Assembly (NCBI RefSeq): GCF_004010195.1
Contig: NC_057757.1
Coordinates: 2,318,131 to 2,382,130, forward strand
DNA: 64,000 bases
Direction: 5' to 3'
From: Chiloscyllium plagiosum
Lineage: Eukaryota
Shown here piece by piece: positions 1-64,000 of this stretch (position 1 is its first letter; every line of letters begins with the position of its first letter). Under the pieces are notes generated by a model. It had not been told where the DNA came from. It ran no database searches and saw only the letters and a list, made by a program, of their open reading frames with translations. The position numbers and the translations under genes were made by a program.

Positions 1-106
1 GGATGCTGCCTGACCTGCTGTGCTGTTCCAGCAATAAAGTTTCAACTTTGATCTCCAGCATCTGCAGACCTCACTTTCTCCTCTCAGCCCCCTTCCCAGC
101 CCCAAC

Positions 107-142
107 ATTCCTGATGAAGGGCTTATGCCCGAAACGTCGATT
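107..142 (+). ncRNA. Minimal hammerhead ribozyme motif (family A) in a Penelope-derived repeat
   Basis: CTGATGA(111-117)-A-GGGC/TTAT/GCCC stem II-GAAA-CG-TC; palindromic ACGT stem III. Confidence 0.65.
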
Positions 143-1129
143 CTCCTGCTCCTTGGTGGCTGCCAGACTGGCTGTGCTTCTCCAAGCACCACCCTTTTCG
201 ACGCTGATCTCCAGCATAGAACATTCCAGCGCAGTCCAAGCCCTTCGGCCCTGGATGTTGCGCCGACCTGTGGAACCAATCTGAAGCCCATCTAACCTAC
301 ACTATTCCATTCTCGACCATATGCCTATTTAATGACGACTTAAATGCCCTTAAAGTTGGCGAGTCCACTACTGATGCAGGCAGTGCGTTCCTCACCCCTA
401 CAAGTCTCCGAGTAAATCTGTGATCCTCACTTTCTCCTGCTCCCACATTCCTGAAACCACGCCGATCTACCACACTATCGTTGAAATTTTCACTGAAGTC
501 CCTTTGACTCACAATTAACAACTGCACATGACATGAAATTAACACAGACACAGTCGATAATCACGGTCACACTTACATATTTCCATAGACCGAGAGATAT
601 CCTCAGACGAGCTATAAACCCGATAGCACCGAATGTATTCATGGCCACAAGGTCGAACTGTTTTGATTAGCTGCAGCCTTAATGTGACGTAAATACATAT
701 ACAACCCACAACCAAAAATCACAGCTAAAATCAAATTATTGAGGCTGACAATAGCTGGTAGTTTGTTGACTCAGAACACCAGGAGAAAGTGAGGACTGCA
801 GATGCTGGAGATCAGAGCTGAAAAATGTGTTGTTGGAAAAGCGCAGCAGGTCAGGCAGCATCCAAGGAGCAGGAGAATCGATGTTTCGGGCATAACCCCT
901 TCTGAAGAAACGTCGATTCTCCTGCTCCTTGAATGCTGCCTGACCTTCTGCGCTTTTCCAGCAACACATTTTTGACTCAGAACAACCAGGCAGATACAAA
1001 AGATAACACAAGTGACTCATTGTGCACAAATTTCTCAGAATTGAAGGAGTTCCTAATTTCGATTTTTCTGACTCCTGCTTAGGTACACAGAGGCATAGAG
1101 AAACAGACCCTCCAAGCCAACTCATCCAT

Positions 1130-1710
1130 GCTGACCATAGAGGTGTTGGGATGTACAGCCAGCTCATTCCATACACAGATATCCTAAATTCATCTAGTCC
1201 CAGTTGCCAGCACCCGGCCCATATCCTTCCAAACCCTTCCTATTCAGACACCCATCCAGATGCCTTCTCAATGTTAAAAATCACACAACACCAGGTTATA
1301 GTCCAACAGGTTTAATTGGAAGCACCAGCTTTCGGAGTGCTGCTCCTTGATCAGGTGATTGACAACCTGATCACCTGATGAAGGAGCGTCGCTCCGAAAG
1401 CTAGTGCTTCCAATTAAACCTGTTGGACTATAACCTGGTGTTGTGTGTGATGTTTAACTTTGTACACCCCAGTCCAACACCGGCATCTCCAAACCTTTTC
1501 AATGCTGTTTTGTACCAGCCTCCACCACTTCCTCTGGCAGCTCATTCCATACACACACCATCCTCTGCGTGAAAAGGTTGCCCCTTACGTCCCTTTTATA
1601 TCTTTCCCCTCTCACCCCAAAGCTATGCCCCTCTAGTTCTGGGCTCCCCAAACAATGGGGGAAAAGACCTTGGCTATTCACCTTATCTATGCTCCTCATG
1701 ACTTGATAAG
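1130..1710 (-). mobile_element. CR1 LINE 3' fragment interrupted by a palindromic element
   Basis: FTQRMVCVWNELPEEVVEAG motif; the sequence resumes after the insertion at about 1495. Confidence 0.8.
1372..1406 (+). ncRNA. Minimal hammerhead ribozyme motif (family B) in palindromic element 1275-1495
   Basis: CAC-CTGATGA-A-GGAGC/GTC/GCTCC-GAAA-GC-TA-GTG, with stem I CAC/GTG; identical core at 24381. Confidence 0.65.
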
Positions 1711-2344
1711 CCAATTGAACTCCCAACTTTAAGCCTCGTGAGAACTACTCACTGATCATCAGCTAAGATTGTACGTGTATTTGGGATAACATTATGGCAG
1801 AGGTTAGAGTCATGGAGCCGTACAGCACGGGAGCAGATCCTTCGATCCAACTCATCCATGCTGACCCTTGCTGTTTGACACTGTCTCTACACCATACTGG
1901 ACTGCACTCCCCCCAGGAAGGCAGCTCACCCCCGCCTTCTCCGGGGCAATTAGGAACAGGGCGATAAATGCTAGACCCCACCAGTGACGTCCAAGTCCTA
2001 CAAGTGAATTAAAAAACAAACAGCGGAAGGAGTTGGCCATTCGGCCCCTCAAGCCAGCTCCGCCATTCAATGGATTGTGGCTGATCCCACACTCCTCACG
2101 TTTACCTTTCTGCCCTTTCCTGGTTTGATCAAGAATCTGTCTCAGCCTTCAAAACCCACAAGGACCCCACAGTTCTCTGTGGCAAGGACTTCCAAAGACT
2201 CACGACCCTCCGTGCGGGCCCCGCCCCCCCCACCACCCCCGAAGTTCAAATGTCATTCCCGGCGCATTTTTCAAAGTTGCTCGACCTTGTAAAAGCTGTT
2301 GTGGAATGTCAGGGATCAAGTATACATCTAACTGAGAAGAGAAT

Positions 2345-2995
2345 ATGGAACATTGAACATTCCAGCATAGTACAGGCCCTTCGGCCCTCGATGTTGCGCC
2401 GACCTGTGGAACCGATCTGAAGCCCATCTAACACACACTATTGCATTCTTGTCCATATGTTTATCCAATGACCATTTAAATGCCCTTAAAGTTGGCGAGT
2501 CTACTTCTGTTGCAGGCAGTGCGTTCCACGCCCCTTACTACTCTCTGAGTAAAGAAACTACCTCTGACGTCTGTCCTGTATCTATCACCCCTCAATTTAA
2601 AGCTATGTCCCTTTGTGCTAGCCATCACTATCCAAGGTAAAAGGCTCTCACTGTCCACCCTCTCTAACCCTCTGATTATCTTGTATGTCCCTATTAAGTC
2701 ACCTCTCAACCTTCTTCTCTCTAACGAGAACAGCCTCAAGTCCCTCAGCCTTTCCTCGTAAGACCTTCCCTCCATACCAGGCAACATCCTAGTAAATCTC
2801 CTCTGCACTCTTTCCAAAGCTTCCACACCCTTCCTATAATGCGGTGACCAGAACTGTACACAATACTCCAAGTGCGGCCGCACCAGTATTTTGTACAGCT
2901 GCAGCATGTCCTCATGGCTCCGAAACTCAATCCCTCTATTAATAAAACCTAACACACGTATACCTTCTTAACAACCCTGTCTACCTGGGTGGCAA
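2345..2995 (-). mobile_element. CR1 LINE 3' fragment
   Basis: ORF 2476-2955 LYKILVRPHLEYCVQFWSP...FFTQRVV plus CR1 3' UTR. Confidence 0.9.
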
Positions 2996-3801
2996 CCGTA
3001 AGGTCTGCACACTGGGGCCAGGGTGAGGCTTGGATGTGCTTCAGAGGTGACGGGGGAGTGAGGGACACTCTCGACACTCCAGGACAGACCAGCAATTATC
3101 CCACCCACTCAACGGACGTTTGTGTCTGTATTGACACAGAAGCTGGAAAGGGGGGGACAATGGGGGCTTGAGAGGGGAGTAATGGGCCAAACTCAAGCAA
3201 GATTAGAGTGGTGCTGGAAAAGCACAGCAGGTCAGGCAGCTTCCGAGGAGCAGGAAAATCGACGTTTCGAGCAAAAGCCCTTCATCCGGGACGGAGGCAA
3301 GTCCAGACCAATGAAACAATGCTTTCCTGTGGTATTCATTCGCTTTGCACAGGAGCCAGGTCCTCAGATCCACCTCCTATGCTGTTTATTTTTAAAAATT
3401 AATTAACAGGACATGGGTGTTCATGCCAGCCTGTCCCTAATTCCCCAAAGAGCAATTAAGAATCAATGAGATTGCAGTGTGCCTGGAGGGAATTGGAAAG
3501 TGGAAAGACTTGTGGTTCGTTTGTATGTTCCTTACGTCCCAAAGGATTTCACAGTTAATTAGTTACGTGTAAAGTGGAATCATTAACACATCAGCCAATT
3601 TGCACAGTTAAGTACGCTGTGATTAATGACCCGATAATTCATTGTCAGTGATGGTACGAGGAAGATAAATATTTTGATATGAATTCCCAGAAATATCGAT
3701 GCATAGGGGATTTTAAAAAAAAGCCACTTTGTTTCTGATCCCACTTGGCTTCATCCCATTTTCCCACCTTTGGCCTATCAGGATGTAGGAGCAGAATTAA
3801 G

Positions 3802-4747
3802 TGTCATGGACTAGATCAGACCCCCCATAAATATTCTGTATTCATAAGGCAGCCAAGAGTTTACCTCCTTCTTATACTAGAGTCAAGTACCAGGCGCTAA
3901 GTTCCAGGTGCAATTCATTTGGTCAAACTACCAGGCTTGAAACAAAAACTCATTTTAATCTGATGCTTCAGGTAAAATACAACAAAAGAAAGAAAAAATT
4001 GGAATAATTTTACTCTATTGGCAAATCCAATAGAATAATAGATAACTAAACTTCAACTGTACTAATACAGTAACATGCCATAAACACACCCTTGGCAAAG
4101 GTGAGTTCAGTAAAATAGTTTAGATTAGATTCTCTACAGTGTGGAAACAGGCCCTTCAGCCCACACCGACCCTCCAAAGAGTAACTCACCCAGACCCATT
4201 TCCCTCTGACTAATGCATCTAACAACTACGGGCAATTTAGCACGGCCAATCCACCCTAACCTGCACATCTTTGGATTGTGGGAGGAAACCAGTGCACCCG
4301 GAGGAAACCCACGCAGACACGGGGAGAATGTGCAAACTCCACACAGACAGTCATCCAAGGCTGGAATCAAACCTGGGACCCTGGCATTGTGAGGCAGCAG
4401 TGCTAACCACTGAGCCGCCGTGCCGACCCAGATTGTCACACATCCAATTCTCTAGGCAAGGAGTGAAAAAAAATCCAGAGAAATTTCTGAGAGAGGGGAG
4501 CAGGGAGAGATGTACTGCAGCTTTCAAATTCAGGTTTAAGACCCCAGAAACAGCTACTGAAAAAAACTAAAACTAAACATCCGGGTTCTGGGAGAGCTTG
4601 ACCCCACCCGTTCAGGCTGCACCTATTGTTCCAGCTTCTAAAAATCCCAAGGCCTCACAAGCTGTTTGCTTTATTGGCTCCTCTGCCTCAATCTTCTTCC
4701 CAAAAGAAATGACAAAATACAATTCTTAAGGCCATAATATTGTCACA
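3802..4747. mobile_element. Solo LTR (TG...CA) carrying an HE1 SINE insertion
   Basis: TGTCATGG...TGTCACA ends with AAG on both flanks. It splits a CR1-type tail (ggagcagaatt|gctattcgaccc) and shares motifs with 14398-15700. Confidence 0.7.
4119..4429 (-). mobile_element. HE1-type V-SINE
   Basis: tRNA-like head (gtggctcagtggttagc...ggtttgattcc), V-domain tgtgtggagtttgcacattctccc, CR1-like tail. Confidence 0.88.
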
Positions 4748-4949
4748 AAGGCTATTCGACCCATTGGATCTACTCCACCATTCGATTACCCCATGCTCCT
4801 GCCTTCTCCCTGTAACCTTTGACCCCCTTTCTCGACAACCCTGTAGCATGTGGCATTAGAGATGCAGCTCCAGAAATGAATCGCAGGTTTCTAATTCCCT
4901 GTCAGACAGTCCCCACTGCCCTCAAGTGAAAAAATATTTCCTTATCACC

Positions 4950-6452
4950 ACTGATCACTTTAAATCCATGCCCCTCATGGTCTCATAAACCTCCATAAGT
5001 CGCCCCTCAGCCTCTGACATTCTTGGACAATAGCCCAGCCTCTCCCTATAGCTCAAATCCTCTAACCCAGGCAACATCCTTGTAAACCTTTTCTGAACCC
5101 TTTCAGATTTCACAACATCCTATAGCAGAGAGACTAGAATTGTATGCAATATTCCAAAAATGGCTTATCCAATGTCCTGTACAGTCGCAACATGACCTCC
5201 CAACTCCTGTACTCAATACTTTGACCAATAAAGGAAAGCATACCAAACGCCTTCCTCACTATCCTATCTACCCACGACTTCAGTTTCAAGGAGCTATGAA
5301 CCTGCACTCCAAGGTCTCTTTGTTCAGCAACACTCCCTAGGACCTCACCATTAAGTGTATAAGTCCTGCTAAGATTTGCTTTTCCAAAATGCAGCACCTC
5401 ACATTTATCTGAATTAAACTCCATCTGCCACTTCTTAGCCCATTGGCCCATCTGATCAAGATCCCGTTGTACTCTGAGGTAACCCTCTTCGGTGTACACT
5501 ACACCTCCAATTTTGGTGTAGTGCAAACTTACTAACTGTACCTCTTATGTTCACATCTAAATCATTTACATAAATGATGAAAAGTAGAGGACCCAGCACC
5601 GATCCTTGTGGCACTCCACTGGTCACAGGCCTCCAGTCTGAAATACAATCCTCTACCACCACCCTCTGTCTTCTACCTTTGAGCCAGTTCTGTATCCAAA
5701 TGGCTAGTTCTCCCTTTATTCCGTGAGATCTAACCTTGTTAATCAGTCTCCCATGGGGAACCTTGTCAAACACCTTACTGAAGTCCATATAGATCATATC
5801 TACTGCTCTGCCCTCATCAATCTTCTTTGTTACTTCTTCAAAAAACTCAATCAAGTTTGTGAGACATGATTTCCCATGCACAAAGCCATGTTGACTATCC
5901 CTAATCAGTCCTTGCCTTTCCAAATACATGCCCCTCAGGATTCCCTCCAACAACGTGCCCACCACGGAGGTCAGGCTCACTGGTCTATAGTTCCCTGGCT
6001 TGTCCTTACCGCCCTTCTTAAACAGTGGCACCACGTTAGCCAACCTCCAGTCTTCCGGCACCTCACCTGTGACTATCGATAATACAAATACCTCAGCAAG
6101 AGGCCCAGCAATCACTTCTCTGGCTTCCCACAGAGTTATTGGGTACACCTGATCAGGTCCTGGACTTCTATTCACTTTTTAAGACATCCAGCACCTCCTC
6201 TTCTTTAATATGGACATTTTTTGAAATGTTGTTATTTATTCTCCCACATTCTTTATCTTCCATGACCTTTTCCACAGTAAATACTGATGCAAATTTGTCA
6301 TTTAGTATCTCCCTCATTTTCCACACAAAGGCCACTTTGCTGATCTTTGAGGGGCCCTATTCACTTCACAGTTACCTTTTTGTCAGCAATGCATTCGAGG
6401 AAACCCTTGAGATTCACCTTAACCCTATTTGCCAAAGTTATCTCATGTCCCC
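4950..6452 (-). mobile_element. CR1 LINE RT fragment, cut at its 5' side by the LTR
   Basis: ORFs 5456-6175 (NYRPVSLTS, DFSKVFDKVPH, GVPQGSVLGP) and 5134-5526. Confidence 0.92.
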
Positions 6453-7074
6453 TGTTGTGGACTAGGCCAGACCACTCAAAACATTCTTAAGCAGGCAATC
6501 CAGACCATACCTTTGATTTTTCTTTTGGTAAGTGTACAGTGACAATTACCCGGAGTAAGTTAGCAAGGTTGACTACCGGGTTTTAAAACAGACAAAAATT
6601 TATTCACAAAATCACACAATGAAACACAAACAGAATAGAACTTAGTCTATCCAAAATATACTTAATTATGCGGTTCTAAATACACACAACACTCCCAATA
6701 AGCAAACCCTCTTAAAGACCAGTAAAAATGGAACAGATGCTTACAGGTTGAAGTTAGAAGGATAGAAGGAGAGAAAGAGAGAGCATGTTTCAATACAGCT
6801 GGACTCCTAACTAGTTCTGGACTGAATTGCCCAGCCAGAGAGCTGACCACTCCCCTTTCATTATACAGGTCACTTCTAAAACATGACCACTTTGGCCTGA
6901 AGTCTCATCTGTTAACATATAAACAAAAGGCCTCTCAATACCATTTAATATCTGTACCAAACCAGTCTAATTTGGAACCAGGAGATGTTTACGGCCCCTC
7001 TGGAAAAAAACCAAGGACGCCGTCTCCTTGAGCCAAAGGGCAGCTTTTAGAATAAAGGGACCAGCTTTGTGACC
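6453..7074 (-). repeat. 3' LTR of the Gmr1-like element
   Basis: Starts TGTTGTGG and ends TGTGAC. Nearly identical to 12680-13318 and adjacent to a polypurine tract. Confidence 0.88.
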
Positions 7075-10000
7075 CCTCCCCCCTTTAAAAAAACCCATCA
7101 ATACCAAAAGATGGCTTCACTTTTAAAACCCTTCAAAACCCAGTGAATAGTCTAAACACACATATACACTATACTAATTATAAACATGCAAATATGCACA
7201 ACCACATGCAAATTCAGGCCACGATACATCCGAACGCCTCTTATTACATTCAAGTCTTGATAATGCATCGGCCATCACATTTTCGCAACTTGCCACATGC
7301 ACAATTGTCAAATTAAATGGTTATAACAAGCTCCATCTAAACAGTCTGGCATTTTTGACCTTAAATTTTTCCACAAATGTCAATGGGTTATGATCAGTGT
7401 ATATGATTGTCTCAGATGCATCACTGGTGATATAGACACTGAAATGTTGTCATGCCAACACCAAGCTTAAGGTCTCTTTCTCCATCATTAAATATTTCTG
7501 TTGATGAACGTTCAATTTCCTGGAAAAATACCCGATGAGTCTTTCTATTCCCTCCTCATCCCCCTGCAGGAGCACCGCACCGACACCCACATCGATAACC
7601 AACTTGAAAGGCTTTGTATGGCTAATACTGGGGCAGTGGTTAACACAGTTTTTAGGCTGTCAGGTGCCTTTTGACAGTCTGCTGTCCACTGAAACGTCTT
7701 GCTCTTTTTTAACACTTCGGTGAGTGGAACAGCCACATTGCTAAAGTTCGGCACAAACCTTCGGTAAAATCCATTCAGCCCCAGGAACCGTGGTACTGCT
7801 TTGTTCGTCAACGGTGTGGGAAATTTCCCAATTAGTTTCGTTTTTGCATCCCTTGGGGCCATTTGTCCATGTCCAATAACATGGCCCAGGAAGGCGGCTT
7901 GGGCTTTGGAAAATTCATTTTTAGCTAGGTTTACCACCAAGCTTGCCTTCCAAAGACGATCAAACACACCCGATAAACGCTGTAAATGTTCCTTCCATGA
8001 GTGACTAAAATCACCAAGTCATCAATATACACCACACAGTTGAGTAATCCAGCAATGACCTTATTAGTCAGTCTCTGAAAAGTGGCTGGAGCGTTTTTCA
8101 TACCAAATGGAATGTCTTTGAACTGATATAGTCCATTTAGTGTTATGAAAACCAAAATTGCCTTTGCTCTCTCCAACAGAGGTACTTGCCAGTAGCCTCT
8201 GAGCAAGCCCAACTTAGAAATGTAAGTTGCTTATCCCACTTTTTCGACACAGTCCTCCAACCATGGAATTGGATATGTATCAGTCTTTGTAACAGTGTTG
8301 ACTTTGCAATAGTCCACACATAACCATTGGGTACCATCTGTCTTTGGCACCATGACCATGGGTGAGCTCCACTTACCTTAACTCACTTTTGACTACGCCA
8401 TCTTGGAGCATGCGCTCTATCTCCTTCTGAAACTGTGCCAACTTTAGAGGGTTATGCTTATAAGGATGTTGCTTAATTGGAACAGTATCTCCTATATCTG
8501 CATCATGCACAGTTAGGTTAGTACTTCCCAGTTTATTTCCACATGTCTCTCCATGTAATAGTAATAACTCTTTCAGGTCATTTTGATTTTCTCGTGGAAG
8601 GTAACTCGAGAATTTATCCCAATTTTTGGTAACTTCCTCATTGTTTAATTTGATTTGAGGAATGTCCAATTCAGAATCCTCTGAGCTTGGTTCTTCCTTC
8701 GGTGCTGTAATCATTAACACCTTCTCCTCTTGCTTTCCTTCCCTATCAAAGAACCTTTTGAGCATATTCACATGACACACTGTGAGATTTCTTCCTGCCT
8801 GGAGTCCTTGTCAAGTCATTCACCTCACTCACTATGATAAGGTCCACTAAACCTGGCTTTCAAAGGTTCACCTATTACTGGAAGTAACACCAACATTTTC
8901 TCCCCAAAGGCAAAATTGCGAACTTGTGATTTCTTATCCACTTCCTGTTTCATTGTATGCTGTGATACTTTTAAACGCTGTCTAGCCAGCTCTCTAGTTC
9001 TATTTAATCGTTCTCTAAAATTTGACACATGGGTGGTCTCTGAATTCTGACTTATTAATTTCTCCTCAATCAACTTTAACAGTCCTCTTATTTCATGCCC
9101 AAACATTAATTCAAATGGGCTGAATTTGGTTGATTCATTTGGTGCCGCTCTGATCGCAAAAAGTACCATCGGAACTCCCTTATCCTAATCCCGATAATCC
9201 TGACCATAAGCACTCAACATGGTCTTTAGTATTTGATGCCATCTCTCTGGATGGTACACAGTAGATTTGAATTGCTTCATTCCCACATTATCCATAACCT
9301 CCTTGAATAGTTTGGATGTGAAGCTTGATCCTTGATCTGACTGGATCTCGATTGATAGTCCATATCTAGTAAGTAATTCTTCTCCAACCCTTTTTGCTGT
9401 GATGTTGCACAATGGGATTACCTCTGGAAATCTAGTTGATACATTCTTATTGTTAATAAATATTTATTCCCACTTTTTGTTTGAGGTAGGGAACCTACAC
9501 AATCAATCAAGACTCTTGTGAAAGGTTCCTCAAATGCTGGAATAGCTATTAAAGGTGCAGGTTTTATTACTGCCTGGGGTTTTCCCATTAGCTGACATGT
9601 ATGACACGTCTGGTAAAATTCAATTACATCCTTGTGTAGTCCAGGCCAGTAAAAATGTCTTTGTATTTGAGCCTGTGTTTTCCTCACCCCTAAAGAACTT
9701 CCAAGTGGTAGCTCATGCACCACTTGCAGCACCTCCTTTCTATACCCTACTGGCAAAACAATTTGATGAATCTCTGCCCATTTCTAATCTGCTTGAATGT
9801 GTGATGGTTTCCATTTCCTCATTAAGACATCATTTGTTAATTACACACAGGGATGCATTCACTCTCCTTTCTCTGTAAATGCCTTTTGATACAACTGTTT
9901 TAACTCCTCATCTTTCTGCTGTAATTCAATCAGCTTAGAAGAGCTAAAGATACTGGTATGTTTACCTCATTGCTCCTGCTCTGTCCCACTTACCTGATCA

Positions 10001-10419
10001 AAACAGATCTCGGATAAAGCTATGTCAACTTCCTTATCTGTGCCTTTTGATCTCTCCTGCTTCAACTTGTGCCTCTGTGATCTTGTGATCACGCAATCTG
10101 GGAAAAGTCGTGGAAAAACATCCTTCATTTCTTCAGTTGCCTGCGACTACACTGGCTTTTCAACTAGAGTAGGCAGCACGCCTACCGGTGAATCAGCGAT
10201 ATCATTTGCATTCCTGGAGCTGAGAGTGTGTCCAGTACTCCTACCACAGATTCTCCACAATTTTCTGGACTCTCTAACCTCACTTTACAGAACTGAGCAC
10301 TTTTTGTCTCACCATGAATTCCTGTTACCAGCACTTTTTCTAGCAATAGTCCCTCAGGAGTACGTATCTCCTCATCCTTCAGCATCACAGACTGAGAGGA
10401 TCCTGTGTCCCTTAATATT

Positions 10420-10744
10420 ACACAGAACATAGAACATAGAACATTACAGCGCAGTACAGGCCCTTCGGCCCTCGATGTTGCGCCGCCCTGTCATACCAAT
10501 CTGAAGCCCATCCCACCTACACTATTCCATGTACGTCCACATGCTTGTCCAATGATGACTTAAATGTACTTAAAGTTGGCAAATCTACTACCGTTGCAGG
10601 CAAAGCATTCCATACCCTTACTACTCTCTGAGTAAAGAAACTACCTCTGACATCTGTCTTATACTTCTCTCCCCTCACTTTAAAGTTGTGTCCCCTCGTG
10701 TTTGCCGTCCCCATACTTGGAAAAAGGCTCTCCCTGTCCACCCT
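10420..10744 (-). mobile_element. CR1 3' fragment inserted into the Gmr1-like element (5' end in N gap)
   Basis: FFTQRVVRVWNALP motif and (AGAACAT)n tail. Confidence 0.85.
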
Positions 10745-12003
10745 NNNNNNNNNNNNNNNNNNNNNNNNNNNNNNNNNNNNNNNNNNNNNNNNNNNNNNNN
10801 NNNNNNNTTCACTGAGATCTATCTTTCCCTTTCCACGTGAGGGTTTCTCTTTGCCCCAATTTCTATCCCTCATGGACTGAAATTGGTTCTGGAAGCCAAT
10901 CCGAGTTTTATGGACCAGCTCAGAATCATCAGCCCCTTCAGCTGCTAACCTTGTGTTTTAACTCTCTGTTCTTTCACAGAGTTCGTGCTACATCAGGCAG
11001 TGAATTTTTGAATTCCTCTAAAATAATTCCTTCTCTGAGGGCATCATAGGTTTGCTCGATTTTTAAAGCTCTTATCCATCTCTCAAAATTAGTCTGTTTG
11101 ATCCTTTTAATCCCAATATAGTTTTGACCAGGGTCCCTCCTTAGATTCCTGAAACATTGTCTATAGGCTTCTGCTACAAGCTCATCTGCACTAAAAATGG
11201 CTTTTTTCACCTCCTTATACTCCCCAGATATCTCCTCTGATAGGGATGCGAATACCTCACTAGCCCTACCTACACGATTCGTTTGGATCAACAAAAGTCA
11301 CATTGCCACTGCATTTCAAATGAGATGAAAAAGGCTTCCACATCTTTCTCATTAAATTGAGGCAATGCTTGAACATACTTAATCAGTTCCTCACTTGGCT
11401 TCTGACTACCAGGGGCTTACTCACCCTCACTCTCTTCCCCACTAAGCCTACCCTCAGCCTTAATCCCCAGCCTTTTAAGTTGCTTTATTTTTTAAGTGTC
11501 AGTTTCTGAAGTTCAAAAGCTCTCTCTTTTTCCCTCTCTTCTGCTGCTCTCTCTTTTATTCTCTGTGCTGCTGCTCTCTATTTTTCCCTCTCTTCTGCTT
11601 TTAAACGTAACTCAAACTGTTTCATTTCTGTTGCCCTTTCCTTATCTCTCGCCACTAAGTCAAGCTGCTTCATTTGCAATCGAATTCTTGCCATCTCTAT
11701 AGATTCTGATGATTTCTCCAGCAAGTTTAAATGCTGAGCTACTGCTTTAATTGTCTCTCCTTTCCTCACGGAAGTAGGCAGTTCCAATTCCAGCTGCTCT
11801 GCTAATTCCTGCAGCTTGGTCTTATTCACTTGCCGCAAAACTTCCAAAGTCACCGCATCCACTTCCACGAAACTTTTGGCGACTGAAAGAGCCAATACTA
11901 TCCCAAGATTTGGCTACCCGATCAAACCAACAGCCGAAATAAAGACACTAGGCACCTACCACCTACCACTTGCTGTTTAAAATCCCACAAAGAGCCTCCA
12001 ATC

Positions 12004-12291
12004 TGTTATGGACCAGGCCAGACCACTCAAAACACCTTAATCAGGCAGTCCCACGTCATAATTTTGCAATTTCTTTCAGTAAGTGTACAGTGAAAATTAC
12101 CCGGAGTAAGTTAGGTAGGTCAACTACCAGGTTTCAAAACAGACAAAAATTACACAATTTACTCACAAAATCACACAATGAAACATACAGAACCCCTACA
12201 GAACTCAGTCTATCCAAAATAGGCTTAATTATGCTGTTCTGAATACACACAACACTCCCAATAAGGAAACCCTCTTAAAAACAGTAAAAAT
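12004..12291 (-). repeat. Truncated 5' LTR of the Gmr1-like element
   Basis: TGTTATGGACCAGGCCAGACC start next to the PBS. Matches the first ~290 bp of the other LTR copies, then breaks off. Confidence 0.82.
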
Positions 12292-12540
12292 AGATCGGAA
12301 CCAAAGTTGAACCCTTCATCTGTAAAGGCTCCCTGCTATAGGTTCTCAGTCTAGCCAAGGTACTGAGAAAACTTAAGGATGGAAGTCCAGAGTGAATTCT
12401 GTTGGAGATTGGTTCAATAATCACTGAAACAGCCGCACTGGTATCAATCTCCATTAGAACTGGGTGACCGTTTAACCAGGTATTTATTTCGATTGTTTCT
12501 GATTTGGATGTGGCGAAGCAAGATAACTGTTCCAAACCAG
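12292..12540 (-). mobile_element. Retropepsin fragment of a different Gypsy family
   Basis: ORF 12275-12535: LNGHPVLMEIDTSAAVSVI (degenerate DTG-type motif)...LRTYSREPL. Confidence 0.7.
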
Positions 12541-12679
12541 TCAGCTCTGGGACAGTGAAGCTGAATGACTCAGTACCTATATTAGCTTGTTTGGGTTTAT
12601 TTCTTAATCTCTGGGTTCACTGACAATGTTGCCTTGGTGAAGTGGCCTACAAGGTGAGCTCTAGATATCGTGTCCCGCC

Positions 12680-13318
12680 TGTTGTGGACCAGGCCAGACC
12701 ACTCAAAACATTCTTAAGCAGGCAGGCCAGACCATACCTTTGCAATTTCTTTCAGTAAGCGTACAGTGAAAATTACCCGGAGTAAGTTAGCGAGGTTGAC
12801 TACCAGGTTTTAAAACAGACAAAAATTTATTCACAAAATTACACAATGAAACATACAGAACCCCTACAGAACTCAGTCTATCCAAAATAGACTTAATGAT
12901 GCTGTTCCGAATACACACAACACTCCCAATAAGCAAACCCCCTTAAAAACAGTAAAAATGGAACAAATGCTTACATGTTGAAGTTAGAAGGACAGAAGGA
13001 CAGAAGGAGAGAGAGAGAGAGAGAGAGAGAGCATGTTTCAATACAGCTGGACTCCTAACTAGTTCTGGACTGAACTGCTCAGCTGGAGAGCTGACCACTC
13101 CCCTTTCATTATACAGGTCACTTCTAAAACATGACCACTTTGGCCTGAAGTCTCATCTGTTAACATGTAAACAAAAGGCCTCTCAATACCATTTAATCTC
13201 TGTACCAAACCAGTCTAATCGGAGCCAGCCCGTTACGACCCCTCTGAGAAAAACCAAGGACACAGTATCTTTAAGAAAAGGAACAGCTTTTAAGAGAAAC
13301 GAGACCAGCTTTGTGACA
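12680..13318 (-). repeat. Complete LTR copy of the same Gmr1-like family (TG...CA)
   Basis: TGTTGTGG...TGTGACA, with an internal (GA)n tract; high identity to 6453-7074. Confidence 0.88.
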
Positions 13319-14774
13319 CCCCACCATTGGCGGCCTTGTCTTTAGCTGCCTGGTTTGCCCTCCCTAGAAGTCTCTCCACCCTCTCTCATCTTTGGTGGCA
13401 TTCCTTCAAACCCATTCTTTCGGGCCAATCACCTGAGCCTCTTGTAAATCTCCTCAAAGCCCTTCACAGGATCCATCTAGATCAGGCCGGGGTCAAACAG
13501 CAGGGCTGATTTCGAGCCAACATGAGCTGGGCTGGGGAGACAGCAAATACTCCCTCCTACTTCTCAAAAAAAAGATGCATTTCTATAGCACCTGTAATGT
13601 AGCAAAACAGGCTGAGGCGAGGGAGTCAGTTCACTCAGTTGGCCAGATGGTGATGTGATGCCAACAGCATGGGTTCAATCCTCACATCAGCTGAGGCTAC
13701 CATAAAGATCCCACCTTCCTGATCTCTCCCTCCACCTGAGGTAGGGTGACCCTCAGGTTAAACCATCACCAGTCACCTCTCTCTCTTTTCCCTAGTGGGG
13801 TGGGGGAATTTCAAGACCAGGAGATAAATTTTTAAGGTGAGAGGAGAGAGATTTACATAGACACAAGGGACAACCTTTTTGTACAGAGGCTGATTAATGT
13901 GTGGAATGAAGGAAGTGGTGGATGTGGGTACAGTTGCAACATTTAAAAGACATTGGATAAGTTCATGAACGGGAAAGGTTTGGAGGGATATGGGCCAGGA
14001 GCAGGCAGCTGGCACTAGTTCAGTTTGGGATTACGGTCGGCATTGACTGTTTCGTGCTGTAGGGCTCTATGAAATGAAGCAGGCAAGTCATGAACCCAGA
14101 GCTTCTAGTCCAGCGTTACGGACAGTACCACTGTGATGCAAGACTACTTGATACCTTTTTGTGTGGTGACTCAGTGTTGCTCAGCATTAAACGTGGTTCC
14201 CCAAATATGGTGGTGATTGCAAATTGTGATGTTGAATTTCTGATTGTTCACAACAGTCCAAATCTGGCACCTGTGCCCTCCTGTCTCCCCACGGTTAGAC
14301 AGTTGGTCTGAACCATTCACCAGTTTCACTGGGGCTGGCTGCTTCACCAGCCCCTCTCATGGCAATGGGGTTTTTGGGCGACCGATGTTGTACCCTCTGT
14401 TATGCCTCAGTCCAAACCCCATCAAAACACATCAAGCAGACAGCCTACTTTTCATCTCATTTAAAGGCAATTGTAAGTGCTGCATTCCAGATGCGATTCG
14501 ATTGGTTCACACTTTAAGACAACTTTTCGCTTTAAGCAAAACACACTTTTATTCTTACAGCGCAGTTAAAACACAAACAAACATAAGAGAATTGGAATAA
14601 CTTTAACTCAACTGAAATACTTAACGAAATGATTTACCTATACCTCATCAACTGTTCCAATATGGCAGCATCCCATAAACACATCCTTGGCAAAGGCAAA
14701 TTCAGCAAAACAGTTTCGCTCACGTGCTGTCTCCAGTCATGGAGAAGGGAAAAGCGAAAGAATGAGTCTAGCAG

Positions 14775-14919
14775 CAGAGACAGAGCGAGAGAGAGAGAGA
14801 GAGACAGAGAGAGAGAAAGAGAAAAAGAGAGAGACAAAGAGAGACAGAGAGGGAGAGAGAGACCGAGAGAAAGACAGACAGAGAGACTGAGAGAGAGAGA
14901 CTGAGAGAGGGCGACAGAC

Positions 14920-14950
<31 letters not shown>

Positions 14951-14992
14951 CCGAGAGAGAGACCGAGAGAGAGAGAGAGAAAGAGAAAGAGA
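14775..14992. repeat. (GA/GACA)n microsatellite
   Basis: Direct inspection. Confidence 0.95.
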
Positions 14993-15087
14993 TGGCCTCA
15001 CCAGTACCTGTACAAGTGAAACATCACCCTCCCCTGGTGTCGTACCGAGCTCCCACACATGACATCAACAAGCCTGCAGCTCCTTAC

Positions 15088-15189
15088 CCATCCATGGCTT
15101 CCTCAATCTTCTTCTTCCGCAGCTCAATGAGTTCGGGGGTCTCCATGCCAGCCGGGACAGAGGAGAAACCCCCTGGGGTAATGAGCCCA
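15088..15189 (-). pseudogene. SF3B2: Isolated exon of splicing factor SF3B2 (SAP145), 102 bp, phase 2->2, with no other SF3B2 exons seen
   Basis: (TC)n-TGCAG acceptor, GTAAGG donor. Translates [33 protein letters not shown](G), which I recognise as the conserved SF3B2 C-terminal region. Confidence 0.85.
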
Positions 15190-15193
15190 CTGC

Positions 15194-15425
15194 AGAGAGA
15201 GAGAGAGAGAGACAGAGTGTCAACAAGGACAGATCAGAAGAGAGACAGAGAGACAGACAGAGAGACAGACACAGACTGAGAGAGGGCGACAGACAGAGAC
15301 AGAGAGACAGAGACAGAGAGACAGAGACAGAGAGACAGAGACAGAGAGACAGAGACAGAGAGACAGAGAGACAGAGACAGAGACAGAGAGACAGAGACAG
15401 AGAGAGAGAGAGACAGCGAGAGAGA
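15194..15425. repeat. (GA/GACA)n microsatellite
   Basis: Direct inspection. Confidence 0.95.
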
Positions 15426-17349
15426 TGTATCTAGCAGCTCCAACTCCAAAGAAACTGCAATGAAAACAAAAACTAAAAGCCTGGCTCTGTGAGAGCCTGA
15501 CCCCACCTCCTTTTGTCTTCATTTTTTTTTAAAGAAAAGGACCCAAACTTTGCTTTCCCCAGAACTGACACCTCAGCACAAGGTTCACAACACCTGGTCT
15601 CAGGAGAAACAGGCCAGACTCTTGTCGGGGGGGGGGGGAGAAAATGAGTCCACCCACAGTGTCTCAGATAGTTCTGCTAAACACTGCCATGTCATATAGC
15701 CTGCTCACAACAGTGTGGATTGGAGCACATTTTCCACACACAGGTCACAAACTTTGTCATACATTGCTAAAAACAATGGCTTTATTAACGGTGAGAGTCC
15801 CGAAAGGTAAATATTTTACGCGGCACTCGGAGCTACGGCACAGGTGCCAGTTCAATCAGCAAGTGTGCCAGCCCTCGGTGGAGATTGCCCACCTTTGTGT
15901 TTTTCCTGGATAAGAGCCTCAGAATTGTTTCTCCTTTGTGCTATGTCGGCAGCGCAATAGGAATGCGCCTTTGACCGCTGCTCTGGGCCACAGAGTGAGG
16001 GAACACGCAGTTTCACAACTGGCGCAAATGTAGAAACAGCTTTTATTTAGGAAACATGTCGGTCCCTGACCATTGGGCAGCAAGCACTTCCTCGCACTCT
16101 CTCTCACTGGGGCCTGGAAGTTGGGGGTCAAGGCCTCCAATCCAGAGACTAGAACAACAGCATTCAGGCTGACATCCATCCCCGGTGTGTGACTGAGGGG
16201 GTGCAGCACAGCTGAGAGTGCCCTCTTTCGAGCAAGGGGGCAGAGAAAGAAACCCTCGTCATCCTGGGGCCAATATTTATTCTCCAGGCGACATCGTGAG
16301 CTTGGAACATTCGATGGCGATCACGGAGCTGTTTTGCAGGAGCTTGCTGTGCATGGATTTCTTGGCCCTGTTTCCGTCAATACCACAATCGAAAGGTACT
16401 TGAAAATGCTTTGAGGTGGACAGGCCAGTAACGAGTGGGCGACGTGAAGGAAACATCCACTTGAAGTGCCATCACAGTTCCCAAGCAGCTGTCATCATGA
16501 CGGCCTCTCCCCTGAAAGGCACAGTTCCTGGGTCCAATCCTTGCTCCAGATATTTGAGTGCAGAGGGAATGCTGCGTTGCCCAGGGATGCCACCTTCCAG
16601 ACGAACTACCCTCCCTAGGTAGTGGGAAGCAGAAGAGGGTCATAGACCGATGCACAGCCTGACTTCAAAGTCATTTGGGAGGGCAGGGATATGTGCTCCC
16701 TGGTGCACTGGGGACCTGGATTTATCATTCCATTCACATTATTTTTTTGTCCAAAATAAACAGACAACCTGGTCGCCCTAATCGCATTGTCGCTTCCTGT
16801 GTGCCAACTAACCACCACATCTCCAACCACACAATATTAACTCCACTTCCGCTCAAAAAAGCGCGTCGTCATTGGCTGCGAAGCGTCTGTGGCATCCTTG
16901 GGCCGTGAAAAGGCGCTACAGAAATGCAAGGCCGCCTTTTGGTGCCTGGGAGCAGGTGCATTGTTATTGGCCCCCTGGTCTGCGTTTGTGACAAGCTGGA
17001 GAAAAATAAAAGGGAAGCAGAAAAAAAACAAGGCGCACATCTCAATCGAGGATCAGGTTTTACTGCTACCCTCACCTCCCTCAGTTTAAACGAACACCCG
17101 AACCATCCTCACATTTACCTGAGGGAAGTGACACTGAACTGCGTGCACTCTGGTATCATGGCAACAAGCTCATGCCTCATCTGAGAGTTGAGCTGATGAT
17201 GATTGCCAGCAGGACGTATGGGGGAGCTGGGGTTGAGTGGGATTCGAAGCTAAATGCAAGCTGTCACATGGTAGTACAGAGATTGAAAATAGAGTACGCC
17301 GCTAAACATTTTGTTTCGCATTTATCAGGACCAGTGCAAGAGTGTCAAA

Positions 17350-17975
17350 TTTCAAACAATCACAACAATGCCATCTACTGCATCTGTTGCACCCAGTGTG
17401 ATCCCCTCTACATCGGGGAGACAGGATGCTTGCGGATTGTTTCAGAGAACATCTCTGGGACATCCACACCCACCAACCCCACCGCCCCGTGGCTGAACAC
17501 TTCAACTCCCCCTCCCACTCCGTCAAGGACATGCAGATCCTGGGCCTCCTCCACCGCCAAACCGTTACCACCCGACGTCTGGAGGAGGAACGCCTCATAT
17601 TCCGCCTTGGGACCCTGCAACCACACGGGATCAATGTGGATTTCAGCAGCTTCCTCATTTCCCCTTCCCCCCACATTATCCCAGTCCCAAGCCTCCAACT
17701 CGGCAGCGCCCTCTGGACCCGTCCATCACTGCCCCCTCTGACCTATCACCCTCTCCTTCACCTTCATCCACCTATCACTTTCCCAGCTACCTCTCTCCAA
17801 CCAGGACCCCCCCTCCCATTTATCTCTCAGGCTTAACCCACAAGCCTCATTCCTGATGAAGGGCTTATGCCTGAAACGTCGATTCTCCTGCTCCTCAGAT
17901 GCTGCCTGACCTGCTGAGATTTTCCAGGAACACACTCTCCACTCTGATCTCCAGCATCTGCAGAACTCACCTTCT
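17350..17975 (+). mobile_element. Penelope-like element 3' end: GIY-YIG endonuclease remnant plus pseudo-LTR with hammerhead core
   Basis: IYCICCTQC..LYIGETG...FREHL...VAEHFNSPSHS...EERLIFRLGTLQPHGIN, followed by CTGATGA-AGGGCTTATGCCT-GAAACGTC at 17853-17880. Confidence 0.88.
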
Positions 17976-19028
17976 CCTACAACAATTTTTACTGCAGGAA
18001 AACGGGGTGCTGAATGGAAGCTGGAATTGGCCTGCAAACTGGTGTACGCCAATGCCCCAAGTTATACATTCGAATCTTGTTCAATTCCCTCCCATCTCCT
18101 TAACCCTCTTTAGCTCGACAGCCTTCAGATCTCTGTTTTCCTCCATTATAAACCTCTGGCATGTCTTCGATTTTAATCACCGCATCCACTTGGAGCCTGT
18201 GTCTCCAGTTGCCTGGACCCTGAGCTCTGTAACTCCCTTCCCTGATACCTCTCCAGCTCTCTCTTTCTCTCCTCTCCACATCCCCCACCCCGGTTAGGAC
18301 ACTCCTTAAAACTGATCGCTTTAACCAAGCATTTGGTCACTGGACCCTAGCATCTCCTCATGCGGGAGAAAGTAAAGACCGCAGATGCTGGAGATCAGAG
18401 TCGAGAGTGTGGTGCTGGAAAAGCACAGCTGTCAGGCAGCGTCCGAGGAGCAGGAGAATCAGTGTGTCAGGCATCAGCCCCCAATCCTGATGAAGGGCTT
18501 TCGCCTGAAACATCGATTCTCCTGCTCCCCAGATGCTTTTTCATCTCCTCATGCAGCTCAGTGTCAGATTTGAGTCTCGGTTAATTTTGCCCTGGGGATG
18601 TTTTACTGCAATGGAGGCATAAATGCAGGTTGTTGCTTTCAACGTCATCACTCTCGACTCCCGAGAACTAATGGGGAGAAAGGGCTGGGCAAGTGGGGTT
18701 GAAGGGCGGGGGAGGGTGGGGAATGATTACCTCTTTCAAAAGGGCTGGGCTGAAAGGCCTTATCTGTATCTCACCATTCTAAGGCGGCACCGAAATAGAG
18801 AAGAGGGCAAGAAACGTTGGGCATTCTTGGCAGTTTGAGAAACGACGGATGACAAATAAGGATCAGAAATGAAAACCGAAGTTATCAGAGAAACTCAGCA
18901 TGTCTGGCAGCATCTGAGTCAACATTTCTTCAACATTCAAAAAGAGACCCTGAACCTAAAATATTGGCTCTGTTCCCTCTTTCCCCAATAAAACGAGAGA
19001 AAGATTAATAAGGTTCATTATTCCGTAC

Positions 19029-19110
19029 CTATTTCACATTGCGTACATTCATCAGCTTCTGTCTTCTGCCTAGGGGTACCTCCTCCAAATTAAGGCCATG
19101 GTTACTGGCT
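19029..19110 (-). CDS. GUCY2D: Guanylyl cyclase last coding exon (phase 2 start, TAG stop at 19031-19029); not in the ORF track
   Basis: (TC)n...CAG acceptor. ASNHGLNLEEVPLGRRQKLMNVRNVK* resembles the SNHG.SL.EIP..RR.KL C-terminus of GC-E/GUCY2D-type cyclases. Confidence 0.85.
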
Positions 19111-19489
19111 CTGACAATGAGACAGAGAGAGAGAGAGCAAGTTACTTTGCTTAAATGAGGGGCCAACATATTATATAAGGAACGTAGAGGCTTGGGAAAG
19201 AAAAAAGATTTATGAAGGTAGATGATGGTGTAATTGGTAACATCACTGGACCAGGAATCCAGAAGCTAACGGGTTCAAATCCCACTGTGGCAACTGGGGG
19301 AATGTGAACCCAATGAACAAATCTCATCTCAGACAATGTCAGCCATAAAGAAATCCGATGAGGATCCGGGAGACATTTCCCTGCGCAAAGCGTGGTGAGA
19401 ATATGGAATCTGTGAGCAGAGGGGAGTGACTGCTGTAGATTTATTGAAGGGGAAGCTGGATGTGCACGAGTGAGAAAGGAAGGTTGCAG

Positions 19490-21540
19490 AGTTATGCAGC
19501 ATGGAAACAGCCCCCTCGGTCCAACTCGTCCGTGCTGATCAAATATCCTCATTTAATCTAGTCCCATTTGCCAGCACATGGCCCATATCCCGTGAAACCC
19601 TTCCTATTCATATACCCGTCTAGATGCTTTTTAAATGTTGAAATTTTATCAGCCTCCACCACTTCCTCTGGCAGCTCATTCCATACACTCACCACCCTCT
19701 GTGTGAAAAAAATTCCCCTTCGGTCCTGTTTAGATCTTACCTCTCTCACCTTAAACCTATGCCCTCTAGTTTTGGACTCCCCCATGCCGAGCTATTCATC
19801 CTATCTCCATAACATCTGTACAGTGTGGAAACAGCCACCTGGTCCAACAAATCCTTTCCCTGTAACCCTGCATTTCCCATGGTTATATCCACCCTAACCT
19901 GCACATCCCTGGATACAATGGGCAATCTCCCATGGCCAATCCACCCTAACCTGCACATCCGTGGATACAATGGGCAATCTCCCATGGCTAATCCACCCTA
20001 ACCTGCACATCCCTGGATACAATGGGCAATCTCCCATGGCCAATCCACCCTAACCTGCGCATCTTTGAACTGTGGGAGGAAACCGGAGCACCCGGAGGAA
20101 ACCCACAGAGACACGGGGAGAATGTGCAAACTCCACACAGACTGTCGCCCGAGGCCGGAACTGAACCTAGGTCACTGGCGTTATGAGGCAGCAGTGTTAA
20201 CCACTGAGCCACCGTGCCGCCCCTCATGAGTTATACGCCTCAATAAGGTCACCCCTCAGCCTTACTCTTGCCCCTATTTCTTGTGTTCACTGTGTTCAGG
20301 TACATGGTGAATTAATGTAGGAACAGGAGAAGACCATTCAGCCCATCAAGCCTGTTAGACCAAGCAATTTGATCATGGCTGATCTTCTATCTCAACTCCC
20401 CACCCCACCATTCTTATAAACTCATACAGTAATAGAGCATGGAAACAGGCCCTTCAGCCCAAACTGATCCGTGCTGACTATGGTGCCCACTCAGCAAGTT
20501 TCAATTGTCTGTATTTGGTCCATGTCTCTAAACCCTTCCCACTGATAAACTATCCAATTTTTTTTTTAAATGTTGCTATTGTACTTGCCTCAACCACTTT
20601 CTCTGGCAACCCATTCCATAGACGCACCACTGTCTGTGTGAAGAAGTTGCCTCTCAGGTCCTTCTTCAATCCTTCCCCTCTCACCTCAAACCTATGCCCT
20701 TGAGTTTTCAATTCCCTGTCCCTGGGGAAAAGTCTACATAAGATCATAAGACATTGGAGTGGAAATAAGGCCATTCAGCCCATCGAGTCCACTCCGCCAT
20801 TTAATCATGGCTGATGGGCATTTCAACTCCATTTACCCGCACTCTCCCCGTACCCTTTAATTGCTTGCAAGATCAACAATTTATCAATCTCTGCCTTGAA
20901 GACATTTAACGTCCTGGCCTCCACTGCTCTCTATGGCAATGAATTCCACAGGCCCACCACTCTCTGGCTGAAGAAACATCTCCCTCATTTCTGTTCTAAA
21001 TTGTAAGTTTCTATTAGATCTCCCCTCAACCTTCTAAACTCTAATGAATACAATCCCAGGATCATCAGCTGTTCATTGTATGTTAGACCTCCCATTCCAG
21101 GGATCATCCATGTGAATCTGCGCTGGACACGCTCCAGTGCCAGTATGTCCTTCCTGAGGTAGATGCATGCATTTATCCTATCTATCGCCCTCAGGATTTT
21201 ATACGCCTCAATAAGGTCACCCCTCATTCTCCAACAACCCAAGGAATTAAGTCCTATCCTGGCCAACCTCTCCCTATTACTCACGCCTTTCTTTACTCAG
21301 AGAGTAGTAGGGGCATGGAATGGTCTTCAGCCTGGTTTCACAGGTTGACGTAACATCGAAGGCCGAAGGGCCTGTACAGCATTGCAATGTTCTATGTACC
21401 AATCCTGGCAACATCCTCATAAATCTTCTTTGCACTCTTTCCAGCTTAACTATGTCTTTCCTATAACAAGGTGACCAAAACTATACACAATACTCCCAAG
21501 TGCGGCCTCACCAAAGTCTTAGACAACTGTAACAAAATGT
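19490..21540 (-). mobile_element. Mosaic of nested CR1 3' fragments and an HE1 SINE
   Basis: Several FFTQ.VV..WN.LP and RGDLIE motifs (ORFs 19558-19785, 20550-20774, 20985-21284). Confidence 0.75.
19815..20222 (-). mobile_element. HE1-type V-SINE with internal 52-bp triplication
   Basis: Units at 19887, 19939, 19991 and 20043. Confidence 0.88.
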
Positions 21541-24277
21541 CCGTGTGGTCTCCATGTATGTGACATCATTAGTGTTGTGAAATTTGAGTTCCAAAGATTC
21601 ATCAGCCACCGAGTGAAAGGTTTGTCAACATCTTGAGTGGCCTACTCCTTATTCTGAGACTGCATCCCCCGGTTCCAGACTCTCCAGTCAGCGAGAAGGG
21701 AAATAAAAACAGACATTGTGTCTATATCCACCCTGTAACACCCCGTAAGAATTTTGTAAGTGTCCATGCGCTCGTCTCTCAGATGTTGAATACAGGCCCC
21801 CGTTTCCTCAATCTTTCTTTCTGAGGGGAAATGGCCATCTCACCCATACTCTCACTATTGCTCAAAGAAAAAAACAAAGAATAATGAACAAAGAAAGTTT
21901 ACAGCCCAGGAACAGCCCTCCAAGCCTGAACCGATCCAAATCCACCGCCCAATTCCTAAGGATCTGTATCCCTCTGCTCCCCACCTACTCATGCATCTGT
22001 CCAGAGGCACCTTAAATGCATCTANNNNNNNNNNNNNNNNNNNNNNNNNNNNNNNNNNNNNNNNNNNNNNNNNNNNNNNNNNNNNNNNNNNNNNNNNNNN
22101 NNNNNNNNNNNNNNNNNNNNNNNNNNNNNNNNNNNNNNNNNNNNNNNNNNNNNNNNNNNNNNNNNNNNNNNNNNNNNNNNNNNNNNNNNNNNNNNNNNNN
22201 NNNNNNNNNNNNNNNNNNNNNNNNNNNNNNNNNNNNNNNNNNNNNNNNNNNNNNNNNNNNNNNNNNNNNNNNNNNNNNNNNNNNNNNNNNNNNNNNNNNN
22301 NNNNNNNNNNNNNNNNNNNNNNNNNNNNNNNNNNNNNNNNNNNNNNNNNNNNNNNNNNNNNNNNNNNNNNNNNNNNNNNNNNNNNNNNNNNNNNNNNNNN
22401 NNNNNNNNNNNNNNNNNNNNNNNNNNNNNNNNNNNNNNNNNNNNNNNNNNNNNNNNNNNNNNNNNNNNNNNNNNNNNNNNNNNNNNNNNNNNNNNNNNNN
22501 NNNNNNNNNNNNNNNNNNNNNNNNNNNNNNNNNNNNNNNNNNNNNNNNNNNNNNNNNNNNNNNNNNNNNNNNNNNNNNNNNNNNNNNNNNNNNNNNNNNN
22601 NNNNNNNNNNNNNNNNNNNNNNNNNNNNNNNNNNNNNNNNNNNNNNNNNNNNNNNNNNNNNNNNNNNNNNNNNNNNNNNNNNNNNNNNNNNNNNNNNNNN
22701 NNNNNNNNNNNNNNNNNNNNNNNNNNNNNNNNNNNNNNNNNNNNNNNNNNNNNNNNNNNNNNNNNNNNNNNNNNNNNNNNNNNNNNNNNNNNNNNNNNNN
22801 NNNNNNNNNNNNNNNNNNNNNNNNNNNNNNNNNNNNNNNNNNCCCAGATCCAACCCTCCAACTCGGCACCGCCCTCATGACCTGTTCCACCTGTTCATCT
22901 TCCTTCCCACCTATCCACTCCACCCTCCTCTCCAACCTAACACCAATCCCCTCACCTCCATCCACCTATCGCACTCTCATCTAGCTAACAGTGGGGAAGG
23001 AGCTGTTCTTGAACCTACTGCAGCTAAAAGGTGGGGCTGAGCTGCCTCCTAGAACCATCCACTGACCCACAGTGACATTAGCTAGGGAGGGAGTTTGAGA
23101 AGTTTGAAAGAATGGAGATACATTTCCAATTCTGGATGGTCAGTGGCTCAGAGGACAACTTACAGGGGCTGACGTTCCCACGGAGATGCTGTCTTTGTCC
23201 TTCTAGACGGTAACAATCATGGGCTTGGCAGAGTCTGTCTAAGGAGTCTTGGTGAATTTCTGCAATGCATCTTATAGATGGTAGAGACTGCTGCTACTGA
23301 GTGTCGGTGAGGGAGGGAGTGGATGTGATGTCAATCAAACGGGAGGCTCCTTTGCCCCTGGATAGTGTCGAGCTTCTTAAGTGTTGTTGGAGCTGCCCCC
23401 ACCCAGGGCAAGCGGGGAGTATTTCCTCACACTCCTGGCTTGGGCCTTGTCGATGGTGGGACAGGCTTTGGGGTGTCAGGAAGGGAGTTACTCACTGGAG
23501 TATTCCTAGCCTCTGATGTACTCTTCTATATGATGAGCCCAGTTGAGCTTTTGCTCATCGGTAAGCCCCCAGGAGAGGAATATTCAGTGATGGTGACACC
23601 ACTGGGTGTCAAGAAGCTATGTGCAGTTTCTCCCTTGTCAGAGATGGTCATTTCTGTCTCCCAGAGTGCCATCCAGTCTGTCTCTCACAAACTGCTCTTT
23701 CACCACATTCCCGGAGGACTTTTCTCCTTTAGATTTTTTAAAATCTAATTCCCTTTCGAAGGCCACGATTGAATCTGCCGCCACCACACGCACTCAGGCA
23801 GCACGCTCCAAGTTGCTCACACCTACCTCACTAAAAAGCAAACTTGTCCTCCTGCTGCCTCTAGCTCCTTCGCCAATCACTGACAGACCGTGCCCCCAGT
23901 TGCGGAAGCAGTAAGAACTTGGCATACTGCTGCATGATGGGACATTTGATCAAGGGAAAAAGGAAGGGCTTTTGCCCGAAACGTCGATTTTCCTGCTCCT
24001 CGGATGCTGCCTGTCCTGCTGTTATTTTCCTGCACTACTCTAATCTTGACTCTAATCTCCGGCATCTGCAGCACCCGCTTTCACCAAGGTAAAAGATATA
24101 CGGCTCTCACCTTTTGTGGAAAAATACTGCTGGAGACAAAGACTGAGGTTGTGTAATTATAATTTGACGAAATATAGGGAGCGTATCCTGAGCTTCTAAT
24201 TTTCTCCGATTGAGCAACAACAAACAACAAAGGCATTAGGCACTGTGTTTATCTTAATCTTGAACTACTACATTCAA

Positions 24278-24503
24278 AGTTAAAAAATCACACTACACCA
24301 GGTTATAGTCCAACAGGTTTAATTGGAAGCACTAGCTTTCGGAGCGACGCTCCTTCATCACATGGTAGTGGCCGCTACACCTGATGAAGGAGCGTCGCTC
24401 CGAAAGCTAGTGTGCTTCCAATTTAAACCTGTTGGACTATAACCTGGTGTTGTGTGTGAATTTTAACTTTGTACACCCCAGTCCAACTCCAGCACCACCA
24501 AAT
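24278..24503. mobile_element. Palindromic short Penelope-type element (family B)
   Basis: Inverted arms acaccaggttatagtccaacagg.../...cctgttggactataacctggtgt; near-identical to 1275-1495 and 28805-28995. Confidence 0.8.
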
Positions 24504-24995
24504 CCTGGCGACTGTATTCAAGATTACTTGAGTGCAGAATGTAAACAAGGTTGTTTGTGGTCATTGCATAAATTTCAGCCAACTGTTCGGCTCAAGAGAC
24601 AGTGCTGTTAGGCTGTGGCAGCCTCTCCATGAATTCACGAAAAATTGCCAGGTTATACTGCCTTCGGTCATTGCAAGTAGCCTCCCCAACATTAGCCTTC
24701 TGTGACCTTGACCACTTCAATCAGATCTCATCTTCACCTTCCCTGATCTAAAGAAACAATTCCGGTCCTTCCACATTAAAGTAGTCTTGGAACCATTCTG
24801 CTATATCTTTGCCAAACCCTGTCTAATGCGTTCACATCATTCCTAAAGGGTCACACCCAGAATTAAACACAGTAATTTAATACACGCTGTGGCTTCTGGA
24901 CTCTGCCCCAATATTTATATGGCCCACAATTCTATATATTTCAGTAACCTGTCCTGCCACCTTCAATCGTCCATCTAGAAAGGCTCTTGAACTTG

Positions 24996-25850
24996 GATTC
25001 CGCCAGTTCCAGTACCAGTACCACCAGTGATTCTGCCAGTTCCAGTACCAGTACCACCAGTGATTCTGCCAATTCCAGTACCACCAGTTCCAGTACCAGT
25101 ACCACCAGTGATTCTGCCAGTTCCAGTACCACCAGTTCCAGTACCAGTACCGCCAGTGATTCCGCCAGTTCCAGTACCAGTACCACCAGTGATTCTGCCA
25201 ATTCCAGTACCACCAGTTCCAGTGCCAGTACCACCAGTGATTCCGCCAGTTCCAGTACCGCCAGTGATACCACCAGTTCCAGTACCACCAGTGATTCTGC
25301 CAGTTCCAGTGCCAGTACCACCAGTGATTCCGCCAGTTCCAGTACCAGTACCGCCAGTGATACCACCAGTTCCAGTACCACCAGTTCCAGTACCACCAGT
25401 TTTTCCGCCAGTTCCAGTACCGCCAGTGATACCACCAGTTCCAGTACCGCCAGTGATACCACCAGTTCCAGTTCCACCAGTGATTCCGCCAGTTCCAGTA
25501 CCAGTACCACCAGTGATTCTGCCATTTCCAGTACCAGTACCACCAGTGATTCCGCCAGTTCCAGTACCAGTACCACCAGTGATTCCGCCAGTTCCAGTAC
25601 CAGTACCACCAGTGATTCCGCCAGTTCCAGTACCAGTACCACCAGTGATTCTGCCATTTCCAGTACCACCAGTTCCAGTACCAGTACCGCCAGTGATACC
25701 ACCAGTTCCAGTACCACCAGTGATTCCGCCAGTTCCAGTTCCAGTACCACCAGTGATTCCGCCATTTCCAGTACCAGTACCACCAGTTCCAGTACCAGTA
25801 CCACCAGTGATTCTGCCAGTTCTAGTACCAGTGCCGCCAGTTCCAGTACC
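24996..25850. repeat. Compound minisatellite built from multiple-of-3 blocks (minus strand GTACTG, GAACTG, GTG, GCGGAATCACTG)
   Basis: Directly visible ccagta/ccagtt/ccagtgattccg array. Three ORFs of about 290-330 aa cross it without frameshift. Confidence 0.95.
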
Positions 25851-25944
25851 TTCAATTCTGTCTTCCCTCGCAGTTCGACTTTGTAGCCCAGGTTGAGGTT
25901 CATTAAAATGGTGACTGTGCTTTCATTCAAGTGGATTCGATAGG
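25850..25944 (-). CDS. GUCY2D: Guanylyl cyclase catalytic domain exon (95 bp, phase 1->0)
   Basis: CAG acceptor; [32 protein letters not shown]. The donor AAG|GTACTG coincides with the start of a tandem array. Confidence 0.93.
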
Positions 25945-26009
25945 CTGAAAACAGAGATATTTCGATTATACCTAAACAGCTGGATAATTATTCCAGGCGT
26001 AGAAAAGAC

Positions 26010-26920
26010 CAGAGACTGAGTTACATCCTGGAATCTACTGAAAGTGCTTGGACAGATTATACAGAGAATAACAGATACCCGGGAGTGAGTTACAGTCTGG
26101 AATCTAATCGAGGGGTTCAGGGTGGTTTATACACAGAATAAAAGATACTCGGGAGGGAGTTCCAGACTGGAATCTAATCGAGGGGTTTAGGGTGGGTTAT
26201 ATACAGAATAACAGATACCCGGGAGTGAGTTACAGTCTGGAATNNNNNNNNNNNNNNNNNNNNNNNNNNNNNNNNNNNNNNNNNNNNNNNNNNNNNNNNN
26301 NNNNNNNNNNNNNNNNNNNNNNNNNNNNNNNNNNNNNNNNNNNNNNNNNNNNNNNNNNNNNNNNNNNNNNNNNNNNNNNNNNNNNNNNNNNNNNNNNNNN
26401 NNNNNNNNNNNNNNNNNNNNNNNNNNNNNNNNNNNNNNNNNNNNNNNNNNNNNNNNNNNNNNNNNNNNNNNNNNNNNNNNNNNNNNNNNNNNNNNNNNNN
26501 NNNNNNNNNNNNNNNNNNNNNNNNNNNNNNNNNNNNNNNNNNNNNNNNNNNNNNNNNNNNNNNNNNNNNNNNNNNNNNNNNNNNNNNNNNNNNNNNNNNN
26601 NNNNNNNNNNNNNNNNNNNNNNNNNNNNNNNNNNNNNNNNNNNNNATACAGAATAACAGATACCCTGGGAGTGAGTTACAGACCGGAATCTAATCGAGGG
26701 GTTCAGGGTGGTTTATATACAGAATAACAGATACCCAGGAGTGAGTTACAGACTGGAATCTAATCGAGGGGTTCAGGGTGGTTTATATACAGAATAACAG
26801 ATACCCCGGGAGGGAGTTACAGACCGGAATCTAATTGAGGGGTTCACGATGGTTTATATATAGAAAAGCAGATACCATGGAGTGAGTTACAGACTGGAAT
26901 CTAATCAAAAGGTTTGAACG
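26010..26920. repeat. ~70-bp tandem satellite (ATACAGAATAACAGATACCCGGGAGTGAGTTACAGACTGGAATCTAATCGAGGGGTTCAGGGTGGTTTAT), interrupted by a 402-N gap
   Basis: Units start at 26646, 26717 and 26787; further units lie left of the gap. Confidence 0.92.
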
Positions 26921-27609
26921 GTTTGCAAGTTATTACAGTAATTCTGTTAAATGATTAAATGATCATGGTGCTACTGGGGAGGCAGTTCCGGCACTCTGAC
27001 CCAGCGATGCTTAAGCAACAGCCTCATAAGATGAACTAAACGCCTCATAGGGAGTTTATGGCCATGACCATTTGATTCAGGGCATGGGATGGAGCTCTGC
27101 GGATGTGCTCTACAGGGCTCACTCCTCTACCTTTCGGAAGTGTCTGTAAGGGCTTAGTCCTATCTCAGTGAGATGCTCAGTGGTCGCTTTAGTGATTGGC
27201 AGTGGGTAGGTATTGTTTTGGACAGGTGTAGCACTCCTCCTGTAACCATAGCCACTCAACAACCCAACACAGAAAGCAACTAAAATTAAATAGTGAGTTC
27301 ATTTTCAGAACCCCTTTCATACTCTTAGCAGACCCACTGTGCATGACAGCCTAGGTAACAGGGTAACCATGGCAACCGATTCATCCATAACAAGATCTTA
27401 CTATACTGCTCGTGGGAATGGCCACATCAACTGTTTATCCTCGGTGATGCTGGTCGAGTCAAGATGCCTGGGTGAGAACCCACCACATCTCTTCGCCACC
27501 ACCTTCCACTCCCCACTCAAAACTCTCCTTCAAAATGGTGGTCATAGAGCCATAGAGATGTACAGCACAGAAATAGAATCTTCTATGCCCTTGAGAAACC
27601 TCGCCTTCA

Positions 27610-27765
<156 letters not shown>

Positions 27766-28495
27766 TCACCACTCTTCCACTCTTTTAACCGAGAGCCGCC
27801 ACCAGAAAGTCCTTTCCTTTCGTTTGTCTGTCGTTCAGCGAGAGAAGCAGGATGCTCACCCTCCCGCAACCAAACGCAAGAGCTGCTCCAACAACACCTT
27901 GCATTTGCATAGTGCTTTTCACATGGTGAAGCATCGCTGGAGCAAGATTCAACATGGACTACGTGTGGATTTGTAAGGATGGGTTGCCAAAAACCTTATC
28001 AAACAGGGTAACTTTTTAAAACTAAACATTTCCATTTCTATAGTGCCTTTCTTTGATCACCGGATATCCTAAAGAATTCTGGTCACTGCCGCACTGCTAT
28101 TCATGGGAGTTTTGCTGTCTGCTACCTAGAGGCCATACTTCCCATGTTCCAACAATGACTCCCCTAGATGTAGGTTTGCTCGCTGAGCTGGAAGTTTCAT
28201 TTCCAGATGTTTCGTCACCCTACTAGGTAACATCTTCAGTGGACCTTCAGGCAAAGCACTGTGCATGATTCCTGCTTTCTACTTATATGTTTGGGTTTCT
28301 TTGGGTTGGTGATGTCATTTCCTGTGGTAATGCCATTTCCTGTTCTTTTTCTCAGGGGATGGTAGATGGGGTCTAACTCGATATGTTGGACATCTACCAC
28401 TCCCCTGAGAAAAAGAACAGGAAATGACATCACCAACCCAAAGAAACCCAAACATGCAGAAAGTAGGAATCATGTACAGTGCTTCGCCCAGAGGC

Positions 28496-28535
28496 CCACT
28501 GAAGATGTTACCTAGTAGGGTGACGAAACGTCTGG
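28496..28535 (+). ncRNA. Minimal hammerhead ribozyme motif (family C) in palindromic element 28166-28610
   Basis: CCA-CTGAAGA-T-GTTACC/TAGTAG/GGTGAC-GAAA-CG-TC-TGG, with stem I CCA/TGG; mirror copy on the minus strand at about 28203-28242. Confidence 0.65.
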
Positions 28536-29911
28536 AAATGAACCTTCCAGCTCAGTGAGCAAACCTACATCCAGAACCTCAACCTGAGCTACAAATCTTC
28601 TCAAAACTTGCTAAGTGACTGCCCCTTGGAAAATGTATTTCACTAGCGGTAATGCATTTTGGGACATCCCAAAGATGTTAAAGGAACGCGCTAAAATAAA
28701 ACAAGGAACTGCCGATGCTGGAAATCTTAAACAGAAATAGATATTGTTGGAGAAACTCAGCATGTGTGGCGGCATCAGTAGAGAGAGAAACAGAGTTAAC
28801 ATTGACTTAGAGGTGCCGGTGTTGGACTGGGGGGTGGACAAAGTTAGAAATCACACAACACCAGGTTATAGTCCAACAGGTGTATTTGGAAGCATTAGCT
28901 TTCAGAGCGCTGCTCCTTCTACCTGCTGAAGGAGTGACGCTCCGGAAGCTGGTACTTCTAAATACACCTATTGGACCATAACCTACTGTAGTGTAAGAGT
29001 TAACATTAACTGTGTTTTCCCTCCACAGACACTACCAATCCTGCTGAGTTTCTCCAGCAACTTCTGCTTTTGTCATTTTAGAAATGCAAGCTGTTTCTTG
29101 TTTTTAATTCACTCTTTTCGACTCCCTCCAAGCTTTTGTCCAGAATGTTAGTTTTCTTTTCCCTCTGGGTTGTGGTTGTCACTGAAAAGGCCAGCATTTG
29201 TTGCCTATTCCTGATCACCCTCAAACTGAGGGGCTCGCTGCATCATCTCAGAGGGTGGTTAAGAGCTGACATGATCACGGTGACTCTGGAGTCACATGCA
29301 GGCCAGACCAGGTAAAGACAGCTGATTTCCTTCCCTGCAAGAATCCGATGGGATTTCAACCACTGACCTTTCTCTTTATCATTCACTTGTAGAACATAGA
29401 AGGTGACAGCGCAGTACAGGCCCTTTCAGCCCTCGAAGTTTGCGCCAACCTGTGGAACTAATCTGAAGCCCATCTAACCTACACTATTTAATCATTCATA
29501 TGTTTATCCAATGACCATTTAAATGCCCTTAAAGTTGGCGAGTCTACTACTGTTGCAGGCAGGGCGTTCCATGCCCCCTACACTCTCTGAGTAAAGAAAC
29601 TACCTCTGACACCTGTCCGATATCTATCACCACTCAATTTAAAGCTCTGTGCCCTCGTGCTAGCCATCACTTGTATCACTGGCTGGGCCAGTATTCATTA
29701 GTTGTCCTTGAGAAGATGGGATGAGCTCCCTTCTTGAACCGCTGCAATCCACATGCTGTAGGTAGACCCACACAATGCCATTAACTGAAATTAAATCCCA
29801 CCCAATGCTGTGGGGGGATCCGAACCAGTGTCCCTACTGTATTAGCCCGGGCCTCTACATTGCCAATGACATAAACGATGTACTGCCATCTCCTTTGAAG
29901 AAAAGACTTAT

Positions 29912-30264
29912 GGGCGGCACGGTGGCACAGTGGTTAGCACTGCTGCCTCACAGCGCCAGAGACCCGGCCAGAGACCCGGGTTCAATTCCCACCTCAGGCG
30001 ACTGACTGTGTGGAGTTTGTACGTTCTCCCCGGGTCTGCGTGGGTTTCCGCCGGGTGCTCCGGTTTCCTCCCACAATCCAAAAAATGTGCGGGTCAGGTG
30101 AATTGGCCATGCTAAATTGCCCGTAGTGTTAGGTTAAAGGGGTAAATGTAGGGGTATGGGTGGGTTACGCTTCGGCGGGTCGGTGTGGACTTGTTGGGCC
30201 GAAGGGCCTGTTTCCACACTGTAAGTAATCTAATCTAATCTAATCTTGTAAGTAATCTAATCTA
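29912..30264 (+). mobile_element. HE1-type V-SINE, full length, (TAATC)n tail
   Basis: gggcggcacggtggcacagtggttagc head with A/B-box-like motifs; nearly identical to 63053-63365. Confidence 0.92.
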
Positions 30265-30295
30265 GAAGGCTAAACGTTTGACAGCCGGGACGTAC

Positions 30296-30470
30296 CTGAG
30301 TGCAATCCGACTCGGATCCGCACTGGAACCTCGGGCATGTGCCTCATCTTGAAGGTGCCGATGCTGCTGAGGATGTCCAGGGACATGTTAGCAATTTCTG
30401 CCGCATGTCGGTCCCCATTGCGAGTCGGAAGGCCGGATGCTACCATGTACGCGTCTCCAATCGTTTCAAC
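30296..30470 (-). CDS. GUCY2D: Guanylyl cyclase catalytic domain exon (175 bp, phase 0->1); not in the ORF track
   Basis: CAG/GTACGT boundaries; [58 protein letters not shown] (guanine-specifying Glu, second metal-binding Asp). Confidence 0.96.
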
Positions 30471-30559
30471 CTGAAAGCACAGACTGCAAGGCTGATCCAG
30501 CAGAGCAGGAGGCCGCTCACTCGGCCAGTCGTGGCCCTTTCAGAAACATTGCTGACGGA

Positions 30560-31240
30560 TCCCTGCTGTAGCAAGGATGTTGTGGAACTTGGAAGAGTTC
30601 GGAAAAGATTTACAAGGATGTTGGAGGATTTGAGCTACAGGGAGAGGCTGCATAGGCCGGGGCTGTTTTCCCTGGAGCGTCGGAGGCTGAGGGGTGACCT
30701 TATAGAGGTTTATAAAATCATGAGGGGCATGGATAGAGTAAATAGGCAAAGTCTTTTCCCTGGGGTGGGGGAGTCCACAACTAGAGGGTATAGGTTTCAG
30801 CTGAGAGGGGAAAGGCACCTGAGGGGGCAACGTTTTCACACAGAGGATGACACATGTATGGAATGAGCGTTTATAAAATCATGAGGAGCATGGATAGGTC
30901 CAGTAACCCTTCTTCAGTACCTTTTCCCAGGGGTGGGGGAGTCCAAATATAGAGGGCATAGGTTTAGGGTGAGAGGGGAAATATCTAAAAGAGACCTAAG
31001 GGGCAACCTTTTCACTCAGAGGGTGGTGTGTGTATGGAATGAGCTGCCAGAGGAAGTGGTGGAGGCTGGTACAATTGCAACATTTAAAAGACATCTGGAT
31101 GGGTATATGAATAGGAAGGGTTTGGAGGGATATGGGCCGGGTGCTGGCAAATGGGACTAGATTAATTTCAGTTATCTGGTCGGCATGGACGAGCTGGACC
31201 GAAGGGTCCGTTTCCATGCTGTACAGCTCTTTGACTCTCG
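30560..31240 (+). mobile_element. CR1 3' fragments (partly duplicated)
   Basis: FSLERRRLRGDLIEVYKIMRG and WNELPEEVVEAG motifs. Confidence 0.88.
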
Positions 31241-32419
31241 ATAGTAATGCTGGAAAGGAATAGTGAGTATAACCTATTTGCCATATGCTTGTCAGGACTC
31301 AACACAAGAAAACCACATTTCGAGAGGACAGTGTATACAACACGAGAGGAAGGTGCTGCTTGGTGGGACTATGGTCGGCATGGAGACACACCAGGAACAG
31401 TTAACAAATCCTGTTCTGAAGGGTTGCTAGACCCAAAAAGTCAACTCTGCTTTCTCCCTCCACAGATGCTGCCAGACCTGCTGAGTTTTTCCGGCAAGTT
31501 CGGCTTTTGTTTCTGTACAAATCTCCATTGCAACTGACGTGCGTGGAGCTTCCCAGCGCAACTTAGTGGGAACATTGACGATGGTAGTCCATCGACGGAA
31601 CCTGAAATCAATCATGGCTTAATCTGGAAAGTGGCCAGACTTTTCGCTGACAGAACTGAATAAAATGTTCCCGGTGTGTTTATTGTTCATCTCTAATTGC
31701 CCTCTTAAGATTTATAAGCATTCAGATGTGCACTTGCGGTGTCAAGGATGTGGGCCAAGGACTGGGAAATGGGATTAGAACAGTTAGGTACTGAAGGAGG
31801 GTTACTGGACCTGAAACATTCACTGATTTCTCTCTCACAGATGCTGCCAGACCTGCTGAGCTTTTCCAGCAACTTCTGTTTTACAGCATCAGTAGTTCTT
31901 TCAGTTTTTATTCAGAGTAGTCAGGTGGTTGTTTATAACCAACACAGATTTGATGGGCCAAAGGGCCCTTTCTCAGTGTTTGCAGACCTCTATGACTCTA
32001 ACTCAGTGGCTTGCTAGGGTTATAAGTGAGAGCAGGTAGGAATCAGCCATATCACTGAGGGTTTGGAGAGGAAGAGCAGAATTCCTTCCCTATGTGCATT
32101 AGTCCGATGACAATGCAAAGCTTCACGGTCATCATTTCAGTGTTTTCTTCCAAATACATTAATTAAATGAATTTCAAATTTACCTGTTGGGATTTGAACT
32201 TATGACTCCGGATGATCAGTCCAGGCCTCTGGGTTATTAATCTAGTGGCTTTACCACTGGGCTACTGTCCCAGTAAGAGTCTCAATGGACATAGAAAGGA
32301 GAAGAGGGTATTAAGAGTCAGAGACACACAAACCACTTCTTTCCCCAGACAGCAGTGAGGGAATGGAACTGGCTCCGAAGGCAGTGTTATCGAGGTGAAC
32401 ATTGTCCATATATTTCAGG

Positions 32420-32870
32420 GCATGTTTGGTCTGCTTTCCTTTATTGGTCAGAGTGTTGAGTACAGGAGTTGGGAGGTCATGTTGCGGCTGTACAGGACAT
32501 TGGTTAGGCCACTGTTGGAATATTGCGTGCAATTCTGGTCTCCTTNNNNNNNNNNNNNNNNNNNNNNNNNNNNNNNNNNNNNNNNNNNNNNNNNNNNNNN
32601 NNNNNNNNNNNNNNNNNNNNNNNNNNNNNNNNNNNNNNNNNNNNNNNNNNNNNNNNNNNNNNNNNNNNNNNNNNGCTGCCAGAGGAAGTGGTGGAGGCTG
32701 GTACAATTGCAACATTTAAGAGGCATTTGGATGGGTATATGAAGAGGAAGGGTTTGGAGGGATATGGGCCGGGTGCTGGCAGGTGGGACTAGATTGGGTT
32801 GGGATATCTAGTCGGCATGGACAGGTTGGGCCGAAGGGTCTGTTTCCATGCTGTGCATTTCTATGACTCT
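32420..32870 (+). mobile_element. CR1 3' fragment spanning an N gap
   Basis: LYRTLVRPLLEYCVQFWSP...LPEEVVEAG. Confidence 0.85.
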
Positions 32871-33249
32871 AAACATGCAAGAAAGAAAAGAACAGAGAGA
32901 TGGGGGCGGGGATTGGTGAAATGCTGAAGAGATGGAGAAGTTTCACATGAAGGGCCTAGAGTGAGTTTTATTAAAATTTATTCATTTTGTGGGGTGTGGG
33001 TATCTTTGGCTGGGCCCAGCATTTATTGCCCGTCCCTAGTTGCCCCTTGAGAAGGTGGTAGGCTGAGCTGCCTTCTTGAACCGCTGCAGTCCATCTGCTG
33101 AAGGTTGACCCACCCAGTGCCATCAAGGAGGGAATTCCTGGATTTTGAGTCAGTGACAGTGTTTTATTTGACATCAAGGAACGGCTTTCCAAGTCAGGAT
33201 GACAAGTGGCTCAGAGGAGAACTTGAAGGTGGTGGTGTTCCCGTGTATC

Positions 33250-33549
33250 TGATTAGATTAGATTCCCCTACAGTGTGGAAACAGACCCTTCGGCCCAACA
33301 AATCCACACCGACCCTCTGAAGAGTAACCCACCCAGATCCATTTCCCTCTGACTAATGCACCTAACGCTACGGGCAATTTGGCATGGCCAATTCACCTGA
33401 CCTGCACATCTTTGGACTGTGGGAGGAAACCCACGCAGACACGGGGAGAATGTGCAAACTCCGCACAGACAGTTGCTCGAGGCTGGAATCGAACTGGGTC
33501 CCTGGAGCTGTGAGGCAGCAGTGCTAACCACTGAGCCACCGTGCTGCCC
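33250..33549 (-). mobile_element. HE1-type V-SINE
   Basis: Same head, V-domain and tail. Confidence 0.88.
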
Positions 33550-33990
33550 CAAATCTGCTGCCCTTGTTCTTGTAGATGGAAGTGGTTGTGGGTTTGGAAG
33601 GTGCTGTCTGAGGATCTTTGGTGAATTGCATCCTGTAGATGGTACACCTGGTGGGGAGTGTGGATGTGGTGTCAATCAAGCAGGTGCTGCTTTGTCCTGG
33701 ATGGTGTCGAGTTTCTTGAGTGTTACTAGGGCTGCCCCCATCCAGGGGCAAGTGGGAAGTATTCCCTCACACTCCCGACTTGTGCCTTGTTGATGGTGGA
33801 ACAGGCTTTGGGGAGTCAGGAGGGAAATTACTCACCTCAATATTCCTGGCCTCTGACCTGCTGAATGCTTTATACTTGCATACAAAAGTTTGTATAATTA
33901 GGACTGAATAAGCCTCTTACGCACAGCTAGATCGCCTCTGAGTGACCGTCTGAATTTGTCAAATACAACCTGACAAAGCTGAGCTGTTCA

Positions 33991-34257
<267 letters not shown>

Positions 34258-34639
34258 CTATCAGGGAGAACAGCGCTTGACGCAGGGGCATGGGTATCAC
34301 TGGGATGGCCATTATTTGATGCCCCTCCCTAACTGACCCTTGAGAAGGTTCTGGTAAGCCACTATCCTGAGGGCAGTTAAGAATCAACCAGATTGGCTGT
34401 GGGTCTGGAGTCACATGTAGGTCAAACCCGACTAAGGAAGGCAGATTGCTGTCCCTAAGGAGCGTTAGTGAACCAGATGGATTTTTTTTTAAAAAAACGA
34501 TTGGTGGCCAGGCATGTTGAAAGATGTGTTAGAGGATCATTGTGTTTGTAAATCGACGCAGAGAGTGTAAAAGCAAGGAGACGATGCCACACCTGTATAA
34601 GTCATAGGTCATTCCTCATTTGGAGTATTCATTCAATCC

Positions 34640-34961
34640 CTACAGTCTGGAAACAGTCCATTCGGCCCATCGAGTACACACTGACCCTCCGAAGAGCATC
34701 CCACCCAGGCCCAATCTATCCCTGTATTTCCCATGGCTAACCCAATTAGCCTGCACATCCCTGGGCACTATGGGACAATTTAGCACGGCCAATGCACCCT
34801 AACCTGCACATCTTTGGCCTATGGGAGGAAACCAGGGCACGTGGAGGAAACCCACACAGACATGGGAAAAATGTGCAAACTTCACACAGACAGTCATCCC
34901 AGTGTGGGATCGAACCCGGGGCCCTGGTGCTGTGAGGCACCACTAAGCTACTGTGCCACCC
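34640..34961 (-). mobile_element. HE1-type V-SINE
   Basis: Same head and V-domain. Confidence 0.82.
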
Positions 34962-35983
34962 TAGCTCTGGGCACCTTTTTTAAGGAAGGATGTTAAAGCC
35001 CTAGAGAGCGAGAGAATGATACCAGAAATGAGGGGTTTTAGATACAAGGAAGGATTAGAGAAACTGGGCTTATTGTCTTTGGTGTCATGGTAACCTTACT
35101 AAGGTGTCCAAAGTAATGAACAATTTTGACAGGGGAAACAAGGATGTTCGATCTCCAGTAGCAACTAGGGGGTCACAACTTCAAGATCGTCAGCAAGAGA
35201 GCTAGGAGTGAGACAGGGAGAACCGTCTTTACTCAGAATTGTTCGGATTTGGAATGTGTTCCTGTGGGAGACTGATGTAGGCAGATTCCATTGGAGCCAC
35301 ATACATGGGACCTTGATTATCTGAAGGACAATCAAGGCGGGGAGTATTTCGTTCGGTTAATCAAATTCCAGATAATCGAGTGCCGGATAGTTTAGCCAAG
35401 CATCGGGACCTTGCAATGTTGCCGGATATCCCAATATTTGTATAATTGAGTGCCGAAATATCGAGGTTCCTCTGTATATTTGACAGCGATGAATTTAGAA
35501 GGTGAGAGAGGGGGACTAGCTGGGTATTGGAGGGAGAGATGTGAAGGAACATCGGGAAGCTGGGAGAGAATGAGAGAGCCTCAAGATCCTCCAGAACAGC
35601 CAATGAAGTAATTGAAGTGCAGTCACTATTGCCAGTTAGATATCATGGCAGCCAATTTGCGCGTGTTCTCACATGCAATAATGCCCACATAATCGATTTT
35701 TAGTGATGTTGGATATCGGGGAGACATCCCTGTGATTCTTTGCAAAGAGGGGCCGCGGGATTATTTTTATATTCACCTGATAAGCTAGACCTTGGTTTGA
35801 TGTGCTGTCTGAAAGTTGGGGTCTCAGACAGTGCAGTACTCCCTTAATACTGCACTGGGAGAACCGTGGTTGGGATGTCCACCCAGCTATGTCACCCACA
35901 GCCTCCTCTCCCTCAGCCCGACGCCTCTGTTCACAGGAAGACCGAAGGGGTAGGTGGGGTTTGTGGGTACGTTTGGCACTCAC

Positions 35984-36222
<239 letters not shown>

Positions 36223-36467
36223 TTAATTCATTAGATGTTGGGATCACTGTCTCGACCAACGTTTATTGCCCATCCCTAATTGCCCAGAGGGCAGTTAAGA
36301 GTCAACCACATTGCTGTGGGTCTGAAGTTACATGTAGGCCAGACCAGGTAAAGATGGTTGGTTTCTTGCCTGAAGGATATTAATGAACCTTTTTCGGTCA
36401 ATCAATATGATCATCATTAGATTCTTATTTCTAGATTTTCATTTTACTGAATTCAAATTCCATAATT

Positions 36468-37090
36468 TGGCATACTTGCCTTTATTGGTCAGAGTATTGA
36501 GTACAGGAGTTGGGAGGTCATGTTGCATCTGTACAGGACATTGGTTAGGCCACTTTTTGAACACTGCATGCAATTCTGGTCTCCCTATTCCAGGAATGAT
36601 GTTGTGAAACTTGAAAGGGTTCAGAAAAGATTTACAAGGATGTTGCCAGGGTTGGAGGGTTTGAGCTACAGGGAGAGGCTGAACAGGCTGGGGCTGTTTT
36701 CCCTGGAGTGTCGGAGGCTGAGGGGGGTAATCTTATAGAGGTTTATAAAATCATGAGGGGCATGGATAGGATAAATAGACAAAGTTTTTTTTTCCTGGAG
36801 TCGGGGTGTCCAGGAGTCCAGAACTAGAGGGCATTGGTTTAGGATGAGAGGGGAAAGATATAAAATGGACCTAAGGGAGCAGCTTTTTCACACAGAGGGT
36901 GATACGTGCATGGAATGTGCTGCCAGAGGAAGTGGTGGAGGCTGGTACAATTGAAACATTTAAGAGGCATCTGGATGGGTATATGAATAGGAAGGGTTTG
37001 GAGGGATAGGGGCCAAATGGGACTAGATTAATTTAGGATATCTGATCAGCATGGACAAGTTGGGCCGAAGGGCCTGTACAACTCTATGAG
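36468..37090 (+). mobile_element. CR1 3' fragment
   Basis: LYRTLVRPLFEHCMQFWSP...GLFSLE plus 3' UTR. Confidence 0.88.
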
Positions 37091-37449
37091 TCGATCAGCC
37101 GTGGCAGGATTTGAGCTCGGGTCCCCAGAATATTACCAGGGTTCTTGGATTAACAGGGTTTATGCCAGAAACGTCAATGCTCCAGCTCCTCAGATGCTGC
37201 CTGACCTGCTGTGCTTTTCCAGCACCACACTCTCGACTTCCTGGTTTAACAGCCCAGAGACAATGCCACGAGGCCATTGCCACGCCTTTTCACTTTGAAA
37301 TCATCAGGACACAATGCAAGAATGCCATAATTTCAAACAATGCATACTGCAGGAGACAAGAGTGCAAAAAATTTGTATATTTTACACAGTCAATTTTGGA
37401 GCCTCTAACAGCTCCGAGAGTGTGCCCGGGTGGGAGAGGTGGTGCTGAC

Positions 37450-37598
37450 CTGGTCAAAGATCTGGTCAAAGTTGGGTCGTCTCTCAGGCTGCTCACTCCA
37501 ACATTGTTTCATGATCTGGATACACTCCATGGGAGCAAGATCTGGTGAGACGGAGGGCCGGCACAGTGGCGGAGGCTTCTGTACTTTCTTGACAATAT
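37450..37598 (-). CDS. GUCY2D: Guanylyl cyclase kinase-homology domain C-terminal exon (149 bp, phase 1->0)
   Basis: CAG/GTCAGC boundaries; [49 protein letters not shown]. Confidence 0.95.
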
Positions 37599-38208
37599 CT
37601 GAAAAGGAATAGGAGCAGCTTTGTAGAAACCAGCACGTGAGCAGCCACCTCTGCACCGACCGTCACAGCCATCGGCAAGGCTGGTGTAAAATGGAAGGAA
37701 AACAGAACAAAGCTCAGCAGGTGCCACAGCATCTGTCGAGAGAAGTTGGATTAATGTTTCAGTTCCAGTGACCCTTCCTCTGAAGAGGGGTCACTCGATC
37801 CAAAACATCACCTCCGATTTCTCTCTACAGATGCTGCCTGAACTGCTGAGCTTTTTCAGCAACTTCTGTTTCTGTTGAGCAAGGTTGATGTCACCAGTCA
37901 ATAGCACCCCGGACAATCAACGACCATAAGCCATTCCTGATGAAGGGCTTATGCCCGAAACTTCGATTCTCCTGTTCCTCGGATGCTGCCTGGCCTGCTG
38001 TGCTTTTCCAGCACCACATTCTCGAGTTTGATCTCCAACATCTGCAGTCGCACTTTCTCCCAGCCAATGACCTGCCTGGATGACATTTCCTGATGAAGGG
38101 CTTTTGCCCGAAATGTCAATTTTACTGCTCCTCGGATGCTGCCTGAACTGCTGTGCTTTTCCAGCACCACTAATCCAGAATCTGGATGACATTTCAGACA
38201 ATTTTTTT

Positions 38209-38456
38209 TTAGATTAGATTAGATTACTTTACAGTGTGAAAACAGACCCTCCGGCCCAACAAGTCCACACCGACCCGCCGAAGCGCAACCCACCCATAAC
38301 CCTACATTTACCCCTTACCTAACACTACGGACAATTTAGCATGGCCAATTCACCTGACCCTGCACATCTTTGGGAGGAAACCAGAACACCTGGAGGAAAC
38401 CCACGCAGACACAGGGAGAATGTGCAAACTCCACACAGTCAGTCGCCTGAGGCGAC
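38209..38456 (-). mobile_element. 5'-truncated HE1-type V-SINE
   Basis: V-domain and (TAATC)n tail. Confidence 0.85.
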
Positions 38457-38689
38457 AACTGTCCTAGTTCCAATCTCTATCCCTTCTCTTTGAAGTTGGC
38501 ACAAGTGCCAAAATATGAAGGGAACTTGAATATCGTTGAAAAGAGACATGTGGCTGAAGCTTTGCAACTTGCTCTGGATCAGGAGTTTTAAGATGGCCAA
38601 GCTGTAGCGTGAATATAATCCACTATCCTCACGGGAAGGTTCACGGAGTGAGCCGAGTGGACCGCAAACCTTTAAGGTGGGAGGTAGAG

Positions 38690-39050
38690 ATCTAACTTTC
38701 CAACATATAAACCATTCTCAGTTGGCGGCACTTCCAGTCTGGGGCAGAAGAATAATACCCACTCCAGGAGTCCTGAATGCAAAATCCAGGCGCATGCTCC
38801 CATTGCTGTGCTGAGGGAGTGCTGCGCTGCCAGAGATGCTGTCTTTGGGATCAGATGCTAAACTGGGGGGGGGGTGGGCCTTTCAAGTCGGCAGGAAAGA
38901 TCCCTTCGCCACCAATTTGAAAACGAACACTGCAGTTCTCCCAAGCGTCCTGGAGCCAATATTTATCCCTCAACCAACAAAGCCAAAGAGAAAACAAACA
39001 CTCCAGCTGTCGTCATGTTGCTATTTGTGGGATCATGCTGTGCAAATCGG
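38690..39050 (+). mobile_element. Old Deu-domain SINE (SacSINE1/AmnSINE1-like); related remnants at about 16170-16420, 35600-35860, 58080-58440 and 62680-62880
   Basis: ctgagggagtgctgc...gtcctgg..ccaatatttatccctcaaccaac...tttgtgggatc.tgctgtgc motif series recognised from memory of the family. Confidence 0.65.
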
Positions 39051-40144
39051 GGAGGTGCGGATGCAATCTGGAAAGAAGCAAGTATAGAACTGACATTAGG
39101 GGAAACCTTCACTCAGGAACTGAGCAACTTTAAGTACATTGAAGTCGTCATTGGACATGCATATGGACGTACATGGAATAGTGTAGGTGGGGTGGGGTTC
39201 AGATTGGTATAACAGGTCGGCGCAACATTGAGGGCCGAAGGGCCTGTACTGCGCTGTAATGTTCTATGTTCTACGTTCTAACCCATGGATGGACAGATAT
39301 TGGAGACTGCACAATTACAGTCAATGAAGGGGTGTTTGGACGGCTTGATGGGATCCTGTGGATGTTGAGTTTTTCTTTATTCGTTCACGGGATGAGGGCA
39401 TTGCTGGCCAGGCCAGCATTTACGACCCATCCCTAATTGCCCAGAAGGCAGTTAAGAGTCAACCACTTTGCTGTGGGTCTGGAGTCACATGTAGGCCAGA
39501 GCAGGTAACGATGGCAGATTCCTTCCCTAAAGGACATTCGTAAACTAGGTGGGTTTTCCCCACAATAGATTCACGGTCATCATTGGATTCTTAATTCCAG
39601 ATATTATCAAATTCCACCATCTGCCGTGGAGGGATTCGAACCCAGGTTCCCAGAACATCCTCTGGATCTCTGGATTAACAGTCCAGCGGTAAGGCCACTA
39701 GGCCATCGCCTTCCCAGGCGTGAGAATGATGTTGTTGTTCCTGTCCGAGAGACATTTCCACATCAGAGGGTGGCCCATTGGAGTCCATGCTGACTCTCTG
39801 GAGACCAATCAGAGCAGACTCAATCTCCTCCCCACATCCTGCTCTATCCAGGAGACCCCTGCAACTTTATTTCCCTCGAGTGTCCCTCCAGCTACCTTTC
39901 GAAGACGTGCTCTCTCTCACAACTACTTCCCCCACCACTCCTCCTCTCCACCCCTCCTGCACCTTCCCCGCTGTGCCCTCCACCCCCCTCCACACTCCTC
40001 CTCTTCTCCCCACACTCTCAAATCGGCACTGCTTTCCCGCCCATTAATCTGTGCGCAGCCTCATTGCGCGCACCATCAGCTAATGAGCTTTCTCCAGGTT
40101 AAGGGCACACGTCTAAGCAGCCAACACCATGACGGTGGGGGTAC

Positions 40145-40294
40145 CATTGGGACTCAGGTCCAGCATGGAGAATGGAGGTCCTCGCACGATCACTTCCTGC
40201 ATGATGATGGAGAAGCTGTAGACATCTCCGCAGAAAGTCCCCACCTTCTCGAGGCTCGGATCTCGAAGAAGCTCCGGGGCCGTCCAAAACCGGT
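40145..40294 (-). CDS. GUCY2D: Guanylyl cyclase kinase-homology domain exon (150 bp, phase 1->1)
   Basis: CAG/GTACCC boundaries; [13 protein letters not shown]...[20 protein letters not shown]. Confidence 0.95.
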
Positions 40295-40479
40295 CTGGTG
40301 ACGAGAGAGAAAAAAGAAAAACGTGAATCGAGTGGGAAACTTCTTTCCGTGAAATTAAGACGCAACATAGAACTCTCCTGGTGCTCATTTCCATACGGGT
40401 CTGTTAGGTTTGAATGCGTCGCCTCTCTCTATAAATAGGCCAGGGTGGAACAGCAACAACCAAATGCCAAACATGTCAT

Positions 40480-41570
40480 CGAGTCATAGAGCACGGAAAC
40501 AGACCTTTCAGTCCAACTTGTCCACGCTGACCAGATACCCCAGCCCAATCTAGTCCCATTTGCCAATGTTTGCCCCATATCCCTCTAAACCCTTCCTCAT
40601 ATAAGCATCCAGACGCCTTTTAAATGTTATCGTTGTACCAGCCTCCACCACTTCCTCTGGCGGCTCATTCCACACATGCACCACCCTCTGTGTGAAAAAG
40701 TTGCCCCTTAGGTCCCTTTTAAATCTTTCCCCTCTCACCTCAAACCTATGCCCAAGGCTGCAGATGCTGGAAACCAGAGTTTAGATTAGAGTGGTGCTGG
40801 AAAAGCACAGCAGGTCAGGTAGCATCCGAGGAGCAGGAAAATCGACGTTTCAGGCAAAAGCCCTTCATCAGGAATGGCTGAAGGGCTTTTGCCTGAAACG
40901 TCGATTTTCCTGCTCCTCGGATGCTGCCTGACCTGCTGTGCTTTTCCAGCACCACTCTAATCTAAACCCTTAAACCTATGCCACTTTAGTTCTGGTCTCC
41001 CCCACCCCAGGGAAAAGACCTTGTCTATTCACCCTATCCATGCCTCTCATGATTTTATAAACCACTATAAAGTCACCCCTCAGCCTCCGACATTCCAGGG
41101 AAAACAGCCCCAGCCTATTCAGCCTCACCCGATAGCTCAAACCTTCCAACCCTGGCAACATCCTTGTAAATCTTTTCTGAACCTTTCCAAGTTTCACAAC
41201 ATCCTTCAGGAGAAAGTGAGGTCTGCAGATGCTGGAGATCAGAGCTGGAAATGTGTTGCTGGTCCGACATTCCAGGGAAAACAGCCCCAGCCTGTTCAGC
41301 CTCTCCCTGTAGCTCAAACCTTCCAACCCTGGCAACATCCTTGTAAATCTTTTCTGAACCTTTCCAAGTTTCACAACATCCTTCCTATAGCATAGAGACC
41401 AGAACTGCACGCAGTGTTCCAAAAGTGGCCTAACCAATGTCCTGTACAGCTGCAACACAACCTCCCAACCCCTGTACTCAATGCACTGACCAAGGAAAGT
41501 GTACCAAACGCCTTCTTCACTATCCTGTCTCCCTGCGACTCCACCTTCAAGGAGCTATGAACCTCCACTC
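40480..41570 (-). mobile_element. CR1 3' fragment with two Penelope-type short insertions
   Basis: ORFs 40550-40738 and 40976-41458. Confidence 0.88.
40757..40970. mobile_element. Palindromic short Penelope-type element (family A) with 11-bp TSD
   Basis: Long inverted repeat flanked by AAACCTATGCC (40742-40752, 40972-40982) inside a CR1. Confidence 0.82.
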
Positions 41571-41799
41571 CAGGTGTTTGAAATTCTCCTCCCCAAATGG
41601 GACTTACAGGCTGAGTCACTGAATAAAGCTGAAAATAACTTTACACAAACTTTAATAAACAATGGAGTCAAGAGTGTGAAGGTGGAATGGGGTAAGAAAA
41701 TGGAGTAACAGACACAAACAGATTTTATTGTATAGTGGAGGTTGAGGGTAGTGAGGTCAGTGATAGGGTTTACAAAGTCAGGAGAGGACACCAGCAATT

Positions 41800-44700
41800 A
41801 GGACATTGGTTTGAAATGTGTGTACTTCAATGCGAGCAGCATCCAGAATAAGGTGGGTGAACTTGCAGCATTGGTTGGTCCTTGAGATCTCGATGTTGTG
41901 GCCATTTCAGAGGCATGGCTAGAGGAGGGTCAGGAATGGTTGTTGCAGATTCCGGAATTTAGACGTTTCAGTAAGAACAGAGAAGATGGTAAAAGACAGA
42001 TAGGTGTGGCATTGTTAATCAAGGGTAGTATTTCAGCAGCTAAGATAACGTTTGAGGACTCATCCACTGAGGTAGTTTGGGCTGAGGTTAGAAACAGGAA
42101 AGAAGTCACCCTGTTGGGAGATTTTTTTTAATTACATTCCCCTACAGTGTGGAAACAGGCCCTTCAGCCCAACAAGTCCACGCTGACCCTCTGAAGAGCA
42201 ACTCATCCAGACCCATTTCCCTCTGACTAATGCACCTAACACTATGGGCAATTTAGCACGGCCAATTCACCTGATCTGCACAACTTTGGACTGTGGAAAG
42301 AAACCGGAGCACCTGGAGGAAACCCACGCAGACACGGGGAGAATATGCAAACTCCACAAAGACTGTCGCCCGAGGCGGGAATCGAACCTGGGTCTCTGGC
42401 GCTGTGAGGCTGTAGTGCTAACCACTGAGCCACCATGTCACCCTATGCCTCCATTTCTATAGGTCTCCGAATTGTTCCAGGGATGTAGAGAAAGGATAGC
42501 AAAGATGACTCCCGATAGGAGTAACAGGATAGTTGTTATGGGAGACTTCAACTTCCTCAATACTGACTGGAAATACTATTCTTCAAGTAGTTTAGATGGG
42601 TCAGTTTTTGTTCAATGTGCGCAGGAGAGTTTTCTGACATGGTATGTAGACAGGCCAACAAAGGGCAATGCCATATTGGATTTGGTACCGGGGAATGAAC
42701 CCGACTAGGTGTTAGATTTGGAGGTAGGTGAGCACTTTGGTGATAGTGACCATTATTCAGTTATGTTTACAATAGCAATGGGCAGGGCCAGGTACATACT
42801 GCAGGGAAAGAGGTATAACTGGAGGAAAAGCTATTAGGTAAGATTTAGGATGCATAGGATGGGGAAGGAAACTGCAGGGGATGGACACACTTGAAAAAGG
42901 AACAGCTACAGTGTGTCCTTGATAAGTATATGCCTATCAAGCAGGGAGGTAGTTGTGGAGAGAGAGCCAAGGTTTACTAAAGATGTTGAAGCTCTTGTCA
43001 AGATAAAGAAGGCTTATATGAGGAGTGAAGGCTCAGTTAGGGGGCTTGAGAGTTATAAGATAGCCAGGAAGGACCTAAAGAGAGAGCTAAGAAGAGCCAG
43101 GAGGGGATGTGAGAAGTTGGCGGATTGGATCAAGGAAAACCTTAAGGCCTTCTATCGGTATATCAGGAATAAAAGAATGACTAGAGTCAGATTAGGGCCA
43201 AGCAAAGACAGTAGTGGAAAGTTGTGTGTGGAATCTGAGGGCATAGGGGAAGCGCTTAATGAATACTTTTCCTCAGTATTCACACTGGAAAAGGGCAATG
43301 TTAGTGAGAATACAGAGAAAGAGGCTACAAGGCTAGATGAGATTGAGGTTGACAAAGAGGAGGTTTTAGGAATTTTGGAAGATCTGTAAATACATAAGTC
43401 CCCTGGGACGGATGGGATTTATCCTCGGATTCTCTGGGAAGGCAGGGAGGAGATTGCAGGGCCTTTGGCTTTGATCTTCATGTCGTCATTGTCAACAGGA
43501 GTAGTGCCAGAAGACTGGAAGATAGCAAATGTTCCCTTGTTCAAGAAGGGGAGTTGGGACAACTCTGGTAATTATAGGCCAGTGTGCCTTACTTCAGTTG
43601 TGGGTAAGGTGTTGGGAAAGGTTATATGAGACAGGATTTATCATCTGGAAAGGAATAATTTGATTATGGATAGTCAACACTGTTTTGTGAAGGATAGGTC
43701 GTGCCTCACTAACCTTATTGAGTTCTTCAAGGTGACCAAACAGGTGGAAGAAGGTAAAGTGGTTGATGTGGTGTATATGGATTTCAGTAAGGTGTTTGAT
43801 AAGGTTCCACACGGTGGGCTATTGCACAAAATACAGAGTTTCAGGATTGAAGGTAATTTAATGGTTTGGATCAGAAACTGGCTAGCTGAAAGAAGACAGA
43901 AGGTGGTGGTTGATGGGAAATGTTCATCCTGGAGCTCAGTTACCAGTGGAATGCCTCAAGGATCTGTTTTGGGGTCACTGCTGTTTGTCATTTTTATAAG
44001 TTACCTGGATGTGGGCGTAGAAGGATGGTTGAGTAAATTTGCGGATGACACTAAGGTAGTCACAGTTGGGGATAGTGACAAAGGATTACAGAGGGACATA
44101 GCTAAGATACAGATTTGGGCTGAGAAGTGGCAAATGGAGTTTAATATGGAAAAGTGTGAGGTAGTTCACTTCGGAAGAAGTAACAGGAATGCAGAGTACT
44201 GGGCTAATGGTAAAATTCTTGGCAGTGTAGATGAACAGAGAGATCTTGGTGTCCTGTGCATGAATCCCTGAAAGTTGCCACCAAGGTTGATAGGGTTGTT
44301 AAGAAGGCATATGTTGAAGAAGTAACAGGAATGCAGAGTACTGGGCTAATGGTAAAATTCTTGGCAGTGTAGATGAACAGAGAGATCTTGGTGTCCTGGT
44401 GCATGAATCCCTGAAAGTTGCCACCAAGGTTGATAGGGTTGTTAAGAAGGCATATGGTGTGTTGGCATTTATTGGTAGAGGGATTGAGCTTCATGCTTCA
44501 AGGTCATGCTTCAGCTGTACAAAACACTGGTAAGGCCGCACCTGGGGTATTGCGTACAGTTCTGGTCACTGCATTATAGGGAGGAAGTGGAAGCTTTGGA
44601 AAGGTTTCAGAAGAGATTTACTGGGATGTTGCCTGGTATGGAAGGAAGGTCTTATGAGGAAAGGCTGAGGGAACTGAGGCTGTTTTCATTGGAGAGACGT

Positions 44701-45045
44701 TTGAGAGGTGACTTAATCGAGACATATAAGATAATCAGAGGGTAAGATAGGGTGGACAGTGACAGCCTTTTTCCTCAGATGGTGAAGGCTAACACGAGGG
44801 GACATAGTTTTAAGTTGAGGGGTGATAGATATAGGACAGATATCAGGGGTAGTTTCTTCACTCAGAGAGTAGTAAGGGCATGGAATGGCCTGCCTGCAAC
44901 AGTAGCAAACTCACCGACGTTAAGGGCATTGGACATATATATGGATAAAAATGTAACAGTGTAGGTTAGATGGGCATCAGACTAATTTCACAGGTCAGCG
45001 CAACATTGAGGGCCGAAGGACCTGTACTGCGCTGTAACGTTCTAT
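41800..45045 (+). mobile_element. Near-complete degenerate CR1/HER1-like LINE ORF2 (APE endonuclease + RT + 3' tail), interrupted by an HE1 SINE
   Basis: APE motifs YFNA.SI.NK, AISEAWL, MGDFNF, ILDLV, SDH; RT motifs DFSKVFDKVPH, PQGSVLG, KFADD; C-terminal LYKTLVRPHL..CVQFWS; 3' tail gggccgaagg.cctg. Confidence 0.93.
42130..42443 (-). mobile_element. HE1-type V-SINE inserted in CR1 ORF2
   Basis: Interrupts the endonuclease region of the CR1. Confidence 0.88.
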
Positions 45046-45212
45046 GGAGCAGGATGGAGGGACCGGATGGCCTATTCTCACTCCCATACATCAGGTTGTT
45101 ATTTCCTTAAACCCCACCCTGGTACACTTGGTAAGTTTAACTGCCTTTTTGAGGAAAGTCCCAAGTGTGGCTCTTGGCCAACACTAAGCTAACCATTGCA
45201 GAGCATCATTAC

Positions 45213-45369
45213 CTTCTGGCTTCGGATCCATCCATGTAACATTTTGAACTTCCAGTAACTCATTATAACCATAGTCCGTCACCTTTAAGACAAATCTTCC
45301 GTCTACCACACAGTTCCTGGATTTCAAACGCCCATGGACCAGTTGTCGGTGGTGAAGAAACTTCATACC
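45213..45369 (-). CDS. GUCY2D: Guanylyl cyclase kinase-homology domain exon (157 bp, phase 0->1)
   Basis: CAG/GTAATG boundaries; [34 protein letters not shown] (pseudokinase HGRLKS motif of retinal GCs). Confidence 0.95.
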
Positions 45370-45469
45370 CTGTGAAAAGCAGATGACAAACGTGAACCCC
45401 ACAGGATTTCAACTGTTGTTGCAAATCTGCTCCTGACCTCTTTCCAGCCTTGGTTCAAACATGGACCAA

Positions 45470-46700
45470 AGAGCTGACTTCCAGAGGGGAGGGGAGGGGG
45501 ACAGCCCTTGACATCAAGGCTGCATTCAACTGAATGTGGCATCAAGAAGCCCTGGCAAAACTGGAATCAATGGGTATCAGGTGGCAAACCTTCCAGTGGT
45601 TGGAGTCATACCTGGCACACAGGAAGGTGGGAGTCAAAAAGTGTAGTGCTGGAAAAGCACAGCCAGTCAGGCTTCCTCTACATAGGAGGGTGGCCATGGT
45701 TGTTGGAGGTCAGTCATCTCAACTCCCAGTTATCTCTACAGGAGTTCCTCAGGGTAATGTCCGAGGCCCAACCATCTTCAGCTGTTTCGTCAATAACTTT
45801 CCCTCTGTCATAAGGTCAGAAGTGGGGACGTTTGCCAATGATTGCACAACATTCAGCACCATTCGACACTCCTCAGATACTGAAGCAGTCCGTGTCCAAA
45901 TGCAACAAGATCTGGGCAATATCCAGGGGTGGGCTGACAAACGGCAAGTTACATTCCCACCACACAAAATGCCAGGCAATGATCACCTCCAACAAGAGCA
46001 GCAATCTAACTGCCGCACCTTGACGTTCAATAATGCTGCCATCACTGAATTCCCCACTATCCACATCCTGGAAGCTACCACTGACCAAAAAGTCAACTGG
46101 ACTCATCACATAAACACAATGGCTATAAAAACATGTCAGAGACTAAGAATCTTGTAGTGTGTAACACGCCTTGTGACTCCCCAAAGCCTGTCCAACATAG
46201 ACAAGGCACGAGTCAGGAGTGTGAGGGAATACTCCCCACTTGCCCTGGATGGGGGCAGCTCCAGCAACACTCAAGAAGCTTAACATCATCCAGTACAAAG
46301 CAGCCCCCGCTTGATTGGCACCACATCCACAAATGTCCACTCCCTCCAGCCCCGACGCTTAGTAGCAGCAGAGTGCACCATCTACAAGATGCACTGCAGA
46401 AACTCAGCAAAGATCCTCAGACAGCAACTTCCAAATCCATGACCACATCTATCCAGAAGGACAAGGGCAGTAGATACGTGGGAACATCACCCCCTTGCAA
46501 GTTGCCCTCCGAGCCCCTCACCATCCTGACTTGGAAATATATTGGCCGTTCCTTCAGTGTGGCTGGGTCAAAATCCTGAATTCCTTCCCTAAGGAACATT
46601 GTGGATCTACCTACAACACACGGACTGCTGCAGTTCAAAAAGGCAGCTCACCACCACCTTCTCAAGGGGCAACTAGGAACGGGCAATAAATTTTTGCCAG
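45470..46700 (+). mobile_element. Second non-LTR retrotransposon family (CR1/L2-superfamily RT + 3' end)
   Basis: ORF 45534-46157 WLESYL...GVPQG..GPTIFSCF.N...F(A)NDCT. Its 3' tail ttcaagaaggcagctcaccaccaccttctcaagggc recurs at about 29700, 33050 and 62470. Confidence 0.8.
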
Positions 46701-47069
46701 CCAGCCATCTCACATGTGAAGAAGAAAAGCTCATCTCCGTTTCATGGAAAGAGATGACAAGAATTTACAACCTTCAGGGTTGAATGAGGTAAGTTTACAT
46801 CCTGCCAGATCATTCAATCCTTATTTGGAACAATTCGGTTTTATCAACAGAGGTAGCTCAGTTATGTTTATAACTGTGAGACCCTTTAGAATTTTATTCC
46901 TCACTTACATCCTTTATCCCTTAAGCCATGCAAAGCTTTCCCCCTTCAAGAAATTTTCCAATCTTGAAAACCTTGATTGAATCTGCCTCTACCACACTTG
47001 TGGACAGCACACTCCTAACCCCCTGCTGTACAAAATCACAGAACTATAGAAAATAGGAGCAGTCTGGGG

Positions 47070-47712
47070 GACTTGGATAAAATGCAGATTTGGGCTGAGA
47101 GGTGGCAAATGGAGTTCAATGCAACTAAATGTGAGGTGATGCACTTTGGGAAGAATAACAGGAAGGCAGAGTACTGGGTCAATGGAAAGATTCTTGGTAG
47201 TGTGGATGTGCAGAGGGATCTTGGTGTCCATGTACATAGATCCCTGAAAGTTGCCACCCATGTGGATAGTGTTGTTAAGGCGGCATACGGTGTGTTAGGT
47301 TTTATTGGTAGAGAGATTGAGTTCCAGAGCCGTAATGTCATGCTGCAACTATACAAAATGCTAGTGCAGCTACACTTGGAATACTGTGTACAGTTCTGGT
47401 CGACCCATTACAGGAAGGATGTGGAAGCATTGGAAAAGATGCAGAGGAGATTTACCAGGATGTTGCCTGGTCTGGAGGGAAGGTCTTATGAGGAAAGGCT
47501 GAGAGACTTGGGTCTGTTCTCATTGGAAAGAAGGCGGCTAAGGGGGATTTGATAGAGACATACAAGATTATCAGAGGATTAGATAGGGTAGACAGTGAAA
47601 GTCCTTTTTCCTCGGGTGATGATGTTAGTTTGTATGAGGTTTTTCCTCGGGTGATGATGTTAGTTTGTATGAGGAGGCATAACTACAAATTGAGGGGTGA
47701 CAGATTTAAGAC
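47070..47712 (+). mobile_element. CR1 fragment
   Basis: ORF 47073-47552 WQMEFN.KCEVMHFG...LEYCVQFWS. Confidence 0.88.
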
Positions 47713-48168
47713 AGCCATTTGAGCCTGCTCCACCATTCAACATGATCGCGACTAATTAGTGAACTCTGTCCTCTGTTCCTGCTTTCTCCCTGTACCCTTT
47801 GACCCCTTTAGCACTAAGAACTATACCTAAGTCCTTCCCGAAAATATTCAGTATTTTGGTCACAACCGCTTTCTATGGCAGAGAATTCCACAGGCTCACC
47901 GCTCCCTCAACTTCTGTTCGCCTCAATCTTAAACAGCCTATATTATATCCTTCAACGGTGACCTTTGGATTTGAACTCCTCTTTATCCTCCAATTGCCTT
48001 AGATTCTTCTGTCATCCATCTTAAGTCGTATCTCCTGGTCCCCAACCCTTTGGAACTATTTGTCTCTCTCTTTCTATTCTGTCCAGAGCCATCATGAATT
48101 TGAACACAACGCTAACTTTATAGGCCATCCAAAAGAGAGACTTTGCGGGTCCTATAAAGTCTATTTAC

Positions 48169-48345
48169 CATAATCAGGTCGAGAAGAAGGGAGGATTTGA
48201 ACATCCAGTCGAGCTTCATGTCTTTATTCGTGATGAGGTCCTCCAGACTCCCCCTGGAGCAATGCTCAGTGACGATTGCGAGGATATCACAGTCATGAAA
48301 GAGCCCCAAGAATGGATTCACATTCTCATGTCTCAATTCCTGGAT
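48169..48345 (-). CDS. GUCY2D: Guanylyl cyclase kinase-homology domain exon (177 bp)
   Basis: CAG/GTAAAT boundaries; [16 protein letters not shown]...[11 protein letters not shown]...[15 protein letters not shown]. Confidence 0.95.
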
Positions 48346-48629
48346 CTGGAAAGATCGCTTTGTTACAAAAGGATTTACTGAAATAGGCCATTCAGTCCTT
48401 GGCAGCCAGTTGCCCAGCATAATTGAAAAATCAAGTGCCAAATTGTGATGATAAAACAAATTAAACAAGTTGCCATAATTCATAAAATACTGCAACCACT
48501 AAAGTAATAAAATAATTACACAATTTTGAACATTTCAGCATATAAATGCAGAATTAAAATGGAACATTTACTGTATTTCACAGCAATTTCAGTTCATTAA
48601 ATTCTCAATTATTGTCTGATTGTCACACC

Positions 48630-49205
48630 TCAGTATAGGGGGTCATGTTGAGGCTGTACATTGGTTAGGCCACTTCTGGAACACTGCGTGCAATTCTGGC
48701 CTCTCTGCTATAGAGAGGATGTTGTGAAACATGAAAGGGTTCAGAAAAGATTTACAAGGATGTTGCCAGGGTTGGAGGGTTTGAGCTACAGGGAGAGGCT
48801 GAATAGGCTGGGGCTGTTTTCCCTGGAGCGTCGGAGGCTGAGGGGTGACCTTATAGAGGTTTGTAAAATCATGAAGGGCTTGGAAAGGGTGATTAGCCAA
48901 GGTCTTTTCCCCCAGGGTAGGGGAGTCCAAAACTAGAGGTCATAGGTTTAAGGTGAGAGGGGCAAGAGTTAAAAGGGACATCTTTTTCACACAGAGGGTG
49001 GTGCGTGTATGGAATGAGCTGCCAGAGGAAGTGGTGGAGGCTGGTACAATGACAACATTTAAAAGGCATCTGGATGAGTATACAAATAGGAAGGGTTTAG
49101 AGGGATATTGGCCAAGTGCTGGCAAATGGGACTAGATTAATTTGGGAGATCTGGTCGGCATGGACGGGTTGGACCGAAGGGTCTGTTTCCGTGCTGCATG
49201 ACTCT
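48630..49205 (+). mobile_element. CR1 3' fragment
   Basis: ORFs 48661-48936 and 48953-49135. Confidence 0.88.
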
Positions 49206-50472
49206 ATATCCAATTAATGAGAATGGCAAAGGTACTGACACATGAATACCATTAGAAACCAGGATGAAGCAACAGTTAAAAAGGCAGACAAATGAAACAT
49301 CTTTACTGATAAACATTGAATTAAGGATTCTTTTAAGGTTGAAAAATAAGGGAGCTATGAAAGGAGCACGAAATGTCGCAAATAAATCAACTAGATACAG
49401 TTTTGTAAAGGAGGCTTTACTGAATAACGACAATGAAATGATACAATAACACATGAAATTGGGAGGAACACGTGCAAAGCAGGGGGGATCCAAAAATATA
49501 TTTTAAAAACAGAAGATCCTTCCACTGAAAATTCAGAAATATTAGAAACCCTCAGATAGTACCCCTCACGTGGTTTAAAAAAAAAAGACCAATCCGACAT
49601 CACCCTGCCCTGCGCAGGCTACCAAGGTTCTGGGCTCAATCTGCCATCCCTGCTTAGTGAAAGTGGGGGGACTCTCACACTGCAGGGTTAAAGATGAAGG
49701 AGTCAATGGGATGATGATGGAAGGGACCAATGAATCACTGAGTGCAGAATGAGGCCAGGTAGCCCATCGTGTCTACACCAGCTCTCTGAATGAGCGACTC
49801 ACTTTGCGTCATCGTCCGCCTTCTCCCAGTACTCCGATACATTCTTCCTTCTTGGGTAACTGTCTGATTCCATCCTCAATACCTCCACTGAACCCGCCTA
49901 CACCACAATCTCAGGCAGTGCATTCCAGACCCTAACCACCCTTTTCACTGGGTGAAAAGGCTTTGTCTCATTTTGCTATGGATTCTTTTGCTTAAAAACG
50001 TCAAATTAGCACCCTTTTTGATTCTTTCATGGTGGGGAAGGATTTCTCCCTGCATTCCCTCTGTAGAAGACAGCAGCAACTAAAAATATCGAAGATGGAG
50101 ATGGAGGGACCGATGCAATAAAGGGACAAGCAGACTGACTGAAGATGGAGTGAGTGCAAATGAGGGATTGAAGATGGAATTAAGGACTAAAGATGGAGGG
50201 AGAGAGACTGAGGGATTGAAGGTGGAAGGGAAGAGGCTACTGGGAGATTGTAGATGGAGGGACAGAATCACTGAGGTATTGGAGATGGAAGAAGCGGCAG
50301 AGGAATTGAAAATAGAAGTACCAACACATTGCTGGTCTTGCAGACAAAGGATACAGTTGACAGACTTGGCAGTACTACATTATCTCACTTTGGACAAGTC
50401 AGAAATGGGGATTTTTCCCCTTCTGGTTCTGAAGCACATTTGCTTTAGTTTAGGAATTAAAGAATAGCTCAC

Positions 50473-50553
50473 CTTAGAGAACACAGTTTTGGTCAAAGGT
50501 TTGACCTCGGTAAATTTTCCATTCCTGATCTTCTTCAGCCATACCCAGTCTCC
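50473..50553 (-). CDS. GUCY2D: Guanylyl cyclase kinase-homology domain exon (81 bp)
   Basis: CAG/GTGAG boundaries; GDWVWLKKIRNGKFTEVKPLTKTVFSK. Confidence 0.92.
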
Positions 50554-50934
50554 CTGTTCCATTAAGATTGCAGAATATATCAAGCATTAGGATAAAAACA
50601 AAAGGACTGTCCCATTGTGCATGCACCAAATCTTTGAAAGCCCTCTTACAATTTATGAATTAACTAACTCATAAATTAGTCCCACTCACCACAGCCTTGC
50701 AAATATTTTCTCTGCGAATATCTATCCAATTCTGTTTTGCTGATGTCATTCTATCCATGATCAGCCGTCCAAATGTATCTATCCCCCAAAAAGTGTGCGG
50801 TAGTCACCCAGTAAGACAGAAACGTATTGCAATGAACCAGTTCAGTGTCCTTCAACTCCCTACTACTTGACCCCACTCAAGAGTCCCTTCATTTGCAATT
50901 TGAATACATAAATACATTATTCCTACAAATTTAA

Positions 50935-51248
50935 ATTAGATTAGATTTCCTACAGTATGGAAACAGGCCATTTGGCCCAACAAGTCCATACCAACCCTCC
51001 ACAGAGTTTCACACCCAGACCCATTCCCCTACCCGATATTTACCCCTGACTAATGCACCCAACACTATGGGCAATTTAGCATGACCAATTCACTCGAACC
51101 TGCACATCTTCAGATTGTGGGAGGAAACCCATGCAGACACAGGGAGAACGTGCAACCTCCACACAGACAGTCGCTTGAGGTGGGAATCAAACTTGGGCCT
51201 CTGGCGCTATGAGGCAGCAGTGCTAGCCACTGAGCCACTGCGCCACCC
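50935..51248 (-). mobile_element. HE1-type V-SINE
   Basis: Same head, V-domain and tail. Confidence 0.86.
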
Positions 51249-51379
51249 GTTATAACTTAGTGTGTTTTTGGAAATGACTAGGATAGTTCCATTTTGCAAC
51301 AGATTTGGTACTGGATGGTATGCAGGATTCAAAATGTGCCACGCTTCATGCAAAACGCTTTCTTGTATAACGTGGAAGG

Positions 51380-52420
51380 TTTGAGTTATAAAGAAAGGCT
51401 GGGACTTCTTTTATCGGAGCATCGGAGGTTGGGAGGCGACTGATACAAGTTTATAAAACAATGAGGGGTACAGATAGAGTTAATTTCTCTAGGCTGGGGG
51501 ATTTCAACAGTAGGGGGCACATCTTTTAAGTTGGTGAGAGGAGAGAGACTTAAAAAGGACCTGAGAGTCAAATTCTTTTTTAACACAGACGGTGGTTTGC
51601 ACGTGGAAAGACCTTCTTGCGGAAGTAGTAAATGTACAATTGCAACGTTTAAAAGACATTTGGATAAGTCCGTGAATAGGAAACGTTTGGAGGGAGGAGC
51701 AGGCAGGTGGGACTAGTTTAGCTTGGGATTATGTTCGGCATGGGCTGGTTGGGCCAAAGGGTCTGTTTCTGTGTTGTTTGACTCTTTGATTACAAAAGGG
51801 TGTTAAAGACAGTTCAGAATGCGATCAAGCAGAAAATAAATAAATCAATGATTTATTTAAGACGTATATATTGCACACAGTTCTGGCCACCACATTATCA
51901 GAAGGATGAGGATGCTCTGGAGAGGCTACGGAAAAGGTTTACCTGGATGTTGCCTGGTGTGGGGGATTTTAGCTATGAAGTAAAGTTGGATAGACTGGGT
52001 TTGTTTTCACTGGAACACAGGAGGTGGAGGGGCGGCCAGATAGAAGTTTATCAGCTTGTGAATGGTGTGGATAGAGTGGAAAGTATGAGACTTTTTCCCA
52101 GGGTGGAGGGGTCAATTACTAGGGGACACAAGTTCAAGGTGTGGGGGGTGGGGGGGGGGGGGAAATGGGGAGTTCAACAGGGATGTGCGAGGTATGTTTT
52201 TCACACAAAGGGTGGGGAGTGCCTGGGAATGTGCTGCCAGAGGAGGTGGTAGAAGCAGACACAGTAGCAGCATTTCAGTAGCACCTGGTCAAATACAGGA
52301 GTAGGAAGGGAGTAGAGGGGTATGGATCCTGTAAGTGAAGACAGTTTTGGTGTGGAAGGGAAAAATGTGTCAGCACTGGCTCGGAGAGCTTGTTCCTGTG
52401 TTGTATTGTTCTTTGTTCTA
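51380..52420 (+). mobile_element. Two older CR1 3' fragments
   Basis: QFWPPHYQKD...GLFSLEHRR motif and CR1-type 3' UTRs. Confidence 0.75.
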
Positions 52421-53289
52421 ATGTCTCTTTGCATTCTGTTGGAGCCAAGGAACAGGATCACTTATTTCCCAGGAGCAGAAGTTGCAGTCTCTGACAAAAT
52501 GTGAAAACACTGGTAACTCTGTTGCCACAGCTGAGACAGAGTCAGTTATCGCTCTAAAGCACTGAGATATAGCACAGCATTTATTACTAAAGATCAGAGG
52601 TGCCATTACCTTTCACACAGTGAGTAAAACCGAAGGTTAAAAAAAAACCTGTTTTTATTCCAGCCGTACAAGAAATGTAAGAACATAAGAGACAGTAGGC
52701 CATTCAGCCCCTCAAATTTGATCCACCATTTAATGTGACCATGGATGATATTCCATCTCAAATCCACCTATTGTTCCATGTTTCTTATAGTCTGGAGTAC
52801 ACTCAATAATTGATTGTGATTAGCTTTCAAAAGATAGAGAATACCAATCATCTGTGTGAAGTAATTTCTCCTGTGCCCAGTCCTCAATGACTGACCCTTT
52901 ATTCTAATACCTTAGCCCCTTAATTCCAGATGGGGGAAAACATACCGTCAGTATCTAAAGAGTGCTTGAAGAATTTGCAACGTTTCAGTGAGATAATTCC
53001 TCATTCTTCTTAGTTCCAGAGATTGTAGGCTCATTCGCCTCAATCTTTCCCTCTACGCCAACCATTTCAACTCAGGGATCAATCCAGTGAATGCTCCTTC
53101 CGTCTCCTCTCCAGCAAATATATCTTTCTTACTTAAGTCCTTCCCAGCTCAGCCAGACTATAAAGAGACTATAAAGACTGGCGCAGGAATTATAGGATTT
53201 GCATTTCCGTAGCACCTTTCGTGACATCTTCACGCCTCGCAAAAACACTTCGCAATCAACAAAATCTGTCACTACTATAACGCAGGGGA

Positions 53290-53585
53290 GTTCAAAGACC
53301 CATCCCACCCTGGCAATGTTTTTCTACAACCTCTACCATCGGGGAGAAGGTACAGAAGCCTGAACACACGCACCAGCCGGTTTCAAAACAGTTTCTACCC
53401 TACTGTTGTTAGAATACTGAATGGACTCACAAACTGTTAACATTCGCCTGTACCTGTGTCTTTGTTTTTGCCACTGTTTACCTACTATTTACTTATCTAT
53501 GCTAGTTAAGTCTGTAACCTGCCTACATTGCTCGCATGACAAAGTTTTTCACTGTGCCTCGGTACAATAAATTCAATTCAATTCA
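53290..53585 (+). mobile_element. Rex1/Babar-like LINE 3' end, with a second copy at about 54277-54510
   Basis: DPSHPGNVFLQPLPSGRRYRSLNTRTSRFQNSFYPTVVRILN and (ATTCA)n tail. Confidence 0.72.
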
Positions 53586-54747
53586 GCTAAACATTTTGTT
53601 TTTCACTTAATCCACTTGTGAGGTGGGAGTATTTCTTGCCCAGTAACTAACCCACTTCAGAACTGCGATGACAGGCAACCTGCCTATAGACTGCAAAGTA
53701 CAGGCACATGCCGGGTTTGGTGCGCTTTGGTACAACTCAGTGGCATGCCACAACATTTCAAAGGCACTTAAGGATCGGTGCTGCTGGAATCACACTTGGG
53801 TCAGACCAGGAGGAACAGCAGAAGTCCTCCCTAGTCACATCTTCCTTTCAGTGTTGCTGGCTCAAAATCCTGGAACTCCCTCCCCAACGGTGCTGCCTGG
53901 GACCCCTACACCACGCGGGTAATTAAGGACGGACAATAGACGCTGGTGCCCACCAGCAAAGTGAATAAATAGAAATCTAAACGTTTTTCCCCAGAGTTGA
54001 AATGCCTAAGACTAGGGGACGAGCATTTAAGGTGCCAGGGCAAGTTATTTTTAACAGAGAGAGAGAGTGGTAGAAGTATAGAACTTGCTGCTGGGATGGT
54101 GGTGGAGGCAGATACAATAAAGGAGTTCAAAAGACTTTTAGATAAGCGCATGACCACGCAAGAATGGAGGGATGTGGACCGAGGCCAGGGAGAAGGGGTT
54201 AGTTTAATTTGGCGTCATGTTCAGCACAACATCGTGGGCCGAAGGGCCTGCTCCTGTGCTGTACTGTTCTATGTTCAGAAGCCTGAACACATGCACCAGA
54301 CAGTTTCAAAACAGTTTCTACCCTATTGTTGTTAGAATACTGAATGGACTCACAAACTCTTAACATTCACCTGTACCTGTGTTTTATTTTTGCCGCTGTT
54401 TACCTATTATTTATTATCTATGCTACCTAACTCTGTGATCTGCCTGTAATTGCTCACAAGTCAAAGCTTTTCACTGTGCCTCAGTACATGTGACAATCAA
54501 TTCAATTCAATATGTCCTATCTCTTAGGATTATTATTAATTAGACTCGCGTTAATTCAGATTTATTGACTAATTTGGTCTAAAGTCCACCAAGCTGCTGT
54601 GGTGGGGTTTTAACCCCAGTTCCCTGGTCCAAACCTCTGGATCAACCCAGTAAAATAACCCCTAACTGCTGTCAGGTGACTGCAAATTATCACATACATT
54701 TAGTCTTCATGACCTGCTGCACATCTGAAAGAGAATGGGGACGTTAC

Positions 54748-54879
54748 CTCATATATGGCAATGTTGCTGGTTTCAGGAGTGGCTGCCGCAAAACTTTTCC
54801 CCGATGTTGAATGTTTCGGTGTTTTCAAGTCCAAGGCGCTTCTCCCTAAAACAGATGTTTCATTCTCACCGTTCAATCT
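54748..54879 (-). CDS. GUCY2D: Guanylyl cyclase juxtamembrane/kinase-homology start exon (132 bp, phase 0->0); not in the ORF track
   Basis: CAG/GTAACG boundaries. RLNGENETSVLGRSALDLKTPKHSTSGKSFAAATPETSNIAIYE ends in the conserved SNIAIYE that precedes GDWVWLK. Confidence 0.88.
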
Positions 54880-55154
54880 CTGAAAGCAGACATCAGCAGA
54901 AAGACGTAAGGATTTCTCAGAGTGGAGTAGCTCTGGGCTTGCACTTCATTGCCGCACTCTGCAAGTCGCCACGGTCCGACCAGACCAAAGGGTTTCGTTC
55001 TCATTCAAGAGGGTAGTGGTTAAACCTTAGGGTCACTGCAGCGATTGGAATGAGATCATCCAGGGGGACCTCACAGAACATGGAGATCCCTGATTGGGCC
55101 AGGTTAACAGTCCCAATCAGGGAGCCCTGGCTGACAGATACAAACAGGAGTGGC

Positions 55155-55345
55155 TGGCGAGACTGGCCATAAACAAGTCCAGGAAGCAGGCCATGGAGGG
55201 GAGCATTGGGGCCAATTGCCTGCCCCTGGTTACGTCCATGCCCCGGTGTCTCTGGAGAAGGAGCACGTGGTGTCCACCAACACCCTTCAGCTGTTCAGAG
55301 AGAGGTGGGCACCACAGGGAGTGAAGTGATTTATTCCCCCCTCCA
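55155..55345 (+). mobile_element. Tx1/L1-like LINE C-terminal remnant
   Basis: LARLAINKSRKQAMEG...CLPL and (frameshifted) ERWAPQG motif. Confidence 0.5.
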
Positions 55346-56225
55346 ACTCTATTTTGATTAACACAGTTAATGATTTTAGTTAACGCAGCTATATTCAGGA
55401 AATCTAAATAATCCTTGGCTGAGCATATGGATGATGATGGGATAGTGTAGGGGGATGGGCTTAGATTAGTTCACAGGTTGGCACAACATCAAGGGCCGAA
55501 GGGCCTGGTCTATGCTGTATTGTTCTATGTTCTATTTAATCCCTGCCTTCCTCTTCACTATTTGATCAGGCAGCATTGCCCTTTGTCAAGAAGGGCACTG
55601 CTGGTCACTGGTCACTCGGGTATGTCCTTACTTCCTGGTGGTGGAACATAAATGAAGGGATATACAAGCTTGTTCCTCACTGAGTCCTACACCTGCGCAC
55701 ACACAACTTGGGGGCTAGGGAAAAAATAAGCACCACCGCTGATAGGCGGTAGTGTGGGGGCAGGGGGGGCGGGGGGGGCGGAAGGGGGGGAGAGGAAAAG
55801 AACAGAAAGAAACAAAATGAATTTAAAAAAAAGATAAAAGTAAACAGAAGTGCCAGACCTCCTGTTCACTCTGAGAGCTAGCTCTGAGGGAGCTGGATAA
55901 GTGTCCAGGACTCTCCATTTTGTGTCAGGGAGGGGACTGACTCTGAACTGGCTGTCCACATCCAGTGTGTACTGCTACTGATGGATTCTGTTTGTTTTTG
56001 GAAGAAACGTGAATCCTGACCTGGCTGAATTATGAAAAAAAAAAGAAAAAGAGCAAACAAACAGGAATGTTGGAGGTTCTGTTCACTCAGAGCTGGCTCA
56101 GAGAAAGCCCGACCATTGGCAAGTACTACGCACATGCAAATAAAGGATGACTTGGTGACAGAATACGAGCCTCGTTGGAGTTACTTCAGTCACCACACAC
56201 CAGGCGAGGGGAGAAGTTCAGAAGG

Positions 56226-56935
56226 TGGGGACAGGTTCAGTGTTAGCACTGGCACCTCATAGCACCAGGGACCCAGGTTCGATTCCAGCCCCGGGCGACT
56301 GTCTGTGTGGAGTTTGCACGTTCTCCCAGTGTCTGCGCGGGTTTCCTCCGGGTGCTCAGGTTTCCCCTCACAGTCCAAAGATGTGCAGGTTAGGGTGGAT
56401 TGGCCGTGCTAAATTGTCCCATAGTGCCCAGGGATGTGCAGGTTAGGGTGGATTGGCCGTGCTAAATTGTCCCATAGTGCCCAGGGATGTGCAGGTTAGG
56501 GTGGATTGGCCGTGCTAAATTGTCCCATAGTGCCCAGCTCTGTGTAGGTCAGGGTGGATTGGCCGTGCTAAATTGTCCCATAGTGCCCAGGGATGTGCAG
56601 GTTAGGGTGGATTGGCCGTGCTAAATTGTCCCATAGTGCCCAGCTCTGTGCAGGTTAGGGTGGATTGGCCGCGCTAAATTGTCCCATAGTGCCCAGGGAT
56701 GTGCAGGTTAGGGTGGATAGGCCGCGCTAAATTGTCCCATAGTGTCCAGGGATGTGCAGGTTAGGGGGGATTGACCGTGCTAAATTGACCCATAGTGCCC
56801 AGGGATGTGCACACTAGGTGGATTAGTCACAGTAAACACTTGGTTACAGGGATGGGGTAGGTCTGGGTGGGATGATCTTCAGCGGGTCGGTGTGGATTCG
56901 ATGGGCCGAATGGTCTGTCCCCACACAGTGGGGAA
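56226..56935 (+). mobile_element. HE1-type V-SINE with internal 53-bp unit amplified 8 times
   Basis: Units at 56380, 56433, 56486, 56539, 56592, 56645, 56698 and 56751, partial at 56804. Confidence 0.9.
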
Positions 56936-57252
56936 TCAAAGCAGAGCTCTTCATTGTCACCTCAGCCAGTGTGGGAATCGAACCCGTGCTGATGGCATCA
57001 GAAACCAGTTTCTTACTGAGCTAACCCGACTGACATAAAACAAGGCAGCAGTGTTGTGACTGAAATAAAAACAGACGATGATGTTGGAGAAACCCAGCAA
57101 GTCTGCTCGCGTCTGCGGAGGGAGAAAGCAGAGTTAACGCTGAGTTTCTTCAACAGGTTCTGTTCATGTTTCAGATCTTCAGCATCGCCTATTCTTCGCC
57201 TTTCGCATCTTGCTGGAGCTTGACAAAGACAAAGTCGACAAGACCTCCGTAC

Positions 57253-57349
57253 CTTACGGCTGAGCTGTGCGTTAATGAACACCAAATCATCCAGCCTGAG
57301 AATGATCTTGTTGGGTCCTGCCGACAGGTGTGGTTTCAGGAAGCGCTTC
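57253..57349 (-). CDS. GUCY2D: Guanylyl cyclase juxtamembrane exon (97 bp, phase 2->0)
   Basis: TAG/GTACGG boundaries. KRFLKPHLSAGPNKIILRLDDLVFINAQLSRK contains the GPNKIIL..DD motif. Confidence 0.9.
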
Positions 57350-58184
57350 CTACAACATGTCAGCAAAACAGGTTACATCGCTCTCCTGCCCACCACATTT
57401 CTTTCATATCATTCCTGACCCCAGGTTAACCCTAGCCCAGCTCTGCTGTCCCTCAAGCAATGCTGACTGCGTGGGGCTGTCTTCCAAAGTGAAACACACT
57501 GGCCTGTTGCCTTACCCTCCCTTCCAACGTGGCAAAAAGAAACAATTCCTACACTGCACGGATTTTTCATTCACAGGATGAGGGCGCCGCTGGCTAGGTC
57601 AGCATTAATTGCCCAGAGGACAGTTAAGAGTCAACCACGTTGCTGTAGGTGTGGAGTCACGTGTAGGCCTGACCAGGTAAGGATGGTGGTTTCCTTCCCT
57701 GAAGGACATTAGTGAACCAGATGGGTTTCCCTGACAATCGATTCACGGTCACCCTTTGACTCTCAATGCCAGATATTTACTGAATGCCGTGGTGGGATCC
57801 GAACCCAGGCCCCCAGAATTACCCAGGAGTATCAGTCCGGTGATAATACCACTAGGCCATCACTTCCCCTCAATGCCCAAAGCTTTGGGTCCACAAGCAA
57901 TGACACATGATCTTTGAGGCCCAGGAAAGGTTCTAGTTCAGGGTTAACATGGCATTCAAAAGGAGCACAGCAGAATCCTATAAATAGCATTGAGACAGTG
58001 ACCAAATAACCACACCTTGTGATGCTACTTGAAGAATGCCTGGGGACAAAAGGAATGGGAAAATGCCCCCTGCGCCTACTTGGGAGATCATGGCAACTAC
58101 TGGGGAAGGCAGATGTAGAAGACCTTAGTTAAACGTCACATTTGAACAACAACACCTCTGACATTGTGGCGCTGACCCACTAAC

Positions 58185-58390
58185 TGTGCAGTGCTCCCTC
58201 AATGCTGATTCTCTGACAGTGCGGCGCTCCCTCAGCACTGACCCTCTGACAGTGCGGCGCTCCCTCAGTACTGACCCTCCGACAGTGCGGCGCTCCCTCA
58301 GTATTGACCCTGTGACAGAGCGGCGCTCCCTCAGTATTGACCCTGTGACAGAGCGGCGCTCCCTCAGTATTGACCCTGTGACTATGGCAC
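58185..58390. repeat. 33-bp minisatellite (CTGACCCTCTGACAGTGCGGCGCTCCCTCAGTA), about 6 copies
   Basis: Direct inspection; lies within a Deu-SINE-like remnant. Confidence 0.9.
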
Positions 58391-58439
58391 ACTGTCCTTA
58401 ATACTGAAATAGGAATGCTAGCCTAGATTTTCTGCTCAG

Positions 58440-59042
58440 GTCATAGAGTCATAGAGATGTACAGCACGGAAACAGACCCTTCGATCCAATTCATCCATGT
58501 CAACCAGATATCCCAACCCAATCTAGTCCCACCTGCCAACACCCGGCCCATATCCCTCCAAACCCTTCCTATTCATATACCCATCCAGATGCCTCTTAAA
58601 TGTTGCAATTGTACCAGCCTCCACCACTTCCTCTGGCAGTTCATTCCATACCCGTACCACCCTCTGCGTGAAAATGTTGCCCCTTAGGTCTCTTTTATAT
58701 CTTTCCCCTCTCACCCTAAACCTATGCCCTCTAGTTCTGGACTCCCCGACCCCAGGAAACAGACTTTGTCTATTTACTCTATCTCTGCCCCTCATGATTT
58801 TGTAAACCTCTATAAGGTCACCCCTCAGCCTCCGACGCTCCAGGGAAAACAGCCCCAGCCTGTTCAGCCTCTCCCTGTAGCTCAAACCCTCCAACCCTGG
58901 CAACATCCTTCTAAGTCTTTTCTGAACCCTTTCAAGTTTCACAATATCCTTCCGATAAGACAGAGACCAGATTTGCACGCAATATTCCAAAAGTGGCCTA
59001 ATCATTGTCTTGCACAGCCGCAACATGACCTTCCAACTCCCG
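58440..59042 (-). mobile_element. CR1 3' fragment (young, uninterrupted)
   Basis: ORF 58523-59026 runs to the CR1 C-terminus GYGPGVGRWD. Confidence 0.9.
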
Positions 59043-59418
59043 TAAGATGTGGGGAATTCTGCATAAGACTTTGTGGCTCAGAGTACAGAAAGAGAAAGAT
59101 GAAAGTAGAGTGATCTTAGCTCACTGTTAAGGCCACAGTTCCTCACTGATGGAGGGAGAGTTAGGACAATGCAACCCATGTCCTCGTAATTGAATTAACA
59201 TTGATATATATTATTATGGGAAAGTAAAGTAATTAATTCATTAATTATGGGCAAAAGGACAAAAAAAAGAGCTAGACTGTAAAATTGGGCATGGGGAGTC
59301 AATACACAGCCAAATGGCCTCCTTCTGTCTGGGAGATTCTGTGCTTCCGTTGAGAAAGAAATGAAAAATTAGTGGGATAATGCAAATGAAAATATCATAA
59401 AATGAGAGATGGCCAAAC

Positions 59419-59503
59419 CTGAAGGAATAGGTTGTGGCTCCACAGATCAGAATCATACAACAGACCATGGTAAACACCAACAGCACAAACATTGGGTCCA
59501 ATC
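59419..59503 (-). CDS. GUCY2D: Guanylyl cyclase transmembrane exon (85 bp, phase 1->2)
   Basis: Polypyrimidine-TAG acceptor, GTTTGG donor. Encodes GLDPMFVLLVFTMVCCMILICGATTYSFR (hydrophobic TM helix). Phases fit both neighbours. Confidence 0.88.
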
Positions 59504-59847
59504 CTAGGCAAGAGAGAGACAATTCATTATCCCATGGGCTTCAAAGACATTTTCTCACCCAGTTTCAATCATTTACCAATAAATCCAGAGTCACATTTGG
59601 TAAACACGCATGGGGGCCTATCACAGCCTCTTGGTTCTCACTCCTTCAACACAGGTGAATATCATTAGCAAGGCCAACACTAGTTGCCCCTTGAACCGAG
59701 TGGGCTGATCAGGCATTTCAGACTCCATTTCTTAACCCCATTACAGTTTCAAGGTCAACCACATTGGCTATGGGTTTGGAGTCACATGTAGGCCAGAATG
59801 GGTAAGGGCAGCAGATTTCCCTCCCGAAGGGGCATGAAAGACGGGGT

Positions 59848-60435
59848 TTGGCACGCTTGCCTTCATTGCTCTGTCCTTTGAGTATAGGAATTGTGGCGTC
59901 ATGTTGAGGGTGTACAGGACATTAGTGAGGCCTCTCCTGGAATACTGTGTCCAGTTCTGGTCGCCTTGTTATAGGAAGGATATTATTAATCCGGAGATGG
60001 CTCAGAAGAGATTTACCAGGATGTTGCCGGGGATGGAAGGTTCGAGTTATGGGGAGAGGCAGGATAGGCCGGGACTTTTTTTGCTGGAGCGTCAGAAGTT
60101 GACAGGTGACCTGAAAGAAGTTTATAAAATAATGAGGTAGGATTAAAGGGGATTTCAAGACTAGGGCGCACATTTTTAAGGAGATAGGAGAGAGATTTAA
60201 AAAAGACATGAGGGAAAATTGTTCACACAGAGGGTGGTTTGCGTGTGGAATGAACTTCCTGAGGAAGTGGTGGATGTGGGTACAGTTACAATGTTTAAAA
60301 GATAATAGGATAGGTACATGAAGAGGAAAGGTTTGGAGGGATTTGGGCCAGGAGGAGGTAGGTGGGAACTAGTTTAGTTTGGGATTATGGATTGGATGGG
60401 CCAAAGGGTCTGTTTCCATATTGTCGGACTCAATG
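59848..60435 (+). mobile_element. CR1 3' fragment
   Basis: YRTLVRPLLEYCVQFWSP motif. Confidence 0.85.
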
Positions 60436-60983
60436 AGTGAACCAGATAGGCTTTTACAACAATCAATAATAGTTTCATGATCACCATCTCTGTAATGACC
60501 TATTAATTTTAGATTTATTTTAATGGATGGAATCCAAACTCCGACAGCTAATCCTCTGGATTATTAGTTCAGGGACATTACCACAACACCAACCTCTCTT
60601 CGCAACTGATTATTATTACATTATGGTCTGGAAAATACTGCCAAGAAACTATCTGACATCTCCTTCAGGTGAAGCAATTTGCAGATAGGTTGGAGGACGA
60701 GGAGACGCATTGAGACCACCTGGGTTGGAGGCAGTCCTGAAGGAGGTTCATTGAGTTGATCCTGGGTGTGGAGGGTTGAAGAACTTAGGAGATCGAACAA
60801 ACTTCTTAAAGGTGGAGATAAGTTTAGGGAGGGAATCCCAGAGGGCTTAGGGCCCTGGCTCGGCCATCAATGTAGGACTGATTAAAAATGGGAGTGATAA
60901 GAGGGAGGGGGTTGCAGGCCAGAGAGGGTCTTGAAGGGATGGGATACCAAGGGTGAGAATGTTTAACTAACAACTGATCTCAC

Positions 60984-61338
60984 CTCCTGTACAGACTTCC
61001 TTGGAATCAAACCAGCAGTCAGCATCTGTTCCAGGGACTGAGCCCTGTGGGAAATGGATGGCAGTGCCAAGATATTTCAAGGTTCCTGTAGCCATGTTGA
61101 TTGAGTGAGTTGCCTTCAGTCGGCTCCCCCTCCCATCAGTGTCCAAAACCACATAGTCAGCAATGACTACTCCATCTTTGTCCGTCTGCATGGCTTGGTT
61201 AAATCCTTCAAACTCCATCCCACTGGTGTGTTGGGCGATGCTTGTCTCAGCCACCCCCTTGCTTCCCTGGTAGGCACTGTCCACTGCTTTGGCCAAGTAG
61301 TATATTGCATTGTAGATGGTGCCAAATAATGGGGAGAC
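60984..61338 (-). CDS. GUCY2D: Retinal membrane guanylyl cyclase, exon encoding the C-terminal part of the extracellular domain (most 5' exon in window; 355 bp, phase 0->1)
   Basis: AG acceptor (61340-61339), GTGAG donor from 60983. Translates VSPLFGTIYNAIYYLAKAV...YVVLDTD...IHFPQGSVPGTDADCWFDSKEVCTG, matching the VSPLFGTIY...HFP.G..P..D..CWF motif of retinal GCs. Confidence 0.92.
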
Positions 61339-63052
61339 CTGTTGGAAGGAGCACAGGCTAACAGTGGGTAATTACCAAGAGCAATAGGTACAGGACAGGC
61401 CATTCAGCCCAACTTGTCTGTTCTGCTTTTCTGAAAGAGCTGCCAGGCTTAGACAGAGAATTATCATGCATAGCAGCAATCAGTCCACCATGTCTGTGCT
61501 GTCTCTCTCTAAGGGCAATTGAGCTACATCAGATCTTATCACCCCTTTCTCAATTGTTCTGCAAACTCTCCATCTCTTCAGAAGCATTAATCTCCAAAAC
61601 TATTTCAAAGCCACGTTTGAATCTGCTTCCAACATTCGCTCAGACAACACATCGCTGACAACCCCGTTTTAGGCTCATCCTCAACATGGACAATGTATCA
61701 ATGTGAGGGGAGAGTACTGGGAGTAAGTCACAGTCTGAAACCCAGTGAAAGCATTCAGATGGGTTGCACAGAGTACAGTCTAGGCGTTGGGAAGGTGCCA
61801 TACCCCCTCACAGTTGCAGTATGGAGTAACTGTCGTACAGTTCAACATGGTTAATGTCCTTCCTATCTCTCAGCTTTCCTACTTTATCAAAGAACAGGGA
61901 GCATTCTCCTCAGTGTCCCAACCAATGTTCACTCCTTCCACTGCCGACACAGTGAAGCAGCAATGTGTACCATCTATAAGACACTCTGCAGCAACTCACC
62001 TCCTTTGACAACAAACCCCTGACCGCGACCACCTTGAATAGGGTAGACAGTGGATGATGACGTCAACTTGTACGAGGGGCCATAGCTACAAATTGAGGGG
62101 TAATAGATTTAAGACAGATATCAGAGGCAGGTTCTTTACTCAGAGAGTGGTAAGGGTGTGGAATGCCCTGCCTGCTAATGTAGTTAACTCAGCCACATTA
62201 GAGGCATTTGAACAGTCCTTGGGTAAGCACATGGACAATGATGGGATAGTATAGGGGGATGGGCTTAGATTAGTTCACAGGTCGGCGCAACATCGAGGGC
62301 TGAAGGGCCTGTTCTGCGCTGTATTGTTCTATGTTCTATGTTCTCCTCTGAGCCACTCATCACCCAGACTTAGAAATATATCGCCTCCCCTTCAGTGTCG
62401 CTGGGACAAGACCCTGGAACCCCCTCCCCAAGGGCATTGTGGTTCAACCCACAGTAGGTGGACTGTAACAGTTCAAGAAGGCAGCTCACCCCCACCTTAT
62501 AGAACATAGAACATAGAAGAATACAGCGTTCCTAACATACCTATAGAAAGCCTTAGGGTTTTCCCTAATCCTATCGACTAAGGACCTTTCATGTCCCCTC
62601 CTTGCTGCTTCTTGAGGATAGAGAGAGATGGGAATTAAAAAGTGGAACAGCCAGTGACTCAAAACACCCCGTGAAGGAATAAATGAAATATTTCCCCCTC
62701 AGCATAAATCATTAAAAACAAATGTTTGCATTATTATCACTACACATTCAATGGGAGGTTGCTGCGCACAAATTGACTGCCCATTACAACAGTGATTATA
62801 ATTTGAAAGTACTTAATTAGCTGTGAAGCACTTTGAGCCATGTTGAGGTGGTCAAAGGCGCAACAAAAATTCCAAGTTCCTTTCCCCCCAGGCAATAATA
62901 TGTATTTTATTAGGCATACCCCATCACGAACAATAAACTTGTAAAATCTTTAAATCCCATGATGCAGGAGGAGGCTATTCAGCCCATCCTGTTCATACCA
63001 GCCCTTTGAACAAAGTATCCAATTCACCCCAATCATTTTTCCAACTTTTAGT

Positions 63053-63365
63053 GGGCGGCACAGTGGCACAGTGGTTAGCACTGCTGCCTCACAGCGCCAG
63101 AGACGCGGGGTTCAATTCCCGCCTCAGGCGACTGACTGTGTGGAGTTTGCACGTTCTCCCCGTGTCTGCGTGGGTTTCCTCCGGTTTCCTCCCACAGTCC
63201 AAAGATGTGCAGGTCAGGTGAATTGGCCATGCTAAATTGCCCGTAGTGTTAGGTAAGGGGTAAATGTAGGGGTATGGGTGGATTGTGCTTCGGCGGGGCG
63301 GTGTGGACTTGTTGGGCCGAAGGGCCTGTTTCCACACTGTAAGTAATCTAATCTAATCTAATCTA
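63053..63365 (+). mobile_element. HE1-type V-SINE, full length, (TAATC)n tail
   Basis: Canonical head, V-domain and tail. Confidence 0.92.
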
Positions 63366-64000
63366 AAACACAGTCACAGAGTCATACAGCACTGAAACAG
63401 CCCAACCAGTCCACGCCGACCATAACCCCAAACTAAACTAGTCCCACCTGCCTGCTCCTGGCCCATATGCCTCCAAATCTTTCCTATTCATGAACTTATC
63501 TTTTAAACATTGTAATTGTACCCACATCCACCATTTCCCAGGAAGTTCATTCCACACGCGAACCGCACTCTGTGTACAAAATTTGCCTCTTTTTAAAAAA
63601 ATCTCTATCCTCTCACCTTAAAAGTGTGCCCACGAGTCTAGAAATCCCCATCCGAGGGAAAAGACACCAACTATTAACTCTATCTGTTCCCCTCAGTATT
63701 TTACAGACTTCTATCAGTTCACCCCAGACCTCCTATGCTCCTGCAAACTTCTTCCCTTCCAGTGTTTCTTTAACACCTTTTTTGCAAGTTCCTGGTGAAT
63801 CGGCTTCCACTGCCTTTGCAAATCACAACAAATCACTGTTTTAAGGGTAAACGTGCTAAAAAATATAGGCAGGTTATTTACCTTCCAGTCTGCCTAAGTA
63901 AAGCTGCATTAGTTAAAGAAGATTAAGCAGTGACCATCCTCAACGTAATCTGATTGTTTTGTATAAATGCCTTGGTTTAATTCAGCACAGAGCCTTTTAG

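What the first reader, a model, noticed from the sequence alone, without database searches (positions are those of the whole stretch)
14990..15230. Orphan, intact SF3B2 exon embedded in the GA-microsatellite of a solo LTR
Seen: a 102-bp exon with intact AG/GTAAG sites encodes [33 protein letters not shown]. It is flanked on both sides by long GA/GACA tracts and sits where the related solo LTR at 3802-4747 has only a short GA stretch. I found no other SF3B2 exon in the window. A normal SF3B2 gene here would need its upstream exons interleaved with, or beyond, the same-strand cyclase gene. Inference: either microsatellite-mediated capture of a genomic (intron-flanked, not retroposed) gene fragment, or an assembly mis-join between GA tracts. 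It is a symmetric phase-2 exon on the same strand, about 3.8 kb downstream of the cyclase stop. The cyclase's last coding intron is also phase 2, so an in-frame chimeric splice is formally possible.
Basis: partly seen in the sequence, partly recalled or inferred. Interest (0 to 1): 0.72.

Follow-up and report, generated by a model that had tools for sequence, protein, structure and literature searches.

The report
Misplaced splicing-gene exon in shark assembly
The stray piece is a genuine exon of the shark's splicing-factor gene SF3B2, the very exon that is missing at an assembly gap in that gene and that RNA joins only to that gene's neighbouring exons, so it is likely a genome-assembly error rather than a captured gene fragment.

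Summary
Window 15088-15189 (-) is a 102-nt phase-2/2 SF3B2 exon (34/34 to human) with intron stubs. It sits in the GA tract of an LTR-like repeat whose spacer is 11-107 nt in 17 of 19 other copies, against 650 here.

It is the only copy found in the assembly. The real SF3B2 gene lies on two small contigs, and C93102 has a 4,455-N gap exactly where this exon belongs. Spliced contigs in 3 of 3 runs that have them join it to the C93102 exons on both sides, none to the cyclase. Intron-bearing contigs in 3 runs from three studies leave the window at 14988 into sequence the assembly lacks.

Best reading: mis-placement by the assembler through GA repeats (0.85). A recent real DNA patch (0.12) is not excluded, because nothing spanning the tracts could be tested. 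The cyclase chimera has no support.

The parts
15088..15189 (-). SF3B2 coding exon, 102 nt, phase 2/2 (human residues 743-776; residues 737-771 of shark protein P0007)
   Evidence: joined to C93102 exons on both sides in spliced contigs
14988..15087 (-). First ~100 nt of the SF3B2 intron that follows the exon (GTAAG donor); the true intron continues into sequence absent from the assembly
   Evidence: intron-bearing contigs of X9 and X2, X3, X4 match it and leave the window at 14988; the next 30 nt are not found in G000
15190..15240 (-). End of the preceding SF3B2 intron: acceptor, (CT)n polypyrimidine tract and a short non-repeat stretch; the right edge of the insert is inferred to lie between about 15240 and 15273
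   Evidence: sequence; absent from other repeat copies; edge not resolved because the lay skipped 15186-15245 as repeat
14776..14987 (.). Left GA/GACA tract
15241..15425 (.). Right GA/GACA tract
14898..14924 (+). 27-nt tract word that recurs at 15273-15299 on the other side of the insert and nowhere else in the assembly
   Evidence: 2 matches in G000, both here
14398..14775 (.). Left part of an old, abundant LTR-like repeat (starts TGTTATG)
   Evidence: best other copies 75-82% identical
15426..15619 (.). Right part of the same repeat; its end is not clearly preserved in this copy
3802..4748 (.).
19029..19110 (-). Last conserved coding exon and stop of the retinal guanylyl cyclase 2-like gene (context, not part of the insert)

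Best explanation
The ~250-nt piece is the shark's own SF3B2 exon with its intron stubs, likely pasted into this repeat's GA tract by the assembler rather than present here in the animal. Shown: it is the only copy found in the assembly; its home gene has an N gap at exactly this exon; mRNA contigs run from the upstream C93102 exon through it into the downstream C93102 exon; intron-bearing contigs leave the window at 14988. Inferred: the SF3B2 locus is GC-rich and repeat-rich and broke into small contigs. The orphaned fragment ends in a (CT)n/(GA)n run. A gap-closing or local-assembly step working through the unusually long GA tract of this repeat copy picked the fragment up and re-entered the tract, which would explain the 27-nt word on both sides. 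The real locus would be an ordinary repeat copy with an expanded microsatellite, downstream of the cyclase stop, and SF3B2 an ordinary intact gene elsewhere.
For: (1) One DNA match in G000, the window itself; the protein search finds this exon only here. (2) SF3B2 is split over C97290 (residues 209-616 of P0007) and C93102 (617-736, a 4,455-N gap, 772-805, 866-889). The window exon supplies 737-771 and the phases fit. (3) Spliced contigs of X1, X2 and X4 (3 of 3 runs with spliced contigs, two studies) carry the C93102 upstream exon behind 15192 and the downstream exon before 15091/15088 (matched to C93102). (4) All 4 runs that cover the left edge depart from the window at 14988: X2, X3, X4 with the same 30-nt loose end and 226-784 letters beyond, depth 0 at 14980-14987; X9 with 2 unaligned letters. 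That 30-mer is absent from G000, as expected if it lies in the gap. (5) No fixed divergence away from the edge: the one listed difference, A/G at 15090, is an allele, since spliced X4 contigs carry the window's A. (6) The locus is poorly assembled generally: residues 806-865 find no match in G000. (7) Cyclase and SF3B2 lie on scaffolds of different length in C. punctatum, H. ocellatum, Stegostoma and Rhincodon. An H. ocellatum cyclase model maps collinearly across the insert site without the peptide. (8) Split genes of this kind are a described error class (PMC9516821).
Against: No read or contig spanning either GA tract was examined, so the repeat without the insert has not been seen. A near-identical real duplicate could also leave one gap and one assembled copy. 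The gap is weak evidence alone, because other exons of this gene are missing too. X1, X2 and X4 behave as RNA runs and report only the transcribed locus. X3, the likeliest DNA run, has depth 2 here and could miss a second copy. The left edge shows at most a few shared letters rather than tract-to-tract overlap, which fits template switching as well as a mis-join. Only 8 window letters left of 14988 were in the lay, and the loose end begins with GA-rich letters. A short indel followed by more GA sequence, with the junction further left, is therefore not excluded. The two raw-read runs gave no reads at all.
Confidence: 0.85

Rival explanations
1. A very recent real duplicate: a break in the expanded GA tract was patched with about 250 nt copied from the SF3B2 gene or its unspliced RNA (class 2 TSIP or gap-filling type). 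It would be private to the sequenced animal or polymorphic, with the parental exon hidden in the gap.
For: Short or no homology at the left edge. A locus-unique 27-mer on both sides, as a switch back into the tract would leave. This copy's tract is far longer than in 17 of 17 measurable relatives, hence plausibly fragile. Such patches are known: 25-30 TSIPs per person (PMC5110952 abstract) and gap-filling captures with microhomology (PMC8277862 passages).
Against: It needs two copies and the assembly shows one, with the gap at exactly this exon. None of 4 runs covering the left edge shows the window's junction. Single-copy gap-filling captures are mostly from nearby DNA, and the authors discard cases with gaps at the parental locus. 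Here the parent is on another scaffold in four relatives.
Confidence: 0.12
2. A fixed capture used as an in-frame extra exon of the retinal guanylyl cyclase, spliced from the penultimate cyclase exon in phase 2.
For: Same strand, intact splice sites and matching phase. An H. ocellatum gene model suggests that cyclase transcripts can extend past this site.
Against: Every spliced loose end shown leads to SF3B2 exons. 0 of 47 proteins from the cyclase search and cluster carry the peptide. The cyclase C-terminus at 19110-19029 is conserved in relatives. No divergence from the expressed allele.
Confidence: 0.01
3. The SF3B2 gene really lies here, interleaved with the cyclase, or its exon is trans-spliced from here.
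For: The exon is single-copy in the assembly and is used in mRNA.
Against: The C93102 gap is 4.5 kb and its edges share 0 of 207 20-mers with the window. Intron-bearing contigs from runs that also hold the spliced mRNA leave the window at 14988. The genes are on different scaffolds in relatives.
Confidence: 0.02

Closest known systems
'Fragmented' false gene loss in short-read vertebrate assemblies (Kim et al. 2022, PMC9516821; section 9 and passages read)
   Same: Exons of one gene on different scaffolds, with an assembly gap at the parental site, in a GC-rich and repeat-rich locus.
   Different: Here a single exon is embedded without a gap inside an unrelated 10-Mb scaffold, so it mimics a biological insertion. 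No better assembly of this species could be compared.
Single-copy Pack-TIRs made by gap-filling (Tan et al. 2021, PMC8277862; passages read)
   Same: Intron-bearing host DNA in the middle of an old transposon copy, long after its mobility; possible microhomology.
   Different: The host is LTR-like, not a TIR transposon. The parent is not nearby. The parental locus has a gap, which is an exclusion criterion in that study.
Class 2 templated sequence insertion polymorphisms (Onozawa and Aplan 2016, PMC5110952; abstract read)
   Same: A short distant fragment at a break-prone site, with no poly(A) tail seen.
   Different: TSIPs have an intact donor and junction-spanning support; neither is shown here.
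LTR-mediated retrocopies (Tan et al. 2016, PMC5131818; passages read)
   Same: A gene fragment flanked by LTR-element sequence.
   Different: Those are mRNA copies replacing internal retrotransposon sequence of active elements. This piece keeps its introns, sits inside one ~630-nt LTR-like unit, and the family is old (best copies 75-82% alike).

Membership tests
Fragmented gene / assembly error | Exons of one gene hit different scaffolds | tested here: met
   C97290, C93102 and C48
Fragmented gene / assembly error | Gap at the parental site of the displaced exon; only one copy in the assembly | tested here: met
   4,455 N between residues 736 and 772; single match
Fragmented gene / assembly error | Independent data give the uninterrupted gene | tested here: met
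   mRNA level only: spliced contigs in X1, X2, X4
Fragmented gene / assembly error | Long reads show the recipient site without the insert | not testable with these tools
   no listed run was labelled long-read; nothing spanning the tracts was laid
Pack-TIR gap-filling capture | Host is a TIR DNA transposon | tested here: not met
   direct TG...CA-type ends in relatives, LTR-like
Pack-TIR gap-filling capture | Parental copy present, without a sequencing gap | tested here: not met
   criterion from PMC8277862
Pack-TIR gap-filling capture | Microhomology at the breakpoints | tested here: inconclusive
   a few GA letters shared at 14988; exact edge and right junction unresolved
Class 2 TSIP | Donor intact plus a second copy, with junction-spanning reads | tested here: inconclusive
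   0 of 4 runs covering the left edge show the junction, but at most one looks like genomic DNA and at depth 2
Class 2 TSIP | Polymorphic presence and absence among individuals | not testable with these tools
   needs genomic reads or PCR across the tracts
LTR-mediated retrocopy | Introns removed | tested here: not met
   intron stubs on both sides
LTR-mediated retrocopy | Insert replaces internal retrotransposon sequence between discontinuous flanks | tested here: not met
   the two halves are contiguous parts of one unit
Solo LTR (host repeat) | TG...CA ends and target-site duplication | tested here: inconclusive
   TG start at 14398; CA-type ends in most relatives; 4-nt duplication in 2 of 19; window 3' end unclear
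Solo LTR (host repeat) | Same unit flanks a full-length retrotransposon elsewhere | not tested
   no search made

The most novel reading that the evidence does not exclude
The insert is real: a break in an expanded microsatellite was patched with a complete, splice-ready SF3B2 exon and its own splice signals. It would sit inside the region that extended retinal guanylyl cyclase transcripts cross, as a brand-new polymorphic exon-shuffling substrate in a shark. Its actual use in cyclase mRNA is far less likely (about 0.01).
Probability: 0.12. Interest if true: 0.45.

Novelty: not a real feature. Interest (0 to 1): 0.08.

Why it matters
As an artefact it matters for data quality only. In this assembly a conserved exon can sit seamlessly, with no N, inside a GA tract on the wrong scaffold, so 'orphan exon in a microsatellite' calls from it need a check for a gap at the parental gene. 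It also supplies the missing piece for a correct SF3B2 model. If the insertion were real, it would be a caught-in-the-act case of DNA-patch exon shuffling, a known process, shown in a new lineage.

Tried and rejected
Raw RNA runs X22 and X23: 0 reads laid on 14985-15245 (2% and 6% of the runs read), so no test.

Word shares: X1 holds 0.66 of the 152 sampled words of 14400-15900 but no intronic part of the insert. By my arithmetic it must cover much of the flanks. This hints that flank RNA lacks the insert, but a hole in contigs proves nothing and I do not count it.

Contig depth could not be used as copy number, because no single-copy reference lay in the same stretch.

The 30-nt true neighbour was sought in G000 with 1 mismatch: 0 matches. 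This is consistent with the gap but is not proof.

A screen for cyclase-SF3B2 chimeras flagged five proteins. All five are SF3B2 cluster members loaded; restricted to the 47 cyclase-search proteins the count is 0.

The second PSP-domain hit, on C25, was not examined; from recall it is probably the other PSP protein, ZCCHC8.

The duplicated 27-mer does not separate artefact from template switching.

A Pfam scan of candidate cyclase frames failed on a coordinate slip and was replaced by a homologue search.

Literature: no paper holds SF3B2 + shark + duplication (one search). The gap-closing search was seen as a listing only and gave nothing specific. Supplements were not consulted.

Full report
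What is there. Window 15088-15189 on the minus strand is a 102-nt exon with a (CT)n-TGCAG acceptor and a GTAAGG donor. Its peptide is identical to human SF3B2 residues 743-776 (34/34). The 33-residue core is identical in 13 of 17 cartilaginous-fish-type SF3B2 entries checked; three of the four misses end before this exon and one was not inspected. About 100 nt of the following intron and about 50 nt of the preceding one come with it. GA/GACA tracts flank it at 14776-14992 and 15194-15425. The host is an abundant old repeat: 3,900 first-look candidates, 40 scored, best other copies 75-82% identical. In 17 of the 19 copies fetched the two halves are 11-107 nt apart, against 650 nt here; two copies lacked a usable right anchor. 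The unit is about 620-660 nt with TG...CA-type ends, so LTR-like. A target-site duplication was seen in only 2 of 19 copies. The neighbouring gene is a retinal guanylyl cyclase 2-like gene; its 100%-identical database protein is labelled a bamboo shark, Chiloscyllium plagiosum. Its stop is 3.84 kb from the exon and its last coding exon starts in phase 2.

Where the rest of SF3B2 is. The insert has one DNA match in the 3.56-Gb assembly, itself. Domain searches put SF3B2 on two small contigs, C97290 (20 kb) and C93102 (11.8 kb). Against shark protein P0007, C97290 covers residues 209-616, and C93102 covers 617-736, 772-805 and 866-889. The window exon covers 737-771. In C93102 a 4,455-N gap begins two bases after the donor of the exon ending at residue 736 and ends about 190 nt before the exon starting at 772. 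The phases of the three exons fit. A protein search with the last 162 residues found this exon only in the window and found no match for residues 806-865 anywhere. The locus is thus poorly assembled in general; it is GC-rich (0.51-0.54 against 0.465 for the window) and full of tandem repeats. The gap edges share 0 of 207 20-mers with the window. Cyclase and SF3B2 proteins sit on scaffolds of different length in four related sharks.

What independent sequencing shows. Of 24 runs listed I laid seven. The two raw-read runs gave nothing. X1, X2 and X4 hold spliced contigs. In all three, the loose end behind 15192 is the C93102 upstream exon and the loose end before 15091/15088 is the C93102 downstream exon, the latter with one base different in X4 (compared). 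No loose end leads to the cyclase; two of X4's ten records were not shown in the pieces table. X2, X3 and X4, from three studies, also hold intron-bearing contigs. All three match the insert down to 14988 and then continue for 226-784 letters, starting with the same 30-nt sequence unlike the window, with depth 0 at 14980-14987. X9's contig likewise has two unaligned letters there. That 30-mer is absent from the assembly. The only listed substitution, A/G at 15090, is synonymous and allelic: X1, X2, X3 and X9 point to G, while spliced X4 contigs carry the window's A. One further unlisted mismatch is common to the four intron-bearing contigs and, by inference, lies next to the 14988 edge. So the insert is indistinguishable from the expressed gene and is cut off from its true neighbour.

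Mechanism. The most likely account is mis-placement by the assembler (0.85). Shown: single copy, gap at the home site, mRNA continuity, and departure at the left edge. Inferred: the orphaned fragment, ending in a GA/CT run, was drawn into the unusually long GA tract of this repeat copy during gap closing or local assembly. A 27-nt tract word occurs exactly twice in the genome, once on each side of the insert, which fits re-entry into the same tract. That gap closers can mis-fill through microsatellites is my own background knowledge; the one search on it (listing only) gave nothing specific. Split genes across scaffolds are a quantified error class in older vertebrate assemblies (PMC9516821, section 9 and passages).

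What stands against it. Nothing spanning either tract was examined, so the empty site has not been seen. A near-identical real duplicate could also collapse to one assembled copy plus a gap. X1, X2 and X4 behave as RNA and report only the transcribed locus; X3 has depth 2. The left edge shows at most a few shared letters, which is what template switching leaves (PMC8277862 and PMC5131818, passages). Only 8 window letters left of 14988 were laid, so a short indel with the true junction further left is possible. I therefore keep 0.12 for a recent real patch of the class 2 TSIP kind (PMC5110952, abstract). The Pack-TIR authors discard cases with gaps at the parental locus, which would remove this one. 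LTR-mediated retroposition fails on the retained introns and the age of the family.

The chimera idea. Phase agreement is real but unremarkable. 0 of 47 proteins from the cyclase search and cluster carry the peptide. An H. ocellatum cyclase model maps to 19109-19047, 16993-16818 and 13476-13432, crossing the insert site inside an intron without the exon. The cyclase's penultimate coding exon is not found in the window and probably lies in the N gap at 22025-22842.

Verdict. One paper search found nothing on SF3B2 duplication in sharks. Three look-ups in earlier findings showed no note of this case. Interest 0.08.

Noticed in passing
window 22025-22842: The cyclase's penultimate coding exon (about 30 residues, present in C. 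punctatum, H. ocellatum, Stegostoma and Rhincodon proteins) has no match in the window and probably lies in this 818-N gap; the database model P0121 ends without it and without the true C-terminus.
   Followed up: partly
window 16993-16818 and 13476-13432 (-): An H. ocellatum cyclase model has a lineage-specific C-terminal extension that maps here; the first segment carries stops and a frame change in this window, while the last 15 residues are identical. Probably non-coding 3' exons of an extended transcript.
   Followed up: partly
G000:C93102:209-4496 (L009): SF3B2 residues 806-865 are missing with no N gap, in a stretch filled by long tandem arrays, and have no match elsewhere in G000: likely a collapsed repeat that lost the exons.
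   Followed up: partly
proteins P0168, P0173 (C. punctatum SF3B2 models): Both end at residue 691/670 by running into the intron after the 'ALEFQ' exon, just before the region studied here, so this part of SF3B2 seems hard to assemble or annotate in the sister species too; Mustelus and Cetorhinus entries are also partial and on small contigs.
   Followed up: no
window 15090 and first base of the next SF3B2 exon (C93102:4598): Two linked synonymous alleles across the exon junction appear in mRNA contigs; the window exon matches one haplotype and the C93102 exon the other.
   Followed up: no
window 12005-12340 and 12682-13320: Two further neighbouring TG...CA-type repeat units, one partial and one with a (GA)12 run at 13007-13031; they did not match the host repeat.
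   Followed up: no
   Followed up: no
window 17010-17741 (+): A 243-codon stop-free frame with a CxxC-like motif, resembling (from recall) the GIY-YIG end of a Penelope-like element; not scanned.
   Followed up: no
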